From NCBI GenBank assembly GCA_029559475.1, contig JAKQBN010000061.1, forward strand, positions 3,488 to 67,487: a stretch of 64,000 bases of DNA, given 5' to 3'. The position numbers were made by a program, and so were the translations under genes. The stretch is from a bacterium. Its GTDB lineage: Bacteria; UBA4055. The number at the start of each line of letters is the position of its first letter. The first letter of the stretch is position 1. The notes under the pieces are model-generated. The model was not told the origin of the DNA. It made no database searches and saw nothing but the letters and a program-made list of their open reading frames with translations. Shown here in pieces: positions 1 through 64,000 of this stretch.

Positions 1-559
1 CATAAGCGCTTATACATTTTACTGTCCAGTTAGCCGTATTTGTATCTGAAGCCTCATGATATCCATAGTATGTCTGGGTAGGACTCCACATTACTGCATA
101 TAACCTGTCGTTTGAATCTATTTTTAAATTCAAACCATTATTACAATAATAAACTTCAACCTGATCACTCCATTCAATTCCGTTGTATTTTTTGTAGTAA
201 ATTCTGTTACTTTCAGACACATAAACGATATGTATATTATTTTGTGAATCGCATACAGCTTTTGTATCATACAATTTTTCGGTGTTTTCAGGCGTAATGT
301 TTATTGTTTCAGTCCAAGACAATCCGCCGTCTGCTGATTTTCGAAATTCGACATGTCCGCGCCAAACAAAAGGGTCTTCAGTTTCGATCCATCTTATCCA
401 GAAGGCGTATATAACACCGTTGTTATCGACAGTGATCGCCGGGCCTGAATTTGTAGTTGCAGGATAATTTCCGTCTTCTGATAGCTGGATCGGTGTGCTC
501 CAATCGTATTGGGCGAAAAGAGAAAATGTGAGTGTAAGGATAAATAATATGTATTTCAT
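1..559 (-). CDS. Secreted BNR/Asp-box repeat protein (sialidase-like), N-terminal part; the C-terminus lies beyond the window start
   Basis: Reverse-strand ORF starting at ATG 559 (MKYILFILTLTFSLFAQ signal-peptide-like), open to the window edge. Contains an Asp-box SADGGLSWTE (S-x-D-x-G-x-T-W). Not in the ORF track because no stop falls in the window. Confidence 0.45.
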   Translation of the reverse strand, partial: MKYILFILTLTFSLFAQYDWSTPIQLSEDGNYPATTNSGPAITVDNNGVIYAFWIRWIETEDPFVWRGHVEFRKSADGGLSWTETINITPENTEKLYDTKAVCDSQNNIHIVYVSESNRIYYKKYNGIEWSDQVEVYYCNNGLNLKIDSNDRLYAVMWSPTQTYYGYHEASDTNTANWTVKCISAY

Positions 560-636
560 AGAGTACCTCCTATTTTTATTTTAAATAATAACCTGTGCTA
601 ACATTCCACTTATATCCCAGCCTGTTTCAAATAATT

Positions 637-2280
637 TTATCTATCTGAGCTATAATATAATAATAACAGATGAAAAAACAAAGAATTATATTTTTCTTTC
701 AATGATTTTCGTTTATTTATCTTCGCTAATATCTCGTAACTGTCAATAGTTCCGTCATATAATTTATCTAACTTAGTTTCTGAAGCAATTAATAGTTCCG
801 CTGTATCTCTGTAATTGTCGTTCTTTTGTTCTTTGAGATAGAATATTGTTCGTTTCAAATTATACTCAGCCATATGCAGCCTGCCTGATGTCTGACAGTT
901 ACATGCGTAAAGGTAGCGGCTTTTTCCGGCATGATAATAGTCTTTCAAATCTTCTGCGAGTCTGATCGATCTTCTCAGACAGGCGGACGATCTTTTTCTG
1001 TCTCCTCTTCTTAAAAAAATATCCGCAAGCATCATGAGCGCATGAAGTTCATAAAATTTGCTTTTAACTTTCACTGCATCTGAAACAAGTATATTAAGAC
1101 ATTTAACGGCTTTTAATAATTCGCGATTTCTGTACTCTATATGAGCTAAATAAAGATATATCGACATTTCTGTTTCTTTAGTGCTGTACTTGAGTGAAGC
1201 GCTCAGGCACCGTGTCAACAGTTGTTCGGCACGTTTAAGATCATTGAGCATAAAGTAATGCACGCCTTTTTTATGATCAAGCCTGAACTTAATGCTTTCA
1301 TTACCGGTTTTTTCAGAATAATCCTTTAACCGGCGGTAAATATCATCTATTGTTCTGCTGTCGTAATATTTGTAATAAACATAAACATTAAAAAGGTTTT
1401 CGAGCGAATTATAGTATTCTCTGACATTACTGTTCGTATTATTATATTCTGCTGCTTCGGTCATTTTTTTAATATAGCTGTCATAATCACCACGAAGGTA
1501 ATTGTGGACCTGCATAATATTCATGCAGTATCCTATTACATTTCTGTCGTGAGTTTCATTAGCAGATTTCATACAGCTGCAGGAATACTCTTCAGCCTTT
1601 GTGTAATCTTTTTCAATTACTGTTAGGCTGTACATTGCTCTAAAATACATATACTGTAATAAAGGATCATCAGTCTCTTTTACAACAGCCGCAGACATTT
1701 CAAGGTACTTCTTCGCTTTTGCAGTATTTAATTGCACTGAGTATATAAGGCTGATATAATAATTGATCTCTGATGCGGTGTTCTTTTCGTAATCTCTTTT
1801 ACAGAATGCCAGAGCAGTTTTAAAATACTGTAACGCTGCCAGATAATCAGCCGCATAATAACAACTCAATCCTTTTGATAACAGCTTTTCTGGATCTTTG
1901 ATTTCTGTTTCAAGTTGTTCCTTTGATATTTCATTGCTTTTAATCTGACCACTTGCAGTTTTCAGCCTTACAGATAATAATGATATGCTGCACTTAAGCT
2001 TGAACTTCTCACGGAGCCGTGTTAAAGTTATTTCAGGATGCGAATCTTTGAATTCTTTTAATTTTGCTAGCAGACCGGAACTGATCTTTTGTTCCTCAGT
2101 ACCGTAGCTCTTTCTGTTTAGACCTGCTTCTCCGTGCTTTCTATATTGTTCAAGCCAGCGGCCTATAGAATTCCGCGGGACATTATATACTGCCGAAGCT
2201 TTTTTTATATTCGTCTGCAGCGCGTAATCGCAGATTTCGGTTTTTAATTCTGCAGGGTATTTATAATTCTTTTTAACCAT
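637..2280 (-). CDS. N-terminal helix-turn-helix (transposase/resolvase-like HTH) fused to a long TPR-like repeat region
   Basis: The N-terminus ELKTEICDYALQTNIKKASAVYNVPRNSIGRWLEQYRKHGEAGL resembles IS3/IS630-type HTH. The rest has repeated A/Y/L-rich TPR-like units (YYAADYLAALQYFKTALAF, YYISLIYSVQLNTAKAKKYLE etc.). Confidence 0.45.
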   Translation of the reverse strand: MVKKNYKYPAELKTEICDYALQTNIKKASAVYNVPRNSIGRWLEQYRKHGEAGLNRKSYGTEEQKISSGLLAKLKEFKDSHPEITLTRLREKFKLKCSISLLSVRLKTASGQIKSNEISKEQLETEIKDPEKLLSKGLSCYYAADYLAALQYFKTALAFCKRDYEKNTASEINYYISLIYSVQLNTAKAKKYLEMSAAVVKETDDPLLQYMYFRAMYSLTVIEKDYTKAEEYSCSCMKSANETHDRNVIGYCMNIMQVHNYLRGDYDSYIKKMTEAAEYNNTNSNVREYYNSLENLFNVYVYYKYYDSRTIDDIYRRLKDYSEKTGNESIKFRLDHKKGVHYFMLNDLKRAEQLLTRCLSASLKYSTKETEMSIYLYLAHIEYRNRELLKAVKCLNILVSDAVKVKSKFYELHALMMLADIFLRRGDRKRSSACLRRSIRLAEDLKDYYHAGKSRYLYACNCQTSGRLHMAEYNLKRTIFYLKEQKNDNYRDTAELLIASETKLDKLYDGTIDSYEILAKINKRKSLKEKYNSLFFHLLLLYYSSDR

Positions 2281-2387
2281 ACTACAATATGGAATATAAA
2301 AAATAAAATATGTATTTGAAATAAACTAAAATATATTTTAATCGATTTTATGAAGTTCTGAAATAATACTTCATATATCCATAATAA

Positions 2388-5300
2388 CTATTTCATCAGA
2401 ACGAACTTTTTCGTAACCGAAATACCATCTGTTTCGAGCGTATAATAATACACTCCCGAATTCAACCTGCTTCCGTCGAATTCGACAGAATGTATTCCCG
2501 CAACCATTGTACCTTTGGTAAGCTCGGATACAAGCTGTCCGCTTACGTTGTAAACGCGCAGGTTTACATCTCCGGCTTCCTGTATTGCGAACCTGATCTG
2601 GGTAACAGGATTGAACGGGTTCGGATAGTTCTGGTAAAGTACCGCCGTTTCTGGAATCAGATCATCATTGCTGTTAATTCCTGTTGTAGATATTCCGGTA
2701 GCAAGGACATTGTCGATCCATACACAGTTGCTTCCGAATCCCATGCTTGCGTCTCTTGAAAAGATCCATTTGAACTCATGCGCTCCTTCAACAACCCCGT
2801 ATTCAACCTTCGTCCAGTCTGAATTCCCGCTCCATGATTTTATCAGGCTGCCGTCGATATAGAATGAAAGTTTATCGTAGCCGGTTTCTGATGAAATTTT
2901 TCTATAGAAAGCCAGATTTCCGTCTACAATAAAAGTAAGCGTTAGTGATAGCTCGGAGCTCTGCCCGTCCCCGACCGGCCCTGAACACGCACTATAGCTT
3001 CCTTCATAGACTACAGTACTGTCGGCTATCCAGTTCACATCGCCGGACAGCGCCCATCCGTTCTTTGTAAAATCCCCGCTTTCGAATCCGTCCGTGAGAC
3101 CGACAACAACATCATAATCGTATTCAAGTTTTTGTCCCGAACCGGATACGGCCGTCATTTTATATCTGATAAAAGATGAATTCGGGATATTATCGCTGTA
3201 ATAACACTCGAGCTGCACATCCGAGAATGACCCTGCCTCAATGCTGTCTATTTTCACCGGATCTGTTATTGTAACATCGAATCCGGTCAGCTGATCAATT
3301 GAAACGTTCAGATCGTAAACAGGCGCGTGTCCTTTATTCTCTATCCTGAAGATCACCGGCTGAGTCTGCCCCTGAAGAGCTGACTGCTGATTAAAGGAGT
3401 GGGATGAAGATAGAACAGGCGAACAGGCTCTCAGATAAATATCCGAACCGTAAGATCTTTTCGAATAAGTATCGGTCATCTCTATATGCAACTTTATGTT
3501 TTCCTGATCCGGCACAAGAGGGTCAATGCTGAATGATATTTCATTGTTTAACCATGAACCGTCTGATAGAATCGTCAAATCCGAATACGAGCAGCTGTCA
3601 TTTATAAAAGAAATGTATGGGCTTTCGCAAATTGCTTTTAATGTAATTCCCGAACTGCTTTCAAGACCTATGTTCTTTATATTCAGGTTCATTACCGATT
3701 CGGTTCCGTAATAAGCCGAGCTGAACGAATAGCTGTTCACTTTCAGGTAAGGTCCTTCCGGCGGATGCACATTAACAGCTGTCTGTTTCGTCTCAAGATT
3801 GAATCCTGTTACGGTGATTATCACTTCTCCGTCCGGGATCGAATGATAAATAGTCGCATCACCGTTCGCGTCTGTAACTGCAGAAAAATTCACTCCGTTC
3901 TGTGAAAGCGTAACCCTAGCGCCGGCAACAGGCGAACCTCCCGATAATATTCTTGTAGAATAAGCTTCCGGAAATACTGCGTTATTCGTATTTTCTATTA
4001 GCTCCGGAGTATCTGTTCTGACTTGAAGCGACGCATCTCCGAATACCGTCCATGTTTGAATAGTTTCCTGCGCATCTTTGTCGCTGTAGCCTTCAGCCAA
4101 CATAAGAACGCATCCGTTGAGAGCTACGGAACCGAACGTTGTCCTCTGATCTGATTTAGTAGTATTAGTTCCGTTTCCGGGATTTGCTGAATAATCATAT
4201 CCGCCTGTCAGAATATCGTTCATATAGTCCTGACCTTTCATCGGCGGAACCCATGCCTGATTGATAGTCGACATAAGAGTAGCTGCCGCTCCTCCGCCGG
4301 ATTTTCTGAGCCATGCCTCTGCAAAACAGGTTCCAGAATGGAATGCGCCGTTCACGCAGGCGACTGAGAAAATGACCGGAAGTTTTAATCCGTTTGTCGA
4401 GTTGTTAACATTTGTCGAACTGTAGGAACTTGTTACCCAGAATGTTTCGGCACCGTGACCGCAGTAATTGATTATTCCGAGCCCCGAGTTGACGAAATTC
4501 GCCACCTGCGAAGCGGAAGCTGAAGTTCCGTACTGTTCATTCACAGTCGAATATGTAGTCGGAAGAAGTTTATTTTCCTTTATTATATCGATATGATCAT
4601 AATCTATCTCTCCATCGTCTCCGATCCCGCTTCCTTCGTTCGATCCTATTCCCAAACCGTACTTATACCAAGTTGCGGTCAGATCAGGATCTCTTTCGTA
4701 GGCTATAGTTTTATTAACCATTGTAGTTACGTCGGAATTCGAACCGGCGGAAAATCTTCCGATAATGATCTCGGGATATATATCGGTCCCGGCAACGCAT
4801 CCCAGCATCGGATCCATAGGCGCGTTCTGCTCGGTTCCGAGATCGCTCTTTATATCCGACCAGTCTCCGACAAGCTGTACATAAAGTATTTCCGGATTCG
4901 AGACGTAAGCACCGGCTATTAAAGACTTTACATTCGTAAGAGCTGCGACGACAGACTTCGTCACTTTGAAACCACGCTGTCTTTTCCAGTCTATGTAAGG
5001 CTGGATCACGGAACTGTCTCTCGGGGTGCAGATAACTAGAATATCGCCCTCTTCCCCGATCTGATGAGCAAATTTCGGTTCTTTATAATTAATGAATAGA
5101 GATCTGTATATGCCCGACATCGTACGGGTTAAGTTTTGCGGTTTAATTGTAAGAGGATTTGATGATGCCCCTTTATTTTCTGAATAATTAATTTTTATGC
5201 TTTTATATACTCTGAGAATTCTCTTTTCTGAATTATATGCGAAAGGGTATGCAGAAACATTAACGCCCCTTATATCTCTGAATATATAAGGATCGGAATG

Positions 5301-5786
5301 ATCGTAAATGTATGAAGGATACATTTCATCTTTTACTGATGCCGGGTCGGTTTCGTAAGGTATTCTGTCCGGATCCTGATCTCTGTATATTACGCCTCTG
5401 GAAGGCAGGAGCGGATGATCAAGCTTTAATTCTGTATAATCCCCGTATTCCGCAGATAAAACCGCGTCATTCTTATCTCCGATTTGAACAGCCGCGCTTA
5501 TCCTGGGGATCTCCGCGAAACCTTTTTTATTTAATACTGAGCTGCCGTCAAAAACGATCCTTGAAAAATACTGCCCGTTTTTAAAAACTGTTTCCGTTTT
5601 GAAATCATTTACGATAAATAATATTTCGCCGGCATTTATAGAATTCTGTTTGTGCGACACTGAAAAATCTGCCGATAACAGAAACTCTGCAGAACCGGAC
5701 ATCAGTATCGTGGCCATTATGATCGTTCTTGTTAAAATATTCATCTTTGACTCCGAAAATTTGGCATAAAAGTAATTCATAAGCAT
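2388..5786 (-). CDS. Peptidase family C25 (gingipain-like) cysteine protease with T9SS C-terminal sorting domain
   Basis: Signal peptide. Catalytic His context INYCGHGAETFW and Cys context PVIFSVACVNGAFH match gingipain. The C-terminus LYQNYPNPFNPVTQIRF...GVYYYTLETDGISVTKKFVLMK is a Por secretion tail. Confidence 0.75.
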   Translation of the reverse strand: MLMNYFYAKFSESKMNILTRTIIMATILMSGSAEFLLSADFSVSHKQNSINAGEILFIVNDFKTETVFKNGQYFSRIVFDGSSVLNKKGFAEIPRISAAVQIGDKNDAVLSAEYGDYTELKLDHPLLPSRGVIYRDQDPDRIPYETDPASVKDEMYPSYIYDHSDPYIFRDIRGVNVSAYPFAYNSEKRILRVYKSIKINYSENKGASSNPLTIKPQNLTRTMSGIYRSLFINYKEPKFAHQIGEEGDILVICTPRDSSVIQPYIDWKRQRGFKVTKSVVAALTNVKSLIAGAYVSNPEILYVQLVGDWSDIKSDLGTEQNAPMDPMLGCVAGTDIYPEIIIGRFSAGSNSDVTTMVNKTIAYERDPDLTATWYKYGLGIGSNEGSGIGDDGEIDYDHIDIIKENKLLPTTYSTVNEQYGTSASASQVANFVNSGLGIINYCGHGAETFWVTSSYSSTNVNNSTNGLKLPVIFSVACVNGAFHSGTCFAEAWLRKSGGGAAATLMSTINQAWVPPMKGQDYMNDILTGGYDYSANPGNGTNTTKSDQRTTFGSVALNGCVLMLAEGYSDKDAQETIQTWTVFGDASLQVRTDTPELIENTNNAVFPEAYSTRILSGGSPVAGARVTLSQNGVNFSAVTDANGDATIYHSIPDGEVIITVTGFNLETKQTAVNVHPPEGPYLKVNSYSFSSAYYGTESVMNLNIKNIGLESSSGITLKAICESPYISFINDSCSYSDLTILSDGSWLNNEISFSIDPLVPDQENIKLHIEMTDTYSKRSYGSDIYLRACSPVLSSSHSFNQQSALQGQTQPVIFRIENKGHAPVYDLNVSIDQLTGFDVTITDPVKIDSIEAGSFSDVQLECYYSDNIPNSSFIRYKMTAVSGSGQKLEYDYDVVVGLTDGFESGDFTKNGWALSGDVNWIADSTVVYEGSYSACSGPVGDGQSSELSLTLTFIVDGNLAFYRKISSETGYDKLSFYIDGSLIKSWSGNSDWTKVEYGVVEGAHEFKWIFSRDASMGFGSNCVWIDNVLATGISTTGINSNDDLIPETAVLYQNYPNPFNPVTQIRFAIQEAGDVNLRVYNVSGQLVSELTKGTMVAGIHSVEFDGSRLNSGVYYYTLETDGISVTKKFVLMK

Positions 5787-5855
5787 TTAAAAATCAATGC
5801 TGAATATCATCTTTGCTATATACTTTTAACCGGTAGAATATAAAGGATAAATTTC

Positions 5856-5884
5856 TTGACTTCAAAAAACTCAAAGTTTATATT
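5856..5884 (+). promoter_or_regulatory. Sigma70-like promoter (TTGACT-N17-TATATT) upstream of acpP
   Basis: -35 TTGACT at 5856-5861, 17-nt spacer, -10 TATATT at 5879-5884. It lies about 40 nt upstream of the GGAGA RBS of acpP. Confidence 0.4.
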
Positions 5885-5925
5885 TCCGGTCTACTGATAA
5901 TTAACAAAAACCAAAGGAGATAGAA

Positions 5926-6162
5926 ATGTCAGTTGAACAGAAAGTCAAAGAAATCATAATGGACGAACTCGGTGTAGATGAAGCTGCGGTAGTTCCTGAA
6001 GCATCTTTTATAAATGATCTCGGCGCAGATTCGCTCGCTACTGTTGAACTCGTTATGAAATTCGAAGACGAATTTGACATAAAGATCGAAGAAGAAGAAG
6101 CAGAAAAGATCACTACTGTTGGTTCAGCGATCGATTTCATAAAAAAACAGCTCGGTGAGTAA
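5926..6162 (+). CDS. acpP: Acyl carrier protein
   Basis: 78 aa with the DSL phosphopantetheine attachment motif ([13 protein letters not shown]). RBS AAAGGAGA. Directly upstream of fabF. Confidence 0.95.
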
Positions 6163-6268
6163 ATCACGTCTGATTGAATAAATATAAGGAATAAGGGAAA
6201 GTATTTTCCCTTATTTTTTATAGAATAATACTGGCGAATTAAAAAATACAAAAAAAAGTTGGATTATT

Positions 6269-7510
6269 ATGAAAAGAAGGGTTGTAGTTACCGGAATGGG
6301 TGTCTTCACGGCACTCGGAACAGAAGTTGAAGAATTTTATAATAATCTCCTCAACGGAGTATCGGGGATCAGTACGATCGAACGGTTCGACACTTCAGAA
6401 CTGACAGTGAAGATCGCGGGCGAGATAAAAAATTACGATCCGGAAAAATATTTCGAGAGGAACGAGGCTAAAAGACTGGACAGGTTCACCCAGTACGCCC
6501 TTATTGCTGCAGAGAGCGCGATGAAAGATTCCGGACTTGACCTGAACACAGTGGACAGGGACAAATTCGCTGTGATTACTGCTTCAGGTATAGGCGGAAT
6601 GGAGACATGGCAGGCGAACTACAAGATCATGATGGAAAAAGGAACACGCAGGGTAAGCCCCCTTTTTATTCCGATGATGATCTCCGATATCGCTGCCGGG
6701 AGAATTTCAATTAAATGGGATCTTAAAGGCCCGAACTATTCTCTTACTTCAGCCTGCGCATCATCCGGCCACGCGATAGGAACTGCTTACAGAACTATTC
6801 AGTACGGAGATGCTGATTTCGCGATATGCGGCGGGGCCGAAGCTGTTATTACCGACCTTGCGATAGCGGGTTTCGCGAACATGAAAGCGCTTTCAACAAG
6901 AAATGACGATCCCAAAACCGCCAGCAGACCTTTCGACAGGGACAGGGACGGTTTTGTTATGGGCGAAGGCTCCGGGATGCTGATCCTTGAAGAATATGAG
7001 CACGCGGTAAAAAGAGGAGCAAGAATTTACGGAGAGATCGCCGGTATAGGTTTCTCGGGCGACGCGAAAGACATCGTAGCTCCCGATCCTGAAGGCAACG
7101 GCGCAAAAAGAGCTATGCTTTCTGCGATAAGCGACGCGGGAATAAAGCCGGAAGATATAGATCATATAAATACCCACGGCACCGCCACTCCTCCGGGAGA
7201 TCTTGCAGAAACCATGGGTATTAAAGCGGCTTTCGGAGCTCACGCTTATAATATAGCGGTAAATTCCACTAAGTCGATGACGGGACATCTTCTTGGAGCT
7301 GCCGGAGCGATAGAACTCATAGGCACGATCAAAGCCGTTCAGACGGATACTGTGCATCCTACGATTAACCAGTTCAACCCCGATCCCGCATGCGATCTGA
7401 ATTACACTCCGAATAAATCTATAACTAGAAAAGTCAGATATGCTATAAGCAATACTTTCGGATTCGGCGGGCATAACGCTTCGATACTTGTGAAAAAATT
7501 CGAAGGCTAA
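6269..7510 (+). CDS. fabF: 3-oxoacyl-ACP synthase II
   Basis: 413 aa, MKRRVVVTGMGVFTALG..., active-site Cys context SACASSGHAIG, C-terminal His residues HINTHGT/GHLLGAAG. acpP-fabF synteny. Confidence 0.95.
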   Translation: MKRRVVVTGMGVFTALGTEVEEFYNNLLNGVSGISTIERFDTSELTVKIAGEIKNYDPEKYFERNEAKRLDRFTQYALIAAESAMKDSGLDLNTVDRDKFAVITASGIGGMETWQANYKIMMEKGTRRVSPLFIPMMISDIAAGRISIKWDLKGPNYSLTSACASSGHAIGTAYRTIQYGDADFAICGGAEAVITDLAIAGFANMKALSTRNDDPKTASRPFDRDRDGFVMGEGSGMLILEEYEHAVKRGARIYGEIAGIGFSGDAKDIVAPDPEGNGAKRAMLSAISDAGIKPEDIDHINTHGTATPPGDLAETMGIKAAFGAHAYNIAVNSTKSMTGHLLGAAGAIELIGTIKAVQTDTVHPTINQFNPDPACDLNYTPNKSITRKVRYAISNTFGFGGHNASILVKKFEG

Positions 7511-7512
7511 TT

Positions 7513-8277
7513 TTGTTCGGAAAACTTCTTTCATTTTTAAATTTTTCAAAGAAAAATAATACTCTTGAGCTCCCCGTAAATATCGGGGAGCTTGAATTTA
7601 TACTCGGTCATAAATTCAAGAACAAAGAACTTCTTATCCGCGCTCTGACCCACAGATCATATTCTGCCCAGGATAACGGGAACGGAGAATCGAACGAAAG
7701 GCTCGAATTCCTCGGCGACTCTGTGTTAAGTTTTATCGTAGCTGAATATTTATTCATTAATTATAAAGATAAACCCGAGGGCGATTTAAGCAAGATGCGA
7801 TCTATTCTCGTATCGGGTGAAAATCTCTGCCGGGTAGCGAGAGATATCAGCCTAGGTAAATTCATTCTTGTGAGTGAATTCGAGGAAAGATCCGGCGGAA
7901 GAGATAAGGATTCTCTGCTTGAAGACTGCATGGAATCAGTGATCGGCGCGGTTTATTCCGACAGCGGAATAGAAAAAGCCCGCGAATTGATAAACAGGAT
8001 AATTCTGGATAACTGCGGATCGGTGATCGCCGAAAAAAAGAATACAAATTATAAATCAGAGCTTCTGGAGCTTGTTCAGTCGTTCGGAATAGACCCGCCG
8101 AGATACGAGATAATCAGAGAGGAAGGACCTGAGCACGATAAAACTTTTACCGTAAGCGTGATCGTGAAGGGAGAAACATTAGCCGAAGGGAAAGCGAATT
8201 CGAAAAAGAAAGCGGAACAGATCGCCAGCTCGAATGCGCTTGACAGGATCAACGGCAATCCTGACATACTGAAATAA
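7513..8277 (+). CDS. rnc: Ribonuclease III
   Basis: RNase III signature ERLEFLGDSVL and a C-terminal dsRBD. The start is TTG at 7513; no in-frame ATG lies upstream of the conserved LTHRSY region. Confidence 0.9.
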   Translation: MFGKLLSFLNFSKKNNTLELPVNIGELEFILGHKFKNKELLIRALTHRSYSAQDNGNGESNERLEFLGDSVLSFIVAEYLFINYKDKPEGDLSKMRSILVSGENLCRVARDISLGKFILVSEFEERSGGRDKDSLLEDCMESVIGAVYSDSGIEKARELINRIILDNCGSVIAEKKNTNYKSELLELVQSFGIDPPRYEIIREEGPEHDKTFTVSVIVKGETLAEGKANSKKKAEQIASSNALDRINGNPDILK

Positions 8278-8282
8278 AAAAA

Positions 8283-8299
8283 GGCGGTTTTAAACCGCC
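8283..8299. repeat. Left copy of a 17-bp palindromic target-site duplication (GGCGGTTTTAAACCGCC) flanking the IS
   Basis: An identical 17-mer recurs at 10028-10044. It is preceded by an A-run (8276-8282); the right copy is followed by a T-run. Confidence 0.5.
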
Positions 8300-10027
8300 T
8301 CAGACTGTCGAAAAAGTTCTTGAGAAATCAGGGACTTTTTTTTTACATTTGAATTATACACGCACGCATACATTACATATAATGAAATAGATGCAAAATA
8401 CACAATATTTTTCTTGCGTTAGGATTGTTTTATGCTTATATTTCTTGTATAACTGATTTCGGAGAAATTATGCTTAAAAAACAAGAAACAAAACAGTCAG
8501 AAATAGAGATGGTGATCTTGGAAGACCTTATTCCGGAAAATCATCTCTTGAGAAAAATCTCAAAGCATATTGACTTCAGCTTCGTCAGAGACAAGCTCAG
8601 TCCATTTTACTGCGACGACAACGGCAGACCTCCGGTAGATCCGGTAGTATTGTTCAAGATTTATTTTCTGGGATTTTTATACGGGATAAGGTCTGAAAGG
8701 CAACTTATGCGTGAGATAGAAGTTAATCTTGCCTACCGCTGGTTTTTAGGATATAAGATCAATGATCCGGTACCCCACCACTCCACTCTAAGTTTTAACA
8801 GGCTACACCGTTTTCAAGACAGCGATGTTTTTAGAGAACTTTTTGATGAGGTTGTTTTTTTAGCTATCCGGAAAAAACTTGTTACAGGCGAAGTATTATA
8901 TACGGACTCGACCCACTTGAAAGCTAACGCCAACAAGAAGAAGTTCGAAAAGAGGGATGTAGAAGGCACGGCGAAGCATTATCTGGATGAGCTTGAAGAA
9001 GATGTAAACAAGGATCGTCTTCGGCACGGAAAGAAAGAGCTGAATGATAAGCCTAAAGAGTCTGAAGTAAAAGAAGTACGAGTAAGCACTACCGATCCGG
9101 ACAGCGGATATATGTGCAGGGACTTTAAGGAGGAAGGGTTCGCTTATCTTGACCACAGAACAGTTGACGGTAAGCACAATATAATAACTGATGTTCATGT
9201 TACGCCGGGCAATGTTCACGACAGCATACCGTATATAGAGAGACTTGATCATCAGATAAACAGGTTCGGGTTTGATGTTCAAGCAGTAGGTCTTGATGCA
9301 GGCTATAATACGGTCGCAGTATGTCACGGATTAAAGCAGCGCAACATTTATGGAGTACTTGCCTACAAAGCACCGAGCTCAGATAAAGATCACATTAGGA
9401 AGAAATTTTTTACATATGATAAAGAACAAGATATTTATATATGTCCGGAAGGATGCCGCCTTAAATATCAAAACACAGGCAGGGATGGTTATCAGCAATT
9501 TGTGTCTGACCCTGAGATATGCTCAAAATGTCCGAGGCTTGCAGAATGTACAAAGGAGAGGAATCACAGAAAGCTTATAGCTCGGCATGTATGGGAGGAT
9601 GACAAGACAGAGATGGACAAGAACAGGCTTACTGAATACGGGAAAGAAATATACAAACGGCGGAAGGAAACGGTTGAACGAAGCTTTGCTGATGCTAAAC
9701 AGCTTCATGGCTACAGATACGCACGATACCGAGGCATCTTAAGCGTCACTTTCCAATGCATCATGACCGCTATCTGCCAGAACATTAAAAAGATAGCTAA
9801 CTTACTGGATAAAAGACCGGAGACAATAGTGCCTGTGTTATCGTCTAAATTATCAGCCTTAATTTTAGCCTCATATATGCTTATAAACGTACTTTTTGAC
9901 CAAATTGAAAGTGCCACCAATATTTTTAAGAAAAATAAGCGTTGCTTAAAAAGCGGCTAATCAAATCAAAAAATGTTATCTCAAAAAGAAAACCCCCGAG
10001 AAAATCGGGGGTTGTTCTACAATCTGA
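8300..10027 (+). mobile_element. IS1182-family insertion sequence (~1.73 kb) with imperfect terminal inverted repeats
   Basis: Left end TCAGACTGTCGAA..., right end (reverse complement) TCAGATTGTAGAA..., about 13/16 matching. Single transposase ORF. Flanked by the identical 17-bp direct repeat. An internal hairpin CCCCCGAGAAAATCGGGGG (9993-10011) follows the transposase stop. Confidence 0.65.
8470..9960 (+). CDS. IS1182/IS5-family DDE transposase
   Basis: The N-terminus LEDLIPENHLLRKISKHIDFSFVRDKL...YCDDNGRPPVDPVVLFK is an InsH-N/DUF772-type domain. The C-terminus ERSFADAKQLHGYRYARYRGI...NIKKIANLL is a DDE transposase tail. The likely start is MLKKQETKQ at 8470 (GGAGA RBS) rather than 8425. 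Confidence 0.85.
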   Translation: MLKKQETKQSEIEMVILEDLIPENHLLRKISKHIDFSFVRDKLSPFYCDDNGRPPVDPVVLFKIYFLGFLYGIRSERQLMREIEVNLAYRWFLGYKINDPVPHHSTLSFNRLHRFQDSDVFRELFDEVVFLAIRKKLVTGEVLYTDSTHLKANANKKKFEKRDVEGTAKHYLDELEEDVNKDRLRHGKKELNDKPKESEVKEVRVSTTDPDSGYMCRDFKEEGFAYLDHRTVDGKHNIITDVHVTPGNVHDSIPYIERLDHQINRFGFDVQAVGLDAGYNTVAVCHGLKQRNIYGVLAYKAPSSDKDHIRKKFFTYDKEQDIYICPEGCRLKYQNTGRDGYQQFVSDPEICSKCPRLAECTKERNHRKLIARHVWEDDKTEMDKNRLTEYGKEIYKRRKETVERSFADAKQLHGYRYARYRGILSVTFQCIMTAICQNIKKIANLLDKRPETIVPVLSSKLSALILASYMLINVLFDQIESATNIFKKNKRCLKSG

Positions 10028-10044
10028 GGCGGTTTTAAACCGCC
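10028..10044. repeat. Right copy of the 17-bp palindromic target-site duplication. With the downstream T-run it forms an intrinsic-terminator-like hairpin abutting the rplT stop
   Basis: GGCGGTTTTAAACCGCC followed by TTTTTTT (10045-10051). The rplT stop codon (10050-10052) overlaps the T-run. Confidence 0.5.
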
Positions 10045-10049
10045 TTTTT

Positions 10050-10394
10050 TTATCTAACGCTGTCAACGAGCTTTTTGAATCCGGCCGGATCCTCGACTGC
10101 CATTCCGGCGAGCACTTTACGGTCCAGCTCAATATTCTTAACTGAAAGCTTGTGCATGAATTCAGAATACGACATGCCGTTCTCCCTTGCGGCGGCATTG
10201 ATCCTGATTATCCACAGCTCTCTGAATTTTCTTTTCTTTACTTTTCTGTCTCTGTAGGCGTACTGACCCGCCCTCTTCGACGCGTCGTATGCTGCTTCCA
10301 GCAGTTTACCGCGTCTTCCCCAATAACCTTTAACGGCCTTTAAGACCTTTTTTCTGCGGTTACGGGAGGCTACTCTTGTGTTAGCTCTTGGCAT
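10050..10394 (-). CDS. rplT: 50S ribosomal protein L20
   Basis: [28 protein letters not shown]... is a canonical L20 N-terminus. Confidence 0.95.
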
Positions 10395-10423
10395 TTTTTC
10401 TCCTTTTTTTTACGATTTCTGTC

Positions 10424-10621
10424 TTACACTCCTGTTAAAAGTGTCCTTACTCTTACGGAATCAACTTCAGACAGAATGTCGCCTCTTCTTGATTTTCTTT
10501 TTCTTTTCTGGGACCTGTTCGAAAGCAGATGGCTTGTGAATGCGGAACCTATCTTTACTTTTCCGCTCGCTGTAAGCCTCATTCTCTTTCTGGCTGCCCT
10601 GTGCGATTTGATCTTTGGCAT
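10424..10621 (-). CDS. rpmI: 50S ribosomal protein L35
   Basis: MPKIKSHRAARKRMRLTASGKV... is a canonical L35. Confidence 0.9.
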   Translation of the reverse strand: MPKIKSHRAARKRMRLTASGKVKIGSAFTSHLLSNRSQKRKRKSRRGDILSEVDSVRVRTLLTGV

Positions 10622-10652
10622 TTCCTGTACTCCTGTACTCGTTTTTTCAGCG

Positions 10653-11195
10653 TTATTTTTTAGTTAATATCATAGATATTCTTCTAATTCCCTCCTGCTC
10701 GATCTCCTTATCCATCTTCGCGATATCCTCAACGAATGAATAAAAAGTCTTTAAGAGTTCCATTCCCATATCTTTGTGAGCTATCTCCCTTCCCCTGTAC
10801 TGAAGAAAAACTTTTACCTTGTTGCCTTCTTCCAGAAACTCCCTTGCCTTTTTGGATTTTATCTCCATGTCGTGATTGTCAATGTTAACCGACATTATCC
10901 TGATTGTCTTCAATGAGACCGTATGCTGTTTTTTCTTTGTTTCCTTTTCTTTCCTTGCCAGTTCATAACGGTATTTTCCGTAATCAACTATCTTGCATAC
11001 GGGAGGATTCGCGTTCGGTGCTATTTCAACCAGATCCAGGCTTTTTGAAGCTGCTATATCATTAGCCTCTTTTGAACTTACTATTCCGAGCTGTTCTCCG
11101 CTCTCGCTGATCAACCTTACTTTTTCGTAAGTGATCATTTCGTTGATCGGGAGTTCGTTCTCGTCTTTTTTCTTGGGAGTGAAGGTTTTTTTAAT
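10653..11195 (-). CDS. infC: Translation initiation factor IF-3, initiating at a non-canonical AUU codon
   Basis: The ORF-track ATG (11138) lacks the conserved N-terminal region. In frame upstream: ATT(11195) AAA AAA ACC ... CCG ATC AAC GAA ATG gives IKKTFTPKKKDENELPINE-MITYEKVRLI. An SD AGGTGA lies 6 nt upstream of ATT and a TGA closes the frame one codon further up. thrS-infC-rpmI-rplT synteny. Confidence 0.8.
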   Translation of the reverse strand: MKKTFTPKKKDENELPINEMITYEKVRLISESGEQLGIVSSKEANDIAASKSLDLVEIAPNANPPVCKIVDYGKYRYELARKEKETKKKQHTVSLKTIRIMSVNIDNHDMEIKSKKAREFLEEGNKVKVFLQYRGREIAHKDMGMELLKTFYSFVEDIAKMDKEIEQEGIRRISMILTKK

Positions 11196-11215
11196 ATCTC
11201 ACCTCGTAATTTATT

Positions 11216-13147
11216 TTACAGTTCCAGCTTATATCCCTCGGGAAGAGCTCTGTTATCTCTCTCGAGTCTGATCTTTTCGATGAATGAATCCAGGGTGAAT
11301 TCGCCGATATTGCCTTTTTTATGCTGTCTTATAGTGAACATTCCCGTATCTCTTTCTTTTTCGCCGATAACGAGCATGTAAGGTATTCTTTTCACGCCTT
11401 CCGCTTCTCTTATTTTATAACCTATCTTCTCGGATCTTTCATCAAAATCCACTCTGAAAGCGGCAGCTGTTAATTTAGAGAGTACTTCTTTTGCGAAATC
11501 ATTGAATTTGTCGCTTACGGGCATAACAGACACCTGTACCGGTGCAAGCCATAACGGGAAGAATCCGCCGAAATGTTCGAGAATTATACCGAGGAACCTT
11601 TCGAGAGAGCCGTAAAGCGCTCTGTGGATCATTATGACCCTTTTCTTATCTGAATTTTCATCTACATAGGTAAGGTCGAAACGCTCAGGAAGATTCATAT
11701 CGAGCTGTACGGTCCCGCACTGCCATGCCTTGCCGAGAGCATTCTTTACATAAATATCTATTTTAGGTCCGTAGAATGCGGCATCGCCTTCGTTGACCAC
11801 ATAATCCTGACCGTATTCGTCAAGAGCGGCCTTAAGCCCGGCGGTCGCGAGTTCCCAGTTCTCAAGCGTGCCAATATATTTCTCGCCCCTTGTTGAAAGA
11901 GCCAGCGAATATTCAAGTCCGAATGTTTTATATATTCTGTCAGTCAGTCTGATCACTCCTAAGATCTCATCCTTGATCTGATCGGGCCGCATATAAATAT
12001 GCGCGTCATCCTGAGTAAAGGCTATCACTCTGAACAATCCTGAGAGAGCCCCGCTGAACTCTTTTCTGTGGACGTGTCCCAGTTCCGAAATTCTCATCGG
12101 AAGTTCGCGGTATGAATGCAGTCCGGCCTTGTACCAGAGCATTCCGCCCGGGCAGTTCATAGGTTTTACAGCATTTTCAACGCCTTCCATTTCTGTCACG
12201 AACATATTGTCTTTATAATTCATCCAGTGACCGGAAGTCTCCCAGAGCGATTTTGTCATAAGCTGCGGGGTCTGGATCTCTTTATAATTGTCTTTATTAT
12301 GTTCGTATCTCCAATAATCTATGAGAAGCTGTTTAACTATTACTCCGTTGTGGTGATAGAAAGGAATGCCCGGAGCTTCCTGATGGAAGCTGAAAAGGTC
12401 TAATTCTCTTCCGAGTTTTCTGTGATCCCTTTTCTCGGCTTCCTCTCTTATCTTTAAGAACATTTCAAGTTCTTCAGATGACGGAAAGCTTATCCCGTAG
12501 ATCCTCTGGAGCATCGCATTCTTTGAATCGCCGCGCCAGTACGCTCCGGAAGTTGCGAGCGTCTTGAATTTTTTAATGGTGCCGGTACTTAATATATGAG
12601 GACCTCTGCACAGGTCGGTAAATTCGCCGTTAGTGTACATTGATATCACAGCATCTTCAGGCAGAGCTTCGATGAGTTCGACCTTGTATATTTCGTTTTT
12701 CGACCTGAAAAATTCAAGAGCTTCTTTTCTAGAAACTTCTTTTCTTTCGAATTTCTGGTTCTCTTTTATGATCTTATTGACTTCAGTTTCGATCTTTAAA
12801 AGGTCTTCATCCGTGAATGGTTCGTGCTCGAAATCATAATAGAATCCCTGCTCGATAGCCGGGCCGATCGCGACTCTTGTTCCCGGGAACAGCCTTATTA
12901 CAGCCTGAGCCATTATATGTGATGTCGAATGCCAGTACAGTTCCTGCCCTTCAGGATCAGAGAACTTGAAGAATTTTATTTTTGCGTCTGCTTCTATCTT
13001 TGCGCTCAGATCGCACATCCTTCCGTCAACGTTCATGCATAGAACTTCTTTTGCAAGGCCGGGACTTATGCTTTTCGCTATCTCGATCCCGGAAATGCTT
13101 TCCGGATATTCTTTTGTTTTCCCGTCGGGAAAAGTGATCTTTACCAT
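11216..13147 (-). CDS. thrS: Threonine--tRNA ligase
   Basis: 643 aa. N-terminal TGS domain (MVKITFPDGKTKEY), class II core HRALYGSLERF, and synteny with infC. Confidence 0.95.
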   Translation of the reverse strand: MVKITFPDGKTKEYPESISGIEIAKSISPGLAKEVLCMNVDGRMCDLSAKIEADAKIKFFKFSDPEGQELYWHSTSHIMAQAVIRLFPGTRVAIGPAIEQGFYYDFEHEPFTDEDLLKIETEVNKIIKENQKFERKEVSRKEALEFFRSKNEIYKVELIEALPEDAVISMYTNGEFTDLCRGPHILSTGTIKKFKTLATSGAYWRGDSKNAMLQRIYGISFPSSEELEMFLKIREEAEKRDHRKLGRELDLFSFHQEAPGIPFYHHNGVIVKQLLIDYWRYEHNKDNYKEIQTPQLMTKSLWETSGHWMNYKDNMFVTEMEGVENAVKPMNCPGGMLWYKAGLHSYRELPMRISELGHVHRKEFSGALSGLFRVIAFTQDDAHIYMRPDQIKDEILGVIRLTDRIYKTFGLEYSLALSTRGEKYIGTLENWELATAGLKAALDEYGQDYVVNEGDAAFYGPKIDIYVKNALGKAWQCGTVQLDMNLPERFDLTYVDENSDKKRVIMIHRALYGSLERFLGIILEHFGGFFPLWLAPVQVSVMPVSDKFNDFAKEVLSKLTAAAFRVDFDERSEKIGYKIREAEGVKRIPYMLVIGEKERDTGMFTIRQHKKGNIGEFTLDSFIEKIRLERDNRALPEGYKLEL

Positions 13148-13235
13148 GATCTTCTTCTTTTTTACATTATCCTACGCTTGCTGCGTAAGCGCGTTAATAT
13201 ATAATAATTTACCTTTCAAGTCAAGTAAAAACAGT

Positions 13236-13757
13236 TCATTCATTTTCTGTTTTTTTCTTATCTAGGAAAAGATATTGTACCGCTAAAAGGATCATCCCGA
13301 CCGTAACGAATGAATCCGCGATATTGAATATCGGCCATCTTTCCATAATTATATCCGGAAAATCGCAGTCTATAAAATCGACGACTTTTCCGTAGAAAGC
13401 CCTGTCTATCATGTTGCCTATCGCTCCGCCCAGGATCATGCCGAAAGCCCACAGCTCGAGTTTTTTACTGATATTCGTTTTCAACATCAGGTAAACGATA
13501 AAAAGCGATGCTATGAACGATACCGATGTCAGAAAATACCTTCCCCCGAGATCAATGCTGAAAGCGATCCCGGTATTGTAAGCCAAAGTGAATCTCGCGA
13601 ATTCCTCTCCGACAGCTTTTACGGAACAGCCGTCAGCGTTCAGAAGAAATTTCTCAAAGAATTTTTTTGACAGCTGATCGCAGATTATGATCAGACCCGA
13701 AAGCAGAAAGAACGGATATTTGTTCTTTAGATCGTCTTTTGTTAGCCGCAGCTGCAA
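13236..13757 (-). CDS. lspA: Lipoprotein signal peptidase (signal peptidase II)
   Basis: Conserved GNMIDR and FNIADSFVTVG motifs, multi-TM, downstream of ileS. Confidence 0.9.
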   Translation of the reverse strand: MQLRLTKDDLKNKYPFFLLSGLIIICDQLSKKFFEKFLLNADGCSVKAVGEEFARFTLAYNTGIAFSIDLGGRYFLTSVSFIASLFIVYLMLKTNISKKLELWAFGMILGGAIGNMIDRAFYGKVVDFIDCDFPDIIMERWPIFNIADSFVTVGMILLAVQYLFLDKKKTENE

Positions 13758-14132
13758 TTAATCCTTTCTCTCTTTATTTGCCTTGCATTCGAAGCAGAGA
13801 GTTGCGTGAGGAACTATCTTCAGCCTTTTCTTGTCAATAAGCGCTCCGCACGTCCTGCAGACACCGTAAGTACCGTTGTCGATCCTTTTCAGTGCTGCAT
13901 CGAGGTTCGCTATGAATTTACCCTCTCTCTGAGCCATATAGAAGTCCATTTCTCTGGCCTGGTGCTCAGTTCCCAGCTCTTCCGTGTGGGTTTCTCCTGT
14001 CTGCTCGACTATTGATTCAGAATTAGTTTCGATGCTGTGGTCGATTATTTCCTTCGTTTCCTCGATCTGTTCAAGTATGATCTTTCTGAAGGCTTCTAGC
14101 TCTGTTTTGCTGTATTTTTTCTTTTCGGCCAT
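13758..14132 (-). CDS. DksA/TraR-family C4-type zinc-finger protein
   Basis: C-terminal CRTCGALIDKKRLKIVPHATLCFECK four-Cys finger, coiled-coil N-terminus. Lies between ileS and lspA as in many FCB-group genomes. Confidence 0.8.
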   Translation of the reverse strand: MAEKKKYSKTELEAFRKIILEQIEETKEIIDHSIETNSESIVEQTGETHTEELGTEHQAREMDFYMAQREGKFIANLDAALKRIDNGTYGVCRTCGALIDKKRLKIVPHATLCFECKANKERKD

Positions 14133-14153
14133 TTGCGCTCCTTTGTTTATGAT

Positions 14154-17100
14154 TTAATTAATTCTTTCGATCTTTAATATGCATTCGTGTCCGTTTATAT
14201 CCAAAACCTCGCCCTGAACTTTATCACCGCATTTTAATATTTCGACTGCCAGGGTTTCGGAGGATATATATTCTTTCTGCTTATCTATCGCTGAAGACAG
14301 TTCGTCATCGGCTGTATATTTTACTTTTATCCTATCTGCAATGTCGAAACCGCTGTCTTTTCTTAAGTTCTGGATACGGTTGATCAGCTCTCTCGCATGG
14401 CATTCGATCAGAAGTTCGGGAGTGACCGTAGTATCTAATGATACCGTTATGTCTTTTTCAGAAACCGAGAATATTCCCGGTTTGGATTCATGCTGAACCG
14501 TCATATCCTCAAGGGTTATCGTTTCGCCTTCGATCGTTATTCCGCTGCCTGTTTCAAGCTGTCTTATTTCCGCAAGGGTCAGCTGAGATATCGCGGCTGA
14601 TATAACTTTCACTTTCTGTCCGTATTTTTTTCCGAGTACCCTAAAATTCGGTTTAGCTGTTATTTTTGCAAGCTCTTCCTCGTTCTCTATTACGATCACG
14701 TCTTTAATGTTCAGCTCTTCTTTTATCAGATCGCTGTATTCCGTTACCGCTTTCTGAGTAACTTCTTTATTGGCAACGACAGTGAAAGATGAAAGCGGCT
14801 GTCTTATCTTTATGTTCTTCTCGTTCCTGAGTATCCTTCCGAGTTTTACGGCAGTCTCTACGAAAGACATCTTTTCTTCGAGCTCGAGATCGATGAATCT
14901 TTCGTCAACTTCAGGATAATCCCTTAAATGGACTGAATCTGCAGACTTCGGAAATACGGACAGCTCAAGATTCTGGTAGAGTTCTTCCGCCACGAACGGC
15001 ATGACCGGAGCGATCAGCTTTGTAAGTATTGAAAGCACTTCGTAAAGCGTTTCGTATGCGTGTTTTTTGTCCTGATCGTTCTCGCTTTTCCAGAATCTTC
15101 TTCTCGACCTTCTTATGTACCAGTTCGTGAGCTTATCTATGAAATCGACCATGGCCGGCAGCACATTATAAAGCTTGTATGCCGACATCTGATCATTAAC
15201 TTCTTTGGTTAAACTCTGAAGGTAAGACATGATCCATCTGTCGAGGTCGTTCGTCAGATCTTCGGGCTTGAAATATTCGGGTTGCGGTTGCCAGTTGTCT
15301 ATTCTGGCGTATGTTACAAGAAAGCTGTAACTGTTCCATAAAGGCAGCATAACTTTTTTTATTACTTCCATTATCCCTGCTTCAGAAAATCTGAGATTTT
15401 CGGCTCTCACTGCGGGAGAATTTATAAGATACATTCTCATCGCGTCAGCACCGTACTTATCGAGAATTTCCGTTACCGGAGGATAATTTCTCTTCGATTT
15501 GCTCATCTTGCTTCCGTCTTCAGCCAGAACCGTGCCGTTTACGATCACGTTCTTGAAAGCGGGTTTGTTGAAAAGTGTCGTTGAAAGAACGTGAAGCTTG
15601 TTGAACCAGCCTCGTGTCTGATCTATTCCTTCCGCTATGAAATCGCACGGAAAATTTTCTTCGAACCTTTCCTTGTTCTCAAAAGGATAGTGATTCTGGG
15701 CATAGGGCATTGAGCCCGACTCGAACCAGCAGTCCAATACTTCGGGAGTGCGTTTCATTTCTCCGCCGCAGGAGCATTTAAAGGTCATTTTATCGACGAA
15801 ATGTTTGTGGATATCGGTTATTTCGGAAAGTCCTGTTCTCTCCTTAAGCTCCTGAACCGATCCCACGCACTCGGTGTTTCCGCATTTTTCGCATACCCAT
15901 ATCGGCAGCGGAGAACCCCAGTATCTGTTTCTTGAAAGATGCCATTCTGGCATTTGTTCCAGAAGATTACCGAACCTTCCGTATTTAATGTTTTCAGGTA
16001 TCCAGTTTATGCTCTCGTTATTCGCTATAAGATCTGACTTTACCGGTTCAATTTCCATCACCCAGCTGTCGGTCGCTTTCTGTATAAGCGGAGTATCGCA
16101 TCTCCAGCAGTGAGGATAACTGTGCTGCACGGTATCGTGCTTTATCAGCTTGCCGGCGGCTTTCAGATCCTTTATTATGTGCTTGTCCGCGGCCTTTATG
16201 TTCTGGCCTTCGTAATCGGGAACTTCAGAATTGAACCTGCCCATATCATCAACAGGATTCAGTACAGGTATATTATATTTCTTCCCGGCCTCAAAGTCCT
16301 CCTGTCCAAAAGCGGGCGCTTGATGAACTATACCCGTTCCGTCCTCTGTTGAAACGTAATCAGCCTCGATCACTGTGTGTATGAACTCATTCATGTCTTT
16401 ATAATAATCGAACAGCGGTACGTATTTTAAGCCTACTAGTTCAGAACCTTTCACGGTCTTTATTATCTCGAATTCGCCTTCTTTGAAGATATGATGTATC
16501 CTGTCAACAGCAAGTATAAGTGTCCTGTTGTTCGCTATGTCTTTTACATAAGCGTACTCTATGCTGTTCTTTACAGCGAGAGCCGCATTCGACGGAAGTG
16601 TCCACGGTGTTGTCGTCCATGCTGTCAGATACAGATTCTCTTCGCCTTTGACCTTGAATATAACAGTAACGGACGGGTCCTGAACATCTTTGTAGCAGTC
16701 GGTTCCGGCCTCATGCTTGGACAGAGGCGTCGAACATCTCGTGCAGAAAGGATTTACCCTGTAGCCTCTTTTTATAAGCCCTTTGTCCCAGATGGATTTG
16801 AAAACCCACCATACGCTTTCCATATAGCCGATGTCCATCGTCTTATAATCATTCTCAAAATCAACCCACCTGCCCGATCGCTCCACGATCTTTTCCCATT
16901 CGTCAACGTATTTCAGAACGATACCCCTGCATGATTCGTTGAATTTATCTATTCCGAAAGCTTCAATGTCTTTTTTAGATTCGAACTTCAGTTCTTTTTC
17001 TACTTCGTATTCAACAGGAAGACCGTGACAGTCCCAGCCGAACCTTCTCGAAACATATTTTCCCTTCATCGTCCAGTATCTCGGGATAACATCCTTTAAA

Positions 17101-17291
17101 GTCCCGCCGACTAAGTGACCGTAATGCGGCAGTCCTGTCGCGAAAGGGGGGCCGTCGTAAAAAACGTATTCCTTTTTACCCTTTCTCTGATCGAGCGATT
17201 TTTTAAACGTATCGTTATCCTTCCAGAACCTTAATACTTTTGCTTCAAGTCCGGGAAAATTCACCTTTGCATCAACTTCTTTAAACATCAT
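14154..17291 (-). CDS. ileS: Isoleucine--tRNA ligase
   Basis: 1045 aa. HIGH motif (PPFATGLPHYGHL), KMSKS motif, C-terminal zinc-binding region. Confidence 0.95.
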   Translation of the reverse strand: MMFKEVDAKVNFPGLEAKVLRFWKDNDTFKKSLDQRKGKKEYVFYDGPPFATGLPHYGHLVGGTLKDVIPRYWTMKGKYVSRRFGWDCHGLPVEYEVEKELKFESKKDIEAFGIDKFNESCRGIVLKYVDEWEKIVERSGRWVDFENDYKTMDIGYMESVWWVFKSIWDKGLIKRGYRVNPFCTRCSTPLSKHEAGTDCYKDVQDPSVTVIFKVKGEENLYLTAWTTTPWTLPSNAALAVKNSIEYAYVKDIANNRTLILAVDRIHHIFKEGEFEIIKTVKGSELVGLKYVPLFDYYKDMNEFIHTVIEADYVSTEDGTGIVHQAPAFGQEDFEAGKKYNIPVLNPVDDMGRFNSEVPDYEGQNIKAADKHIIKDLKAAGKLIKHDTVQHSYPHCWRCDTPLIQKATDSWVMEIEPVKSDLIANNESINWIPENIKYGRFGNLLEQMPEWHLSRNRYWGSPLPIWVCEKCGNTECVGSVQELKERTGLSEITDIHKHFVDKMTFKCSCGGEMKRTPEVLDCWFESGSMPYAQNHYPFENKERFEENFPCDFIAEGIDQTRGWFNKLHVLSTTLFNKPAFKNVIVNGTVLAEDGSKMSKSKRNYPPVTEILDKYGADAMRMYLINSPAVRAENLRFSEAGIMEVIKKVMLPLWNSYSFLVTYARIDNWQPQPEYFKPEDLTNDLDRWIMSYLQSLTKEVNDQMSAYKLYNVLPAMVDFIDKLTNWYIRRSRRRFWKSENDQDKKHAYETLYEVLSILTKLIAPVMPFVAEELYQNLELSVFPKSADSVHLRDYPEVDERFIDLELEEKMSFVETAVKLGRILRNEKNIKIRQPLSSFTVVANKEVTQKAVTEYSDLIKEELNIKDVIVIENEEELAKITAKPNFRVLGKKYGQKVKVISAAISQLTLAEIRQLETGSGITIEGETITLEDMTVQHESKPGIFSVSEKDITVSLDTTVTPELLIECHARELINRIQNLRKDSGFDIADRIKVKYTADDELSSAIDKQKEYISSETLAVEILKCGDKVQGEVLDINGHECILKIERIN

Positions 17292-17297
17292 TTTCCT

Positions 17298-17960
17298 CTA
17301 CTGCTTCATTTCCGTATAGCCTTCCGGCCTCTTAGTGTATTTTTCATCTATTTTATCAATTATCTTCATGGCTGTGATCTCTTTTTCAGATACGACAGTA
17401 CCGCCTATCCTGGCCACTTCTCTGACCACGATGCCGCCCGTAGCCTTGATCTTGTCCATCATGTTCTTAATGTTCTTCGAATCCTTCTGCATCTTTTCCT
17501 GCTGCCTGATCATCAGGTCCGCCGGGAATCCTGTATCTTTCGCGACATACATATCGAGATCCATCGCCATATCCATAACTTTCGCGTTCCCGAGATACTT
17601 TTCCGTATTCCACGGTCCTATCTTCTTTTTTTCGCCTGTCGTTTTCATTTCGAAATCTTTAAGCTGGGAGTCTGTCGAATACATAATATCAGTAAGCTCT
17701 TTGAACGTCTTTTTGTAGAAAGTCTTATTCGTAGTATTGTAGAATTCATAAGCTTTATCGTCGATGTAAGTAATGCTGAATTCATCTGCGATAATTATCA
17801 GATCGTCAGATATAAAAGTCTCCTGCGTCAGCGTATCCATTCTTCCGTCAGCCTGAGCCGAAGCGATAAGGATCTGCTTAACGTAATAGTTTTTTGAAAA
17901 TGCCGGAAACACCGTGATCAAAACGGCTGCGAGTAATAAATATTTTTTCAGGTTTTTCAC
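17298..17960 (-). CDS. Hypothetical secreted protein (signal peptide)
   Basis: MKNLKKYLLLAAVLITVFPAFS signal peptide. No recognisable catalytic motif. Confidence 0.4.
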   Translation of the reverse strand: MKNLKKYLLLAAVLITVFPAFSKNYYVKQILIASAQADGRMDTLTQETFISDDLIIIADEFSITYIDDKAYEFYNTTNKTFYKKTFKELTDIMYSTDSQLKDFEMKTTGEKKKIGPWNTEKYLGNAKVMDMAMDLDMYVAKDTGFPADLMIRQQEKMQKDSKNIKNMMDKIKATGGIVVREVARIGGTVVSEKEITAMKIIDKIDEKYTKRPEGYTEMKQ

Positions 17961-18138
17961 CAGTCCTCCTTTACCTAATTAACAGCTACGCTGTAAAATA
18001 AAGTCAGAGAATATATTAAAATATTATAATAATATCAAGAGAGAAAAAGTAATTTACTTTAAGAGATAACGCATTTTGTAATAAAGACTTTAGTGTTTGT
18101 GACAAACGATGGCGATGGGAGTTTTTTGACGATTTATT

Positions 18139-19362
18139 TTAAATTGATTTCAACGCGCTGTCCAGACTTATACATTTGAGCGGGATTTCCGGATAAGCAT
18201 TTGTAAAAGCTCTGTATTTCGATTCTGAAAAAGCAGACTTATCATATTTTACTTCGTAGGCATATAATTTACCTTTGTCGTTTTGCACTACAAAGTCAAC
18301 TTCATTCTTATCATTTGTGCGCCAGAATTTAGTGTTTTCGGGTCCGTACTTATCTTTCAGCATAAGGTAAACATAATTTTCAAGCAATTCGCCTTTATCC
18401 TGCCTCAATCCTATCGGGCTGTAATTATTGATAAGCGCATTCCTTAATCCGAGATCCGCAAAGTACAGCTTAGGCATTTTTCTTAGTTCGGAAGACATAT
18501 TATTGTAATACGGCCGCATCAGATGAATATGAAATGATTTGCGCATAACCCATATATATTGCGAAACGGTTTTATTATCCATAGCTATATCTGAAGTCAG
18601 ACTGTTAACGTTAAGAAGTTCGCCGATCCTTGAAGCGAATAATTTCATAAGATTAAGATATTTTTCCTGAAAGCCGAGATTGCTTTCCGCCGCATCTTTT
18701 TTTGCGTAAGAATCCGCTATTTCATTAAGTACCGATTTCTTTGCCTTCTCACTACCGCTCAGCACGACTTCCGGATAACCGCCCCATATAAGATAATCAT
18801 ATAAATACTCTTTTATTCTGTCTGAATATAAAAGCGGGATATCAGACGTATTCAGTACTTCTGCAAGCTCATTTTCGCCTTTAAATATAAGTGTTTCTTT
18901 TAGTGACATTGTCGGCAGTTCGTATATTCTTTTTCTTCCCGCCAGCGAATCTTTAAATTTACTGTCGATATAAAAACTTGATGACCCCGTTACGATAAAT
19001 TTTATACCTTCGAGATAAGTGTCGTAATGGTATTTTAAAAAATTGGACGGATCTTTCAGATACTGTATCTCGTCAATTAAAACATATCTTCTTTCCTTAC
19101 CTTCCGGTTTTGCTATAAGCTGCAGAAGATTTTTTGGATTTGCATCGAGGAGATTAAGTATTTCCCTGTCTTCAAGCGTAAAATAAAAAACTGACCGCTT
19201 GTTTTTTTTAAGGAATTCTGATGTTTGTTTTAAAAGAGTTGTTTTTCCTGTTTGCCTTGCACCGATGATCAGAGATATGTGTTTTTCAGGAATGTCTTTT
19301 TTTATGTCGTTTAGTAGCTGTCTTTCCAAAATTATTGCCCTTTTTCTATGTTTGCATTCCAA
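18139..19362 (-). CDS. AAA+ ATPase with DUF4143-type C-terminal domain
   Basis: Walker A IIGARQTGKTTLLKQ, Walker B RYVLIDEIQY, then the conserved C-terminal domain typical of AAA_14/DUF4143 proteins. Confidence 0.7.
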   Translation of the reverse strand: MECKHRKRAIILERQLLNDIKKDIPEKHISLIIGARQTGKTTLLKQTSEFLKKNKRSVFYFTLEDREILNLLDANPKNLLQLIAKPEGKERRYVLIDEIQYLKDPSNFLKYHYDTYLEGIKFIVTGSSSFYIDSKFKDSLAGRKRIYELPTMSLKETLIFKGENELAEVLNTSDIPLLYSDRIKEYLYDYLIWGGYPEVVLSGSEKAKKSVLNEIADSYAKKDAAESNLGFQEKYLNLMKLFASRIGELLNVNSLTSDIAMDNKTVSQYIWVMRKSFHIHLMRPYYNNMSSELRKMPKLYFADLGLRNALINNYSPIGLRQDKGELLENYVYLMLKDKYGPENTKFWRTNDKNEVDFVVQNDKGKLYAYEVKYDKSAFSESKYRAFTNAYPEIPLKCISLDSALKSI

Positions 19363-19415
19363 TATTCTTGGGATAATTTAATACTTTCATTCCAAAAAAA
19401 CAAGAACTAAATGCT

Positions 19416-20804
19416 TTACAGTTTATTGAACCAGCTTTTTTTATCCTTTCTGACTTCAGATGAAGCGTAAACTTTATAATCGGTAAAAATGGTTGTCTGT
19501 CCGTCATAGACTGTTATGACCGAAGTGTTGTATGAAAGTTTGTCCTTGTTCGCGCCTGTGATTAGCTCGACTGATCTTTTCTTGTTCGGTTCGGTCAGCC
19601 CTTCAGCGATAAATGCTTTTAATTTTTCCGTGCAGACGCCGATGTCGCCCGTTATCTCTATTACTGATTCGGTATCGTTTTTGGATATCTCGCCGTTGCT
19701 GAACATGAAATCAGTCCCGGTCAGCCTTATAATTTTAATTTTTTCTTTGTTCTGAAAAACTGCTTTGATAAGTTCGCTGACATTTAATGTCCTGTTGACA
19801 GGAATTGATTCTCCTTTATCGTTCTTTTCATAGAAAACCGCGTCGAGTGAGAAGTCCGCAGCCTCTATTCTAGCGCTTCCGCAGTCAAACTCAGGTTCTT
19901 CCTGTTTGATAGGTTTAACCGGCTCAGAGATTTTTTCTTTCTTAACTTCAGAATTTATTTTTTGATCAGCCTTCTTTTCAGACTTTATAACCTCTGCAAT
20001 GATCTCTTTTTTCTCTTCGCTCTTAACTATAATTTCAGGTTTCTTTTCAGGTTCTTTTTTTACAGTCTCCTGCTTAACTGTTTCCTGTTTCTTTTCTTCT
20101 TTTACTAACGGCTCAGTTTTTATTTCGGCTGTAACAGGTACCACCGTGACAGGAGGATAATTTTCAAGAGTGAAAAACCAGCTTTTTGGATCTCTGAACG
20201 GATCGCTGCCTATGTAGAAACGGTAATCAGGATATAATGAAAAATGATCGTCGAAAAAAGTCAGTTTGGATGAAAAATAAGCGTCGTTGTCGTGGCTTTT
20301 CCCCCATATCCATTCGAGAGAGCTTTTCTGATTTGAAGTTAGGGCTGTATTCTCGATCAGCTCCCTGATCTTATCCTTTGATCTGTACGCAGGTTCTTTT
20401 TCCAAGTCTTTGAACGAATTGTCGGCCAGTGATATTTTTTTCCCGTTTCCGTTGTCTATATCGAGCTTGTTTATCCTTAATATCTTCGCATTTGCTATCA
20501 CATTCGATAAAGAATCAAGTATTTCCGAGATCGTCATGTCCGTTCTGTAATCAAACTCATACTTAAATTTATTTCTTTTATAGACATCAACTCCGAACGG
20601 CCGGAATATCTTTTTAGATGATGATAATTTTTCAAGCAGAGATCTAAGTTCATCCCCTGCATAACGCGATCTGACAGAATCAAGCACGGAGCTTATCTTT
20701 AGCGAATCTGATGTTATTTCGTTGCTTTTCTTTAAATAATCGCCGTCCGACGCAAAAAGCCCGGCCAGCAAAAATAATATTATAGAAACAAGCGCTTTAT
20801 TCAT
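19416..20804 (-). CDS. Hypothetical secreted protein with a Lys/Glu-rich low-complexity repeat region
   Basis: Signal peptide MNKALVSIILFLLAGLFA. Central KQETVKQETVKKEPEKKPEIIVKSEEKKEII repeats. Confidence 0.4.
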   Translation of the reverse strand: MNKALVSIILFLLAGLFASDGDYLKKSNEITSDSLKISSVLDSVRSRYAGDELRSLLEKLSSSKKIFRPFGVDVYKRNKFKYEFDYRTDMTISEILDSLSNVIANAKILRINKLDIDNGNGKKISLADNSFKDLEKEPAYRSKDKIRELIENTALTSNQKSSLEWIWGKSHDNDAYFSSKLTFFDDHFSLYPDYRFYIGSDPFRDPKSWFFTLENYPPVTVVPVTAEIKTEPLVKEEKKQETVKQETVKKEPEKKPEIIVKSEEKKEIIAEVIKSEKKADQKINSEVKKEKISEPVKPIKQEEPEFDCGSARIEAADFSLDAVFYEKNDKGESIPVNRTLNVSELIKAVFQNKEKIKIIRLTGTDFMFSNGEISKNDTESVIEITGDIGVCTEKLKAFIAEGLTEPNKKRSVELITGANKDKLSYNTSVITVYDGQTTIFTDYKVYASSEVRKDKKSWFNKL

Positions 20805-20863
20805 AATGACAGGTAAGTTAATCCGTAAATATAAAAAAGAAAATCAAAATATCGTTGAAACAT

Positions 20864-20886
20864 AAAAAAAGCGGGATAGACCCGCT
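20864..20886 (-). terminator. Rho-independent terminator downstream of the HesB-like gene
   Basis: Minus-strand RNA forms GCGGG-UCUAU-CCCGC followed by a U-run (plus-strand AAAAAAA at 20864-20870). Confidence 0.5.
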
Positions 20887-20890
20887 AATT

Positions 20891-21199
20891 TTATGAGCAC
20901 TCGTTCACATCTTTCAGCTTGAGTGAAAAGCCCGATCCATAAAACCTTTTTTCGTTATAATCGAGAGTAGCACCGCCGTATCTTTTTAAAAACTCCACGC
21001 TTCTCGGATCTACCAAAAATTCGATTTCTGAAATCTTAAGCACGTTATCTTCCGCGCCTTTGTTATCCAAAGCTATACCTAGCCTCGGTCCGCCTCATCC
21101 GATACCGTCAAAATAAACTCTTACGAACTGGTTTTTATTTTCCGGTTTCTCCAGAACTTCTTTCACTTTTACCGCCGCAGTATCTGTTACTATAAGCAT
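20891..21199 (-). CDS. HesB/IscA-like (A-type Fe-S carrier fold) protein with an in-frame TGA at the conserved Cys position: candidate selenocysteine-containing protein
   Basis: ATG at 21199 with GGTGGA RBS. Translation MLIVTDTAAVKVKEVLEKPENKNQFVRVYFDGIG-[TGA 21097..21095]-GGPRLGIALDNKGAEDNVLKISEIEFLVDPRSVEFLKRYGGATLDYNEKRFYGSGFSLKLKDVNECS, stop TAA at 20891. The TGA aligns with the Cys of the GGCSG motif of IscA/ErpA. The frame stays coherent for 67 codons after the TGA. Absent from the ORF track because of the internal TGA. Confidence 0.5.
21067..21088 (-). promoter_or_regulatory. Stem-loop 6 nt downstream of the in-frame UGA (possible bacterial SECIS)
   Basis: mRNA reads UGA GGCGGA CCGAGGCUA-GGUA-UAGCUUUGG. 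The 9-bp stem (two G-U pairs) has a 4-nt loop containing G and U. Confidence 0.35.
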
Positions 21200-21268
21200 T
21201 TCCACCTCAGGGATTTTTTAATTTTACTAAATATAGTATCTTCTATATATCATAGTTGATGATTTTAA

Positions 21269-22543
21269 TCAGATTTTTTCAAATATTTCAACGGGATTTT
21301 CTACTAGAAGCACTTTGTATCCTGTTTTTTCGCTCAGATCATCGGGAGTGATATCGTCTAAGAACTTTCCGTCGTAATTCAATATTGTTGAAGGGATGAG
21401 AAGCAGATCATCTCCGGATTTTGCTTTCCCCACAGATTTTATAATATCTTTCCCTCCCAAAAGCCCCGCTACAGTAACGCTACGACCGAAAAGCATATTC
21501 TCAGCTTTGATAAGTCTGACACTCAGATTTTTTACTTTTTTTAATTCAGGCATAACTATTCTATTCATTATTTCATAAAACAGCTCTCCTGTTACGATCG
21601 TAACAGATGCCTTTTTATTGATCTTCTCAGGGATCGCATCGACCGATTCAAGAAATCTTTCTATAAAATTCCTTGCCGGTCCCACTCCGTCCTCGTACTG
21701 AAGATAATCCTCGTAAAACTCCTCTTCAGGAAGTTCAATTCCTGATGTTATAAAAAATTCATCCGCCGGGAACACGAAGCCGGTACCGGTTTCTTTTTTA
21801 TACTTCTTATTAAGTTTGAAGATAAGCTTTACCGTTTCTGCTGCTATCTCCTTTGTTACAGGCTCTATTTTTGGAAGGTTCTTTCTAAAAGACGTGAGGC
21901 CTACCGGAACAACGGCCACCGATCTGACCATCGGATAAAACCCGCGCATTACCCGAATTGTATCTTCAAGTATCTTTCCGTCATTATATCCGGGACACAT
22001 AACGATCTGGGTATGAAGTTCTATACCGTTATCCGTCAGATACTTCATTTTTTCTAAAAGTTTATCGTCTTTCTTTATGCCGAGAAGTTTTTTTCTGACG
22101 TCGTCGTTCACTGAATGTACCGAAATATATAAAGGACTCAGCTTCATTTTAACAATTCTGTCGAGCTCTTTCGGCGTAATAGTTGTCAGCGTGAAATAAT
22201 TACCGTAAAGGAATGAGAATCTATAGTCCTCATCTTTAACATAAATTGTTTTGCGCATTCCTTTCGGGTTCTGACTTATGAAACAGAAAATGCAGTTGTT
22301 ACCACAATGCCTGATCTTTAGATCTTCTACTTCTATACCGTTGTTGCCGGCGGTTTCGAAAGCTGCTTTATAAGCCCCCGCCTTTCCCTCAACAACAAAT
22401 GACAGTGGTTCGTCCGCACAGTAATAATTAAAATCAATGGCGTCTTCGATCTGTTTGCCGTTAACAGATATCAGGCTGTCGCCTTTTCTGATACCCGCCT
22501 TATAGGAAGGCGAGTTTTTTTCGACCGATACGATTTTTACCAT
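21269..22543 (-). CDS. PDZ-domain radical SAM protein (DUF512 family)
   Basis: N-terminal PDZ (KAGIRKGDSLISVNGKQI) and a CX3CX2C cluster HCGNNCIFCF. Confidence 0.6.
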   Translation of the reverse strand: MVKIVSVEKNSPSYKAGIRKGDSLISVNGKQIEDAIDFNYYCADEPLSFVVEGKAGAYKAAFETAGNNGIEVEDLKIRHCGNNCIFCFISQNPKGMRKTIYVKDEDYRFSFLYGNYFTLTTITPKELDRIVKMKLSPLYISVHSVNDDVRKKLLGIKKDDKLLEKMKYLTDNGIELHTQIVMCPGYNDGKILEDTIRVMRGFYPMVRSVAVVPVGLTSFRKNLPKIEPVTKEIAAETVKLIFKLNKKYKKETGTGFVFPADEFFITSGIELPEEEFYEDYLQYEDGVGPARNFIERFLESVDAIPEKINKKASVTIVTGELFYEIMNRIVMPELKKVKNLSVRLIKAENMLFGRSVTVAGLLGGKDIIKSVGKAKSGDDLLLIPSTILNYDGKFLDDITPDDLSEKTGYKVLLVENPVEIFEKI

Positions 22544-22549
22544 TAAACC

Positions 22550-25441
22550 CTACTTGAAATATTTCGTAAAGGGTGTTTTCCAGCAGTTCTCGATCTGGAC
22601 CATGTCGATATCAATTATCTTTCCTTTGAAATCATAGACTACTGCCGAGTATTTGGAAGTTGTAGTACCTATCTGTACGGCAAGTCCGGTTTCTACAAGC
22701 TCTTCGGCAGATTCGAGATCTTTCATTTCGACAACGAAAGCTGCAGGTACTTCCGCGAACAGGGTCTTAACCTTATCGTTCACGTGAATATTGAAACCTT
22801 TTTTCCCTCCGATCGCCATTTCAGCCAGAGTTATAAGAGCTCCCCCTTCGCTAACGTCCGAAGCGGAAAGAATACTGCCGTTCTGTATGTTATTGTACAT
22901 GAGTTCATAAACATCTTTCGCTGTCTGCATTTTTATTTCGGGAACCCGGGTTCCGAGTTGTCCCAGCCTGTCGAAGAATATCGATCCTCCGAGATGTGCT
23001 GCACTGTAATCGCCGATAAGGAGGATAGGAGAACCTGATCTTTTGAGATCGGGCGAAACAGTCTTTCTCCAGTCATCAGTGACCGCTCTTGCAGAAACGC
23101 ATACAACCGGCGGAATTTCTATAGTAACATCTTTCGATTTGTAGGTTGATGAAAGCGAATCTTTACCTGAAATGATAGGAGTTCCAAAGAATTTGCAGGC
23201 CTCACTCAATGCTACGGCCGTCTGGTACAGGTCGGCAAGATTCGTTTCTGTCGGTTTCGGCCAGATGTGATTCTCTATCAAAAATATTCTTTTCGGGTCT
23301 CCGCCTAATGCTATCACGTTGCTCATAGCTTCATAATATGCCCAAAGAGTTCCTTTATACGGATCGATCCTATTCAGGACGGGATTTAACCCGTGCCCGA
23401 AAATAAGAGCCGCGTCAGAATTCTTTAAAGGTTTCAGGATGCAACCGCCGGTCGGACCGTCGTTCTTCTTTCCGCATAAAGGACCTTCCACGCATGTTCC
23501 CTGCACTCCGTGGTCGTACTGTCGGATCACGGGCTCTTTTGAACAGACATTGAGATGGGAAATTATATCTTTAAAAGCTTCTGTATAATTTATCTCTTCT
23601 TCATAATATTCGCCGTCTTCAAGCCCTGTCTTCGGCTTTGTTGTAGCGGTAATTGTCTCAAGAGGCTGGCCGTCGTGCAGGAACTCCATGTCGAGATCAC
23701 AGACGAGTTCGCCGCCGTCGTAAATGGTCAGCTTTTTTGTGTTCGTCGCCTCGCCGAGCACGAAGAATCCCACGTTATATTTTGCGCACACTTTTTTGAT
23801 CATGTCAAGCTTTTCTTTCGGAACGGCGGCTACCATTCTTTCTTGCGATTCTGATATCCACTTTTCGAATGATGAAAGTCCGGGATATTTTAACGGGATA
23901 TTGTCCAGATGAACAACTGCGCCTGTCTTCTCTCCCATTTCTCCGACCGCTGATGAATATCCGCCCGCGCCGCAGTCTGTGAGCGCGGTGAATACATCCA
24001 TATCGCGGAGTTCTAAAAGGCAGTCGAACATCCTTTTTTCTTCTATCGGATTACCGATCTGAACCGCACCGCTGTTCAGTGACGATGTCTTTTCCGTCAT
24101 TTCGGCTGACGAGAAAGTCGCGCCGTGAATACCGTCCTTGCCTGTTTTTCCTCCGAAGGAAACAAAAAGGTCGCCTTTTCCACATTTACCCTTTTTGGCA
24201 TACTTTATCGGAATTATTCCGTCCGCGCCTACAAGCACTGTCGGTTTAGGTCCGAAATCCTTGTGAAAATGGAATGAACCGTTGTTCGTCGGTATCCCCA
24301 TCCTGTTCCCGTAATCCCTGACGCCTTCTATGACGCCTGTGAGGATCCTTCTCGGGTGAAGACAACCCGGGAACACCTCTTCCTGCTTCATGTCCGGATC
24401 GCCCAGACAGAATACGTCTATTGAAGAAATGTTTTTCGCTCCCTTGCCAGTACCGGCTATGTCCCTTAATACCCCGCCCGTTCCTGTCATTGCTCCGCCG
24501 TAAGGATCGAGCCCTGAAGGAGAATTATGGGTCTCGGCCTTGATACAGATGCCGTATTCCACCCCATCCGCTTCGGCAAATCTGAAAACGCCGGAATTAT
24601 CCTCGAATTTCGAGACCACATCAGGATGCGCGATCGCTTTTTCGGTATCTTTCACAAGCCCTATGATCGATCTTTTTTCCGCGCCGTCTAATATCACTTT
24701 CGCCTTGAAGGTCTTATGCCCGCAATGCTCCGACCATGTCTGGGCTATAGTTTCCAGCTCGACGTCGTATGCGTCCCTTCCGAGTTTTTTATAATAATTC
24801 TGAATAGTTTTCATCTCTTTAAGATTAAGGAAAAGCTTATAATCCGAAGCCTCCATCAGCTCTCTATCGGTCATTGTCCTTATAGGGATCATCTCCGTCT
24901 TTCTCGGTTTAAGGCTGACAGTAAGATCATCGGGCTTTTTTAATAGCTGCATCTGTATCTGGGCGTTCATTAATGACCTGTCCCTGATCGTCTCAAGCTG
25001 AGCAGCACTTAGATCATCTTTAAAGTAATAAGTATATGATATCATCACCGCTTCATGAGCTATCTTTTTATCTTTAAGCTCCTCCGATATTGTTTCCGCT
25101 TCGGGATTCATGACCCCCGGCTGGAACGATATTTCGATCTTCTTCGGATATTCGCTGTAGAATTCTCCGTTCACGATATATTTTTCCGTTATCGGACATG
25201 CAAGTATCTCCGACGCTATCCTTCCGGCATCTTCGGCCGGGATCCCCTGAACGTAAAAGTTCTTGACTATCTTCATGTCTTTGATCTTTATATTGAGAAA
25301 TTCCCTGATCTGATGCGATATGTGCTTTTCTTTAGGATCGCTTACAGCAGGGATCACCGAGATTTTCTGAATGTTTGCCGACATTATGACCTCACATAAA
25401 AAATAAGCCCTAAATATACTGTTTTGCCGGATTCTTTGCAA
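22550..25441 (-). CDS. purL: Phosphoribosylformylglycinamidine synthase (long PurL form, AIR-synthase-related) with N-terminal extension
   Basis: WSEHCGHKTF (PurL SEHCxYK-type motif), SPSGLDPYGGAMTGTGGVLRDI, duplicated AIRS domains, 963 aa. The start may be the internal MSANIQKI rather than the TTG at 25441. Confidence 0.75.
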   Translation of the reverse strand: MQRIRQNSIFRAYFLCEVIMSANIQKISVIPAVSDPKEKHISHQIREFLNIKIKDMKIVKNFYVQGIPAEDAGRIASEILACPITEKYIVNGEFYSEYPKKIEISFQPGVMNPEAETISEELKDKKIAHEAVMISYTYYFKDDLSAAQLETIRDRSLMNAQIQMQLLKKPDDLTVSLKPRKTEMIPIRTMTDRELMEASDYKLFLNLKEMKTIQNYYKKLGRDAYDVELETIAQTWSEHCGHKTFKAKVILDGAEKRSIIGLVKDTEKAIAHPDVVSKFEDNSGVFRFAEADGVEYGICIKAETHNSPSGLDPYGGAMTGTGGVLRDIAGTGKGAKNISSIDVFCLGDPDMKQEEVFPGCLHPRRILTGVIEGVRDYGNRMGIPTNNGSFHFHKDFGPKPTVLVGADGIIPIKYAKKGKCGKGDLFVSFGGKTGKDGIHGATFSSAEMTEKTSSLNSGAVQIGNPIEEKRMFDCLLELRDMDVFTALTDCGAGGYSSAVGEMGEKTGAVVHLDNIPLKYPGLSSFEKWISESQERMVAAVPKEKLDMIKKVCAKYNVGFFVLGEATNTKKLTIYDGGELVCDLDMEFLHDGQPLETITATTKPKTGLEDGEYYEEEINYTEAFKDIISHLNVCSKEPVIRQYDHGVQGTCVEGPLCGKKNDGPTGGCILKPLKNSDAALIFGHGLNPVLNRIDPYKGTLWAYYEAMSNVIALGGDPKRIFLIENHIWPKPTETNLADLYQTAVALSEACKFFGTPIISGKDSLSSTYKSKDVTIEIPPVVCVSARAVTDDWRKTVSPDLKRSGSPILLIGDYSAAHLGGSIFFDRLGQLGTRVPEIKMQTAKDVYELMYNNIQNGSILSASDVSEGGALITLAEMAIGGKKGFNIHVNDKVKTLFAEVPAAFVVEMKDLESAEELVETGLAVQIGTTTSKYSAVVYDFKGKIIDIDMVQIENCWKTPFTKYFK

Positions 25442-25490
25442 GTTTATAAATAATTAAAAAATACCTTATTATTAATTATAATAATTTCTG

Positions 25491-25519
25491 TTGACACGGA
25501 TTTTAACATACTTTATATT
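25491..25519 (+). promoter_or_regulatory. Sigma70-like promoter (TTGACA-N17-TATATT) for arcC and downstream kor genes
   Basis: TTGACA at 25491-25496, -10 TATATT at 25514-25519. The ORF-track start of the next ORF is a TTG inside this promoter, so the true start is downstream. Confidence 0.45.
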
Positions 25520-25547
25520 TTCTTCCTGTTTAATTAAATCTGCAGGG

Positions 25548-26501
25548 ATGCAAATGTACAACAAAAGGGTCGTGATCGCGATCGGGGGCAACTCACTCAC
25601 TCCGACGGACAATTCCAACTGGATAGGTTCCCAGTTCAAGAACACAAGAACAAGCATTGAATCGCTTATTCCGCTTGTAGAAAAAGGATATTCTGTAACC
25701 ATTACTCACGGGAACGGACCGCAGGTCGGCGTAGCTTTAAGAAGGGTCGAAGAGACCAGGGATAAACTTCCCGATATCCCTCTGGGCGTTCTTGTAGCGG
25801 ATACTGAGGGAAGCATGGGCTATATGATCGAACAGTCGCTTCAGAATAAATTATTCGATAAAGGGCTGAAGATCCCTGTTGCTACGATACTGACCCAGGT
25901 TCTCGTGGACCAGAACGATCCGGCGCTCACCAATCCTACTAAATATATCGGCAGCTTCTATACGGAAGAGGAAGCTAAAAAACTTGCCGCTGTGAACGGC
26001 TGGATCGTAAAACAGGACGCTGACAGAGGCTGGAGAAGGGTCGTAGGCTCTCCGAAACCTATAGACATTGTAAACAAAAATATAATAAAACAGCTGCTGG
26101 ATCAGAAAAATATTGTTATAGCTGCAGGCGGAGGCGGAATACCTGTATATCTTGACGAGAAAAAGCATTTTGAAGGCGTGGATGCGGTTATCGACAAAGA
26201 TATGGCGAGCGCTCTACTCGCAAATGAGATCGGAGCTGACGAACTTTTTATTATGACGGCTGTAAGCAAGGTTTCTCTCAATTTTAAGAAACCGGACCAG
26301 GTCGATCTTGATGTAATGACACTGTCCGAAGCTGATAAATATCTGAACGAGGGACATTTCCCCTATGGAAGCATGGGTCCGAAAATGAAGTCGGCCATTA
26401 TGTTTTTAAGGAACGGCGGAAAAAGAGTGATCATTACCGCTATCGATAATCTTATGGACGCTATTGAAGGTAAAGACGGCACAAGCATTGTGCAGGATTA
26501 A
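25548..26501 (+). CDS. arcC: Carbamate kinase
   Basis: MQMYNKRVVIAIGGNSL..., ITHGNGPQVG, GWRRVV(G)SPKP, IAAGGGGIPV. This is a near-canonical carbamate kinase. Confidence 0.85.
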   Translation: MQMYNKRVVIAIGGNSLTPTDNSNWIGSQFKNTRTSIESLIPLVEKGYSVTITHGNGPQVGVALRRVEETRDKLPDIPLGVLVADTEGSMGYMIEQSLQNKLFDKGLKIPVATILTQVLVDQNDPALTNPTKYIGSFYTEEEAKKLAAVNGWIVKQDADRGWRRVVGSPKPIDIVNKNIIKQLLDQKNIVIAAGGGGIPVYLDEKKHFEGVDAVIDKDMASALLANEIGADELFIMTAVSKVSLNFKKPDQVDLDVMTLSEADKYLNEGHFPYGSMGPKMKSAIMFLRNGGKRVIITAIDNLMDAIEGKDGTSIVQD

Positions 26502-26518
26502 CATAAATAAAACTCAGG

Positions 26519-26806
26519 ATGGAAATCACAATGAGTGAAAAAATCAATATCCCGGATCACTACAGAAGATGGGAAGCCGATATAAAGATCGGTAAAAAAG
26601 ACGACCATGTTACGATCGGCTACTGGAGAGACGGCTGTAAAGGTTGTGGAATATGCGTAGACGTATGCCCCAAAAAAGTTTGGGAAATAATCGAAGCGAA
26701 AGACAAGTGGAACGGACAGGTGGTTCAGGTGACTGACGCATCCAAATGCATCAAATGCATGCTTTGCGAGATACACTGCCCGGATTTCTGCATAAAGATC
26801 TATTAA
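26519..26806 (+). CDS. korD: 2-oxoacid:ferredoxin oxidoreductase delta subunit (2x[4Fe-4S] ferredoxin)
   Basis: CKGCGICVDVCP and CIKCMLCEIHCP motifs. First gene of a 4-gene oxidoreductase cluster. Confidence 0.8.
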   Translation: MEITMSEKINIPDHYRRWEADIKIGKKDDHVTIGYWRDGCKGCGICVDVCPKKVWEIIEAKDKWNGQVVQVTDASKCIKCMLCEIHCPDFCIKIY

Positions 26807-26827
26807 AAAATTAAAAGAGGTATAACC

Positions 26828-27961
26828 TTGAAGAAATCAGTACGATTCTACTCCGGAGCGGAACTTGTGGCGATAGCGGCTGTTGATGCCGGCTGCAGGT
26901 TTTTCGGAGGTTATCCTATTACTCCTTCCTCAGAGATAGCTGAAACCATGTCTCTAATGCTGCCTAAGGTCGGAGGAACATACATACAAATGGAGGACGA
27001 AATAGCCGCTATGGGTTCGATTATCGGAGCTTCTCTAGCCGGCGAAAAGGTCCTGACTGCTACCAGCGGTCCCGGATTTTCTCTTAAGCAGGAAAATATC
27101 GGATATGCCTATATGGCTGAAGTTCCATGCGTAATTTGCAATGTTATGCGCGGAGGCCCGTCAACTGGTCTTCCTACAGCTTTGGCTCAGGCTGACATTA
27201 TGCAGGCTAAATGGGGAACCCACGGAGATCATCCCGTAATAGCTTTAACTCCCGCCTATCTTGAAGAAATTTATGAGCTCACTATTAAGGCTTTCAACTT
27301 TGCTGAAATTTACAGAATGCCTATAATGCTGCTTCTCGATGAAGTAATTGCTCACCTGAGTGCTGCGATTGAGCTTCCGGACAAAGAGCGTCTTGTTATC
27401 AAGAACAGAAGAAGACCGACCGTGCCTCCGGAAAAATATTATCCCTACGATACTGCCTACGGAGATGTACCCCCGATGGCTAATTTCTTTGAAGGTTACA
27501 GATTTCATGTAACAGGTTTAAGCCACGATAAGACAGGATTCCCTACTACCGACCCTGAAATTGTACAGGCTGACCAGGAAAGGCACTTGAGAAAGGTGAA
27601 CAGCAAAAAAAGCGAGATCGTTGATTATGAGTATTATAAAATGAAAGATGCTGACATAGTGATCTTCGCCTATGGCTCGACGGCCAGAGCCGCAAGAGTA
27701 GCTGTTGACAATGCCCGCAGTCTCGGAATTAATGTCGGAATGATGAGACTCAGAGTTATATGGCCTCTCCCTGATGCCGAAATATTAAAACTTTGCAGTA
27801 AATCAAAAGCCATAATCATTCCAGAAATGAACATGGGACAATTAAGCGAAGTTATCGAAAGATATGCTGCTGACAGAACTAAAATAATGAGAATAAATCA
27901 TGTAGGCGGGGTTCCGATCCACCCGACAGATATACTCAATGTAATAAAGGAGGCGTTATAA
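26828..27961 (+). CDS. korA: 2-oxoacid:ferredoxin oxidoreductase alpha subunit
   Basis: Pyruvate/2-oxoglutarate:ferredoxin oxidoreductase alpha domain (GGYPITPSSEI...). Overlaps korB by 1 nt. Confidence 0.8.
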   Translation: MKKSVRFYSGAELVAIAAVDAGCRFFGGYPITPSSEIAETMSLMLPKVGGTYIQMEDEIAAMGSIIGASLAGEKVLTATSGPGFSLKQENIGYAYMAEVPCVICNVMRGGPSTGLPTALAQADIMQAKWGTHGDHPVIALTPAYLEEIYELTIKAFNFAEIYRMPIMLLLDEVIAHLSAAIELPDKERLVIKNRRRPTVPPEKYYPYDTAYGDVPPMANFFEGYRFHVTGLSHDKTGFPTTDPEIVQADQERHLRKVNSKKSEIVDYEYYKMKDADIVIFAYGSTARAARVAVDNARSLGINVGMMRLRVIWPLPDAEILKLCSKSKAIIIPEMNMGQLSEVIERYAADRTKIMRINHVGGVPIHPTDILNVIKEAL

Positions 27962-28815
27962 TGGCTTTCGAATATGAAAAATATCTTAGAATGGATAAAA
28001 TACCTCACCTCTGGTGCCCTGGATGCGGGATCGGAGTGGTACTGAAAGCGATGCTGAGAGCCGTTGAGAATATGGGGTGGAACAAGGATGATGTAGCTTT
28101 CGTTTCAGGCATTGGATGTACAAGTAGAGCGCCCGGATACATTGACTGTAACACTCTCCATACTACACACGGAAGAGCTCTTGCTTTCGCAACGGGTATA
28201 AAGCTTGCAAGACCGGCAAAACATGTCGTCATATTCTCAGGCGACGGCGATGCGACAGCTATCGGCGGAAACCACTTTATTCACGCCTGCAGACGAAATA
28301 TTAATATGACGCTCGTCGTCGTTAACAACAACACCTATGGTATGACCGGCGGACAGCATTCCCCGACAACTCCGATAGGCTATAAGACCAGCACTACCGT
28401 TTACGGAAATATCGACCCTACATTCGATATCTGTATGCTGGCGAGAGGAGCCGGAGCATCTTATGTGGCGAGAGCTACTGTGAACAAAGGCAAACAGCTT
28501 GAAAAATATATTACAAAAGGTTTCGAACATAACGGATTTTCTGTTATCGTCGCAACCGCAAACTGCCATACCCAGTTCGGCAGAAAGAACAAGATGGGAG
28601 ATCCGATCTCCGCAAGAAAATGGATAGCCGACAGAGAAATCCCGCTGGAAAAAGCGAGAGAAATGAAGGCTGAAGAGCTCAAAGACAGGGTAATTACCGG
28701 CGAGTTCATTACAGAAGAACCTGAAAAAACAAGATGGGACAACTACAACCACCCCGTACATGAATACACCGAAGCTTATCAAACGATCCGGGATAAAGCT
28801 CAGGAAAAAAAATAA
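27961..28815 (+). CDS. korB: 2-oxoacid:ferredoxin oxidoreductase beta subunit (TPP-binding)
   Basis: WCPGCGIG and the GDGD TPP-binding motif (IFSGDGDATAIGGNH). Confidence 0.85.
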   Translation: MAFEYEKYLRMDKIPHLWCPGCGIGVVLKAMLRAVENMGWNKDDVAFVSGIGCTSRAPGYIDCNTLHTTHGRALAFATGIKLARPAKHVVIFSGDGDATAIGGNHFIHACRRNINMTLVVVNNNTYGMTGGQHSPTTPIGYKTSTTVYGNIDPTFDICMLARGAGASYVARATVNKGKQLEKYITKGFEHNGFSVIVATANCHTQFGRKNKMGDPISARKWIADREIPLEKAREMKAEELKDRVITGEFITEEPEKTRWDNYNHPVHEYTEAYQTIRDKAQEKK

Positions 28816-28833
28816 CAACGACGGAGACATAAT

Positions 28834-29439
28834 ATGAAAACAGAACATTATGAAGCCCGGTTTGCGGGAGTTGGAGGACAGGGCGTTATCCTTGCGGGAA
28901 AAATACTGGCTTACGGTATGGTAAGTTTTGAGGAATGCAAGGCTATTGAAACACCTACATATACCGCTCAAGTAAGAGGCGGAGCCACGAAAGTTGATGT
29001 CGTAATCGATAAAAAGCATATTGAATATCCCAGATCAGAAAATCTCGATTTTTTTCTCTCGCTCCATCAGAAATCCTTCAATATATATTATAAGGAAATA
29101 AAAAAGGATGCGATAGTCGTCGTAGATCCGAACCTTACGCCTAAAGTTCCATCAGAAATACCGCAGAAGCTTGTCGTCGTGGATCTTGTTGAGATAGCTA
29201 AGAAGACAATGGGTAAAACCCTTTACTCTGCAGTCATCGCTGTAGGACTTTTCGCGGGAATGACCGGGATAATATCTGACAGCCATATACAGCAGGCAGT
29301 TCTTGATAATGCGCCGAAAGGGACCGAGATAGATAACCTGAAGGCTGTCAAGATCGGTCTTGAGCTCGGGAAAAAAGCACTTGCATCGAAAGAGCATGTC
29401 GTCAGGCTCACGATAGAAGACGCGAAAATCACGGAATAA
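28834..29439 (+). CDS. korC: 2-oxoacid:ferredoxin oxidoreductase gamma subunit
   Basis: FAGVGGQGVILAGKILA is a gamma-subunit signature. Confidence 0.8.
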   Translation: MKTEHYEARFAGVGGQGVILAGKILAYGMVSFEECKAIETPTYTAQVRGGATKVDVVIDKKHIEYPRSENLDFFLSLHQKSFNIYYKEIKKDAIVVVDPNLTPKVPSEIPQKLVVVDLVEIAKKTMGKTLYSAVIAVGLFAGMTGIISDSHIQQAVLDNAPKGTEIDNLKAVKIGLELGKKALASKEHVVRLTIEDAKITE

Positions 29440-29448
29440 AATTAATTT

Positions 29449-29474
29449 AAAGCCGCTTTATGCGGCTTTTTTTA
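29449..29474 (+). terminator. Rho-independent terminator after korC
   Basis: AAGCCGC-UUUA-UGCGGCUU followed by a U-run. Confidence 0.55.
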
Positions 29475-29486
29475 ACGGAGGATCTT

Positions 29487-29924
29487 ATGCTCGAACAAAG
29501 CCTTCTTATGGTAAAACCCCATGCTTTTACCGCAAAAAAGACTGGGACAATTATCTCTATGCTTGAAGAAAATAATTTTCAGATCGTCGGTATAAAATCC
29601 ATCAAGCTGACTCCCGAACTGGCGAGAAGATTCTACTTCGTTCATCAGGGGAAAGAGTTCTTTGAAAGGCTGATAAATTATATGAGCACAGGAACAGTCG
29701 CCGCTATCTGCGTAGAAAAAGAGAACTGCGTAGCTGACTTAAGAAAATTTATCGGCGCTACCGACCCCTCAAAAGCTGCCGAGGGCACGATCAGAAAAGC
29801 TGTCGGCGTAACTGTGGAGCAGAACGGCGTTCATGCGTCCGATTCCGTCGATAACGCAAAAAAAGAGATCAGATTTTTCTTCTCGGACATCGAACTTTAT
29901 TCTTACAGATACCTGCAGTATTAG
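29487..29924 (+). CDS. ndk: Nucleoside diphosphate kinase
   Basis: LEQSLLMVKPHAF..., active-site His in NGVHASDS. The start is ATG 29487 with GGAGG RBS; the longer ORF-track start overlaps the terminator. Confidence 0.9.
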   Translation: MLEQSLLMVKPHAFTAKKTGTIISMLEENNFQIVGIKSIKLTPELARRFYFVHQGKEFFERLINYMSTGTVAAICVEKENCVADLRKFIGATDPSKAAEGTIRKAVGVTVEQNGVHASDSVDNAKKEIRFFFSDIELYSYRYLQY

Positions 29925-29933
29925 AGGATAATT

Positions 29934-29999
29934 ATGTCGCAGTTCCACAGGCTGATTTATATTGACAAAATGATAAATAAAGGGTCGTTACAGCTATGA
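29934..29999 (+). CDS. 21-codon upstream ORF (MSQFHRLIYIDKMINKGSLQL) that duplicates the WYL-regulator N-terminus and is translationally coupled (ATGA) to it
   Basis: A strong GAGGA RBS precedes ATG 29934, while the WYL ATG 29996 has no SD and overlaps the uORF stop (CTATGAGAG). The uORF peptide HRLIYIDKMINKGSL parallels ERIVYIDRTIKQKGSI of the downstream protein. Confidence 0.35.
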   Translation: MSQFHRLIYIDKMINKGSLQL

Positions 30000-30964
30000 G
30001 AGAAAAAAGCAAGATCGAGAGAATAGTCTATATCGACAGAACTATTAAGCAGAAAGGTTCAATAACAAAAAAGCAGATAATGGACTGGTCCGGTGCCTGC
30101 GAATCATCAGTTAAGAACGATATAGATTTTTTAAAAAATGAACTGAACGCACCCATTTATTATTCCGGCAAGAAAAAAGGCTACGCATACAAAGAAGATG
30201 TTCCATTCGAACTCTTAACATTTTTAAGCGAAAATATGGTGATCCTTTACGCTCTTTTGAAGGAATTCTTCTCGAACAGGAATTTTATGCCTGTAATAAC
30301 TGACAAGATACTAAAAGGTCTGAAGGATGAACTGCCTTCAGAATATAAAAACATTGATGGCAAGATAAGCTTCAGACTTTCTGAAGCTGAGAATCCTGAG
30401 ATGGATAAATTCGAGATCATTTTCAACTCGATACTAAACGAGACCTGCCTTGAAATTCATTATTCTGACGCTAAAGGCGTGAGTAGTGAGAGGAGTATCG
30501 AACCGCTTCACATTTACCACTATCAGGGGAAATGGTCTGTTTTTTCTTATTGCAAGAAAGCAAGGGATTACAGGGTATTCAACCTTTCGAGAATCACTAA
30601 ACTTGAAACAACTAGTAATAAATTCAGGATTGCTAATCACCCGCAGAACGTAATTGAAAATCACCTTAACGAAGCTTTCGGAGTAGCCAGAGGAAAAGAG
30701 ATCGAACAGGCCGTGATATGGTTCTATGAGCCGACAAGCCATCATGTAACCGATCAGAAGTGGCATCCTGATCAGATAACAGATCATATCACAAGAAAAG
30801 GCAAAAACATCCTGCAGTTTACGCTTCCAGTAGCTAAATACGAGGAGCTTGTCGGAAGAGTTCTGAGGTATGCGCCTGATGCTGAAGTCAGATCGCCAAT
30901 AGATATGCGTAATATGTGGCTAGACAAAATTAAGTCCCTTTCTGAAAAGTATCTGAAAAAATAA
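29996..30964 (+). CDS. WYL-domain transcriptional regulator (HTH-WYL-WCX architecture, BrxR/CapW-like)
   Basis: N-terminal HTH (IERIVYIDRTIKQKGSITKKQIMDWSGACESSVKNDIDFL). WYL-domain core (IEPLHIYHYQGKWSVFSYCKKARDYRVFNLSRI). C-terminal extension. First gene of the accessory island. Confidence 0.7.
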   Translation: MREKSKIERIVYIDRTIKQKGSITKKQIMDWSGACESSVKNDIDFLKNELNAPIYYSGKKKGYAYKEDVPFELLTFLSENMVILYALLKEFFSNRNFMPVITDKILKGLKDELPSEYKNIDGKISFRLSEAENPEMDKFEIIFNSILNETCLEIHYSDAKGVSSERSIEPLHIYHYQGKWSVFSYCKKARDYRVFNLSRITKLETTSNKFRIANHPQNVIENHLNEAFGVARGKEIEQAVIWFYEPTSHHVTDQKWHPDQITDHITRKGKNILQFTLPVAKYEELVGRVLRYAPDAEVRSPIDMRNMWLDKIKSLSEKYLKK

Positions 30965-31165
30965 AGCCTAACTTAATATTTACATAATAAGTCATTATTC
31001 TTGACCCGGTGCACCTGTATATTATTATTTATAGTATCTGTATAGAAAAAATAAAAATTAAGATATGAATGAACCATATACTTTTAATTTTCACAGATCA
31101 GGACAGTTTTTTTACCAGGTTGCATCTGTATCTTGTATTTATGTAATCCGGTATGAGGTGTAATT

Positions 31166-31399
31166 ATGGAAAAGATCAACTGTAAGAAATGCAGCGCAAC
31201 AATAGCTACTCCCGGCTATGCGAGTAGGACTTTTGCAGGAACTTATATGACCTGCTCCCAATGCGGTACTGAACTCAAAAAAGTTTCATATATTCTAAAG
31301 TTAAGTGAAGTTCAGGTCGCATTCGTATGTAAGAAATGCATCGCCATAATCAAAAAAAGGACCGGGCTCAAATGTCCGATATGCGGCACTATAAATTGA
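31166..31399 (+). CDS. Small double zinc-ribbon protein
   Basis: Four CxxC pairs: CKKC...CSQCG and CKKC...CPICG. 77 aa. RBS GAGGTG. Confidence 0.4.
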   Translation: MEKINCKKCSATIATPGYASRTFAGTYMTCSQCGTELKKVSYILKLSEVQVAFVCKKCIAIIKKRTGLKCPICGTIN

Positions 31400-31417
31400 T
31401 ATAAAGAAAATAAGGAG

Positions 31418-31651
31418 GTGAAAATGCAGAATGAAAAAGAAGCGGCTTACTGGAAAGCTGTTCAGAAATGGGCGGAAAAAGCGCAGACGCTTGTGCAGTA
31501 TCAGCAGAAAAACATGAAATGGTTCCTTTCGCCCGAGATAGTTCAGTGGTGCACGCCGAGCTACGAAAGTGAAGTGTCACAGCTTGAAAGAGAGGTCGAA
31601 AGACTCGAAAAAGAAGCTGACAGACTGGAAGTAGAAGCAGGATTAAACTAA
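31418..31651 (+). CDS. Small coiled-coil protein
   Basis: RBS AAGGAGG before the ATG. C-terminal EVSQLEREVERLEKEADRLEVEAG heptads. Confidence 0.35.
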   Translation: MKMQNEKEAAYWKAVQKWAEKAQTLVQYQQKNMKWFLSPEIVQWCTPSYESEVSQLEREVERLEKEADRLEVEAGLN

Positions 31652-31668
31652 ACAAAAAGAGGTGAAAA

Positions 31669-31884
31669 ATGAGCTTAGGGAAAGCTTTGCTTATCGGAGC
31701 TGCGGGGCTCGCGGCGGGATTATTAATAGCCGCATGGGCGGAAACAATGGACAGTGACTCATCAGATACTGATACGGATCTCGATCTTGACGATACCGGA
31801 GATTACACATATATCGGTGATTCGGATGAAACAATCGAAAGTGAGACTGATGAAACTTTGACAGACCAGATTCCGCAGGTATGA
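31669..31884 (+). CDS. Small single-pass membrane protein with a highly acidic Asp/Ser/Thr-rich tail
   Basis: RBS AGAGGTG. A TM helix LLIGAAGLAAGLLIAAWA is followed by DSDSSDTDTDLDLDDTGDYTYIGDSDETIESETDETLTD. Confidence 0.35.
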   Translation: MSLGKALLIGAAGLAAGLLIAAWAETMDSDSSDTDTDLDLDDTGDYTYIGDSDETIESETDETLTDQIPQV

Positions 31885-31908
31885 AAAAGGCGGGTAATTC
31901 CGCCTTTT
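31885..31908 (+). terminator. Rho-independent terminator
   Basis: AGGCGG-GUAAUU-CCGCCU followed by UUUU. Confidence 0.5.
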
Positions 31909-32008
31909 ATCCATGCGATTCTAGCAGACGTTATTATGATTCATGGATATACAATGGTATCATTGGAACTTAGAATCTCAAACTTAAATTAAAAGAAAGG
32001 AAATATTT

Positions 32009-32545
32009 ATGAAAAACGAAATCTATGACAAAACCAGGCTGCAAAGTGCCTTTGACAATCTTGACACTATACTCACGGAGTTAGATGTTAAAGATGAGTG
32101 TAGTAAGTTGTATAGCTTTATCGAATTTAAAGACTATGAAAAAGCCCTCGAAAGAGCCGAACTGATTATCATGAAACTACTGCCTAAATTCTGTACTAAG
32201 GAAGGCGAATTCTGCGAAGTTGATCAGTTTGTTATACTTGATTTTACTTATGCTATGTATGGCAAAGGATATTCTCTGTTCAAGCTCGGTAAATATTCTC
32301 AGGCTTATTTATACTTTAAAGATGTTTTTGACACTCTTCAGGAAAACTGCATTAGGCCTACCGGCGATCTGTTCTATTATATGGCTAAATCAAAACAGCT
32401 TTCAGATGATTTTGGTAAAGCATCGGCATTTTCATCAGGAAAGTTCTCAGGCTTCATGAAGCTTTTAGGACCCGAATTCCCTACCATTCCTGGAAATATG
32501 CGTGAACCAATTAAAAAACTAAAAAAGAAAGGTGATAAAAAATGA
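32009..32545 (+). CDS. Hypothetical protein, paralogous to the 40164 ORF
   Basis: The shared block FKDYEKALERAELIIMKL here matches AKKHYRKALTRAEIILSTL in 40164..40601. Overlaps the next gene (ATGA). Confidence 0.35.
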   Translation: MKNEIYDKTRLQSAFDNLDTILTELDVKDECSKLYSFIEFKDYEKALERAELIIMKLLPKFCTKEGEFCEVDQFVILDFTYAMYGKGYSLFKLGKYSQAYLYFKDVFDTLQENCIRPTGDLFYYMAKSKQLSDDFGKASAFSSGKFSGFMKLLGPEFPTIPGNMREPIKKLKKKGDKK

Positions 32546-33051
32546 TCATTCACGACTATTGCAAAAACTGTCCGTATTATCTAATAAATATGGCCGATAA
32601 GGGCTCACTGTCAAAAGAGGATAACGGTTCGGACACTATACTTGTTTTTCAGTCACCCGGCCGAAAAGAATGGGTAAATAAAAAGCCTTTAAGCTCAGAC
32701 TCTCCCCGTTCATGTAACGGGATCGTGTCGCGTTCCTGGGAAAGAACAGGAAGAAAGCGCGAAGAATTCGATATAACCAATGCGGTTCAATGCTATCCCG
32801 GTCAGGATCAGAAAACCAAACGCGATCTCCCGCCCGATCCCAAAGCCGTAGAACAATGCCTGTACTGCCTAGAGAAAGAAATTCTGTCTAAAAAGTATAA
32901 GATCGTTATTGCCTTCGGGAAAACTGCCGAAAAATCAGTGAACAGGATCGTTGAAAAACATAATCTTGATACTATCGTGATCAATTCTAAGCATCCTGTG
33001 GCAGGCGTAATAAAAAGAGATATTGATAATTTATGGACAAAGAAACAATAA
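32542..33051 (+). CDS. Uracil-DNA glycosylase superfamily protein (family-4-like layout) with divergent active-site motif
   Basis: N-terminal CKNCPYY, then ILVFQSPGRKE at the motif-A position (GEAPG in family 4), ITNAVQCYPG at the family-4 VKCRPP position, and a C-terminal KIVIAFGKTA. Confidence 0.45.
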   Translation: MIIHDYCKNCPYYLINMADKGSLSKEDNGSDTILVFQSPGRKEWVNKKPLSSDSPRSCNGIVSRSWERTGRKREEFDITNAVQCYPGQDQKTKRDLPPDPKAVEQCLYCLEKEILSKKYKIVIAFGKTAEKSVNRIVEKHNLDTIVINSKHPVAGVIKRDIDNLWTKKQ

Positions 33052-33785
33052 AAGGGGAATTTATGGATACTCTCTTAAGCGGTATTGATACAATAGACAG
33101 CGGACTGGAAGGATTTTCATTAGGAGAAATGGTTATCTCCGCTTCCAGGCCCGGGCATGGCAATATCTACCTTCTGTTGTCGATCGTGAGGGGAATTTAT
33201 TACGACTTCATTGATAGGTACAAATGCCTGGTTTTCTCGAACTCTGAAAAAAGCAGGCTAAAACCTTTACAGCCCGGAGATGAAGATATATTTATTTACT
33301 ATAAGTTCCAGAGCGATTCATTAACGGGTTTTTTCTCCGAACTTGAAGATCAGATTAAACTAAACGATACGAAGATCTTGATTATCGACTACAATGAAAC
33401 CAGTTTTCAGAAGAATAAGAACTTCTTCATCGGTCTTAAAAATATAGCAGTTAGAAAAAATATTCTTATCTTCATTAAATCGTATTTGACGCGGCAGTCC
33501 GCACGAAAATCGTGGTTCAATCCTCAGATAGCAGATATTGAGGGAGCACCAGTAGTTGAAAAGATCGCGGATAAGTATATAATCATGCACCGTCTTGATG
33601 TTCTCGGTATCAAGGATGCTTCCGGGCGTGATCAGACAAATATCGTCGATATCAGGCTCTGTGCAAGAGATCTGTGCCATACAGGCTCTAAGTACATTTA
33701 TTTCAACAGCGACAAGAATATTTTCGAAAATTTCACTCCGCTTCATAACAGATACGGGTACTACTATCTTTACAGTGAAAACTAA
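33033..33785 (+). CDS. DnaB-C-terminal-like (RecA-fold) protein with a degenerate Walker A
   Basis: VISASRPGHGNIYLLLSIV aligns with DnaB IIAARPSMGKTAFALN (K to N, T to I). ILIIDYNETSF matches the DnaB lvvIDYLQ block, LKNIAVRKNILIFIKSYLTRQ matches the LK-LAkEl-vPV block, and ADIEGAPVVEKIADKYIIMHR matches the SDLRESGAIEQDADvV-flyR block. No N-terminal helicase domain. Confidence 0.4.
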   Translation: MDKETIKGEFMDTLLSGIDTIDSGLEGFSLGEMVISASRPGHGNIYLLLSIVRGIYYDFIDRYKCLVFSNSEKSRLKPLQPGDEDIFIYYKFQSDSLTGFFSELEDQIKLNDTKILIIDYNETSFQKNKNFFIGLKNIAVRKNILIFIKSYLTRQSARKSWFNPQIADIEGAPVVEKIADKYIIMHRLDVLGIKDASGRDQTNIVDIRLCARDLCHTGSKYIYFNSDKNIFENFTPLHNRYGYYYLYSEN

Positions 33786-33817
33786 GACAGCAAAATAAAT
33801 AATTTAAGGGAGAATTT

Positions 33818-34165
33818 ATGACTATCCATTATTCAAAGCAAATTTACAGCGAATTAGCCACTATCAAAGCTGAATTTGACAGGATTGCTGAAAATTTATA
33901 CAAAATAAAAAAGAAGTATTATGCAATAAATTTCGACATCTCTGAGAATGAAAAGCTCGAAGAGGAGATATTCAAAAACGAGTGCGCCCTGGAAGCTCTC
34001 GAAGACACCGATGAAGAAATTTTATCAAAGATCCGTAATAAGATCGCAGGATTACAGAAAAGAATAGAAGATAATAAAAACCAAGATACGATACTGAAAA
34101 GCATTGATGATATTTTCTTGGATATTGATCAGAAAATTCAGATTCTGGATCACCAGATCGATTGA
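33818..34165 (+). CDS. Small coiled-coil protein
   Basis: RBS AAGGGAG. Heptad-rich sequence, 115 aa. Confidence 0.3.
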   Translation: MTIHYSKQIYSELATIKAEFDRIAENLYKIKKKYYAINFDISENEKLEEEIFKNECALEALEDTDEEILSKIRNKIAGLQKRIEDNKNQDTILKSIDDIFLDIDQKIQILDHQID

Positions 34166-34239
34166 GCATGACCCGTTCATTGAAATAGAATCAGACCTTT
34201 TACTGAAAACTCACTAAATTTTAATTAAACGGAGTAATT

Positions 34240-34455
34240 ATGAAAAACAACCATAAAATCAGCTTCATAAAGCCTGTACCTTATGCAGTGCCTGACTTAA
34301 GATTCTGCAATATATATTGCTTTAAAGAAATTATCATGCCTGATGACCGGATTGGCAATATCGGTGATTCATGGACATATTGTGTAATCGATTCGCAGGA
34401 AATATTTTATAATCCTTTATGTAAATCAAACGGAGACTATAGCTATGAATGCTGA
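34240..34455 (+). CDS. Hypothetical small protein
   Basis: RBS ACGGAG. 71 aa. Overlaps the next ORF. Confidence 0.25.
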   Translation: MKNNHKISFIKPVPYAVPDLRFCNIYCFKEIIMPDDRIGNIGDSWTYCVIDSQEIFYNPLCKSNGDYSYEC

Positions 34456-34861
34456 AAAAGAAATTACAGATAAGATTTTTTTTAAAAATCCCAGAACCGG
34501 AGAAACTCAGACTGTAGGCAGTAACTTAAACATCATATTTGGAGTGTTTTCCGTAATGTGCGGAATACCATTATTTATCAGAAGGCTTAACTCATGGGGA
34601 TATGTTATGCTAGCTTTACAAAGCGTGTATATGCTCCTATACCCTCAGTTCAGAGAAGGCGATTATTGCTCGATCTTTTTTTTACTTTTCGTTGAAATCA
34701 TAATCAGCTTATATTTAGGCATCAAAGGTAACAGGCTCCTTACGATCTATTACTTTGAGAACGGGTGGATTATGGAAAATCCTCATAATGAAATGGTCCG
34801 GAACACATTCAAAAAATGGAAACTTGAACCTGAAGTAATCCCTCGCAAGGGAGTCAAATGA
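34445..34861 (+). CDS. Hypothetical membrane protein
   Basis: Hydrophobic segments (IIFGVFSVMCGIPLFI, CSIFFLLFVEIIISLYLGI). Confidence 0.3.
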   Translation: MNAEKEITDKIFFKNPRTGETQTVGSNLNIIFGVFSVMCGIPLFIRRLNSWGYVMLALQSVYMLLYPQFREGDYCSIFFLLFVEIIISLYLGIKGNRLLTIYYFENGWIMENPHNEMVRNTFKKWKLEPEVIPRKGVK

Positions 34862-34885
34862 AAAACAGAAAAGAACAAATTTCTA

Positions 34886-35278
34886 TGCTACAAATGTAAT
34901 GGCAACGAAACAAGGCTACACAACCTGCGATCTGTCGGTATCGGAGGTCATACCGACAGGCAGGACTGTGTGAATTGCGATAATTACACAACTATTCTCA
35001 ACTGCGCAGAGCGCGAATTATTCGAAGAGATCTCACTCAGAATCGATAAGAACAGACTCAAATTCATCGGGATCATCAACGACGATAAAACCGAAGTAGG
35101 CTCAGTACACTTCGGAGCCGTTTTCTTATACAAACTCGATGATATTGAAAAAATAAAAAACACTACCGAAATCGAATCATACCAATGGCTGAGCATGAAA
35201 GAGATTGACGGTACAGATAATCTTGAAGAATGGAGCAGAATAGCTATGATCCTGTATAAAGATTTTTTCCTAAAATGA
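34886..35278 (+). CDS. Nudix-box-containing fragment (possible gene remnant)
   Basis: An in-frame ATG at 34886 gives MYKCNGNETRLHNLRSVGIGGHTD...ILNCAERELFEEISL. RELFEEIS matches the Nudix REUxEExGU core but the Gx5E spacing is disrupted. The ORF-track version starts at GTG 34970. Confidence 0.3.
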   Translation, partial: CYKCNGNETRLHNLRSVGIGGHTDRQDCVNCDNYTTILNCAERELFEEISLRIDKNRLKFIGIINDDKTEVGSVHFGAVFLYKLDDIEKIKNTTEIESYQWLSMKEIDGTDNLEEWSRIAMILYKDFFLK

Positions 35279-35348
35279 AAATTATTCAGCTTGACTTTAC
35301 CTCCCGGAAAATTGCATATTTACACAACCTGAATCGAGAGGTAAAAGG

Positions 35349-36278
35349 ATGGCGATTGTTAATGTTGAATATTGTGGTAATGTAATAATTCCTTCTTTGG
35401 ATATCGAAATTACCAACCAGCACATCATAAATGCAACGGAGTTTAATTTAAATATTTTTAAACGACAAGGCATTACTTTTACTGGAACTGGGCAAAATAT
35501 TTCACAAGTTGATATTGATTTTGATCCGAGTAAAAATGCCGTTCCAGATGTATGGAGGTATACAATAAAAATTGATAAAAAAAGATGTTTATCACTCGTA
35601 AAATCAAAAGTAGGTTACAGAACATGCCACGTTGAAGCATGTAAGAACTTCCTCAATAACAAAAATTTTCCTCAAGATGTAGATATTGCAAAATGCATTT
35701 CAAATGCAAAATGCAAATTTTATAAAAAATACCCAGTTATCCTTCTCCTTCTCGAATCTCCTCATAAAAATGAGTATACTAATGCTTTCATTCAAATCGC
35801 ACCAGCGCAAAAAAGTACAGGAAAATGCATAGAGAGTAATATAATAAGTCTAATAGAAGAAATAAATAAGCGCATAAATCCTCAATTACCCATAAATACA
35901 AACTACAAGCTGATAATAGCAAATCCTATACCGTTTCAAACTTCATTACACATTTTAAAAAATAAAGATTCAGGATTTGATGATAACCAAAGAAAGTTAA
36001 GAGATAGAATTTGGAAATCACTCTGGCATCAAAATAGCTTAAGATACAATTTTCTAAATCGTCTGAACAACGATTACAAGCCCGATCTTGTTATAAATGC
36101 CTGTACAGAAAATCTGCAACCTTTGGTTTCCTGTTGCATAATTTGCGGAACTTGCTATCCTTTAGTTGAAACCAAACACCCAGCTAATCATTGGAATAAA
36201 TATACAAAAAATAATAAAAGCAAATTCACTCCTGCGGAAATTCTGAAACTTAGATTTGGAATAGAAGTGATCAGATAA
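35349..36278 (+). CDS. Hypothetical Cys-rich protein
   Basis: 309 aa. RBS GAGAGGTAAAAGG. The C-terminus has CCIICGTCYP. Confidence 0.3.
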   Translation: MAIVNVEYCGNVIIPSLDIEITNQHIINATEFNLNIFKRQGITFTGTGQNISQVDIDFDPSKNAVPDVWRYTIKIDKKRCLSLVKSKVGYRTCHVEACKNFLNNKNFPQDVDIAKCISNAKCKFYKKYPVILLLLESPHKNEYTNAFIQIAPAQKSTGKCIESNIISLIEEINKRINPQLPINTNYKLIIANPIPFQTSLHILKNKDSGFDDNQRKLRDRIWKSLWHQNSLRYNFLNRLNNDYKPDLVINACTENLQPLVSCCIICGTCYPLVETKHPANHWNKYTKNNKSKFTPAEILKLRFGIEVIR

Positions 36279-36371
36279 TTCATTTCTCTATCATAACTCC
36301 TAATTTTTCTTTGACTTAAACCCTCATTCTTTGTAAATTCAGGTTATATTTTATAAAGGATCAACCCACAG

Positions 36372-38777
36372 ATGAGTTTATATGAAAAATTACAAAAAGC
36401 TACAAGCGAAGAAGATGTTAAAGACGCATATATCAAAGCTCTGGGATTAAAAAACTACTCGAAAAATCTGATTGACCTGCAAACAAAAGAAATCTGGTTT
36501 GAAGCAAAAGATACGAAAAGAAATTCAACGTACGCTATGTTCACACAATTGATGCATTATGTTCAGGCCGCTTTGAACAAAGGCGAATATATTCCGCCAT
36601 TTTTGGCAGTAATTGATACCGAAAAAGCAGCGATAATGAAAAGCTCGGATGTTATACCTTTCTTAGCAAAGAAAACAATAAAATGGGGTAAATCTGCGAG
36701 CCAGTACACACAAGAAGCGCTTGATGAAATCTCAACACATATCGGTACTCATTTTGTTTCGTTTAAAATATCTACGCATGAAGAAGAATTTATTAGCACT
36801 GTAAAAGAAGCTATAAAATCAGGCGATATAATCAGGACTAATATCACTCCTGATAACCTCAAGCAGGTATTTGATAAATGGGTATCTATGATAGGCAGGG
36901 AAATAAAAGAAGTCGATGAGAAAGATTATGCTTTGCTATTCTACGCGGATATTATGCACGATGGGGTAATGGCAACTCATAGTAATTTAACTGCTCAACT
37001 GCTACATAAAAACGACGCCCCGGTATTTAGCTTAAATGGGCACTTATACGAGCTTGGAAACAAGGAAGGTTACCGTCAGTTTTGGGCAATTTACCAAAAG
37101 CCACCTAAAGAGGAATACCGGAATTATTTACTTGAGAGGCGCGATAGTTTGATTCCTCTTGACGAGAGAGTATATAAAGGCGGCTATTACACACCTTTGA
37201 ATGTCGTAGATAAGGCTTACGATAAACTTACTGAAACATTAGGCAAGAACTGGCAGAAAGATTACATAGTTTGGGATATGTGTTGCGGGGTAGGAAATTT
37301 AGAGGTTAAGCATAGTAATCATCGAAATATTTTTATGTCAACATTGGATATGGCCGATGTTGATATTATGCAAGCTACAAAAACCTGCGTGGCAGCCCAG
37401 CGTTTTCAATATGATTATTTAAACGACGATATCACAGATAATGGACAAATTGATTATACCCTCACAAATAAAGTACCTTCAAGTTTACTGAAAGCTATAA
37501 AGGAAGAAAAAAAGATTTTAGTGTTGATTAATCCTCCCTATGCTGAATCAACAAGTTCAGATAATATTAATACAGGAGGGGCTTCAGACTCAAGTAAGAC
37601 TGGCATTGCAAAAACAAAGCTAGCACAATCAGCTATGAGTGAGTATGGTAAAGCAAGTAATGAACTCTTTACTCAGTTTGTTGTCAGAATAGCTAAAGAA
37701 ATGCCTAATGCAACTTTAGCTATGTTTAGCACTATGAAGTATGTCAATTCTCAAACATTAGAAATATTTCGTTCTGTTTGGAATGCAAAATATTTGGATG
37801 GTTTCGTTGTACATAGCAAAACCTTTGATGGGTTGAAAGGCGATTTTCCAATTGGATTCTTAATATGGAAAACGGATCAAAAATCAAAAACCAAACAACC
37901 CATAGTAGAAATATCCACTGAAGTGTTAGACAGACATGTCAATCCCATTGGTGAAAAATGCTTTTACAATATTTCTAACGATTTACTTCTAACTAATTGG
38001 ATAAAACGTCCCAAAACAAATGAAACAGAAGTTATCCCATTAAAAAATGCAATTACTCCTGCAACCGCGAATAAAGATTTAAGAGGAACTAAGTGGTCTA
38101 AAGATGCTCTTGCGTTTTGTTGGTGTAATGGTAATGATGTACAACAAGCTTCACGAACCGCATTATTCTCTTCTGGTTTCAATGGTGGTCATGGATTATT
38201 TGTTAATCCTGAAAATCTCTGGCAAGTCGCAATAATGTTTTCAGTTCGTCAATTAGTTAAACACACATGGGTTAATCATAATGACCAGTTTTTAATACCA
38301 ACAGAGCCATTATCTTATGAGTTTAAAACCGATTGTTTAATTTTCATGTTGTTTCATGGTAAAAATCTTTCAGCAAGTGCAAATGATCTAAAATGGAATG
38401 ATAAAAAGTGGTCAATAGTAAATCATTTCATCCCCTTTACTGAAGTAGAAGTAAATTCGCCAGGCCGTTTTGAATCGGACTTTATGGTTCAGTACCTGGC
38501 TGATAAAGAGCTTTCTCCTGAAGCTAAAACAGTTTTAGATGGGGGAAGAAAATTATGGCAAAGCTATTTTTCTGAGACTGATGTTAGATCTGTACGAGAT
38601 AAATACTGTCTTAACAGAACTGATGTCGGCTGGTATCAGGTTCGTAAAGCACTTGAAGAGAGAAATGCCAGCGGAGATTTCATTCCGGTTAGTTTCAAAC
38701 CCTTAGAAGAAGCATATAAGAACTTAACCGATAAGCTGAACCCGCAAGTTTATGAGCTTGGGTTCTTGCGTAAATAA
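36372..38777 (+). CDS. MmeI-like Type IIL/IIG restriction-modification protein (N-terminal PD-ExK nuclease + gamma-class N6-adenine methyltransferase + C-terminal target-recognition region)
   Basis: The N-terminus IDLQTKEIWFEAKDT...AMFTQLMHYVQAALNKGEYIPPFLAVIDTEKAAI parallels the MmeI catalytic region VDLFWPGILLIEMK...AYDQALDYF...LPRYVLVCDFQRFRL (D-x8/9-E-x-K). MTase motif I VWDMCCGVGNL. Motif IV VLINPPYAES. Confidence 0.6.
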   Translation: MSLYEKLQKATSEEDVKDAYIKALGLKNYSKNLIDLQTKEIWFEAKDTKRNSTYAMFTQLMHYVQAALNKGEYIPPFLAVIDTEKAAIMKSSDVIPFLAKKTIKWGKSASQYTQEALDEISTHIGTHFVSFKISTHEEEFISTVKEAIKSGDIIRTNITPDNLKQVFDKWVSMIGREIKEVDEKDYALLFYADIMHDGVMATHSNLTAQLLHKNDAPVFSLNGHLYELGNKEGYRQFWAIYQKPPKEEYRNYLLERRDSLIPLDERVYKGGYYTPLNVVDKAYDKLTETLGKNWQKDYIVWDMCCGVGNLEVKHSNHRNIFMSTLDMADVDIMQATKTCVAAQRFQYDYLNDDITDNGQIDYTLTNKVPSSLLKAIKEEKKILVLINPPYAESTSSDNINTGGASDSSKTGIAKTKLAQSAMSEYGKASNELFTQFVVRIAKEMPNATLAMFSTMKYVNSQTLEIFRSVWNAKYLDGFVVHSKTFDGLKGDFPIGFLIWKTDQKSKTKQPIVEISTEVLDRHVNPIGEKCFYNISNDLLLTNWIKRPKTNETEVIPLKNAITPATANKDLRGTKWSKDALAFCWCNGNDVQQASRTALFSSGFNGGHGLFVNPENLWQVAIMFSVRQLVKHTWVNHNDQFLIPTEPLSYEFKTDCLIFMLFHGKNLSASANDLKWNDKKWSIVNHFIPFTEVEVNSPGRFESDFMVQYLADKELSPEAKTVLDGGRKLWQSYFSETDVRSVRDKYCLNRTDVGWYQVRKALEERNASGDFIPVSFKPLEEAYKNLTDKLNPQVYELGFLRK

Positions 38778-38798
38778 ATATAAATCTTTCTCTGGAGG

Positions 38799-39839
38799 AT
38801 GTTAATGTCTGATAACAATATACCTGAAAACAATAATAATAGTTTGGAAAATATTGCCAAAGATTACACTGAAAAAATGCTTTCTAAATCGATAAGTAAT
38901 ATTAATTTAGACTCTTTGAAAGGTAATTCCGATAAGATAAAAGAAATTAAAGATAAAATATCATTTCATTCAATACATAGCGAACCGGTTCTTATCACAG
39001 GTGCAAGTGGTACAGGTAAAAGGCTCGTGGCTCATCTGATTCATAGCAACAGTATCTATAAAGAAAAGCCATACAAAGAAATAAACTGTCTGCTTTTTTC
39101 TAACGATAGGTTTAATTTTGACGAACTTATAGATCTTCCTAATGGTGGCACTATCTATATTAGTAATACTCATCAACTGCCTTTGCAAGCTCAATTAAAT
39201 ATAATATATCTACTTTACGACGACTTTAAGAATGAAAAGCCCTCGATACCTAAAGTACGGTTTATCTTTAGTGCAGAGAGTAATCTCATTGAATATGTAG
39301 ATAAAGGCAGCCTCCAGAAAAGCTTCTTTGATCTTATAAGTAACTTTGAAATTAAAACACCAAGTTTATACGAGATCAAAGACGATATTAAGATATTAGC
39401 TGAAAGCTTAGTTGACAAACTAAACCAAAAGTATTTAAAGCAAATTGTGTTACGTTCTGATGCCTATGCTGTTCTAAAAAATCAATTATACATGAATAAT
39501 GTACATGACTTAAAGAATGTTTTGATAAAATCTTTTATTCACGCTATGTACGAAGATAATGAAATAATCATGGCTGGGGATATAAAGAAGCATTTTGAAC
39601 CTTACATAATCAAATGCATAGACGAAATACTCGTACCGATACCAATGCCTGAAAATAAGTCTCTTTCATCATACCTTGAAGAGATTAAGATCAAAATTTA
39701 TGAATCTGCTTTGAACCATACTTCAAAGACTTTAGGCAAAAAGAGCCAGAAAAAAGCTAGTGAGTTTCTAAATGAAGATCAATCAACAATATCCAGGTTA
39801 GAAAATAAAAGAAAAACCAAATTTCTTAAATCACTATAA
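38799..39839 (+). CDS. Degenerate sigma-54-activator-like AAA+ domain protein with C-terminal HTH (catalytic motifs and GAFTGA loop absent)
   Basis: PVLITGASGTGKRLVAHLIHSNS and PYKEINC match the bEBP Walker A/NC region. Walker B is replaced (GGTIYISNT versus GTLFLDEI). No GAFTGA. The arginine-finger region is FFDL instead of FReDL. The C-terminus TLGKKSQKKASEFLNEDQSTISRL is Fis-type HTH-like. Confidence 0.5.
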   Translation: MLMSDNNIPENNNNSLENIAKDYTEKMLSKSISNINLDSLKGNSDKIKEIKDKISFHSIHSEPVLITGASGTGKRLVAHLIHSNSIYKEKPYKEINCLLFSNDRFNFDELIDLPNGGTIYISNTHQLPLQAQLNIIYLLYDDFKNEKPSIPKVRFIFSAESNLIEYVDKGSLQKSFFDLISNFEIKTPSLYEIKDDIKILAESLVDKLNQKYLKQIVLRSDAYAVLKNQLYMNNVHDLKNVLIKSFIHAMYEDNEIIMAGDIKKHFEPYIIKCIDEILVPIPMPENKSLSSYLEEIKIKIYESALNHTSKTLGKKSQKKASEFLNEDQSTISRLENKRKTKFLKSL

Positions 39840-39865
39840 TAATTTTTCACTTACATCAATTATAT

Positions 39866-39891
39866 ATTATTAATATATATATATTAATAAT
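39866..39891. repeat. Perfect 26-bp AT-only palindrome ATTATTAATATATATATATTAATAAT
   Basis: Exact reverse-complement symmetry. It sits in a 320-bp AT-rich intergenic spacer inside the island. Confidence 0.6.
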
Positions 39892-40102
39892 TGAAGAACT
39901 ATATCGTCTTCATTCCATTGCAAACTTATGAATATTTAAAGTACTGCCCATTACAGAATCAAAAAAATGTTTATCTATTACTTAGGCACAATTAAGTATT
40001 ATATCAATTCGTATATTATTTTTTAATTATTACTTACAGCATTATTTCATATTCGAATATTTATAGCTATTATACATAAATTTTCATAATCGATTTTTTT
40101 AC

Positions 40103-40131
40103 TTGACAAAGGTTTTTTTTTATTTTATAAT
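40103..40131 (+). promoter_or_regulatory. Consensus sigma70 promoter TTGACA-N17-TATAAT
   Basis: TTGACA 40103-40108 and TATAAT 40126-40131, about 30 nt upstream of the 40164 ORF. Confidence 0.5.
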
Positions 40132-40163
40132 TCGGGAGAAGTTAAAATAAAAAAAGGATCAGG

Positions 40164-40601
40164 ATGACTTGTAAAAACAACGAAATAGACACCGAAATGG
40201 TGCAAGACGCAGAACTTGAAGCACAAAAGGAAATAGAGTATGCGATAGCCGATAAAGCTGTAAGCGAACTCTTCAAATCAATAGCTAAGAAACACTACAG
40301 AAAAGCTCTTACAAGAGCAGAAATAATTTTAAGCACCCTAAATGATTCCGTAACTCCCAGAGTTTTCACGGATAAAGAAGAATTTTATGTTAGATACTCA
40401 ACTTATATCAGGGCATATTGCCACCTGATGGTTCACAATTATAAAATGGCCTTAACGGGTTATAATGATTTACTAAGATTTAATGAAAGCACTAATGCTG
40501 TAACACCAGATTTTGTAATCACTGAGCTCAAAGAAGCTCAGAATAAATCAGAAAAGATGGTCCAACCGAGACAGAAGCAACAATTAAAAAACCAGAGGTA
40601 A
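40164..40601 (+). CDS. Hypothetical protein (paralog of 32009 ORF), first gene of cassette A
   Basis: RBS AAAAGGA. Shared motif KHYRKALTRAEIIL. Confidence 0.35.
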   Translation: MTCKNNEIDTEMVQDAELEAQKEIEYAIADKAVSELFKSIAKKHYRKALTRAEIILSTLNDSVTPRVFTDKEEFYVRYSTYIRAYCHLMVHNYKMALTGYNDLLRFNESTNAVTPDFVITELKEAQNKSEKMVQPRQKQQLKNQR

Positions 40602-40604
40602 AAA

Positions 40605-40844
40605 ATGAGAAGGCGAAAGAATAATAAACAGCATCTTTATTACAATGGTGTATGTAATTCTCAAAAGAAGAATCCTTATGAATTCGAATACAATTTCACA
40701 TATAATAAAGATAGAACAGCTGTGAAAAGGTACGCATTTAATTCTGGGAACAAGGTGGTTAACGAAACGTTCCAGGAATGTATGGGGTGGTTGAATCTTG
40801 CGAAAGAGGGAATAGATGTTGTGTTTTGCTTGTTAGGAGGATAG
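40605..40844 (+). CDS. Small basic protein with Arg-rich N-terminus (cassette A partner)
   Basis: MRRRKNNKQ...YNFTYNKDRTAVKRYAFNSGNKVVNETFQECMGWLNLAKEGIDVVF. Paralogous to the 41374 ORF. Confidence 0.35.
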   Translation: MRRRKNNKQHLYYNGVCNSQKKNPYEFEYNFTYNKDRTAVKRYAFNSGNKVVNETFQECMGWLNLAKEGIDVVFCLLGG

Positions 40845-40916
40845 CTTTGACTTATAACCTGATATCTAATTCTAACTAAACTTAAAAGCCCAAAAATAAA
40901 AATATAAGGAGCAATT

Positions 40917-41381
40917 ATGAAACAGAAAGATCTTTACGGACAACCAATAACATGTGAAAACAATAGTAGTGATACGCTTATAATGCTTGATATGCCTGAT
41001 AAAAAGTCTCGTACTTCTCATAATTTAATCAGTATGCTTGAAAAATCCTGGGTGCGGGCAGCCTTAAGCATGAAGGATTTCGATCTCTTCTTTGCTTCAA
41101 ACTGCAGTCATCAGGAAGACGAAATCAATATTGGGTTGCCCATCGAAAAGTATGCTTACGATCATTATATTGAACTGCTTAAGAAGAACATCGTCAAAAA
41201 AGGGATTAAGTATAAACGGGTCATTGCACTGGGTGATTTCTCAGAGAAAGTCGCATGGGACATATCAGACGAAATTGCAGAAAAGGACTCAAAAATCGTT
41301 TTCCTACAGATACCATTAAATAATGTTTACGATGAGGATCTGGATAGAATCTGGACCGAAGAGGAGGGCAAAAATGATTAG
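40917..41381 (+). CDS. Hypothetical protein, first gene of cassette B
   Basis: RBS TAAGGAG. 154 aa, acidic C-terminus. Overlaps the next ORF (ATGATTAG). Confidence 0.3.
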   Translation: MKQKDLYGQPITCENNSSDTLIMLDMPDKKSRTSHNLISMLEKSWVRAALSMKDFDLFFASNCSHQEDEINIGLPIEKYAYDHYIELLKKNIVKKGIKYKRVIALGDFSEKVAWDISDEIAEKDSKIVFLQIPLNNVYDEDLDRIWTEEEGKND

Positions 41382-41571
41382 AAGAATTAAAAGAATAAGG
41401 AGATCGAAAAGATTCAAGTATAATTTTGAACTAGGAACGAACCCTATGGTAAAAAGAACATACCGTTATTCTTCAGGTAACGATACGGTCGATGATATCT
41501 TCCACGAGAGTGTAGCTTGTTTGAACACTGTCAAAGAAGTCATCGATATTTTTTTTGATTTCATTACGTAA
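41374..41571 (+). CDS. Small basic protein with Arg-rich N-terminus (cassette B partner)
   Basis: MIRRIKRIRRSKRFKYNFELGTNPMVKRTYRYSSGNDTVDDIFHESVACLNTVKEVIDIFF aligns with the 40605 ORF along its length. Confidence 0.35.
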   Translation: MIRRIKRIRRSKRFKYNFELGTNPMVKRTYRYSSGNDTVDDIFHESVACLNTVKEVIDIFFDFIT

Positions 41572-41619
41572 TCACAGTAATCTAACTACAAGGCGAACAT
41601 GCCTGTAAATATTAACATT

Positions 41620-41649
41620 GGCCAGCAATATCAAAGCTGGCCTTTTTTT
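41620..41649 (+). terminator. Rho-independent terminator ending the island's plus-strand block
   Basis: GGCCAGC-AAUAUCAAA-GCUGGCC followed by UUUUUUU. Confidence 0.55.
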
Positions 41650-41729
41650 ATCCTTTTCTTTTGATGTAGTCTAAGTTATTATTAAATTCGGCATAAAAAC
41701 ATTACAGATACAATACGGATATATTTGAT

Positions 41730-41879
41730 CTATTTTTTAGGTTCTTCTTCGTGCGGAAGCAGTTTGTCTATAGCCACGATCAGAAAGAAAAAAATGAACA
41801 TGAATAAAAATAATGCCGTCATTCCTTTGAAGGATATGTCAATGGCCTGTGAATAAACCGATACTATTTCATTTGTCAT
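41730..41879 (-). CDS. Small single-TM protein downstream of the decarboxylase beta subunit (possible small decarboxylase subunit)
   Basis: 49 aa, MTNEIVSVYSQAIDISFKGMTALFLFMFIFFFLIVAIDKLLPHEEEPKK. Begins 11 nt after the upstream gene. Below the ORF-track size cutoff. Confidence 0.3.
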   Translation of the reverse strand: MTNEIVSVYSQAIDISFKGMTALFLFMFIFFFLIVAIDKLLPHEEEPKK

Positions 41880-41889
41880 AATTTTCTCC

Positions 41890-43023
41890 TTAGTGTACCA
41901 ACGCTAAGATTAGTCCGCCCGCAAGAACCGATCCGATCTGGCCGGATACATTCGCACTGACTGCATGCATTAAAAGATAATTTGTGGGATCTTCTTTGAG
42001 ACCCATCGTATGAATTACCCTGGACGACATCGGGAAAGCCGAAATTCCTGCCGCGCCTATCATAGGATTGACTTTCTTTTTTAAGAAGAAGTTTAGAAGC
42101 TTGGCAAAAAGTACGCCGCCCGCCGTATCGAACATAAAAGCTATCAGTCCAAGACCGATTATAAAAAGTGTTGAGACCTGAAGAAATCTGTCCGCGGTCA
42201 TCGTTGATGCTATAGTGATACCGAGAAGAAGAGTAACGAGGCTGGCAAGTTCATTCTGGGCAGCGAGTGAAAGTTTGTTGAGCACGCCGCATTCCCTTAC
42301 GAGGTTTCCGAACATCAGAAATCCTATCAGCGCGACTGCAGTGGGAGCAAATAAACCGGTCAGAATTGTAACCAGTATCGGGAACAGAACGAGAGTAGCT
42401 CTCGATATTTTTCTATCGTTCCCTCCTCCGTCCATTCTCATCATCCGTTCTTCTTTTGTGGTGAGCATTTTAATAATAGGCGGCTGAATTATAGGTACTA
42501 ACGCCATATATGAATAAGCCGCTACTGATATCGGGCCAAGAAGATTTGGGGCAAATCTTGTCGCTACATAGATCGAAGTCGGGCCGTCTGCTGAGCCGAT
42601 CACCCCTATTGAAGCAGCTTCCTTTATATCGAATCCGAGAAGTGTTGCAAGGATCATTGTGAAAAATATTCCGAACTGCGCAGCTGCGCCAAATAAAAGA
42701 AGCTTGGGATTTCTGAAAAGAGGGCTGAAATCTATCATAGCGCCTATTGCTACAAATATCAGCAGCGGGAATATCTCCGTTAAAATTCCGACCCTGAAAA
42801 ATATCGAAAGTGCTCCTTCAACGACATGACCGCCTTCGACCTGATCAAGTACTGAAGTATATGGTATATTAGCGAGAATAGCTCCGAAACCTATTGGCAG
42901 AAGCAAAGTGGGCTCGTAATTTTTCTTAACGGCAAGAAAGATAAGTGTTCCGCCGATCATCATCATGACGAGCATCTGCCATGTCATTGATGTAAGCCCT
43001 ACCATTAAACCTTCCATGCACAC
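41890..43023 (-). CDS. Na+-translocating decarboxylase beta subunit (OadB/MmdB/GcdB family)
   Basis: N-terminus ...LAVKKNYEPTLLLPIGFGAILANIP and the multi-TM profile match the oxaloacetate/methylmalonyl-CoA/glutaconyl-CoA decarboxylase beta family. GTG start. Confidence 0.7.
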   Translation of the reverse strand: MCMEGLMVGLTSMTWQMLVMMMIGGTLIFLAVKKNYEPTLLLPIGFGAILANIPYTSVLDQVEGGHVVEGALSIFFRVGILTEIFPLLIFVAIGAMIDFSPLFRNPKLLLFGAAAQFGIFFTMILATLLGFDIKEAASIGVIGSADGPTSIYVATRFAPNLLGPISVAAYSYMALVPIIQPPIIKMLTTKEERMMRMDGGGNDRKISRATLVLFPILVTILTGLFAPTAVALIGFLMFGNLVRECGVLNKLSLAAQNELASLVTLLLGITIASTMTADRFLQVSTLFIIGLGLIAFMFDTAGGVLFAKLLNFFLKKKVNPMIGAAGISAFPMSSRVIHTMGLKEDPTNYLLMHAVSANVSGQIGSVLAGGLILALVH

Positions 43024-43054
43024 CTCTATATTAAAAACGAACTTAAATTAAAAA

Positions 43055-43138
43055 TGCCCGGGACTGGGCTCGAACCAGCACAGCATTGCTGCCACCAGAC
43101 CCTGAACCTGGCGTGTCTGCCAATTCCACCACCCGGGC
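43055..43138 (-). tRNA. tRNA-Leu (anticodon CAG), class II with long variable arm; CCA not encoded
   Basis: GCCCGGGTGGTGGAATTGGCAGACACGCCAGGTTCAGGGTCTGGTGGCAGCAATGCTGTGCTGGTTCGAGCCCAGTCCCGGGCA. 7-bp acceptor, anticodon loop UUCAGGG, GTTCGAG T-loop. Close to E. coli tRNA-Leu(CAG). Confidence 0.85.
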
Positions 43139-43508
43139 AATTCATACAGGCGGTAAATATATTATATTTTATTGCCGCGGTCAAGTAATTTATACTGAAA
43201 ATGATATGGGACAGGGCATAACTTAATTCCGTATCTCATCCTGCAACCATTAATCTCAATCACTTCTTTATTAAGTGTGTCGTACCGGCGAAAGAGAAGA
43301 TGTAACGGATATCGATCCGTCTTGAATTATGACCTGTCCTATCACCTTAATAGGTAATTATGATCTGATACAATTCGTATGTAGGCCGCTCCGTTTACAC
43401 CTCTTTACCAGCCGGTATCTGACAGTTTTATAGAAGCGATTGAACGGATGGATCAGGAGTGGTCTGAATATGAAGTTGCATCAGATCGATGGGCAGTTGA
43501 AAGTGCTA

Positions 43509-45764
43509 CTAATCATCATCAGTCGAGGAAATTAGGACATCGCGGGACTTGGAACCCTGATGCGGTCCGACGACACCGTCCCTTTCAAGCTGATCAATAA
43601 GCTTTCCCGCCCTCGCGTAGCCTACGGACAGACCTCTCTGAAGCATCGAAACGGATGCCATCCCGGTTTTTATCACCATACGTTTAGCCTCTGCGTATTT
43701 GGGATCTTCAGATGCGGATCCTCCGAATTCATCCTCATCGCCACCCATCGCAGCTATCATTGCTGATGACGGTTTTGCCTTGATAGAAATTTTATCGAAA
43801 TCGTGCGGCTGTTTGGAAATATGATCTACGACTTTGTTGATCTCTTTGGTCTCTACAAGCGCGTTCTGGATCCTGACAAGATCTGATTCGCCCGGCGGAA
43901 TAAGAAGCATATCGCCTTTGCCGAGAAGAGATTCCGCGCCTTTACCGTCAAGAATAGTGCGCGAATCGACCTGACTGATCACCCTGAAAGCGATACGGGT
44001 CGGGAAATTCGCCTTGATCGATCCTGTAACGACTTTAACAGATGGTCTCTGGGTAGCCAGAACAAGATGGATCCCTATCGCCCTTGCCATCTGAGCGAGA
44101 CGGCAGATCGGATCCTCTACAGCTTTACCGGAGGTCATCATGAGATCGCCGTATTCATCCATAATACAAACAATGTAAGGCAGCTTTTTAAACGGTTCGC
44201 TTGTAAACTCATTCAGCTTCAGCTCGCCGGATTCGATCAGCGTGTTATACTCCTCGATATTCCTCGTACCGGACTGATTCAGAAGATCGTATCGTTTCTC
44301 CATTTCCGTAACGAGAGCTTCAAGCAGCCTCACAGCATCTTCGGGGCTGGTTACAACGGCATCGTCAATGCCGTCTATCTGAAGAAGATGGTGCTTGAGA
44401 AGGCCGGAATATACAGATAGCTCGACTTTTTTCGGATCTATCATGCAGAACTGCACTTCTTCCGGCGTGGCTCTGTAAAGGATCGAAACGATAAGTCCGT
44501 TAATGCAGACCGATTTACCTGATCCTGTCGAACCTGCTATTAAAAGATGAGGAGTTTTCGCGAGATCGAGAATATAGTTTTCGCCGTTGATCATCTTACC
44601 GAGTGCGATCGCGAGTTTCGATTTGTGCTTAGCGAATTTTTCGGATGAGATAATGGATTTTAAATATACGACCGAAGGATTCGAATTCGGTATCTCCACG
44701 CCTATTGTACCTTTACCTGGTATAGGAGCTACGATCCTGATGCTTTTCGCCTTTAAGGCCATAGCAAGGTCATCCTCTAAAGAAGTGACCCTCGATACTT
44801 TAACTCCCTTCGCAAGTTCAATTTCATACTGAGTGATCACCGGCCCGGGATTGATCTTCACGACCTTGGCCTCGAGAGAAAATTCTCTGAGTTTCTCTTC
44901 TAGCTTTACGCCCGTGTCTCTGAGTATCTGAGTATCTTCTATAATATTTGCATTGCTTTTAGATTCGTTCAGAAGTTCGATATCCGGCGGAACATATTTA
45001 TATTTCTTGTCTATCTTAGCCTTATATTCTACCGATCTTTCTATGACAGCTTCTTCGATCTTAAAATTATTTCCGTGATCTTTCTTTTCTGCTGATGCTG
45101 GGATAACCTGCGCAGGGATTATTTCAGTTTCTTCACTCTTTTCTTCCGCGGCTTTACTTGCCTCTTCTTCCTTTAACCTCATTTCTTTTTCTAGCTTTCT
45201 TTTAGCAAAGTACTTTCTGACAGAATTATAGATCCAATACAGAAACCTGAATGTTTTATCGAAAGGATAAATTATGAATCTTACTAGCTGAGTCAGCCTG
45301 AAGTTAGATATGAAGAGTACGATTATGAAAAAAAGTGCTAAAAGTGCGATGATGCTCCCGGAGTAACCGAGATATTCGATCATTTTTCTGCTGAATATAA
45401 ACCCTAGCAGCCCTAATATATCTCCGTACTCATACTGACTTGCGCTGAAAAATTCGCTGTCGGTGCCGTAATTCCAGACCCCGATGGCAGCCGATGCGGT
45501 CGAAGCAAGAACTATAAACGCAATAAAATTCTTTGCGTGCCTGAACGGTGATTCCATTTTTATGAAATGATAGCCTTCGACAAATAAAAATACCGGAATC
45601 AGGAAGCTGACTTTATCTCCGAATGTAAGAGAATATAAGAACTGCACCATGCCGCTGAATTTGCCGAGAGAATCCTTCGATATCAGACCGAAGAGTATTA
45701 AAAGACCGATCGCAATGAATATCACGCCGAATATATCATGAAGCTTTTCCCGAGTTAGTTTCAT
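43509..45764 (-). CDS. ftsK: DNA translocase FtsK
   Basis: N-terminal TM segments, Walker A GSTGSGKSVCINGLI, and a C-terminal gamma domain. Confidence 0.9.
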   Translation of the reverse strand: MKLTREKLHDIFGVIFIAIGLLILFGLISKDSLGKFSGMVQFLYSLTFGDKVSFLIPVFLFVEGYHFIKMESPFRHAKNFIAFIVLASTASAAIGVWNYGTDSEFFSASQYEYGDILGLLGFIFSRKMIEYLGYSGSIIALLALFFIIVLFISNFRLTQLVRFIIYPFDKTFRFLYWIYNSVRKYFAKRKLEKEMRLKEEEASKAAEEKSEETEIIPAQVIPASAEKKDHGNNFKIEEAVIERSVEYKAKIDKKYKYVPPDIELLNESKSNANIIEDTQILRDTGVKLEEKLREFSLEAKVVKINPGPVITQYEIELAKGVKVSRVTSLEDDLAMALKAKSIRIVAPIPGKGTIGVEIPNSNPSVVYLKSIISSEKFAKHKSKLAIALGKMINGENYILDLAKTPHLLIAGSTGSGKSVCINGLIVSILYRATPEEVQFCMIDPKKVELSVYSGLLKHHLLQIDGIDDAVVTSPEDAVRLLEALVTEMEKRYDLLNQSGTRNIEEYNTLIESGELKLNEFTSEPFKKLPYIVCIMDEYGDLMMTSGKAVEDPICRLAQMARAIGIHLVLATQRPSVKVVTGSIKANFPTRIAFRVISQVDSRTILDGKGAESLLGKGDMLLIPPGESDLVRIQNALVETKEINKVVDHISKQPHDFDKISIKAKPSSAMIAAMGGDEDEFGGSASEDPKYAEAKRMVIKTGMASVSMLQRGLSVGYARAGKLIDQLERDGVVGPHQGSKSRDVLISSTDDD

Positions 45765-45782
45765 TTTGCCTCTAAATCTGAA

Positions 45783-46562
45783 TTAATAAAATACTGCCGA
45801 CAGATAGCCTACAACTCCGGATCTGTCGCCTGATATATCGCCTGAATTCCTGTAGTCGAGCACTTCAGATTTTAGTCCCAGGCTGACCGCGCATTTGATT
45901 AGCGCTTCTATTCCTGTCATTCCGCAAGCCTCTCCGTTTTCGATCATCGAAAGATCAAGGCCGTTTATGCCGATGACAATATTGCTGTCGATCTTCCTGC
46001 ATTTTTCGTACGGATGGTAATGGCTGAGATCGGAGGATATTATAACAAGATCTTTGCCTTCTTCTATCACTGTATTAAGCACTTCGGAAAGTTTGTCGCT
46101 GCTGTAATCTCCGTAAACGAAAACGGAAATGCTTTCAGCATCAATGTATTTTTTTATGAACGGCAGCTGTATTTCCGCGCTGTGTTCGTAAAGATGCACT
46201 TGATCAATAGATGTCAGCATATGTTTTTTTACGAGCGAATCTGTCAGTTCCCGGTTTACTTTAAAATTCTTGCCTACGAACTGGTATTCGTCGAAGCCGG
46301 CACCGCTCATTCCGGAAAACGCCACTCTGTGAGAAGGGGCGAAGATCACCGCCGATCTGTATTTATACCCTTCCGCAGCTTTGTATGCGTATGTCGCCGT
46401 CAACCCGGAATAATACAGTCCCGCGTGAGGTGCTATCAGCGCTTTAGGCTTACCGTTTTTTTTCTGCTTTACCTGCGATCCGAAAGCGGACATCATTTCG
46501 TCGAGTTCGGCTTCATCTGACGGATAGAACGCGCCTTCTACTGCCGGATACCGTATTTTCAT
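45783..46562 (-). CDS. MEMO1-family protein (AmmeMemoRadiSam system protein B-like)
   Basis: YPAVEGAFYPSD...APHAGLYYSG are Memo-like extradiol-dioxygenase-fold motifs. Confidence 0.7.
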   Translation of the reverse strand: MKIRYPAVEGAFYPSDEAELDEMMSAFGSQVKQKKNGKPKALIAPHAGLYYSGLTATYAYKAAEGYKYRSAVIFAPSHRVAFSGMSGAGFDEYQFVGKNFKVNRELTDSLVKKHMLTSIDQVHLYEHSAEIQLPFIKKYIDAESISVFVYGDYSSDKLSEVLNTVIEEGKDLVIISSDLSHYHPYEKCRKIDSNIVIGINGLDLSMIENGEACGMTGIEALIKCAVSLGLKSEVLDYRNSGDISGDRSGVVGYLSAVFY

Positions 46563-47094
46563 GATGTCCTCCCGATAATTGTTACTGCTTTGTTTAAGCC
46601 GAAAGAAATATATTAAAGTTTATAATGTTTTACAATCTATAATTTGAAATAATTAATATGCTCGACATAACTTCATCTCAAAACGGACCCTGCCTCATCA
46701 GTCTGATCGCTTGTATATGGCTGATTTCGAACCTGCAGGTAAAGATGTGTAACGGGATCCGTTTTTATATGAATTATGTTTCGCTGCATAAACCATGGAG
46801 GTTATAAGTCGAGTCATATATTTTGAGAAGCAGGAACGCACCCAAGCGTTGTCTTTTGAACGAGCCATATTTCCGGAGAAAAAATATCAAAGATCGTGCC
46901 GATACGTGATTTTTTCAAATTATTTCATAATTAATGCAGACATTTTTTTGGAGGATATCATGGCGAGTGATATAAATTTCCGATATATGACAAATGTTGT
47001 TTTTATTTACCGAAATATTTATTAGATTTTTACGGAAAACTCTATTATATTGTAAAGTTTTCAAAATTGAAATAATAAATTAAAGGATAAAAAG

Positions 47095-49659
47095 ATGAAG
47101 ATCAGGATCGCAATGCTAACGCTGTTATTCGCCGCGTCACTGTTCGGAGCTATGCTCAGGAACATACCTTTTTCAGTCACTCAGCCGGACGGAACAAAAC
47201 TCGACTTGTTCAGTTCGGGAGATGAATACTTCAACAGGCTCCACGACCAAAACGATTACACGATAATACAGGGAGACGACGGCTGGTACTACTACGGGAT
47301 AAATTCAGGAGATGAAGTAATCCCTTCAAAACACATCCTTGGAAAAATAAACCCTGCTCTTACCGGCATACCTTCAGGCGTAAAGATCTCTGAAAAATTA
47401 TACAGGCAGAAAGTTGAAACAAAAAGATCGGTAAAGAACGGTCAGAAAGACGCGCCGACAACGGGGACAATAAACAATCTAGTTATCTTCATTAGATTCT
47501 CAGATGAAGGGTCAACGATATTCAACAGACAGCGCTCATACTACGATGCTTATTTCAACAAATCGGAGGGACCTTCGCTTCAGCACTACTATAAAGAAGT
47601 TTCGTATAACAGACTTGAAGTAAACACAATTTATTACCCTCACGTAGATGACTTCTCAACTAACCTGTCTTATCAGGACACTCAGCCGAGAGGATATTTC
47701 CAGCCATATAATGCAACGACCAATCCTATCGGCTACCAGAACGACAGTCAGAGCACTACTAGAGAGCATGAACTTCTTGAAAGGGCGGTGAATGCCGTAG
47801 CAGCTGAAGTACCGACATCACTCGACATCGATGCTGACGGTGACGGAAACGTGGATAACGTAATATTTCTTATAAGCGGCGCACCCGGAGAATGGGCATC
47901 TTTACTCTGGCCTCATATGTGGTACCTTTACACAAAAAACGTTACAATAAACAGAAAAAGAGTCTGGAACTACAATTTCGATCTAACAGGAACCACGACA
48001 TATTTTACTGTCGGTGTTATAGCCCATGAATTCTTTCACACACTCGGTGCACCGGATCTTTATCATTACTACAATGATACCGCACCTGATGCGGTAGGAT
48101 CCTGGGATGTTATGAACGGCACATCAAATCCGCCTCAGTACATGGGAGCCTGGATGAAATACAAATACGGCCACTGGATAGATACTCTGCATGTCGCGGA
48201 TTCACCCGGAACATATACTTTAAATCCGCTTCATTCAGAAACGCGCAACATTTACAAGATCCCTTCCCCCGCCTCTTTAAACGAATTCTTTATACTCGAA
48301 TACAGGAAACAGACCGGTCTTTATGAGCCGGGACTTCCCGGAACTGCCAGCGGGATTTTGATCTACAGGATTAATTCAAATTACGACGGTAATGCTGACG
48401 GTCCGCCGGATGAAGTTTATTTGTTCAGGCCGAACGGAACGTTAACTGCGTCAGGACAGCTTTCCAGTGCTATCTTCAGCGCGGAAACCGGAAGAACCGA
48501 TTTTAACTTTTCCACAAATCCTTACCCGTTCCTTTCGGACGGTTCCGACGGCGATATCAATATAACCAATATCACTTCGGCTGGCGAGACGATATCGTTC
48601 ACTATCTCCTTGAACGTACTTCCGCCTAAAAACCTTGTGTCTTCTCTCGGTTACGGGAGCGTAGAACTCAACTGGACTGAACCCGATCCTGTTGCGGGAG
48701 CATCGGTATCGAAATATTACGTTTACAGGGACGGATTACTATTATCGGATGCTGTTACAGAAACTAGATATATTGACAATACCGTAACTGAAAGTTCGAC
48801 TTATGTTTATTCAGTATCCGCTTATTATACAGGCGGATCGACAGGCGAATCAATGACCGTTTCTTCAGGATCTGTAACCTACAAAGCTCCTTTCGCAGCG
48901 CCCTATTCGACAGATTTCGCAGACGCGGCGGACTGGTCTCAGGTATCGGAGAACTGCACTCCGAGATGGGAATCTTCTTCTACATCGAACGCTGGAGGTT
49001 CTTCTCCGGAAATGATCGCCGTACTTGAAAATTTCAATCCGGCAGTTTCCAGACTACTAACGCCTCCTATCTCGACGACCGGTATAGACACTTTGAGAAT
49101 ATCATTTAAGCATTATTATGATGCCTACGAGGCCGGCGTTGATTATAAAGTTCAGATAAGTCAGAATAAATACGACTGGACTGACACTCCCTGGTCTTTT
49201 TCAGCTTCGGACGCAGACGTTGGACCCGAAACGGTCGTTCTTGATATTGTATCTTTCCCCGACCCTGTTTATGTAGCATGGACACTGGACGGCAACCAAT
49301 GGGCTTACGACGGCTGGTACATTGACGATGTCAGAGTTTCTGCAAAGAACCCGACATCTGTTAACGATGTCGCTGTTCCAAGTGAAATAAAACTTTACGG
49401 GAACTATCCCAATCCTTTCAATCCGGAGACAACCATATCGTTCAGCATTCCTGAAAACTCTTACACCGAACTCAAGATCTTTGACATGAAAGGTTCTCTA
49501 GTAAGAACTCTTGTTTCAGGACAGCTCAAAGCCGGGCTTCACAAAATGAAATGGGACGGAAGAGACGATCGCGATAGTCAGCTTTCCAGCGGCGTGTATT
49601 ACATTTCTCTGAACGTGAAGGGCGAAAGGCTGATAAGCAGATCGCTGATGATAAAATAA
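47095..49659 (+). CDS. M6-family (immune inhibitor A-like) metallopeptidase with T9SS C-terminal sorting domain
   Basis: Signal peptide. HEFFHTLGAPDLYHY (HExxH...D-Y of M6). The C-terminus LYGNYPNPFNPETTISF...GVYYISLNVKGERLISRSLMIK is a Por tail. Confidence 0.75.
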   Translation: MKIRIAMLTLLFAASLFGAMLRNIPFSVTQPDGTKLDLFSSGDEYFNRLHDQNDYTIIQGDDGWYYYGINSGDEVIPSKHILGKINPALTGIPSGVKISEKLYRQKVETKRSVKNGQKDAPTTGTINNLVIFIRFSDEGSTIFNRQRSYYDAYFNKSEGPSLQHYYKEVSYNRLEVNTIYYPHVDDFSTNLSYQDTQPRGYFQPYNATTNPIGYQNDSQSTTREHELLERAVNAVAAEVPTSLDIDADGDGNVDNVIFLISGAPGEWASLLWPHMWYLYTKNVTINRKRVWNYNFDLTGTTTYFTVGVIAHEFFHTLGAPDLYHYYNDTAPDAVGSWDVMNGTSNPPQYMGAWMKYKYGHWIDTLHVADSPGTYTLNPLHSETRNIYKIPSPASLNEFFILEYRKQTGLYEPGLPGTASGILIYRINSNYDGNADGPPDEVYLFRPNGTLTASGQLSSAIFSAETGRTDFNFSTNPYPFLSDGSDGDINITNITSAGETISFTISLNVLPPKNLVSSLGYGSVELNWTEPDPVAGASVSKYYVYRDGLLLSDAVTETRYIDNTVTESSTYVYSVSAYYTGGSTGESMTVSSGSVTYKAPFAAPYSTDFADAADWSQVSENCTPRWESSSTSNAGGSSPEMIAVLENFNPAVSRLLTPPISTTGIDTLRISFKHYYDAYEAGVDYKVQISQNKYDWTDTPWSFSASDADVGPETVVLDIVSFPDPVYVAWTLDGNQWAYDGWYIDDVRVSAKNPTSVNDVAVPSEIKLYGNYPNPFNPETTISFSIPENSYTELKIFDMKGSLVRTLVSGQLKAGLHKMKWDGRDDRDSQLSSGVYYISLNVKGERLISRSLMIK

Positions 49660-49678
49660 ATCTATAACGGAGTAACCT

Positions 49679-52450
49679 ATGATCCGCCTCATATTTGCAT
49701 TGATCCTGATTTTATCACTGACTACGGAATCAGCTGAACTTGTAAATTTGAATCCTGACCCGAAAGGCGAAAAATGGATCGCCGGAGGGTTTAAAGCACC
49801 TGACAACTTCGACAGGTCTAAGCTTGATTTTATAGCTCCGCACGCAGTTAAGCACAGAGAACTTCCCTTTCGTGTAGACAATTCTCTTCATAAATATTTC
49901 AGACCTATATTCAATCAGGTCGGCGGAAGCTGTTCGCAGGCGGCGGGAGTCGGATATACCTATACTTATGAAATAGACAGGCTGAGAGACGTTCCTGCCA
50001 ATTTACCTGAAAACCAGTATCCCACGCATTTTACATATAATTTTCTTAACGACGGAAGCGGCGAGAACGGATCGTGGTGGGCTGACGGCTGGGATATTAT
50101 CAGTTCTTCTGGGATAATGAATATCAAGGATTACGGCGGATCGTTCGCGACAGGCGGGAACTCAAGATGGATCTCAGGCATTGCACCGTGGACTAATGGT
50201 CAGGTGAACAGGATAGCGTCATACACTTCGATCGATGTGGGAACGCCCGAAGGATTGAATGTTCTGAAAGGCTGGCTTTACGATCATAATGAAAATTCCC
50301 CGTACGGCGGACTTGCTGTATTCGCGGCAGGAGCGACCGGATATTCAGAGAAACTTCTTCCCGCAGGAACGTACGAAGCAGGAAAAAAGGTTATAACGAA
50401 ATGGGGGCCTGAGGTCAATCACGCCATGACCTACGTAGGATACGACGACAGCGTCAGATTCGATTATAACGGTGACGGCAGATATACGAACGATGTCGAT
50501 ATTAACCGTGACCATGTAGTTGACATGCATGACTGGGAAATCGGCGCGGTGATAGTCGCTAACAGCTGGGGTGATTCGTTCGGCGATTCCGGATTTATAT
50601 ATCAGATGTACAAACTTCTTGCAGATTCGTATGAAAACGGCGGAATTTTCTATTCTTTTGTCGATGTAGTTACTCCACAGATCGTAGATCAGCCGCGATG
50701 GTCGGTCGAAGTAAAAATGAAACATGAACAGAGGAACACTTACAGGATAAGTTCAGGTGCTTCGCAGAATATATATTCTTCTTCACCATCAAACACTTAC
50801 ACTTACCCCTTTATGAAAAATCAGGGCGGAACATTTTATCCTCAGGGTATTAAGACCGAAGCGAACAAATATATTGAGTTCGCGATTGACATAACAGGAA
50901 TAGTCGGGCATATCGATCCTTCAAGGCCGTTCAGATACTATTTCATGCTAGACGAGAACGATGTTTATAATAAATATGACGGAGAAATAATCGATGTCGC
51001 GGTAATTGATAATCTGACAGGGCGAAGATATTATAACACATCGGGCAGCACTCCTGTAGTAAATCATGGAAAAACTACCATTTCGGTAATTATAGACGAA
51101 AATACATTCGTACCGGAATGTCTGACAGCATATGCAGGCGACGGCATTGTAAAGCTGAACTGGTCGGCACCTGAATTAAGATCCACAGAATTCGAGAGTT
51201 TCAGCGTTTACCGTGACGGTTCTCTTTTAGAATCGGGTCTGACAGAATGTTCATATATCGATCAGGATGTTACAAACGGAAATTTATATACATACAAAGT
51301 AGCCGCTGTATTCTCGGGAACTTTTACGGGAGAAATAATGTCGTTTCAGGTTCAGGCTATGCCGAATGATCCTTCAGCTCTTCCCTATTTTACCGACTTT
51401 GAAGAGGGTGCGGACGGATGGACATTTTCAAATCTTCTTACTACAGGCTGGCTCATAGGAGACACTTCATTCGGTTCAGAATACTGTGATTATACAGGAA
51501 ACGACACACAGTTCCTTCTTGCCAATCCGGACGGTGCCGGGGACAAAACAGTTGTGATAGATCATGCGGTGTCTCCGTTATTAAATATTAGTTACTACAG
51601 CGGTCTGAGCCTCGAATTCGATTATATTCTTAATAACGAATCAGACGAATTCTACTTCTGCGATATTTCTGTAATGTATAGAACCGGCCTTGATCAGGAA
51701 TGGGTGCTTCTGGAACAGCTTTCAGACGCGGACAGCTGGACACACAAAGCAATTAATATCCCTGTCGAAGCCTCGGCCTCGAACTGCACTCAGATATCTT
51801 TCTTTATCGATAACCATTATCAGTGGTCAATGGGCGGGGGAGGTATAGACAACGTTCAATTGAACGGAACTATGAACACCATTGCTCCGGTGATAACTGA
51901 ATTCGCTCCGGAAAATCCTCAGATATCGCTCAGCACATACGAAAGCGTTCAGTTCTCGGTCACAGCAGAAGATCCTGATACAGGATCTTCCGGACTGCAG
52001 TATTTGTGGTACGTCGACGATATATTGGCTCAGTCGGGGAATTCATCGGGGTTCTTATCAGGATTTGAAAAGGCCGGCAGCTATGAAATAAAGGCTGTTG
52101 TTACTGACGGCTACAGTGAAGATTCCATGACCTGGACCGTAATGCAGACCGGAACTGATGAGAACGTTCCTCTTACCACCGAACTTTATCAGAACTATCC
52201 TAATCCGTTCAATCCCGATACTGTGATACGATTCGATAATTCAAGAGCTTCATCAGTTAAGCTGGTAATATATAACTGCAGCGGACAGAACGTGAGGACG
52301 CTTGTTAAAGGAAATCTCGCAGCCGGTAAATATTCTTTTATATGGGACGGAAAGGATTTTAAAGGCGCTTCTCTTTCATCCGGAGTCTATTATTACAGGA
52401 TAGAAGCTGATTCTTATATAAAAAGCCATAAAATGATGCTTTTTAAATGA
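49679..52450 (+). CDS. Papain-like (C1 family) cysteine peptidase with T9SS C-terminal sorting domain
   Basis: The catalytic triad contexts are NQVGGSCSQAAG (Cys), VNHAMTYVGYDDS (His) and IVANSWGDSFGDSGFIY (Asn). The C-terminus LYQNYPNPFNPDTVIRF...GVYYYRIEA. Confidence 0.7.
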   Translation: MIRLIFALILILSLTTESAELVNLNPDPKGEKWIAGGFKAPDNFDRSKLDFIAPHAVKHRELPFRVDNSLHKYFRPIFNQVGGSCSQAAGVGYTYTYEIDRLRDVPANLPENQYPTHFTYNFLNDGSGENGSWWADGWDIISSSGIMNIKDYGGSFATGGNSRWISGIAPWTNGQVNRIASYTSIDVGTPEGLNVLKGWLYDHNENSPYGGLAVFAAGATGYSEKLLPAGTYEAGKKVITKWGPEVNHAMTYVGYDDSVRFDYNGDGRYTNDVDINRDHVVDMHDWEIGAVIVANSWGDSFGDSGFIYQMYKLLADSYENGGIFYSFVDVVTPQIVDQPRWSVEVKMKHEQRNTYRISSGASQNIYSSSPSNTYTYPFMKNQGGTFYPQGIKTEANKYIEFAIDITGIVGHIDPSRPFRYYFMLDENDVYNKYDGEIIDVAVIDNLTGRRYYNTSGSTPVVNHGKTTISVIIDENTFVPECLTAYAGDGIVKLNWSAPELRSTEFESFSVYRDGSLLESGLTECSYIDQDVTNGNLYTYKVAAVFSGTFTGEIMSFQVQAMPNDPSALPYFTDFEEGADGWTFSNLLTTGWLIGDTSFGSEYCDYTGNDTQFLLANPDGAGDKTVVIDHAVSPLLNISYYSGLSLEFDYILNNESDEFYFCDISVMYRTGLDQEWVLLEQLSDADSWTHKAINIPVEASASNCTQISFFIDNHYQWSMGGGGIDNVQLNGTMNTIAPVITEFAPENPQISLSTYESVQFSVTAEDPDTGSSGLQYLWYVDDILAQSGNSSGFLSGFEKAGSYEIKAVVTDGYSEDSMTWTVMQTGTDENVPLTTELYQNYPNPFNPDTVIRFDNSRASSVKLVIYNCSGQNVRTLVKGNLAAGKYSFIWDGKDFKGASLSSGVYYYRIEADSYIKSHKMMLFK

Positions 52451-53091
52451 TAGAACTGAACAGATACATCGAACATACTGTGCTTAAACAAGGAATTACC
52501 GAATCCCTCATAAGGGATAATTTCGAGCTTTGCACCGGATATGGACTTCCTGTCTTCGTTATACCGCCGGCAATGGTAAAATTCGCTTCCTCGTTAAGGT
52601 TCGACAAAGCCGTATCTATCTGCACGGTCATTGGTTTCCCTCTCGGATATAATACGCACAAAACCAAAATGTACGAGATCTCGGACGCCATCGAGAAAGG
52701 CGCGGATCATATCGACCTTGTGATCAATAACAGCATTATTAAAGACGCCGCCTGGGACAGATTTGATGCCGAAATGGCTGAATACAGGAAAGCCTGCAGC
52801 GGTAAAATTCTAAAAATAATAGTCGAGACATCCATTATCACCAGAAACGAGCTTGACAGGATTGCTCAGACCCTTGTGAACAACGGGATCGATTATATTA
52901 AAACATCTACCGGAATGGTCGGCGACGGTGCGAAACTCGACGACATTAAATTCCTTAAAGAATATTACGGAAATAAGATAAAGATCAAAGCTTCAGGCGG
53001 AATTAAAACAAAGGAACAAGTATTAGAGTTCATCGAAGCCGGAGCTGACAAAATAGGCACATCATCAGCAAAACAGATCCTGGAAAATTAA
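52447..53091 (+). CDS. deoC: Deoxyribose-phosphate aldolase
   Basis: Lys-bearing IDLVINN and KASGGIKT motifs. 214 aa. Confidence 0.9.
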   Translation: MIELNRYIEHTVLKQGITESLIRDNFELCTGYGLPVFVIPPAMVKFASSLRFDKAVSICTVIGFPLGYNTHKTKMYEISDAIEKGADHIDLVINNSIIKDAAWDRFDAEMAEYRKACSGKILKIIVETSIITRNELDRIAQTLVNNGIDYIKTSTGMVGDGAKLDDIKFLKEYYGNKIKIKASGGIKTKEQVLEFIEAGADKIGTSSAKQILEN

Positions 53092-53262
53092 TAATTAGTT
53101 CATAGATTTACTTAAGTCTAACATACATCCATTTTGAAAGATAAGAATTTATGTGATTTATTTATGCATAACAAACAGGTTCAAAATTCAATACAGTTGC
53201 GTCTGTAAAAAAAAATCATTATTATTACTATTGTGTTTAATCTTACAAGAGGAAGGTAGAAT

Positions 53263-54702
53263 ATGAAAATTAAATTTATTACCGTATTAATGATGGTTTT
53301 TGCAGCGTTGTTGTATTCCGTCACCTCGCATGATCTTTACAATACTGCCTGTAATTTTATTACAGTACACAAATTAAACATAAACGCCTCTCAAAATCAT
53401 CATGAGCTAATAAATGGCGAAGTTTGCCTTGCTTACGCATATTCTTGCTACCCTACAGGTTTCGTGGTTGTCTGCGCTGATGATAAACTGCCGCCGGTGA
53501 TCGCATACAGCGACAGGAACGACTTCGATCCTGCCTCTCCGCTCGCATCTCTATTGAAAGCCGACCTCTCGAAACGGCTCGAGAATTATGAGAAAATGGA
53601 TAGCTCTGAAAAAGAAAAGATAAGTGAAAAATGGGAGTTTTTATCAAATGATAAATCTACTCCTGAATATGAGCAGTGGCCGCCCGAGGGGACGACTTCG
53701 ACAGGCGGATGGACCGAGACCAGATGGAATCAGGGTGCGCCTTATAATAAATTCTGCCCGATGGATCTTTCCTCCAATTCACGATCATATACAGGCTGTC
53801 CTGCTACCGCTATGTCCCAGCTTTTAAATTATCATAAACAACTGAACGGAACACGTTTTCAGTACCGAAAAGACAGGTATTATCACAGTTATACCCAGAA
53901 TTTTTGGATAGATGATGCCAGCGAGACTTACGGTTTTCTCGATTTTGATCAAACAAATATTTATCTGGACAGCATAGAATCAAAATGGGCTGAAGGCAGG
54001 ACCATTAATACTGACGATATCGCCGCATTGAACTGGGCCTGCGGTATCGCTACAAAATCGGTTTTTTCAGCATCAGGCTCCGGAACATTCGGCGTTGATC
54101 AGGCTTATGACGCTTATAAAAGATTCGGATTTATGAACTGTGTTCTCATGGGCAGCGTATATTCAGATAAGGATATAAAAACTAAAATGGCCGATAACAT
54201 AAAGGTCGGATTACCTGTGCATCTCGCTACAGTTGACGAAGCATGGTCATCAGGACACAACGTTGTTTGCGACGGATATAATACGGATGATTATTTCAGG
54301 CTGAATTTCGGATGGGGCGGCAGCGCTGACGGATGGTACAGCCTGCCCGAGGGGTTCCCCTATTCCCTGACCGTATTTGAAGGGATTGTCGCCGATATAA
54401 ACCTGCCTACTGGAATTGAAGAATATCCAGCCCTCGCGACCGGCTTTGATCTTTACCAGAACTACCCTAATCCGTTCAACCCGGCGACCGAAATAAAGTT
54501 CAGCCTTGCTGTAGACGCTAAAGTGAACCTCTCCGTTTACAACACCAACGGCCAGCTTGTACACACTCTCCTTGACGGTAAGACGGAAAAAGGTTATCAT
54601 ACAGTCAACTTCGATGCCTCAGAACTAAATTCAGGAATGTACCTGTACAGGCTCGATGTTAACGGAAATTTGCAGACAAGAAAAATGATAATGTTGAAAT
54701 AA
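53263..54702 (+). CDS. C10-family (streptopain-like) cysteine peptidase with T9SS C-terminal sorting domain
   Basis: WNQGAPYNKFCP...YTGCPATAMSQLLNYHK matches the SpeB active-site Cys context. The C-terminus LYQNYPNPFNPATEIKF...GMYLYRLDVNGNLQTRKMIMLK. Confidence 0.75.
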   Translation: MKIKFITVLMMVFAALLYSVTSHDLYNTACNFITVHKLNINASQNHHELINGEVCLAYAYSCYPTGFVVVCADDKLPPVIAYSDRNDFDPASPLASLLKADLSKRLENYEKMDSSEKEKISEKWEFLSNDKSTPEYEQWPPEGTTSTGGWTETRWNQGAPYNKFCPMDLSSNSRSYTGCPATAMSQLLNYHKQLNGTRFQYRKDRYYHSYTQNFWIDDASETYGFLDFDQTNIYLDSIESKWAEGRTINTDDIAALNWACGIATKSVFSASGSGTFGVDQAYDAYKRFGFMNCVLMGSVYSDKDIKTKMADNIKVGLPVHLATVDEAWSSGHNVVCDGYNTDDYFRLNFGWGGSADGWYSLPEGFPYSLTVFEGIVADINLPTGIEEYPALATGFDLYQNYPNPFNPATEIKFSLAVDAKVNLSVYNTNGQLVHTLLDGKTEKGYHTVNFDASELNSGMYLYRLDVNGNLQTRKMIMLK

Positions 54703-54789
54703 TATTTCAGTATTTTCTTAAAATTACTTGATTTTAATGCGTTCTGTGCCTATATTGTATATACGTAAAATTTGAAATTAGGAGTAATT

Positions 54790-55017
54790 ATGATAAAAAA
54801 ATTGGTTAAACACGGAAATAGTTCTGCACTAATTATTGACAAACCTATTATCGAGATGCTGCATATTGACGAAAATACGAATCTTGAATTGTCAACAGAC
54901 GGAGTCAATATAATTATTTCCCCGGTTAGCGGAATAAACAGAACGAATTTGCTGAAAAATTCCCTCCAGAAGATAAATGAAAAACATATCAATACACTTA
55001 AGAAACTTGCAAAATGA
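54790..55017 (+). CDS. AbrB/MazE-fold antitoxin (partner of Doc)
   Basis: MIKKLVKHGNSSALIIDKPIIEML is a swapped-hairpin AbrB/SpoVT-like fold. GGAG RBS. The stop overlaps the doc ATG (ATGA). The ORF-track start at 54772 is a TTG. Confidence 0.65.
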   Translation: MIKKLVKHGNSSALIIDKPIIEMLHIDENTNLELSTDGVNIIISPVSGINRTNLLKNSLQKINEKHINTLKKLAK

Positions 55018-55409
55018 CCGATCAAGATATACTTTTTCTGACCCTTGCCGAAATAATAGATATTCATCACAACCAGATAGAATTATACGGCGGGATCGAA
55101 GGTATCAGAGATATCTCTCTTTTAAGCTCAGCTATTTCTATACCGCAATCAACATTCGACGGATATTTCTTGCACGATGACCTTTTTGAAATGGCTTCAG
55201 CTTATATTTATCACCTATGTCAGAACCATCCTTTTGTTGACGGCAATAAAAGAGTTGCTCTGGTCGCCGGCCTTATATTTTTGGATTTCAACGGCATAAG
55301 ATTAGATGATCCTGATGAAAAACTTTATCCAATGATGATTAAAGTTGCATCTGGAAAAGGCGATAAAGAGTATATTAGTAGCGTTTTAAGAAAGCTGTAT
55401 AATAGTTAA
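55014..55409 (+). CDS. doc: Doc (death-on-curing) Fic-family toxin
   Basis: The Fic/Doc motif HPFVDGNKR is present. Confidence 0.85.
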   Translation: MTDQDILFLTLAEIIDIHHNQIELYGGIEGIRDISLLSSAISIPQSTFDGYFLHDDLFEMASAYIYHLCQNHPFVDGNKRVALVAGLIFLDFNGIRLDDPDEKLYPMMIKVASGKGDKEYISSVLRKLYNS

Positions 55410-55411
55410 CA

Positions 55412-56233
55412 CTATCTGCTTCTCTGCCTCAAGGCTTCGTAGAGAATAATTGTGGCTGCCTGATTGACATTTAAAGAATCGGCTACGCCTTTCATGGGAA
55501 TGCTGACTAAAATATCGGCATTCTTTTTCATGGATTCGGATAATCCGAATGCTTCCGATCCTACAACGATCGCTGTTTTCTTTGTAAAATCAGCATCTAA
55601 ATAAACCGTTTCGCCGTAAGGATCGGCTGAAACTATCTGAAATTTCTTCGATTTTAAATACGCTATCGTATCATCGGTCGATGCTTCGATGATCTTCTTT
55701 GAGAATATCGTTCCGGTCGATGCTCTGATGACATTCGGATTTCTGTAATCGGTGATCTTGTCAGCCAGAATTATCGTATCAATCCCAGCCCCGTCCGCCG
55801 TTCTGATGAGCGCGCCTAAGTTGCCGGGTTTCTCGACCGATTCGGCTATTAAAATGAATGAACATTCAGGATCAATGTCCTGTAAGTTCAAAGCCTGAAA
55901 TTCGGCTTTTATGATAATTCCGAAAGGCTGGCTTTTATAAGCTATTTTCTCAAAAACAGCCTTGGTAAGATAAAAGATATTATCCGTTAATTTCGCGATC
56001 TCGTTTAAAATATCCTTTTCGTACCTTCCGAAAATCTCTTCGCAGATAAAAACATCTCTGAATTTTATCCCTGCGTCGATCGCCCTTACTATCTCTCTTT
56101 CGTCCTCGATAAGAATGTCACAGGCTGAAACTTTACCGTTCTTATCCCTGAATCTGACAAGCTCTTTTATCTTCGGATTCTGAAGGCTACTTATCATTTC
56201 TTTCATTTTACATGCCTCTTGCTTTCGTTCCAT
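55412..56233 (-). CDS. TrmH/SpoU-family RNA 2'-O-methyltransferase (RlmB-like)
   Basis: C-terminal SPOUT motifs (LIAESVEKPGNLGALIRTADGAG, GSEAFGLS). Confidence 0.75.
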   Translation of the reverse strand: MERKQEACKMKEMISSLQNPKIKELVRFRDKNGKVSACDILIEDEREIVRAIDAGIKFRDVFICEEIFGRYEKDILNEIAKLTDNIFYLTKAVFEKIAYKSQPFGIIIKAEFQALNLQDIDPECSFILIAESVEKPGNLGALIRTADGAGIDTIILADKITDYRNPNVIRASTGTIFSKKIIEASTDDTIAYLKSKKFQIVSADPYGETVYLDADFTKKTAIVVGSEAFGLSESMKKNADILVSIPMKGVADSLNVNQAATIILYEALRQRSR

Positions 56234-56973
56234 ATCGCGTCAAGCTCTTCAAGAGATCTGTCCTGTAATTTTCCGCCTGATCTTTCGACTTTTTCTTCAA
56301 TATAATTAAATCTGCCTATGAATTTATTGTTCGCCTTCTGAAGTGCATCCTCCGGATTGACGTTCAGTTTTTTCGCAAGATTGACCATTACGAAAAGAAT
56401 ATCTCCGAGTTCTTCCTCGATATTCTCCGGATCGTTCTTCTTTATACCCTCTTCAAGCTCTGTGATCTCTTCTTTTACTTTTTCTAAGATGTCAACCGAG
56501 TTCTGCCACTCGAAACCTACCGCTCCCGCCTTCTGCTGAAGCCTTAATGACCTTAAAAGCGCGTTGAACGATCTGGGAACTCCGTCAAGTATCCTTTTCT
56601 TGCCTTCCTTTTCCTTCTTTATTATCTCCCAGTTGTTCTTTACCTGATCGGGAGTTAAAGTTTTCTTTTCACCGAAGATGTGTGGATGACGCAGTTCAAG
56701 TTTATCAGAAATGCTTTTCGCCACATCTTCGATATCGAATTCGCCTTTTTCTGAAGCTATCTGCGACTGAAATATTATCTGAAGAAGAAGATCGCCAAGT
56801 TCTTTTTTAAGTTCGGACTTATCTTTATCCTCAATAGCCTCAATGACTTCATAAGCCTCTTCAAGAATGTATTTTCTTAAACTTTCATGGGTTTGTTCGA
56901 GATCCCACGGACAGCCTTCTTTTTTATCCCTCAGCTTTTTCATAATATTTACAAGTCGCTGCATCTGTTCCAT
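56203..56973 (-). CDS. mazG: Nucleoside triphosphate pyrophosphohydrolase MazG
   Basis: CPWDLEQTHESLRKYILEEAYEVIEAI plus a second EExxE repeat. Confidence 0.85.
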   Translation of the reverse strand: MEQMQRLVNIMKKLRDKKEGCPWDLEQTHESLRKYILEEAYEVIEAIEDKDKSELKKELGDLLLQIIFQSQIASEKGEFDIEDVAKSISDKLELRHPHIFGEKKTLTPDQVKNNWEIIKKEKEGKKRILDGVPRSFNALLRSLRLQQKAGAVGFEWQNSVDILEKVKEEITELEEGIKKNDPENIEEELGDILFVMVNLAKKLNVNPEDALQKANNKFIGRFNYIEEKVERSGGKLQDRSLEELDAIWNESKRHVK

Positions 56974-57094
56974 ATCAACTCCGTTTAAAAGTTCAAATAT
57001 ACGAAATTGTTAAACAATTATCATTCAAATTCGTATAATATTTGACACTAAAGGTAAAAAAGTGTATTTTACATTTGAAATAAACGGGGAAACT

Positions 57095-57736
57095 ATGAAA
57101 AAACTGATTTCGTTCCTTATGATCTTTTCGATCCTGTCCGCATCTTACGCTATCTCCGGACAGAAAATAATATCGAATATAAAGGACAATTATAAAAAGA
57201 TGAAAACCTTCGAGAGCGACTTTACACAGATACAGATGTGGGAGCTTGCATCGGAGGAAAGCAGGATCACCGGTAAAATTTATATGAATTCGGATGATTC
57301 GTTCAGGGTCGAGATGCCTGAAGGAGATTACATAATTAGCAACGGAAAAACGGTATGGAGATATTCGACCGAGAACTCGCAGGTTCTTATCGAAGATGTC
57401 AAGAATAACGAGGAATCAATGATACCGGGAAAGCTTTTTTTTGATTTTACCGACAGATACAACCTCAAGGATTATTCCGAAAAGAAAGAGGACGGCAAAG
57501 TAATTTATATGCTCGATCTCGAAGCGCCTAAGGGCAAGGACAGATTCATTTACAGGCTTAAAGTAAAAGTGAACTCTGATTTTCTGCCGGTGGAAATAGA
57601 AAGCTTCGATCTTGACGAGAACAAGAACGTTTACATTCTTGAAAACATTAAGATCAATACAGAGATCGCTAAAGACAAATTCACATACGTAAAAAAAGAT
57701 GGAACTGAAGTGATAGATCTGAGAAAGAAAAAATGA
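57095..57736 (+). CDS. LolA-like outer-membrane lipoprotein carrier family protein
   Basis: Signal peptide MKKLISFLMIFSILSASYA. FESDFTQ and the half-barrel-type length. The start is ATG 57095 rather than 57062. Confidence 0.5.
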   Translation: MKKLISFLMIFSILSASYAISGQKIISNIKDNYKKMKTFESDFTQIQMWELASEESRITGKIYMNSDDSFRVEMPEGDYIISNGKTVWRYSTENSQVLIEDVKNNEESMIPGKLFFDFTDRYNLKDYSEKKEDGKVIYMLDLEAPKGKDRFIYRLKVKVNSDFLPVEIESFDLDENKNVYILENIKINTEIAKDKFTYVKKDGTEVIDLRKKK

Positions 57737-58575
57737 TAGTTCGTGCGAACTGCAAGCTCAACCTTCACCTGAAAGTAACAGGAAAACTGCCCGACGGATA
57801 TCACTCTCTGGAGACGATCTTCCAGGAGATACCCTTTTATGATGAGATCGATATAGTCTCGTCTGATAAAGACGTTATACAATTTACTTCTAAAGGAATA
57901 AACATACCCGGCAGCGGGAACAATATCTGCGTGAAAGCGGCGGAACTACTCAAAAATAATTTCAATATAAATAAAGGATGCAGGATCACTCTTAAAAAGA
58001 ACGTTCCCATAGGAGCGGGCCTCGGAGGAGGTTCATCTGATGCCGCGGCTGTCCTTAAAGCACTTAATGTTCTCTGGGGCTTAAACCTTACTGATGAAGA
58101 ACTTGAAAAACTTGGCCTGAAACTAGGCGCTGATGTACCTTTTTTCATAAAAGGCGGATGCGCATGGGCGGAAGGAAAAGGTGAACTTTTAAAACGCATT
58201 GAACCGCTTCTTAAAAACGGGTCTATTTTACTTATATATCCTCACATACACATCAGTACGCCGGATGCATATAAAAAACTGAATTTAAACTTGACAAATT
58301 TATCGGGCAATGTTATATTTGCCGAAGTCTCAAAACCGGGTGTGTCCCTGAACGTCATTCGTGCGGGATTCATTAACGATTTTGAGAGTGTGGTGTTCAG
58401 AGAATACCCTGAAATAGGTCATATTAAGGAATTATTGCTAAGCGAAGGAGCGGCACTTGCCGCGATGTCGGGCAGCGGATCGTCGGTTTTCGGATTTTTT
58501 ACGGATGAAAAACGGCTGATCAGAGCTTCCGGGCTGATGGATAAGAACTACTTCGTTCATGCTGTAAAACTATAG
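57733..58575 (+). CDS. ispE: 4-(cytidine 5'-diphospho)-2-C-methyl-D-erythritol kinase
   Basis: GHMP kinase motif PIGAGLGGGSSDAAA. N-terminus MIVRANCKLNLHLKVTGK. Confidence 0.9.
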   Translation: MIVRANCKLNLHLKVTGKLPDGYHSLETIFQEIPFYDEIDIVSSDKDVIQFTSKGINIPGSGNNICVKAAELLKNNFNINKGCRITLKKNVPIGAGLGGGSSDAAAVLKALNVLWGLNLTDEELEKLGLKLGADVPFFIKGGCAWAEGKGELLKRIEPLLKNGSILLIYPHIHISTPDAYKKLNLNLTNLSGNVIFAEVSKPGVSLNVIRAGFINDFESVVFREYPEIGHIKELLLSEGAALAAMSGSGSSVFGFFTDEKRLIRASGLMDKNYFVHAVKL

Positions 58576-58586
58576 CGGAGGACACA

Positions 58587-58886
58587 TTGGAGATTACCGA
58601 AATCAGAGTAAATCTAAGGGACGAAGAGAAGCTCAAGGCATTTGTTCACGTAACTTTCGACAATGCTTTTATTATCAGAGGGCTGAAGATAATCCAGGGA
58701 AAGGACGGCCTTTTCGTATGTATGCCCAGCCGCAAGCTTCCGGATGGTACCTATAAGGACATCGCTCATCCGATAGTGGATGATTTTAGGATAAAGCTTG
58801 AAAAAGAGATCCTTGATAAGTACGCCGAAGAGCTTTCGAACAAAGTTGAGGGCAAAAGCTCCGGCAGTTCCGATCAGGACGAATAA
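58587..58886 (+). CDS. spoVG: Septation protein SpoVG
   Basis: MEITEIRVNLRDEEKLKAFVHVTFDNAFIIRGLKIIQGKDGLFVCMPSRK. Confidence 0.9.
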   Translation: MEITEIRVNLRDEEKLKAFVHVTFDNAFIIRGLKIIQGKDGLFVCMPSRKLPDGTYKDIAHPIVDDFRIKLEKEILDKYAEELSNKVEGKSSGSSDQDE

Positions 58887-58895
58887 TTTCATTGC

Positions 58896-58968
58896 TGGGG
58901 TATCGCCAAGTGGCTAAGGCTCCGGGTTCTGGTTCCGGCATTCGGGGGTTCGAATCCCTCTACCCCTG
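58896..58968 (+). tRNA. tRNA-Gln (anticodon CUG)
   Basis: TGGGGTATCGCCAAGTGGCTAAGGCTCCGGGTTCTGGTTCCGGCATTCGGGGGTTCGAATCCCTCTACCCCTG. Near-identical scaffold to E. coli tRNA-Gln. Anticodon loop UUCUGGU. Position 1 is U opposite U72. Confidence 0.8.
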
Positions 58969-59004
58969 CTCTTTAAAATATAAACCTTGATGATAAGCAT
59001 GTAG

Positions 59005-59077
59005 AGGGGTATCGCCAAGTGGAAAGGCACCGGGTTTTGGTCCCGGCACTCCGGAGGTTCGAATCCTTCTACCCCTG
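59005..59077 (+). tRNA. tRNA-Gln (anticodon UUG)
   Basis: AGGGGTATCGCCAAGTGGAAAGGCACCGGGTTTTGGTCCCGGCACTCCGGAGGTTCGAATCCTTCTACCCCTG. Anticodon loop UUUUGGU. Confidence 0.8.
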
Positions 59078-59112
59078 CAAATTTAACAAACCAAGAAAAG
59101 AGGCAGCTTAAG

Positions 59113-59817
59113 ATGTCAGAAAAATTAGTAGCGCAATTAAAGAGCGTAGACAGCAAAAGGGTGATCAAAGCAAAAAGAAAAACAGGCCTGATACCCGTTA
59201 ATCTCTACGGTCCCGGAATAGAGAACAGCCATTCATATTATGTGAATGAGATCGATCTCAACCGCGCGATAAAATCCGGAAAGAAAATTCACGAGATCAC
59301 ATCCGAGATCGGCGATTTTAAAGTCGTTTTAAAAGAGGTTCAGAGACACCCCGTATCATGGAAACTTGTCCACGTCGATATGCTGTCTTTAGCACCCGGT
59401 AAAAAAGTCACCGTAAAGATACCTTTAAGGTTCGAAGGTATTCCTTTCGGCGTAAAGAACATGGGCGGCGTTCTGATCGAGAACTCAAGGGAGATAGAAG
59501 TTGAAGCTATGGCTGAATTCATTCCCAACGAGATCAAGATCGACGTTTCACCTCTCAAGCTGAAAGACACTATTCACGCCAGAGATATCAAAATGGATAA
59601 TATCAGGATCGCTTCTCCTGCCGATATGCTTCTCGCAAGAGTCGGAATTACCAGGGCTGCAGTTTCTGACGCCGGCGGATCCGCAGGCGCTGAGCTTGCC
59701 GCTCACGTTGAAGGCGCTCCGGCCGCTGCTGCAAAACCGGGTGAAAAAGCCGCCGCTCCTGCTGGTGCCGCAAAACCCGCAGAAAAAGCTGATGCAAAGC
59801 ATCCTGAAAAAAAGTAG
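59113..59817 (+). CDS. rplY: 50S ribosomal protein L25 / general stress protein Ctc (long form with Ala/Pro/Lys-rich C-terminal tail)
   Basis: L25 N-terminal domain (KAKRKTGLIPVNLYGPG). spoVG-tRNA-rplY-pth synteny. C-terminal low-complexity AAAKPGEKAAAPAGAAKPAEKA. Confidence 0.85.
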   Translation: MSEKLVAQLKSVDSKRVIKAKRKTGLIPVNLYGPGIENSHSYYVNEIDLNRAIKSGKKIHEITSEIGDFKVVLKEVQRHPVSWKLVHVDMLSLAPGKKVTVKIPLRFEGIPFGVKNMGGVLIENSREIEVEAMAEFIPNEIKIDVSPLKLKDTIHARDIKMDNIRIASPADMLLARVGITRAAVSDAGGSAGAELAAHVEGAPAAAAKPGEKAAAPAGAAKPAEKADAKHPEKK

Positions 59818-59855
59818 CTGAATTCAAACATCATTGAAATAAAATAGAAGAAACC

Positions 59856-60482
59856 GTGCAGATAATAATCGGTCTGGGAAATCCGGGAAACAGGTACGCA
59901 GATACCTGGCATAACCTCGGATTTATATCGGTCGACCGTTTTGCAGAGAAGCATGGTCTGTTGTTTAAAGCCGGAAAAGGCAAGTTTTATGCCGCGTCCG
60001 GCTTTTTCAATTCTGAAAAGATCATTCTTGTAAAACCGACGACCTACATGAACCTCTCAGGTGAGGCGGTCTCGCAGATCATTAATTATTTTGAGGCGGA
60101 GACGGGAAGCATTCTGGTAGTCTATGACGATATCAATCTCCCGCTGGGAACTGTCAGGCTGAGAAAATCCGGTTCTGCGGGCGGTCATAACGGATTAAGA
60201 TCGATAATAGGAACGCTGGACACTCAGGATTTTGCGAGGCTCAGGATTGGATTCAGGACCGATCAGATAAATTCGATCCTTACCAACAATCCCGCTATCC
60301 TTCCTGATCTTGTTCTGGCGAAGATACCATCCGCACTTCATGCCGATGTTCTGGAAACGGTCGACAGAAGCGTGGAAGCGATAGAATCGGTTCTTGAGAA
60401 CGGCATCGACAGAACGATGAACAGGTTCAACGAGAAGAATTCTGAGCAGGAAAAACCGGACAGCGCGGAAAAAGCCGATTAA
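59856..60482 (+). CDS. pth: Peptidyl-tRNA hydrolase
   Basis: (M)QIIIGLGNPGNRYADTWHNLGF, HNGLRS. GTG start. Confidence 0.9.
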   Translation: MQIIIGLGNPGNRYADTWHNLGFISVDRFAEKHGLLFKAGKGKFYAASGFFNSEKIILVKPTTYMNLSGEAVSQIINYFEAETGSILVVYDDINLPLGTVRLRKSGSAGGHNGLRSIIGTLDTQDFARLRIGFRTDQINSILTNNPAILPDLVLAKIPSALHADVLETVDRSVEAIESVLENGIDRTMNRFNEKNSEQEKPDSAEKAD

Positions 60483-60581
60483 TTTGATTGACTTGAAATA
60501 AAAAAAGATTTATATTTGGCGCGTGAAAAATTCTTGCCGGAATGCAATATTTTCGGCCAAAGACCAAAAGAAGGAGGAAAA

Positions 60582-60956
60582 ATGAACAGGTACGAAACGA
60601 TGGTGATTATTGATCCGGCGCTCGATCAGGAAAAGATCGATTCCGTTATTTCCCGTTATACGGAAATGATAAAAACGGACGGAGAGATAATAACTGTTGA
60701 CCAGTGGGGTAAAAAAAGGCTTGCATACCCTATCAAAAAGAAGCCTACGGGTTACTATGTTCTTTACAAGTACACTGCCGGAAATAAAGTCCCGCAGAAC
60801 CTTGTGAACGACATGAACATCAATTCTTCGATCCTCCGCTACATGACCCTCGTAGTGGATAAAAAAGCCCTTAAGCAGGAACAGCTCGATATAGCCGGCG
60901 CTGGAAAGTTGCTGAAGGAAGCGGAAGAAAAAGAAAATGCAAAAGTTAACGAGTAA
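60582..60956 (+). CDS. rpsF: 30S ribosomal protein S6
   Basis: MNRYETMVIIDPALDQEKID... Strong SD AAGGAGGA before ATG 60582. The longer ORF-track start is not supported. Confidence 0.9.
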   Translation: MNRYETMVIIDPALDQEKIDSVISRYTEMIKTDGEIITVDQWGKKRLAYPIKKKPTGYYVLYKYTAGNKVPQNLVNDMNINSSILRYMTLVVDKKALKQEQLDIAGAGKLLKEAEEKENAKVNE

Positions 60957-60970
60957 CCTGAGGTGATGAA

Positions 60971-61198
60971 ATGATAAAAGAAAAGAAAAAAAGAATCTGC
61001 AGATTTTGCGAAGAGAACATAGTTTACATCGATTATAAAAACGATAAGCAGCTCGCAAAATTTACAACCGAACAGGGCAAGATAATTCCGAGAAGGACAT
61101 CGGGCGTATGCGCCAAGCATCAGAGAATGCTGACAAACGCCATCAAAAGAGCAAGAATAGTAGCCTTAATGCCGTTCGTCGACAACACAGCAAGATAA
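60971..61198 (+). CDS. rpsR: 30S ribosomal protein S18
   Basis: [53 protein letters not shown]. Confidence 0.9.
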
Positions 61199-61211
61199 AA
61201 AGGAGCCTAAA

Positions 61212-61658
61212 ATGTTTGTAATATTAAGACAGGATGTTGACAAGGTTGGTAAAGCCGGCGAGGTTATAAAGGTAAAAGACGGTTTCGGAAGAAACTTTCT
61301 CATACCCAGAAATTTTGCTTTCCCGGCGACCGACGCCCATATGAACAGATATAAAGAAAGCACAAAATCAAAAGGATATAAAGAAGCTCAGCTTAAGAAA
61401 TCAGATGTATATCTACAGAAAGCGCTTTCCGACAAAACGGTCGTTATAAAAATGAAAGTCGGCGAAGAAGACAAACTCTTCGGATCCGTAACTTCTCAGA
61501 ACATAGCAGACGAACTTAAAGCTATGGGCATAGAGATCGATAAAAGAAGAATTCAGCTCGAGGAGAACATCAAGCACCTCGGCGAATTCAAAGTACCGTA
61601 TAAAGCTCATTCCGAAACAGAGATCAGCATCAGCGTAAACGTTATAGCCGAAGCCTGA
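61212..61658 (+). CDS. rplI: 50S ribosomal protein L9
   Basis: MFVILRQDVDKVGKAGEVIKVKDGFGRNFLIP. Confidence 0.9.
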   Translation: MFVILRQDVDKVGKAGEVIKVKDGFGRNFLIPRNFAFPATDAHMNRYKESTKSKGYKEAQLKKSDVYLQKALSDKTVVIKMKVGEEDKLFGSVTSQNIADELKAMGIEIDKRRIQLEENIKHLGEFKVPYKAHSETEISISVNVIAEA

Positions 61659-61682
61659 TAGAAGTATCTTAACCGATATAAA

Positions 61683-61707
61683 AGCCGGACTGTTCCGGCT
61701 TTTTTTT
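61683..61707 (+). terminator. Rho-independent terminator after rplI
   Basis: AGCCGGA-CUGU-UCCGGCU followed by UUUUUUUU. Confidence 0.6.
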
Positions 61708-61780
61708 ATTTTTATAATTTTATTTGAAAAACACAAAGTAATTTATTACACTTCATTACTGTTAACCACCGGAGAAAGCT

Positions 61781-62974
61781 ATGTACAATATAAGCTTTGA
61801 AAGCGAGATCGAGGATGAAGAAAAAGCATCCATTCTGATCGTTGACGATGAAGAACTCATACTTCAGTCGCTTCAGATGATACTCGAAAGATATTTTAAT
61901 GTTATAAAACTTTCAGATCCGTTAAAAGTCTTCGATGTGCTGAAAAACAATACGATCGATATTCTGATAAGCGACGAGATGATGCCCGGAATGAGAGGCT
62001 GCGAACTTGCAGAAAAAGTCCATAACGAATATCCGAATATCTGCAAGATCATACTTAGCGGTAATTCAGACAAAAAGGATATAGTAACCGCAATAAATAA
62101 AGGCCATATCTATTCGTTCCTTTTTAAGCCGGTAGACGTAAATCAGCTTCTTCAGGCGGTAAAGCAGGGTCTCGATAATAAACGGATGAAAGAGATGATC
62201 GAGGAGCAGAATAAAAATCTGGAGGAAAAGAACAGAAAGCTGCTTGAAGAGGTTCTTAAGAAAAGCACAAAGATTATCGAGATGGAAAAATTCTACGAAC
62301 TGGGTAAATTTTCGGCATCGATCGTTCACGACCTTAACAGTCCTCTTCAGACACTGATCACGGGATATCAGCTGCTTGAGGACGAGATCCACAACAGCGG
62401 CAACAGCAATGATTCTTCCGAGAATATTCTTAAGCTGATCGACAGCAGCCTTACGACAATGGAGAACATGATAAAGAGCATCTCGAACAGGATAAACAAC
62501 AATCTGTCGGAAAAACCTGTGGATTTCGACCTTAACGAACTAATACGCAAAAACATCAATTATATGCAGCTGAAGTATAACAATATCAGCTCCGTCGATG
62601 TAACTTTCATTCCGGGCGAAGAAGTTCCTAAAATGAAAGGAATACCGCTTCACTTCGATCAGATCATAACCAACCTTTTTAAAAATTCATACGACGCGAT
62701 GGAGAATTCTAACCAGAAAAAGATAGTTGTAAAAACATTTGTGAAAGCTGATAATATCTGCCTTTATCTTCTTGATACCGGCTGCGGAATTAAAGCCGAA
62801 GAACTTGATATGATCTTTAACGTCGGATTTTCGACCAAAGAGCACGGCAAAGGTACGGGTCTGGGTCTTGTGATCACAAAGCAGATGGTGAATTCTTATA
62901 AAGGCAAGATCAAAGTCGAATCCAAGTTCGGCGAAGGCACAAGCTTTTTAATCTGCTTCCCGATGAAAAAATAA
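61781..62974 (+). CDS. Hybrid two-component protein: N-terminal receiver (REC) domain fused to histidine kinase (HisKA + HATPase)
   Basis: REC: ILIVDDEELIL...ILISDEMMPGMRG...FKP. H-box SIVHDLNSPL. N-box/G-boxes NLFKNSYDAM, DTGCGI, GKGTGLGL. Confidence 0.7.
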   Translation: MYNISFESEIEDEEKASILIVDDEELILQSLQMILERYFNVIKLSDPLKVFDVLKNNTIDILISDEMMPGMRGCELAEKVHNEYPNICKIILSGNSDKKDIVTAINKGHIYSFLFKPVDVNQLLQAVKQGLDNKRMKEMIEEQNKNLEEKNRKLLEEVLKKSTKIIEMEKFYELGKFSASIVHDLNSPLQTLITGYQLLEDEIHNSGNSNDSSENILKLIDSSLTTMENMIKSISNRINNNLSEKPVDFDLNELIRKNINYMQLKYNNISSVDVTFIPGEEVPKMKGIPLHFDQIITNLFKNSYDAMENSNQKKIVVKTFVKADNICLYLLDTGCGIKAEELDMIFNVGFSTKEHGKGTGLGLVITKQMVNSYKGKIKVESKFGEGTSFLICFPMKK

Positions 62975-62976
62975 AA

Positions 62977-64000
62977 ATGAAATACAACGACAGTCAGATA
63001 CAGGCAATTGAGCATTTCAAGGGCCCGTGCCTCGTTCTCGCAGGGGCGGGCAGTGGAAAAACCCGAGTCATCGTAGGCAGGATCGAAAGGCTGATAAACG
63101 ATCACAGGATCGATCCAAAGAATATCCTCGCAGTAACATTCACAAATAAAGCAGCTCAAGAAATGCGCGAAAGGCTTGCGGCATCTGTAAAAGGGCATGA
63201 ACTTATGACATGCTCTACTTTTCACGCGCTCGGTGTAAGGCTTATAAAGGAGAATCTTGAGAATCTGGGATATTCGAAAGGATTTTCGATCTACGGATCG
63301 GCGGAACAGCACGCGGCCATAAAGAAAGCGATGCATAACCTGAACATTTCAGACGAGATGTTCGATCCTAAGCTGATCAGTTATAAAATATCCTATTTTA
63401 AAAACAGGTTCATCAGCCTTGACAACGTTACGGCTATCGATCCGATAACAAGCGTCTCGAAGCGCATTATACCCGAGTACGACAGGATATTAAAAGCGAA
63501 CAATGCTCTTGACTTTGACGACCTGCTGTTAAAGATGCTCGAACTTTTCAAAGACAAATCTCTGCTTGAAAAATATCAGAACAGGTACAGATTCATCCTG
63601 ATAGACGAATTTCAGGACACCAATCCCGTTCAGAACAGAATAGTCTTAAAACTCGGTGAAAAGTACGGTAATGTGTTCGTAGTAGGCGATGACGATCAGT
63701 CAATTTACGGATTCAGAGGAGCGGATTTCAGAAACATACTCGACTTTGAGAAGCACTGGGACGACTGCAGGATTATTATACTCAACGTAAATTACCGCTC
63801 GACACCGACAATACTCAAAGCCGCATCGGCCGTGATCAACAATAACCTGGAAAGAAAAAATAAGCAGGTCGAGACACATTTTAAAGAACATCTCCCCATT
63901 GAATATTTTTCCGCGCTTAATGAAAAGCACGAAGCTGATCTTATCTGTGAAAAGATCAAAGAACTGGGGAAAAGATATTCCGATCACGCGGTTCTATTAC
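62977..64000 (+). CDS. UvrD/PcrA-family ATP-dependent DNA helicase (5' part; continues beyond window)
   Basis: LNDSQIQAIEHFKGPCLVLAGAGSGKTRVIVGRIERL (Walker A), TFTNKAAQEMRERL, DFDDLL, LIDEFQDTN. Confidence 0.85.
   Translation, partial: MKYNDSQIQAIEHFKGPCLVLAGAGSGKTRVIVGRIERLINDHRIDPKNILAVTFTNKAAQEMRERLAASVKGHELMTCSTFHALGVRLIKENLENLGYSKGFSIYGSAEQHAAIKKAMHNLNISDEMFDPKLISYKISYFKNRFISLDNVTAIDPITSVSKRIIPEYDRILKANNALDFDDLLLKMLELFKDKSLLEKYQNRYRFILIDEFQDTNPVQNRIVLKLGEKYGNVFVVGDDDQSIYGFRGADFRNILDFEKHWDDCRIIILNVNYRSTPTILKAASAVINNNLERKNKQVETHFKEHLPIEYFSALNEKHEADLICEKIKELGKRYSDHAVLL

Follow-up and report, generated by a model that had tools for sequence, protein, structure and literature searches.

A four-gene operon combining a diverged duplicate of a TPR-like and UDG-like gene pair with small Arg-rich proteins in an uncultured bacterium

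Main finding

The region 40103-41649 of the window, which is the whole stretch of 64,000 nucleotides analysed here, is a single four-gene operon with one perfect sigma-70 promoter and one intrinsic terminator. Large A and large B, the larger genes of the operon, are an ancient and diverged duplicate of an adjacent TPR-like and UDG-like gene pair in the same window, while the remaining genes, small A and small B, encode members of a new protein family. The favoured reading, to which we give a probability of about 0.35, is that the operon encodes a non-catalytic accessory or regulatory module, whose small proteins would dock on the protein encoded upstream and bind nucleic acid. The features of the operon and of the source pair are as follows.

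Promoter, 40103..40131, + strand: sigma-70-type, TTGACA-17 nt-TATAAT with a T-tract ahead, 12 of 12 consensus positions
Large A, 40164..40601, + strand: 145-aa putative TPR-like protein, paralogue of ORF 32009
Small A, 40605..40844, + strand: 79 aa, MRRRK basic tail and predicted C-terminal helix, the divergent copy of the family
Large B, 40917..41381, + strand: 154-aa acidic protein, degenerate UDG-superfamily paralogue of ORF 32542..33051
Small B, 41374..41571, + strand: 65 aa, bipartite, the canonical member of the family
SD-like sites, one per gene: AGGA 40155-40158; GAGG 40595-40598; AAGGAG 40906-40911; GGAGG 41363-41367
Intrinsic terminator, 41620..41649, + strand: GGCCAGC-9 nt-GCTGGCC-T7, with a 7-bp GC-rich stem
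Source-pair gene 1, 32009..32545, + strand: 178-aa TPR-like protein, ATGA-coupled to the 32542 gene
Source-pair gene 2, 32542..33051, + strand: 169-aa UDG-superfamily (family-4-like) protein with Fe-S cysteines and an HP motif B

Operon structure and boundaries

The four open reading frames proposed in the initial annotation are all present, and inspection by eye reveals an SD-like site 5-6 nt ahead of the ATG in each of them. Between the two gene pairs, neither a terminator nor a credible promoter was found by promoter and terminator scanning and folding, thus the genes form one four-gene operon and not two cassettes. The overlapping ATGA starts described earlier are inexact, as large A and small A are separated by a 3-nt gap (TAA at 40599-40601, ATG at 40605) and large B and small B overlap by 8 nt (ATG at 41374, TAG at 41379-41381); a true ATGA overlap is found only in the homologue at locus L002, from a relative, and at 32542. 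The start of small B at 41374 is supported by its GGAGG SD site and by the alignment of MIRRIKR with MRRRK. Gene callers place this start at the ATG at 41323, which gives a protein of 82 aa.

The promoter at 40103, already recognised in the initial annotation and matching the consensus at 12 of 12 positions, is the sole perfect sigma-70 consensus in the 64 kb (0.02 expected), and its -10 box is followed by a leader of ~26 nt before the ATG. The T-tract, the element ACTTGACAAA and a -10-like box are also conserved ahead of the two homologous loci, L002 and L003. No conserved inverted repeat or operator common to the three promoters (window, L002 and L003) was found; a 13-nt inverted repeat around the transcription start was rejected, as it consists of poly-T/poly-A and is absent from L002 and L003. 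A sigma-54 promoter was likewise discarded, as the stretch 39840-40163 contains no GG-N10-GC / TGG-N9-TGC motif and the promoter is of sigma-70 consensus. Aligned with NtrC1 (1NY6), the AAA+ activator encoded upstream has its GAFTGA stretch deleted and the Walker B residues DE replaced by SN, and sigma-54-dependent control of the operon by this activator was rejected, as neither the GG-N10-GC promoter nor the GAFTGA loop exists.

The terminator at 41620, proposed earlier to close the unit, is borne out by its stem, loop, U7 and fold (z=-3.9). The 84-nt 3' flank containing it has a dG of -21.1 kcal/mol (z=-3.94), and none of 200 shuffles is as stable. The terminator scan missed it solely because its 9-nt loop exceeds the 8-nt limit of the scan. 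A search of the region against Rfam yielded no RNA family.

The large proteins and the duplicated gene pair

Large A matches ORF 32009 with E=6e-6, and the large protein of L002 bridges the two (E=2e-10 and 33% identity to large A; E=6e-13 to ORF 32009), which confirms the paralogy suggested by the initial annotation; the block of residues on which it was based is seen as an invariant K-Y-AL-RAE-L pattern in alignment A7. ORF 32009 matches Pfam TPR_1 with E=9.5e-4 and 19.3 bits, below the cut-off of 27.8, the L002 homologue matches it at a sub-threshold E of about 0.09, and large A itself has no TPR match in Pfam. Large A is therefore classified provisionally as TPR-like, solely from the sub-threshold TPR_1 matches of its paralogues. 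A word-indexed search of 5.8 billion proteins recovers three members of this TPR-like family, all of which are the queries themselves.

Large B and large A are not copies of one gene, contrary to the tandem duplication of a single large and small cassette that had been proposed. The large partners had been regarded as one gene diverged beyond recognition, while large B is a full-length paralogue of ORF 32542, with 28% identity over 150 aa in BLASTP (E=7e-16) and E=4.5e-13 in a six-frame database of 2192 segments from the window and the homologous loci. ORF 32542 matches the Pfam UDG profile (PF03167) at 1.3e-11 and NCBIfam UDG_fam4 at 6e-9, the latter under the trusted cut-off. Large B has no direct match in Pfam, and its homology to the UDG superfamily is transitive, via ORF 32542. 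As large B is a paralogue of 32542 and large A of 32009, in the same order, the comparison indicates that the operon is an ancient, diverged duplicate of this adjacent pair. The island contains only three paralogue pairs (TPR/TPR, UDG/UDG and small/small), and in the window a gene of the small family follows each large gene in tight coupling.

The motifs of ORF 32542 and large B were mapped by alignment to the Thermus thermophilus UDG 1UI0 (alignment A12). In large B, the motif A sequence FQSPG/ARAPG, a loop of the GE[AG]PG type, is replaced by LDMP- with loss of the Gly, TNAVQC is replaced by FFASNC with loss of the base-contacting Asn, and the motif B sequence SKHPVAG/IPHPSSG, a loop of the HPS type, is replaced by LQIPLNN with loss of the His. 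Three of the four Cys ligands of the 4Fe-4S cluster (CxxC and the C-terminal position) are also lost and the Cys of 'QC' alone is retained, whereas the catalytic and Fe-S residues are retained in ORF 32542 and in an Azospirillum homologue. As judged from this alignment, large B lacks the residues defining active family-4 enzymes. It resembles the family-4 UDGs (PF03167, TIGR00758) in being a full-length homologue of the UDG-family gene 32542, but unlike them it matches no UDG profile and has lost the motif-A Gly, the Asn, the motif-B His and all but one of the Fe-S cysteines. The motif-B His is also absent from some members of the UDG superfamily, such as MUG/TDG, and large B may still be active for this reason. 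The single-sequence AF2 model of large B (pLDDT 37.6) is unusable.

Other relationships of large B were considered and rejected. As a diverged TPR-like protein, it does not outscore shuffled versions of itself against the TPR-like profile, and a relationship with sigma region 4 gives E=0.1. The N-terminal 'TC(K/E)NN..DT' likeness between large A and large B (E=0.02; 17-nt DNA repeat) is probably due to chance, because this stretch of large B aligns with EDNGSDT of ORF 32542.

The operon lies at the end of a low-GC island with a WYL regulator at its head. Brig1 and Brig2 are stand-alone UDG-superfamily antiphage effectors in A/T-rich islands (PMC11078745; 10.1101/2025.10.29.685425); the large B gene is likewise located in an A/T-rich island, but Brig1 and Brig2 act as single genes, whereas the operon of large B comprises four genes, the others encoding a TPR-like and two small proteins. 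This precedent, the WYL-headed low-GC island, the duplication of the whole TPR and UDG pair in order and the fast divergence described below would suit a second active, highly diverged glycosylase module, which would recognise another (phage-modified) base with the small proteins as DNA-tethering subunits. Such a module is unlikely: the motif-A Gly, the Asn, the motif-B His and three of the four Fe-S cysteines are present in the paralogue but missing from large B, which moreover has neither a direct UDG profile match nor a PADLOC match.

The small-protein family

Small A and small B share 35% identity over 51 aa in BLASTP (E=4e-11) and match each other at E=1e-7 to 3e-8 in the six-frame database. 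The paralogy of the small proteins claimed earlier therefore stands on its alignment statistics (E=4e-11). Within a 37-aa core, small A is 38-43% identical to the other three members of the family, and small B is 59-65% identical to the members of L002 and L003. These proteins are bipartite in charge, with an Arg-rich N-terminal tail (pI 10-12) and an acidic C-terminal part. A hydrophobic signal segment is lacking from the polybasic, hydrophilic N-terminus. The tail is probably disordered, while the conserved C-terminal segment is predicted to form an acidic amphipathic helix. In the AF2 model of small B, residues 1-36 are disordered and residues 37-64 form a single continuous helix; the model is of low confidence, with pLDDT ~75 in the helix and 60 overall, and was built from a 3-sequence alignment. 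No ribbon-helix-helix (RHH) or other DNA-binding profile matches the small proteins even at E<=10.

The small-protein family has four members across all collections searched, which belong to one narrow lineage of a few uncultured bacteria, and it is a previously undescribed family that is absent from Pfam. The word-indexed search of 5.8 billion proteins returned only the query itself for small A and likewise for large B. A HMMER search with the small-protein profile over 1.8 billion representatives added one true member, P0005; P0004 and P0006 were rejected as artefacts, as they are multi-stretch matches in long tandem-repeat proteins. From scans of genomes and metagenomes, the L003/L004 locus was the only addition. 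No relatives of the small, TPR-like or large B proteins were found in viral-contig, phage and plasmid collections, and PDB sequence searches with the small, large B and TPR-like queries gave nothing significant.

At every locus, the small gene is directly downstream of another gene. Its upstream partner is TPR-like in the window and L002, UDG-like in the window, and a SigB/F/G-type sigma-factor gene in L003, where a 66-nt gap separates the two without coupling. Two of these partner types, UDG and sigma factor, are directed to DNA, and in the source pair the TPR-like protein is itself coupled to a UDG. The survey of homologous cassettes thus recovers the TPR+small pair at the same chromosomal position in the L002 relative, but only four members of the small family in total.

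None of the four operon proteins matches a toxin, antitoxin, defence or phage family in Pfam, PADLOC, PHROGs or NCBIfam. The position at the end of a defence-like island, as initially annotated, is plausible with regard to the low-GC setting, but has no counterpart in a defence family match of the operon proteins themselves. The operon resembles type II toxin-antitoxin modules in its small, tightly coupled gene pairs, strong promoter, island edge and fast evolution, but differs from them in containing no toxin or antitoxin domain, in showing no mobile-element association or patchy wide distribution, and in having large genes from a TPR/UDG pair. With four family members in one narrow lineage, it is unlike mobile toxin-antitoxin modules. 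The toxin-antitoxin, anti-defence or specificity-switching role suggested earlier is not positively supported, given the absence of domain matches, the narrow lineage and the lack of relatives in the phage, plasmid and viral-contig collections, although a 'diversified paralogous specificity module' is conceivable.

Known UDG inhibitors are acidic DNA mimics, and the acidic C-terminal part of the small proteins is comparable with them. The small proteins could accordingly be dedicated inhibitors of the protein encoded upstream (anti-sigma- or Ugi-like), forming an inhibitor/target or toxin-antitoxin couple close to the first reading of this region. Translational coupling in three of four loci, the location of the L003 small gene just downstream of a sigma gene, which is the usual anti-sigma position, and a strong promoter that could be autoregulated agree with this proposal. 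It is nevertheless quite improbable. No toxin or antitoxin domain occurs in any library searched, and neither a TPR-like scaffold nor a degenerate glycosylase fold is likely to act as a toxin. The family, moreover, has only four members, none of them in plasmids, phages or viral contigs, and it would be unparsimonious for a single inhibitor family to target three unrelated folds.

The promoter region (T-tract, ACTTGACAAA and -10 box) and the small gene are common to three loci with different partner genes, and the basic segment, K-x-Y-K-Y-S, helix and length of the small proteins resemble strand-helix(-helix) repressors, which are of comparable length. The small protein may therefore be an autonomous DNA-binding autoregulator (e.g. 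ribbon-helix-helix-like) of the conserved strong promoter, with no specific tie to the upstream gene. This is less probable still, given the lack of an RHH or DNA-binding profile match even at E<=10, the one continuous helix in the AF2 model, and three promoters sharing no inverted repeat or operator, where the conserved sequence is merely a near-consensus promoter.

Divergence and selection

The small genes are 62-78% identical at codon positions 1+2 compared with 32-51% at position 3, and identity between large B and ORF 32542 is 0.67 at codon position 2 and 0.24 at position 3, so that third positions are at or near saturation while protein similarity is retained. All four frames are intact in DNA of 32-37% GC, and only 12 stops occur over the 469 codons of the coding frame, compared with 21-49 when the other frames are read. 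FtsK and Memo of the window share 70% and 63% identity with their L002 counterparts, whereas the value is 33% for the large protein and 35-48% for the small one; the operon proteins evolve quickly by comparison with the core genome.

A decaying or neutral duplicate without present function, as might be supposed from the ORFan-like distribution and the lost catalytic residues of large B, is very unlikely in view of the four intact frames at this GC content, the retained SD sites, perfect promoter and terminator, the protein similarity kept despite synonymous sites at or near saturation, and the TPR+small pair at the same position in a relative with 70%-identical FtsK. An RNPP-type TPR receptor with a downstream signalling pro-peptide (Rap-Phr or AimR-AimP-like), for which a TPR-like gene followed by a coupled small gene and RapF as the top, non-significant PDB match of the TPR-like profile (E=0.8) could be cited, is effectively refuted, as the small proteins carry a conserved 37-aa folded core and no hydrophobic signal segment, the TPR-like proteins have only 145-178 aa with no HTH or phosphatase part, and small B follows the UDG-like and not the TPR protein.

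Proposed function and significance

In the favoured reading, the operon would serve the island's UDG-containing system in an accessory or regulatory role, without catalysis. The amphipathic helix of each small protein would dock on the product of the preceding gene, which is the TPR scaffold or the pseudo-glycosylase in the window, whereas another genome has a sigma factor in this place. The Arg-rich tail would provide nucleic-acid affinity, tethering or modulating the DNA-directed partner. Co-occurrence statistics are weak, because the small-protein family has only four members.

Some small scaffolds or chaperones of the TPR-like kind hold an amphipathic helix, for example the type III secretion (T3SS) proteins PscG/YscG with the needle protein, and the class II chaperones. 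The operon shares with this type a ~150-aa helical-repeat-like protein whose neighbour is a small protein, predicted here to have a disordered N-terminus and an amphipathic helix at the C-terminus, but no sequence similarity was detected, no secretion system lies nearby, and the TPR assignment here is sub-threshold. Another comparison is provided by lambda N, a regulator with an Arg-rich motif, and FlgM, a disordered anti-sigma factor. These are likewise small, and combine a basic, disordered N-terminal part with a C-terminal helix that binds the partner, both predicted for the present family, of which one member follows a sigma gene. However, no homology was found, a leader of ~26 nt leaves too little room for a nut-like RNA site, and the other three members do not follow a sigma factor.

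A more far-reaching proposal, put forward speculatively and with a low probability, is that the Arg-tail/helix proteins constitute a new class of modular trans-acting adaptors on unrelated DNA-directed partners (a TPR/UDG-fold complex and a sigma factor), lending them nucleic-acid affinity or switching them off, and that the operon is a pseudo-glycosylase sensor or regulator of the neighbouring UDG-containing defence-like system. The wider impact is limited, as the family is confined to a few uncultured genomes.

With regard to annotation, large B is to be described as a UDG-superfamily paralogue, the start of small B should be placed at 41374, and the toxin-antitoxin label does not fit. The partners of the small-protein family range from a sigma factor to a UDG fold. 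If the favoured reading is true, a glycosylase island system would have duplicated its TPR+UDG head, silenced the enzyme copy and added small basic subunits, which may be one route for defence-like systems to gain regulators or decoys.

Organization of the four-gene operon

The operon (40103-41649) comprises four open reading frames:
40164..40601, same strand as the other three, large A (145 aa)
40605..40844, same strand as the other three, small A (79 aa)
40917..41381, same strand as the other three, large B (154 aa)
41374..41571, same strand as the other three, small B (65 aa)

All four ORFs have an SD-like site 5-6 nt ahead of the ATG, as read from the sequence. The promoter TTGACA-17-TATAAT at 40103-40131 agrees with all 12 consensus positions and is the sole perfect match in the 64-kb window (0.02 expected), while a terminator hairpin with a 7-bp GC-rich stem and a U7 tail lies 3' of small B (41620-41649), within an 84-nt flank whose fold has a dG of -21.1 kcal/mol (z = -3.9). 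Small A and large B stand 72 nt apart, and this spacer shows no structure on folding and no credible promoter in a promoter scan; the four genes therefore form one operon. The ATGA overlaps described in the initial annotation are only approximate, since the A pair is separated by 3 nt and the B pair overlaps by 8 nt. Public gene calls give small B 82 aa from ATG 41323 (41323-41571); a GGAGG SD (41363-41367) and the way the basic N-termini align favour ATG 41374 as its probable start, yielding 65 aa.

Genomic island

The operon stands at the end of a low-GC island (29996-41700; 0.30-0.39 versus 0.42-0.47 in the flanks) bordered by ndk (29460-29924) and oadG/oadB/tRNA-Leu, in which no integrase was found. 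The island contains, in order:
WYL/WCX regulator, at the head
three small ORFs
TPR-like, UDG-like and DnaB_C-like genes
NUDIX fragment
801-aa methyltransferase-like protein, with weak MTase matches only
38799-39839, AAA+/HTH protein, directly upstream of the operon

The match of the NUDIX ORF (34970-35278; 102 aa from a GTG start) to phrog_8902 is confined to the C-terminal part of the latter (136-230 of 238), and the ORF may be a truncated gene. The AAA+/HTH protein is of the sigma-54-activator type (best PADLOC model RtcR_PspF2, 1e-29) without an N-terminal sensor domain, and its alignment with NtrC1 reveals a deleted GAFTGA loop and a Walker B change from DE to SN; the protein probably regulates independently of sigma-54 and without hydrolysis. 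As these features are accompanied by the lack of a sigma-54 promoter motif at the operon, sigma-54 dependence of the operon is rejected.

Segmental paralogy

Two paralogies proposed in the initial annotation hold: small A and small B share 35% identity over 51 aa (E=4e-11), and large A is homologous to the TPR-like ORF 32009 (E=6e-6), with a family member from another genome bridging large A (E=2e-10) and ORF 32009 (E=6e-13). The proposal that large A and large B are copies diverged beyond recognition is wrong, as large B matches the UDG-superfamily ORF 32542..33051 in a BLASTP search of six-frame segments of the window (E=4.5e-13) and aligns with it pairwise, both proteins end to end, at 28% identity over 150 aa (E=7e-16). 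Large B fits a profile of the three TPR-like proteins no better than shuffled versions of itself do, and its candidacy as a diverged large A was rejected. ORF 32542 directly follows ORF 32009 with an ATGA overlap, and when the 18 island genes are all compared with one another, exactly three paralogue pairs emerge:
32009 with 40164
32542 with 40917
40605 with 41374

These pairs and the large B match show that the operon is a diverged duplicate of the TPR-like→UDG-like pair, with the order kept and a small-protein gene after each. The tandem two-gene cassettes first described are thus partly confirmed and their architecture is reinterpreted. Third codon positions score 0.24 between large B and ORF 32542 and 0.35 between large A and ORF 32009, while second positions of the UDG-like pair are still conserved (0.67); the duplication is thus old, with third positions at or near saturation. 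The C-terminal extension of ORF 32009 (32400-32545) contains SAFSSGKFSGFMKLL, resembling the small-protein core YAFNSGNKVVNETF; the resemblance is probably due to chance, as the small-protein profile does not detect the extension.

Large B and family-4 UDGs

ORF 32542 matches Pfam UDG (1.3e-11) and, under the trusted cut-off, the family-4 UDG model (6e-9), and it can be aligned with Thermus UDG 1UI0 via motif A and the TN..KC stretch. Its closest relative in the annotated collection (33% identity, E=2e-18) lies on Azospirillum brasilense plasmid p1 (NZ_CP032346.1, locus L006:4965-5516), keeps CxxC and HPSSG, and adjoins a Fic-motif ORF (HPFRDGNGR); no TPR-like or small basic gene was found among its neighbours. 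When large B is aligned with these two proteins, both of which contain an N-terminal CxxC, (Q/R)(S/A)PG, TN.VQCYPG, a further Cys and the motif B HP(V/S)(A/S)G, it has at the same positions no CxxC, LDMP-, FFASNC, no Cys and IPLNN. Large B has thus lost the residues that mark an active family-4 enzyme, those of the Fe-S cluster included, and represents a new, degenerate UDG-superfamily branch. It is probably catalytically inactive, although the motif-B histidine is dispensable in some branches of the superfamily, e.g. MUG/TDG. An AF2 single-sequence model of large B is unusable (pLDDT 37.6). Set against these degenerate catalytic residues, an active, diversified second glycosylase module is unlikely yet credible, as A/T-rich islands are known to harbour antiphage UDG-like enzymes (PMC11078745; 10.1101/2025.10.29.685425).

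The small-protein family

The small proteins match nothing in any library searched, and a word-indexed search of 5.8 billion proteins with small A returned only the query. With a profile of small A and small B, full HMMER found one genuine additional member (P0005, 68 aa) among 1.84 billion representatives. A profile of the small proteins found another (70 aa) among genome contigs, in a Ca. Delongbacteria MAG (locus L003), and in metagenome contigs the same DNA once more (L004); viral contigs, phages and plasmids yielded none. The small proteins are a new family of narrow distribution, limited to a few uncultured genomes. The source MAG is labelled 'Clostridiales bacterium' at NCBI, yet it encodes T9SS-type Por_Secre_tail proteins and has the small-protein family in common with the Ca. 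Delongbacteria MAG.

In L002, a locus from a relative with FtsK 70% and Memo 63% identical to those of the window, the syntenic place beside ftsK holds a TPR-like gene and an ATGA-coupled small gene, followed by a terminator and a DUF1232 gene, which makes the TPR+small unit ancestral in this lineage. With 33% identity in the large and 35-48% in the small protein, the unit evolves much faster than the core genes.

A SigB/F/G-type sigma factor precedes the L003 small gene by 66 nt and DUF1232 follows it, in a defence-island-like neighbourhood (NYN, Prok-E2, JAB+ThiF(E1) and P-loop+Csx3-like (Csx3-AAA) genes; L003:1-2762, L003:5093-6624). With a sigma factor as one partner, the small proteins could be anti-sigma factors, inhibitors or antitoxins, although this is rather improbable, and nothing positive supports the toxin-antitoxin or anti-defence role first suggested. 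A ~60-nt direct repeat, CTGAATA[G/A]GATTCGGGGTTTGTAAACCTGGCAACAGAAGCTTCA... (L003:3230-3290 and L003:4985-5045), flanks the genes for the sigma factor, the small protein and DUF1232 on both sides; AGGAGGGG and a mini-ORF of 10 codons stand ~50 nt upstream of each copy. The repeats have weak alpha_tmRNA-like Rfam matches (E=0.004 and 0.31) and no ARAGORN match; they may mark the att-like ends of a mini-insertion or form a regulatory RNA element.

A T-tract, ACTTGACAAA and a -10 box are common to all three promoter regions (window, L002, L003), which share no operator-like inverted repeat, and an autonomous autorepressor is doubtful, more so than an inhibitor.

The small proteins are bipartite. 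All four members begin with a polybasic stretch (MRRRK or MIRRIKRIRR), followed by a variable linker and the conserved core K-x-Y-K/R-Y-S-S-G-x-x-x-V-D/N-D/E-I-F-x-E-S-V-x-C-L-N-x-x-K-E-x-I/L-D-x-x-F; the N-terminal parts have a pI of 10-12 and the C-terminal parts of 4.2-4.5, except small A (6.2). An AF2 model from a three-sequence alignment predicts disorder at 1-36 and a single amphipathic helix at 37-64 (pLDDT ~75 in the helix, 60 overall). The small B core is 59-65% identical to members from the other two genomes, compared with 38-43% for the outlier small A, and small B is thus the canonical copy. Codon positions 1+2 are 62-78% identical versus 32-51% at position 3, so the small genes are real and under protein-level selection; a decaying duplicate is accordingly a poor account of the operon. 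RNPP-like signalling is highly improbable.

Possible function

The operon may serve the UDG-containing system as an accessory or regulatory module without catalytic activity, a tentative reading to which we assign a probability of about 0.35. It is suggested by the three partner folds: the UDG fold and the sigma factor are DNA-directed, and the TPR-like gene is itself coupled to the UDG gene in the source pair. The helix of each small protein would dock on the partner encoded just upstream, and its Arg-rich tail would contribute nucleic-acid affinity.
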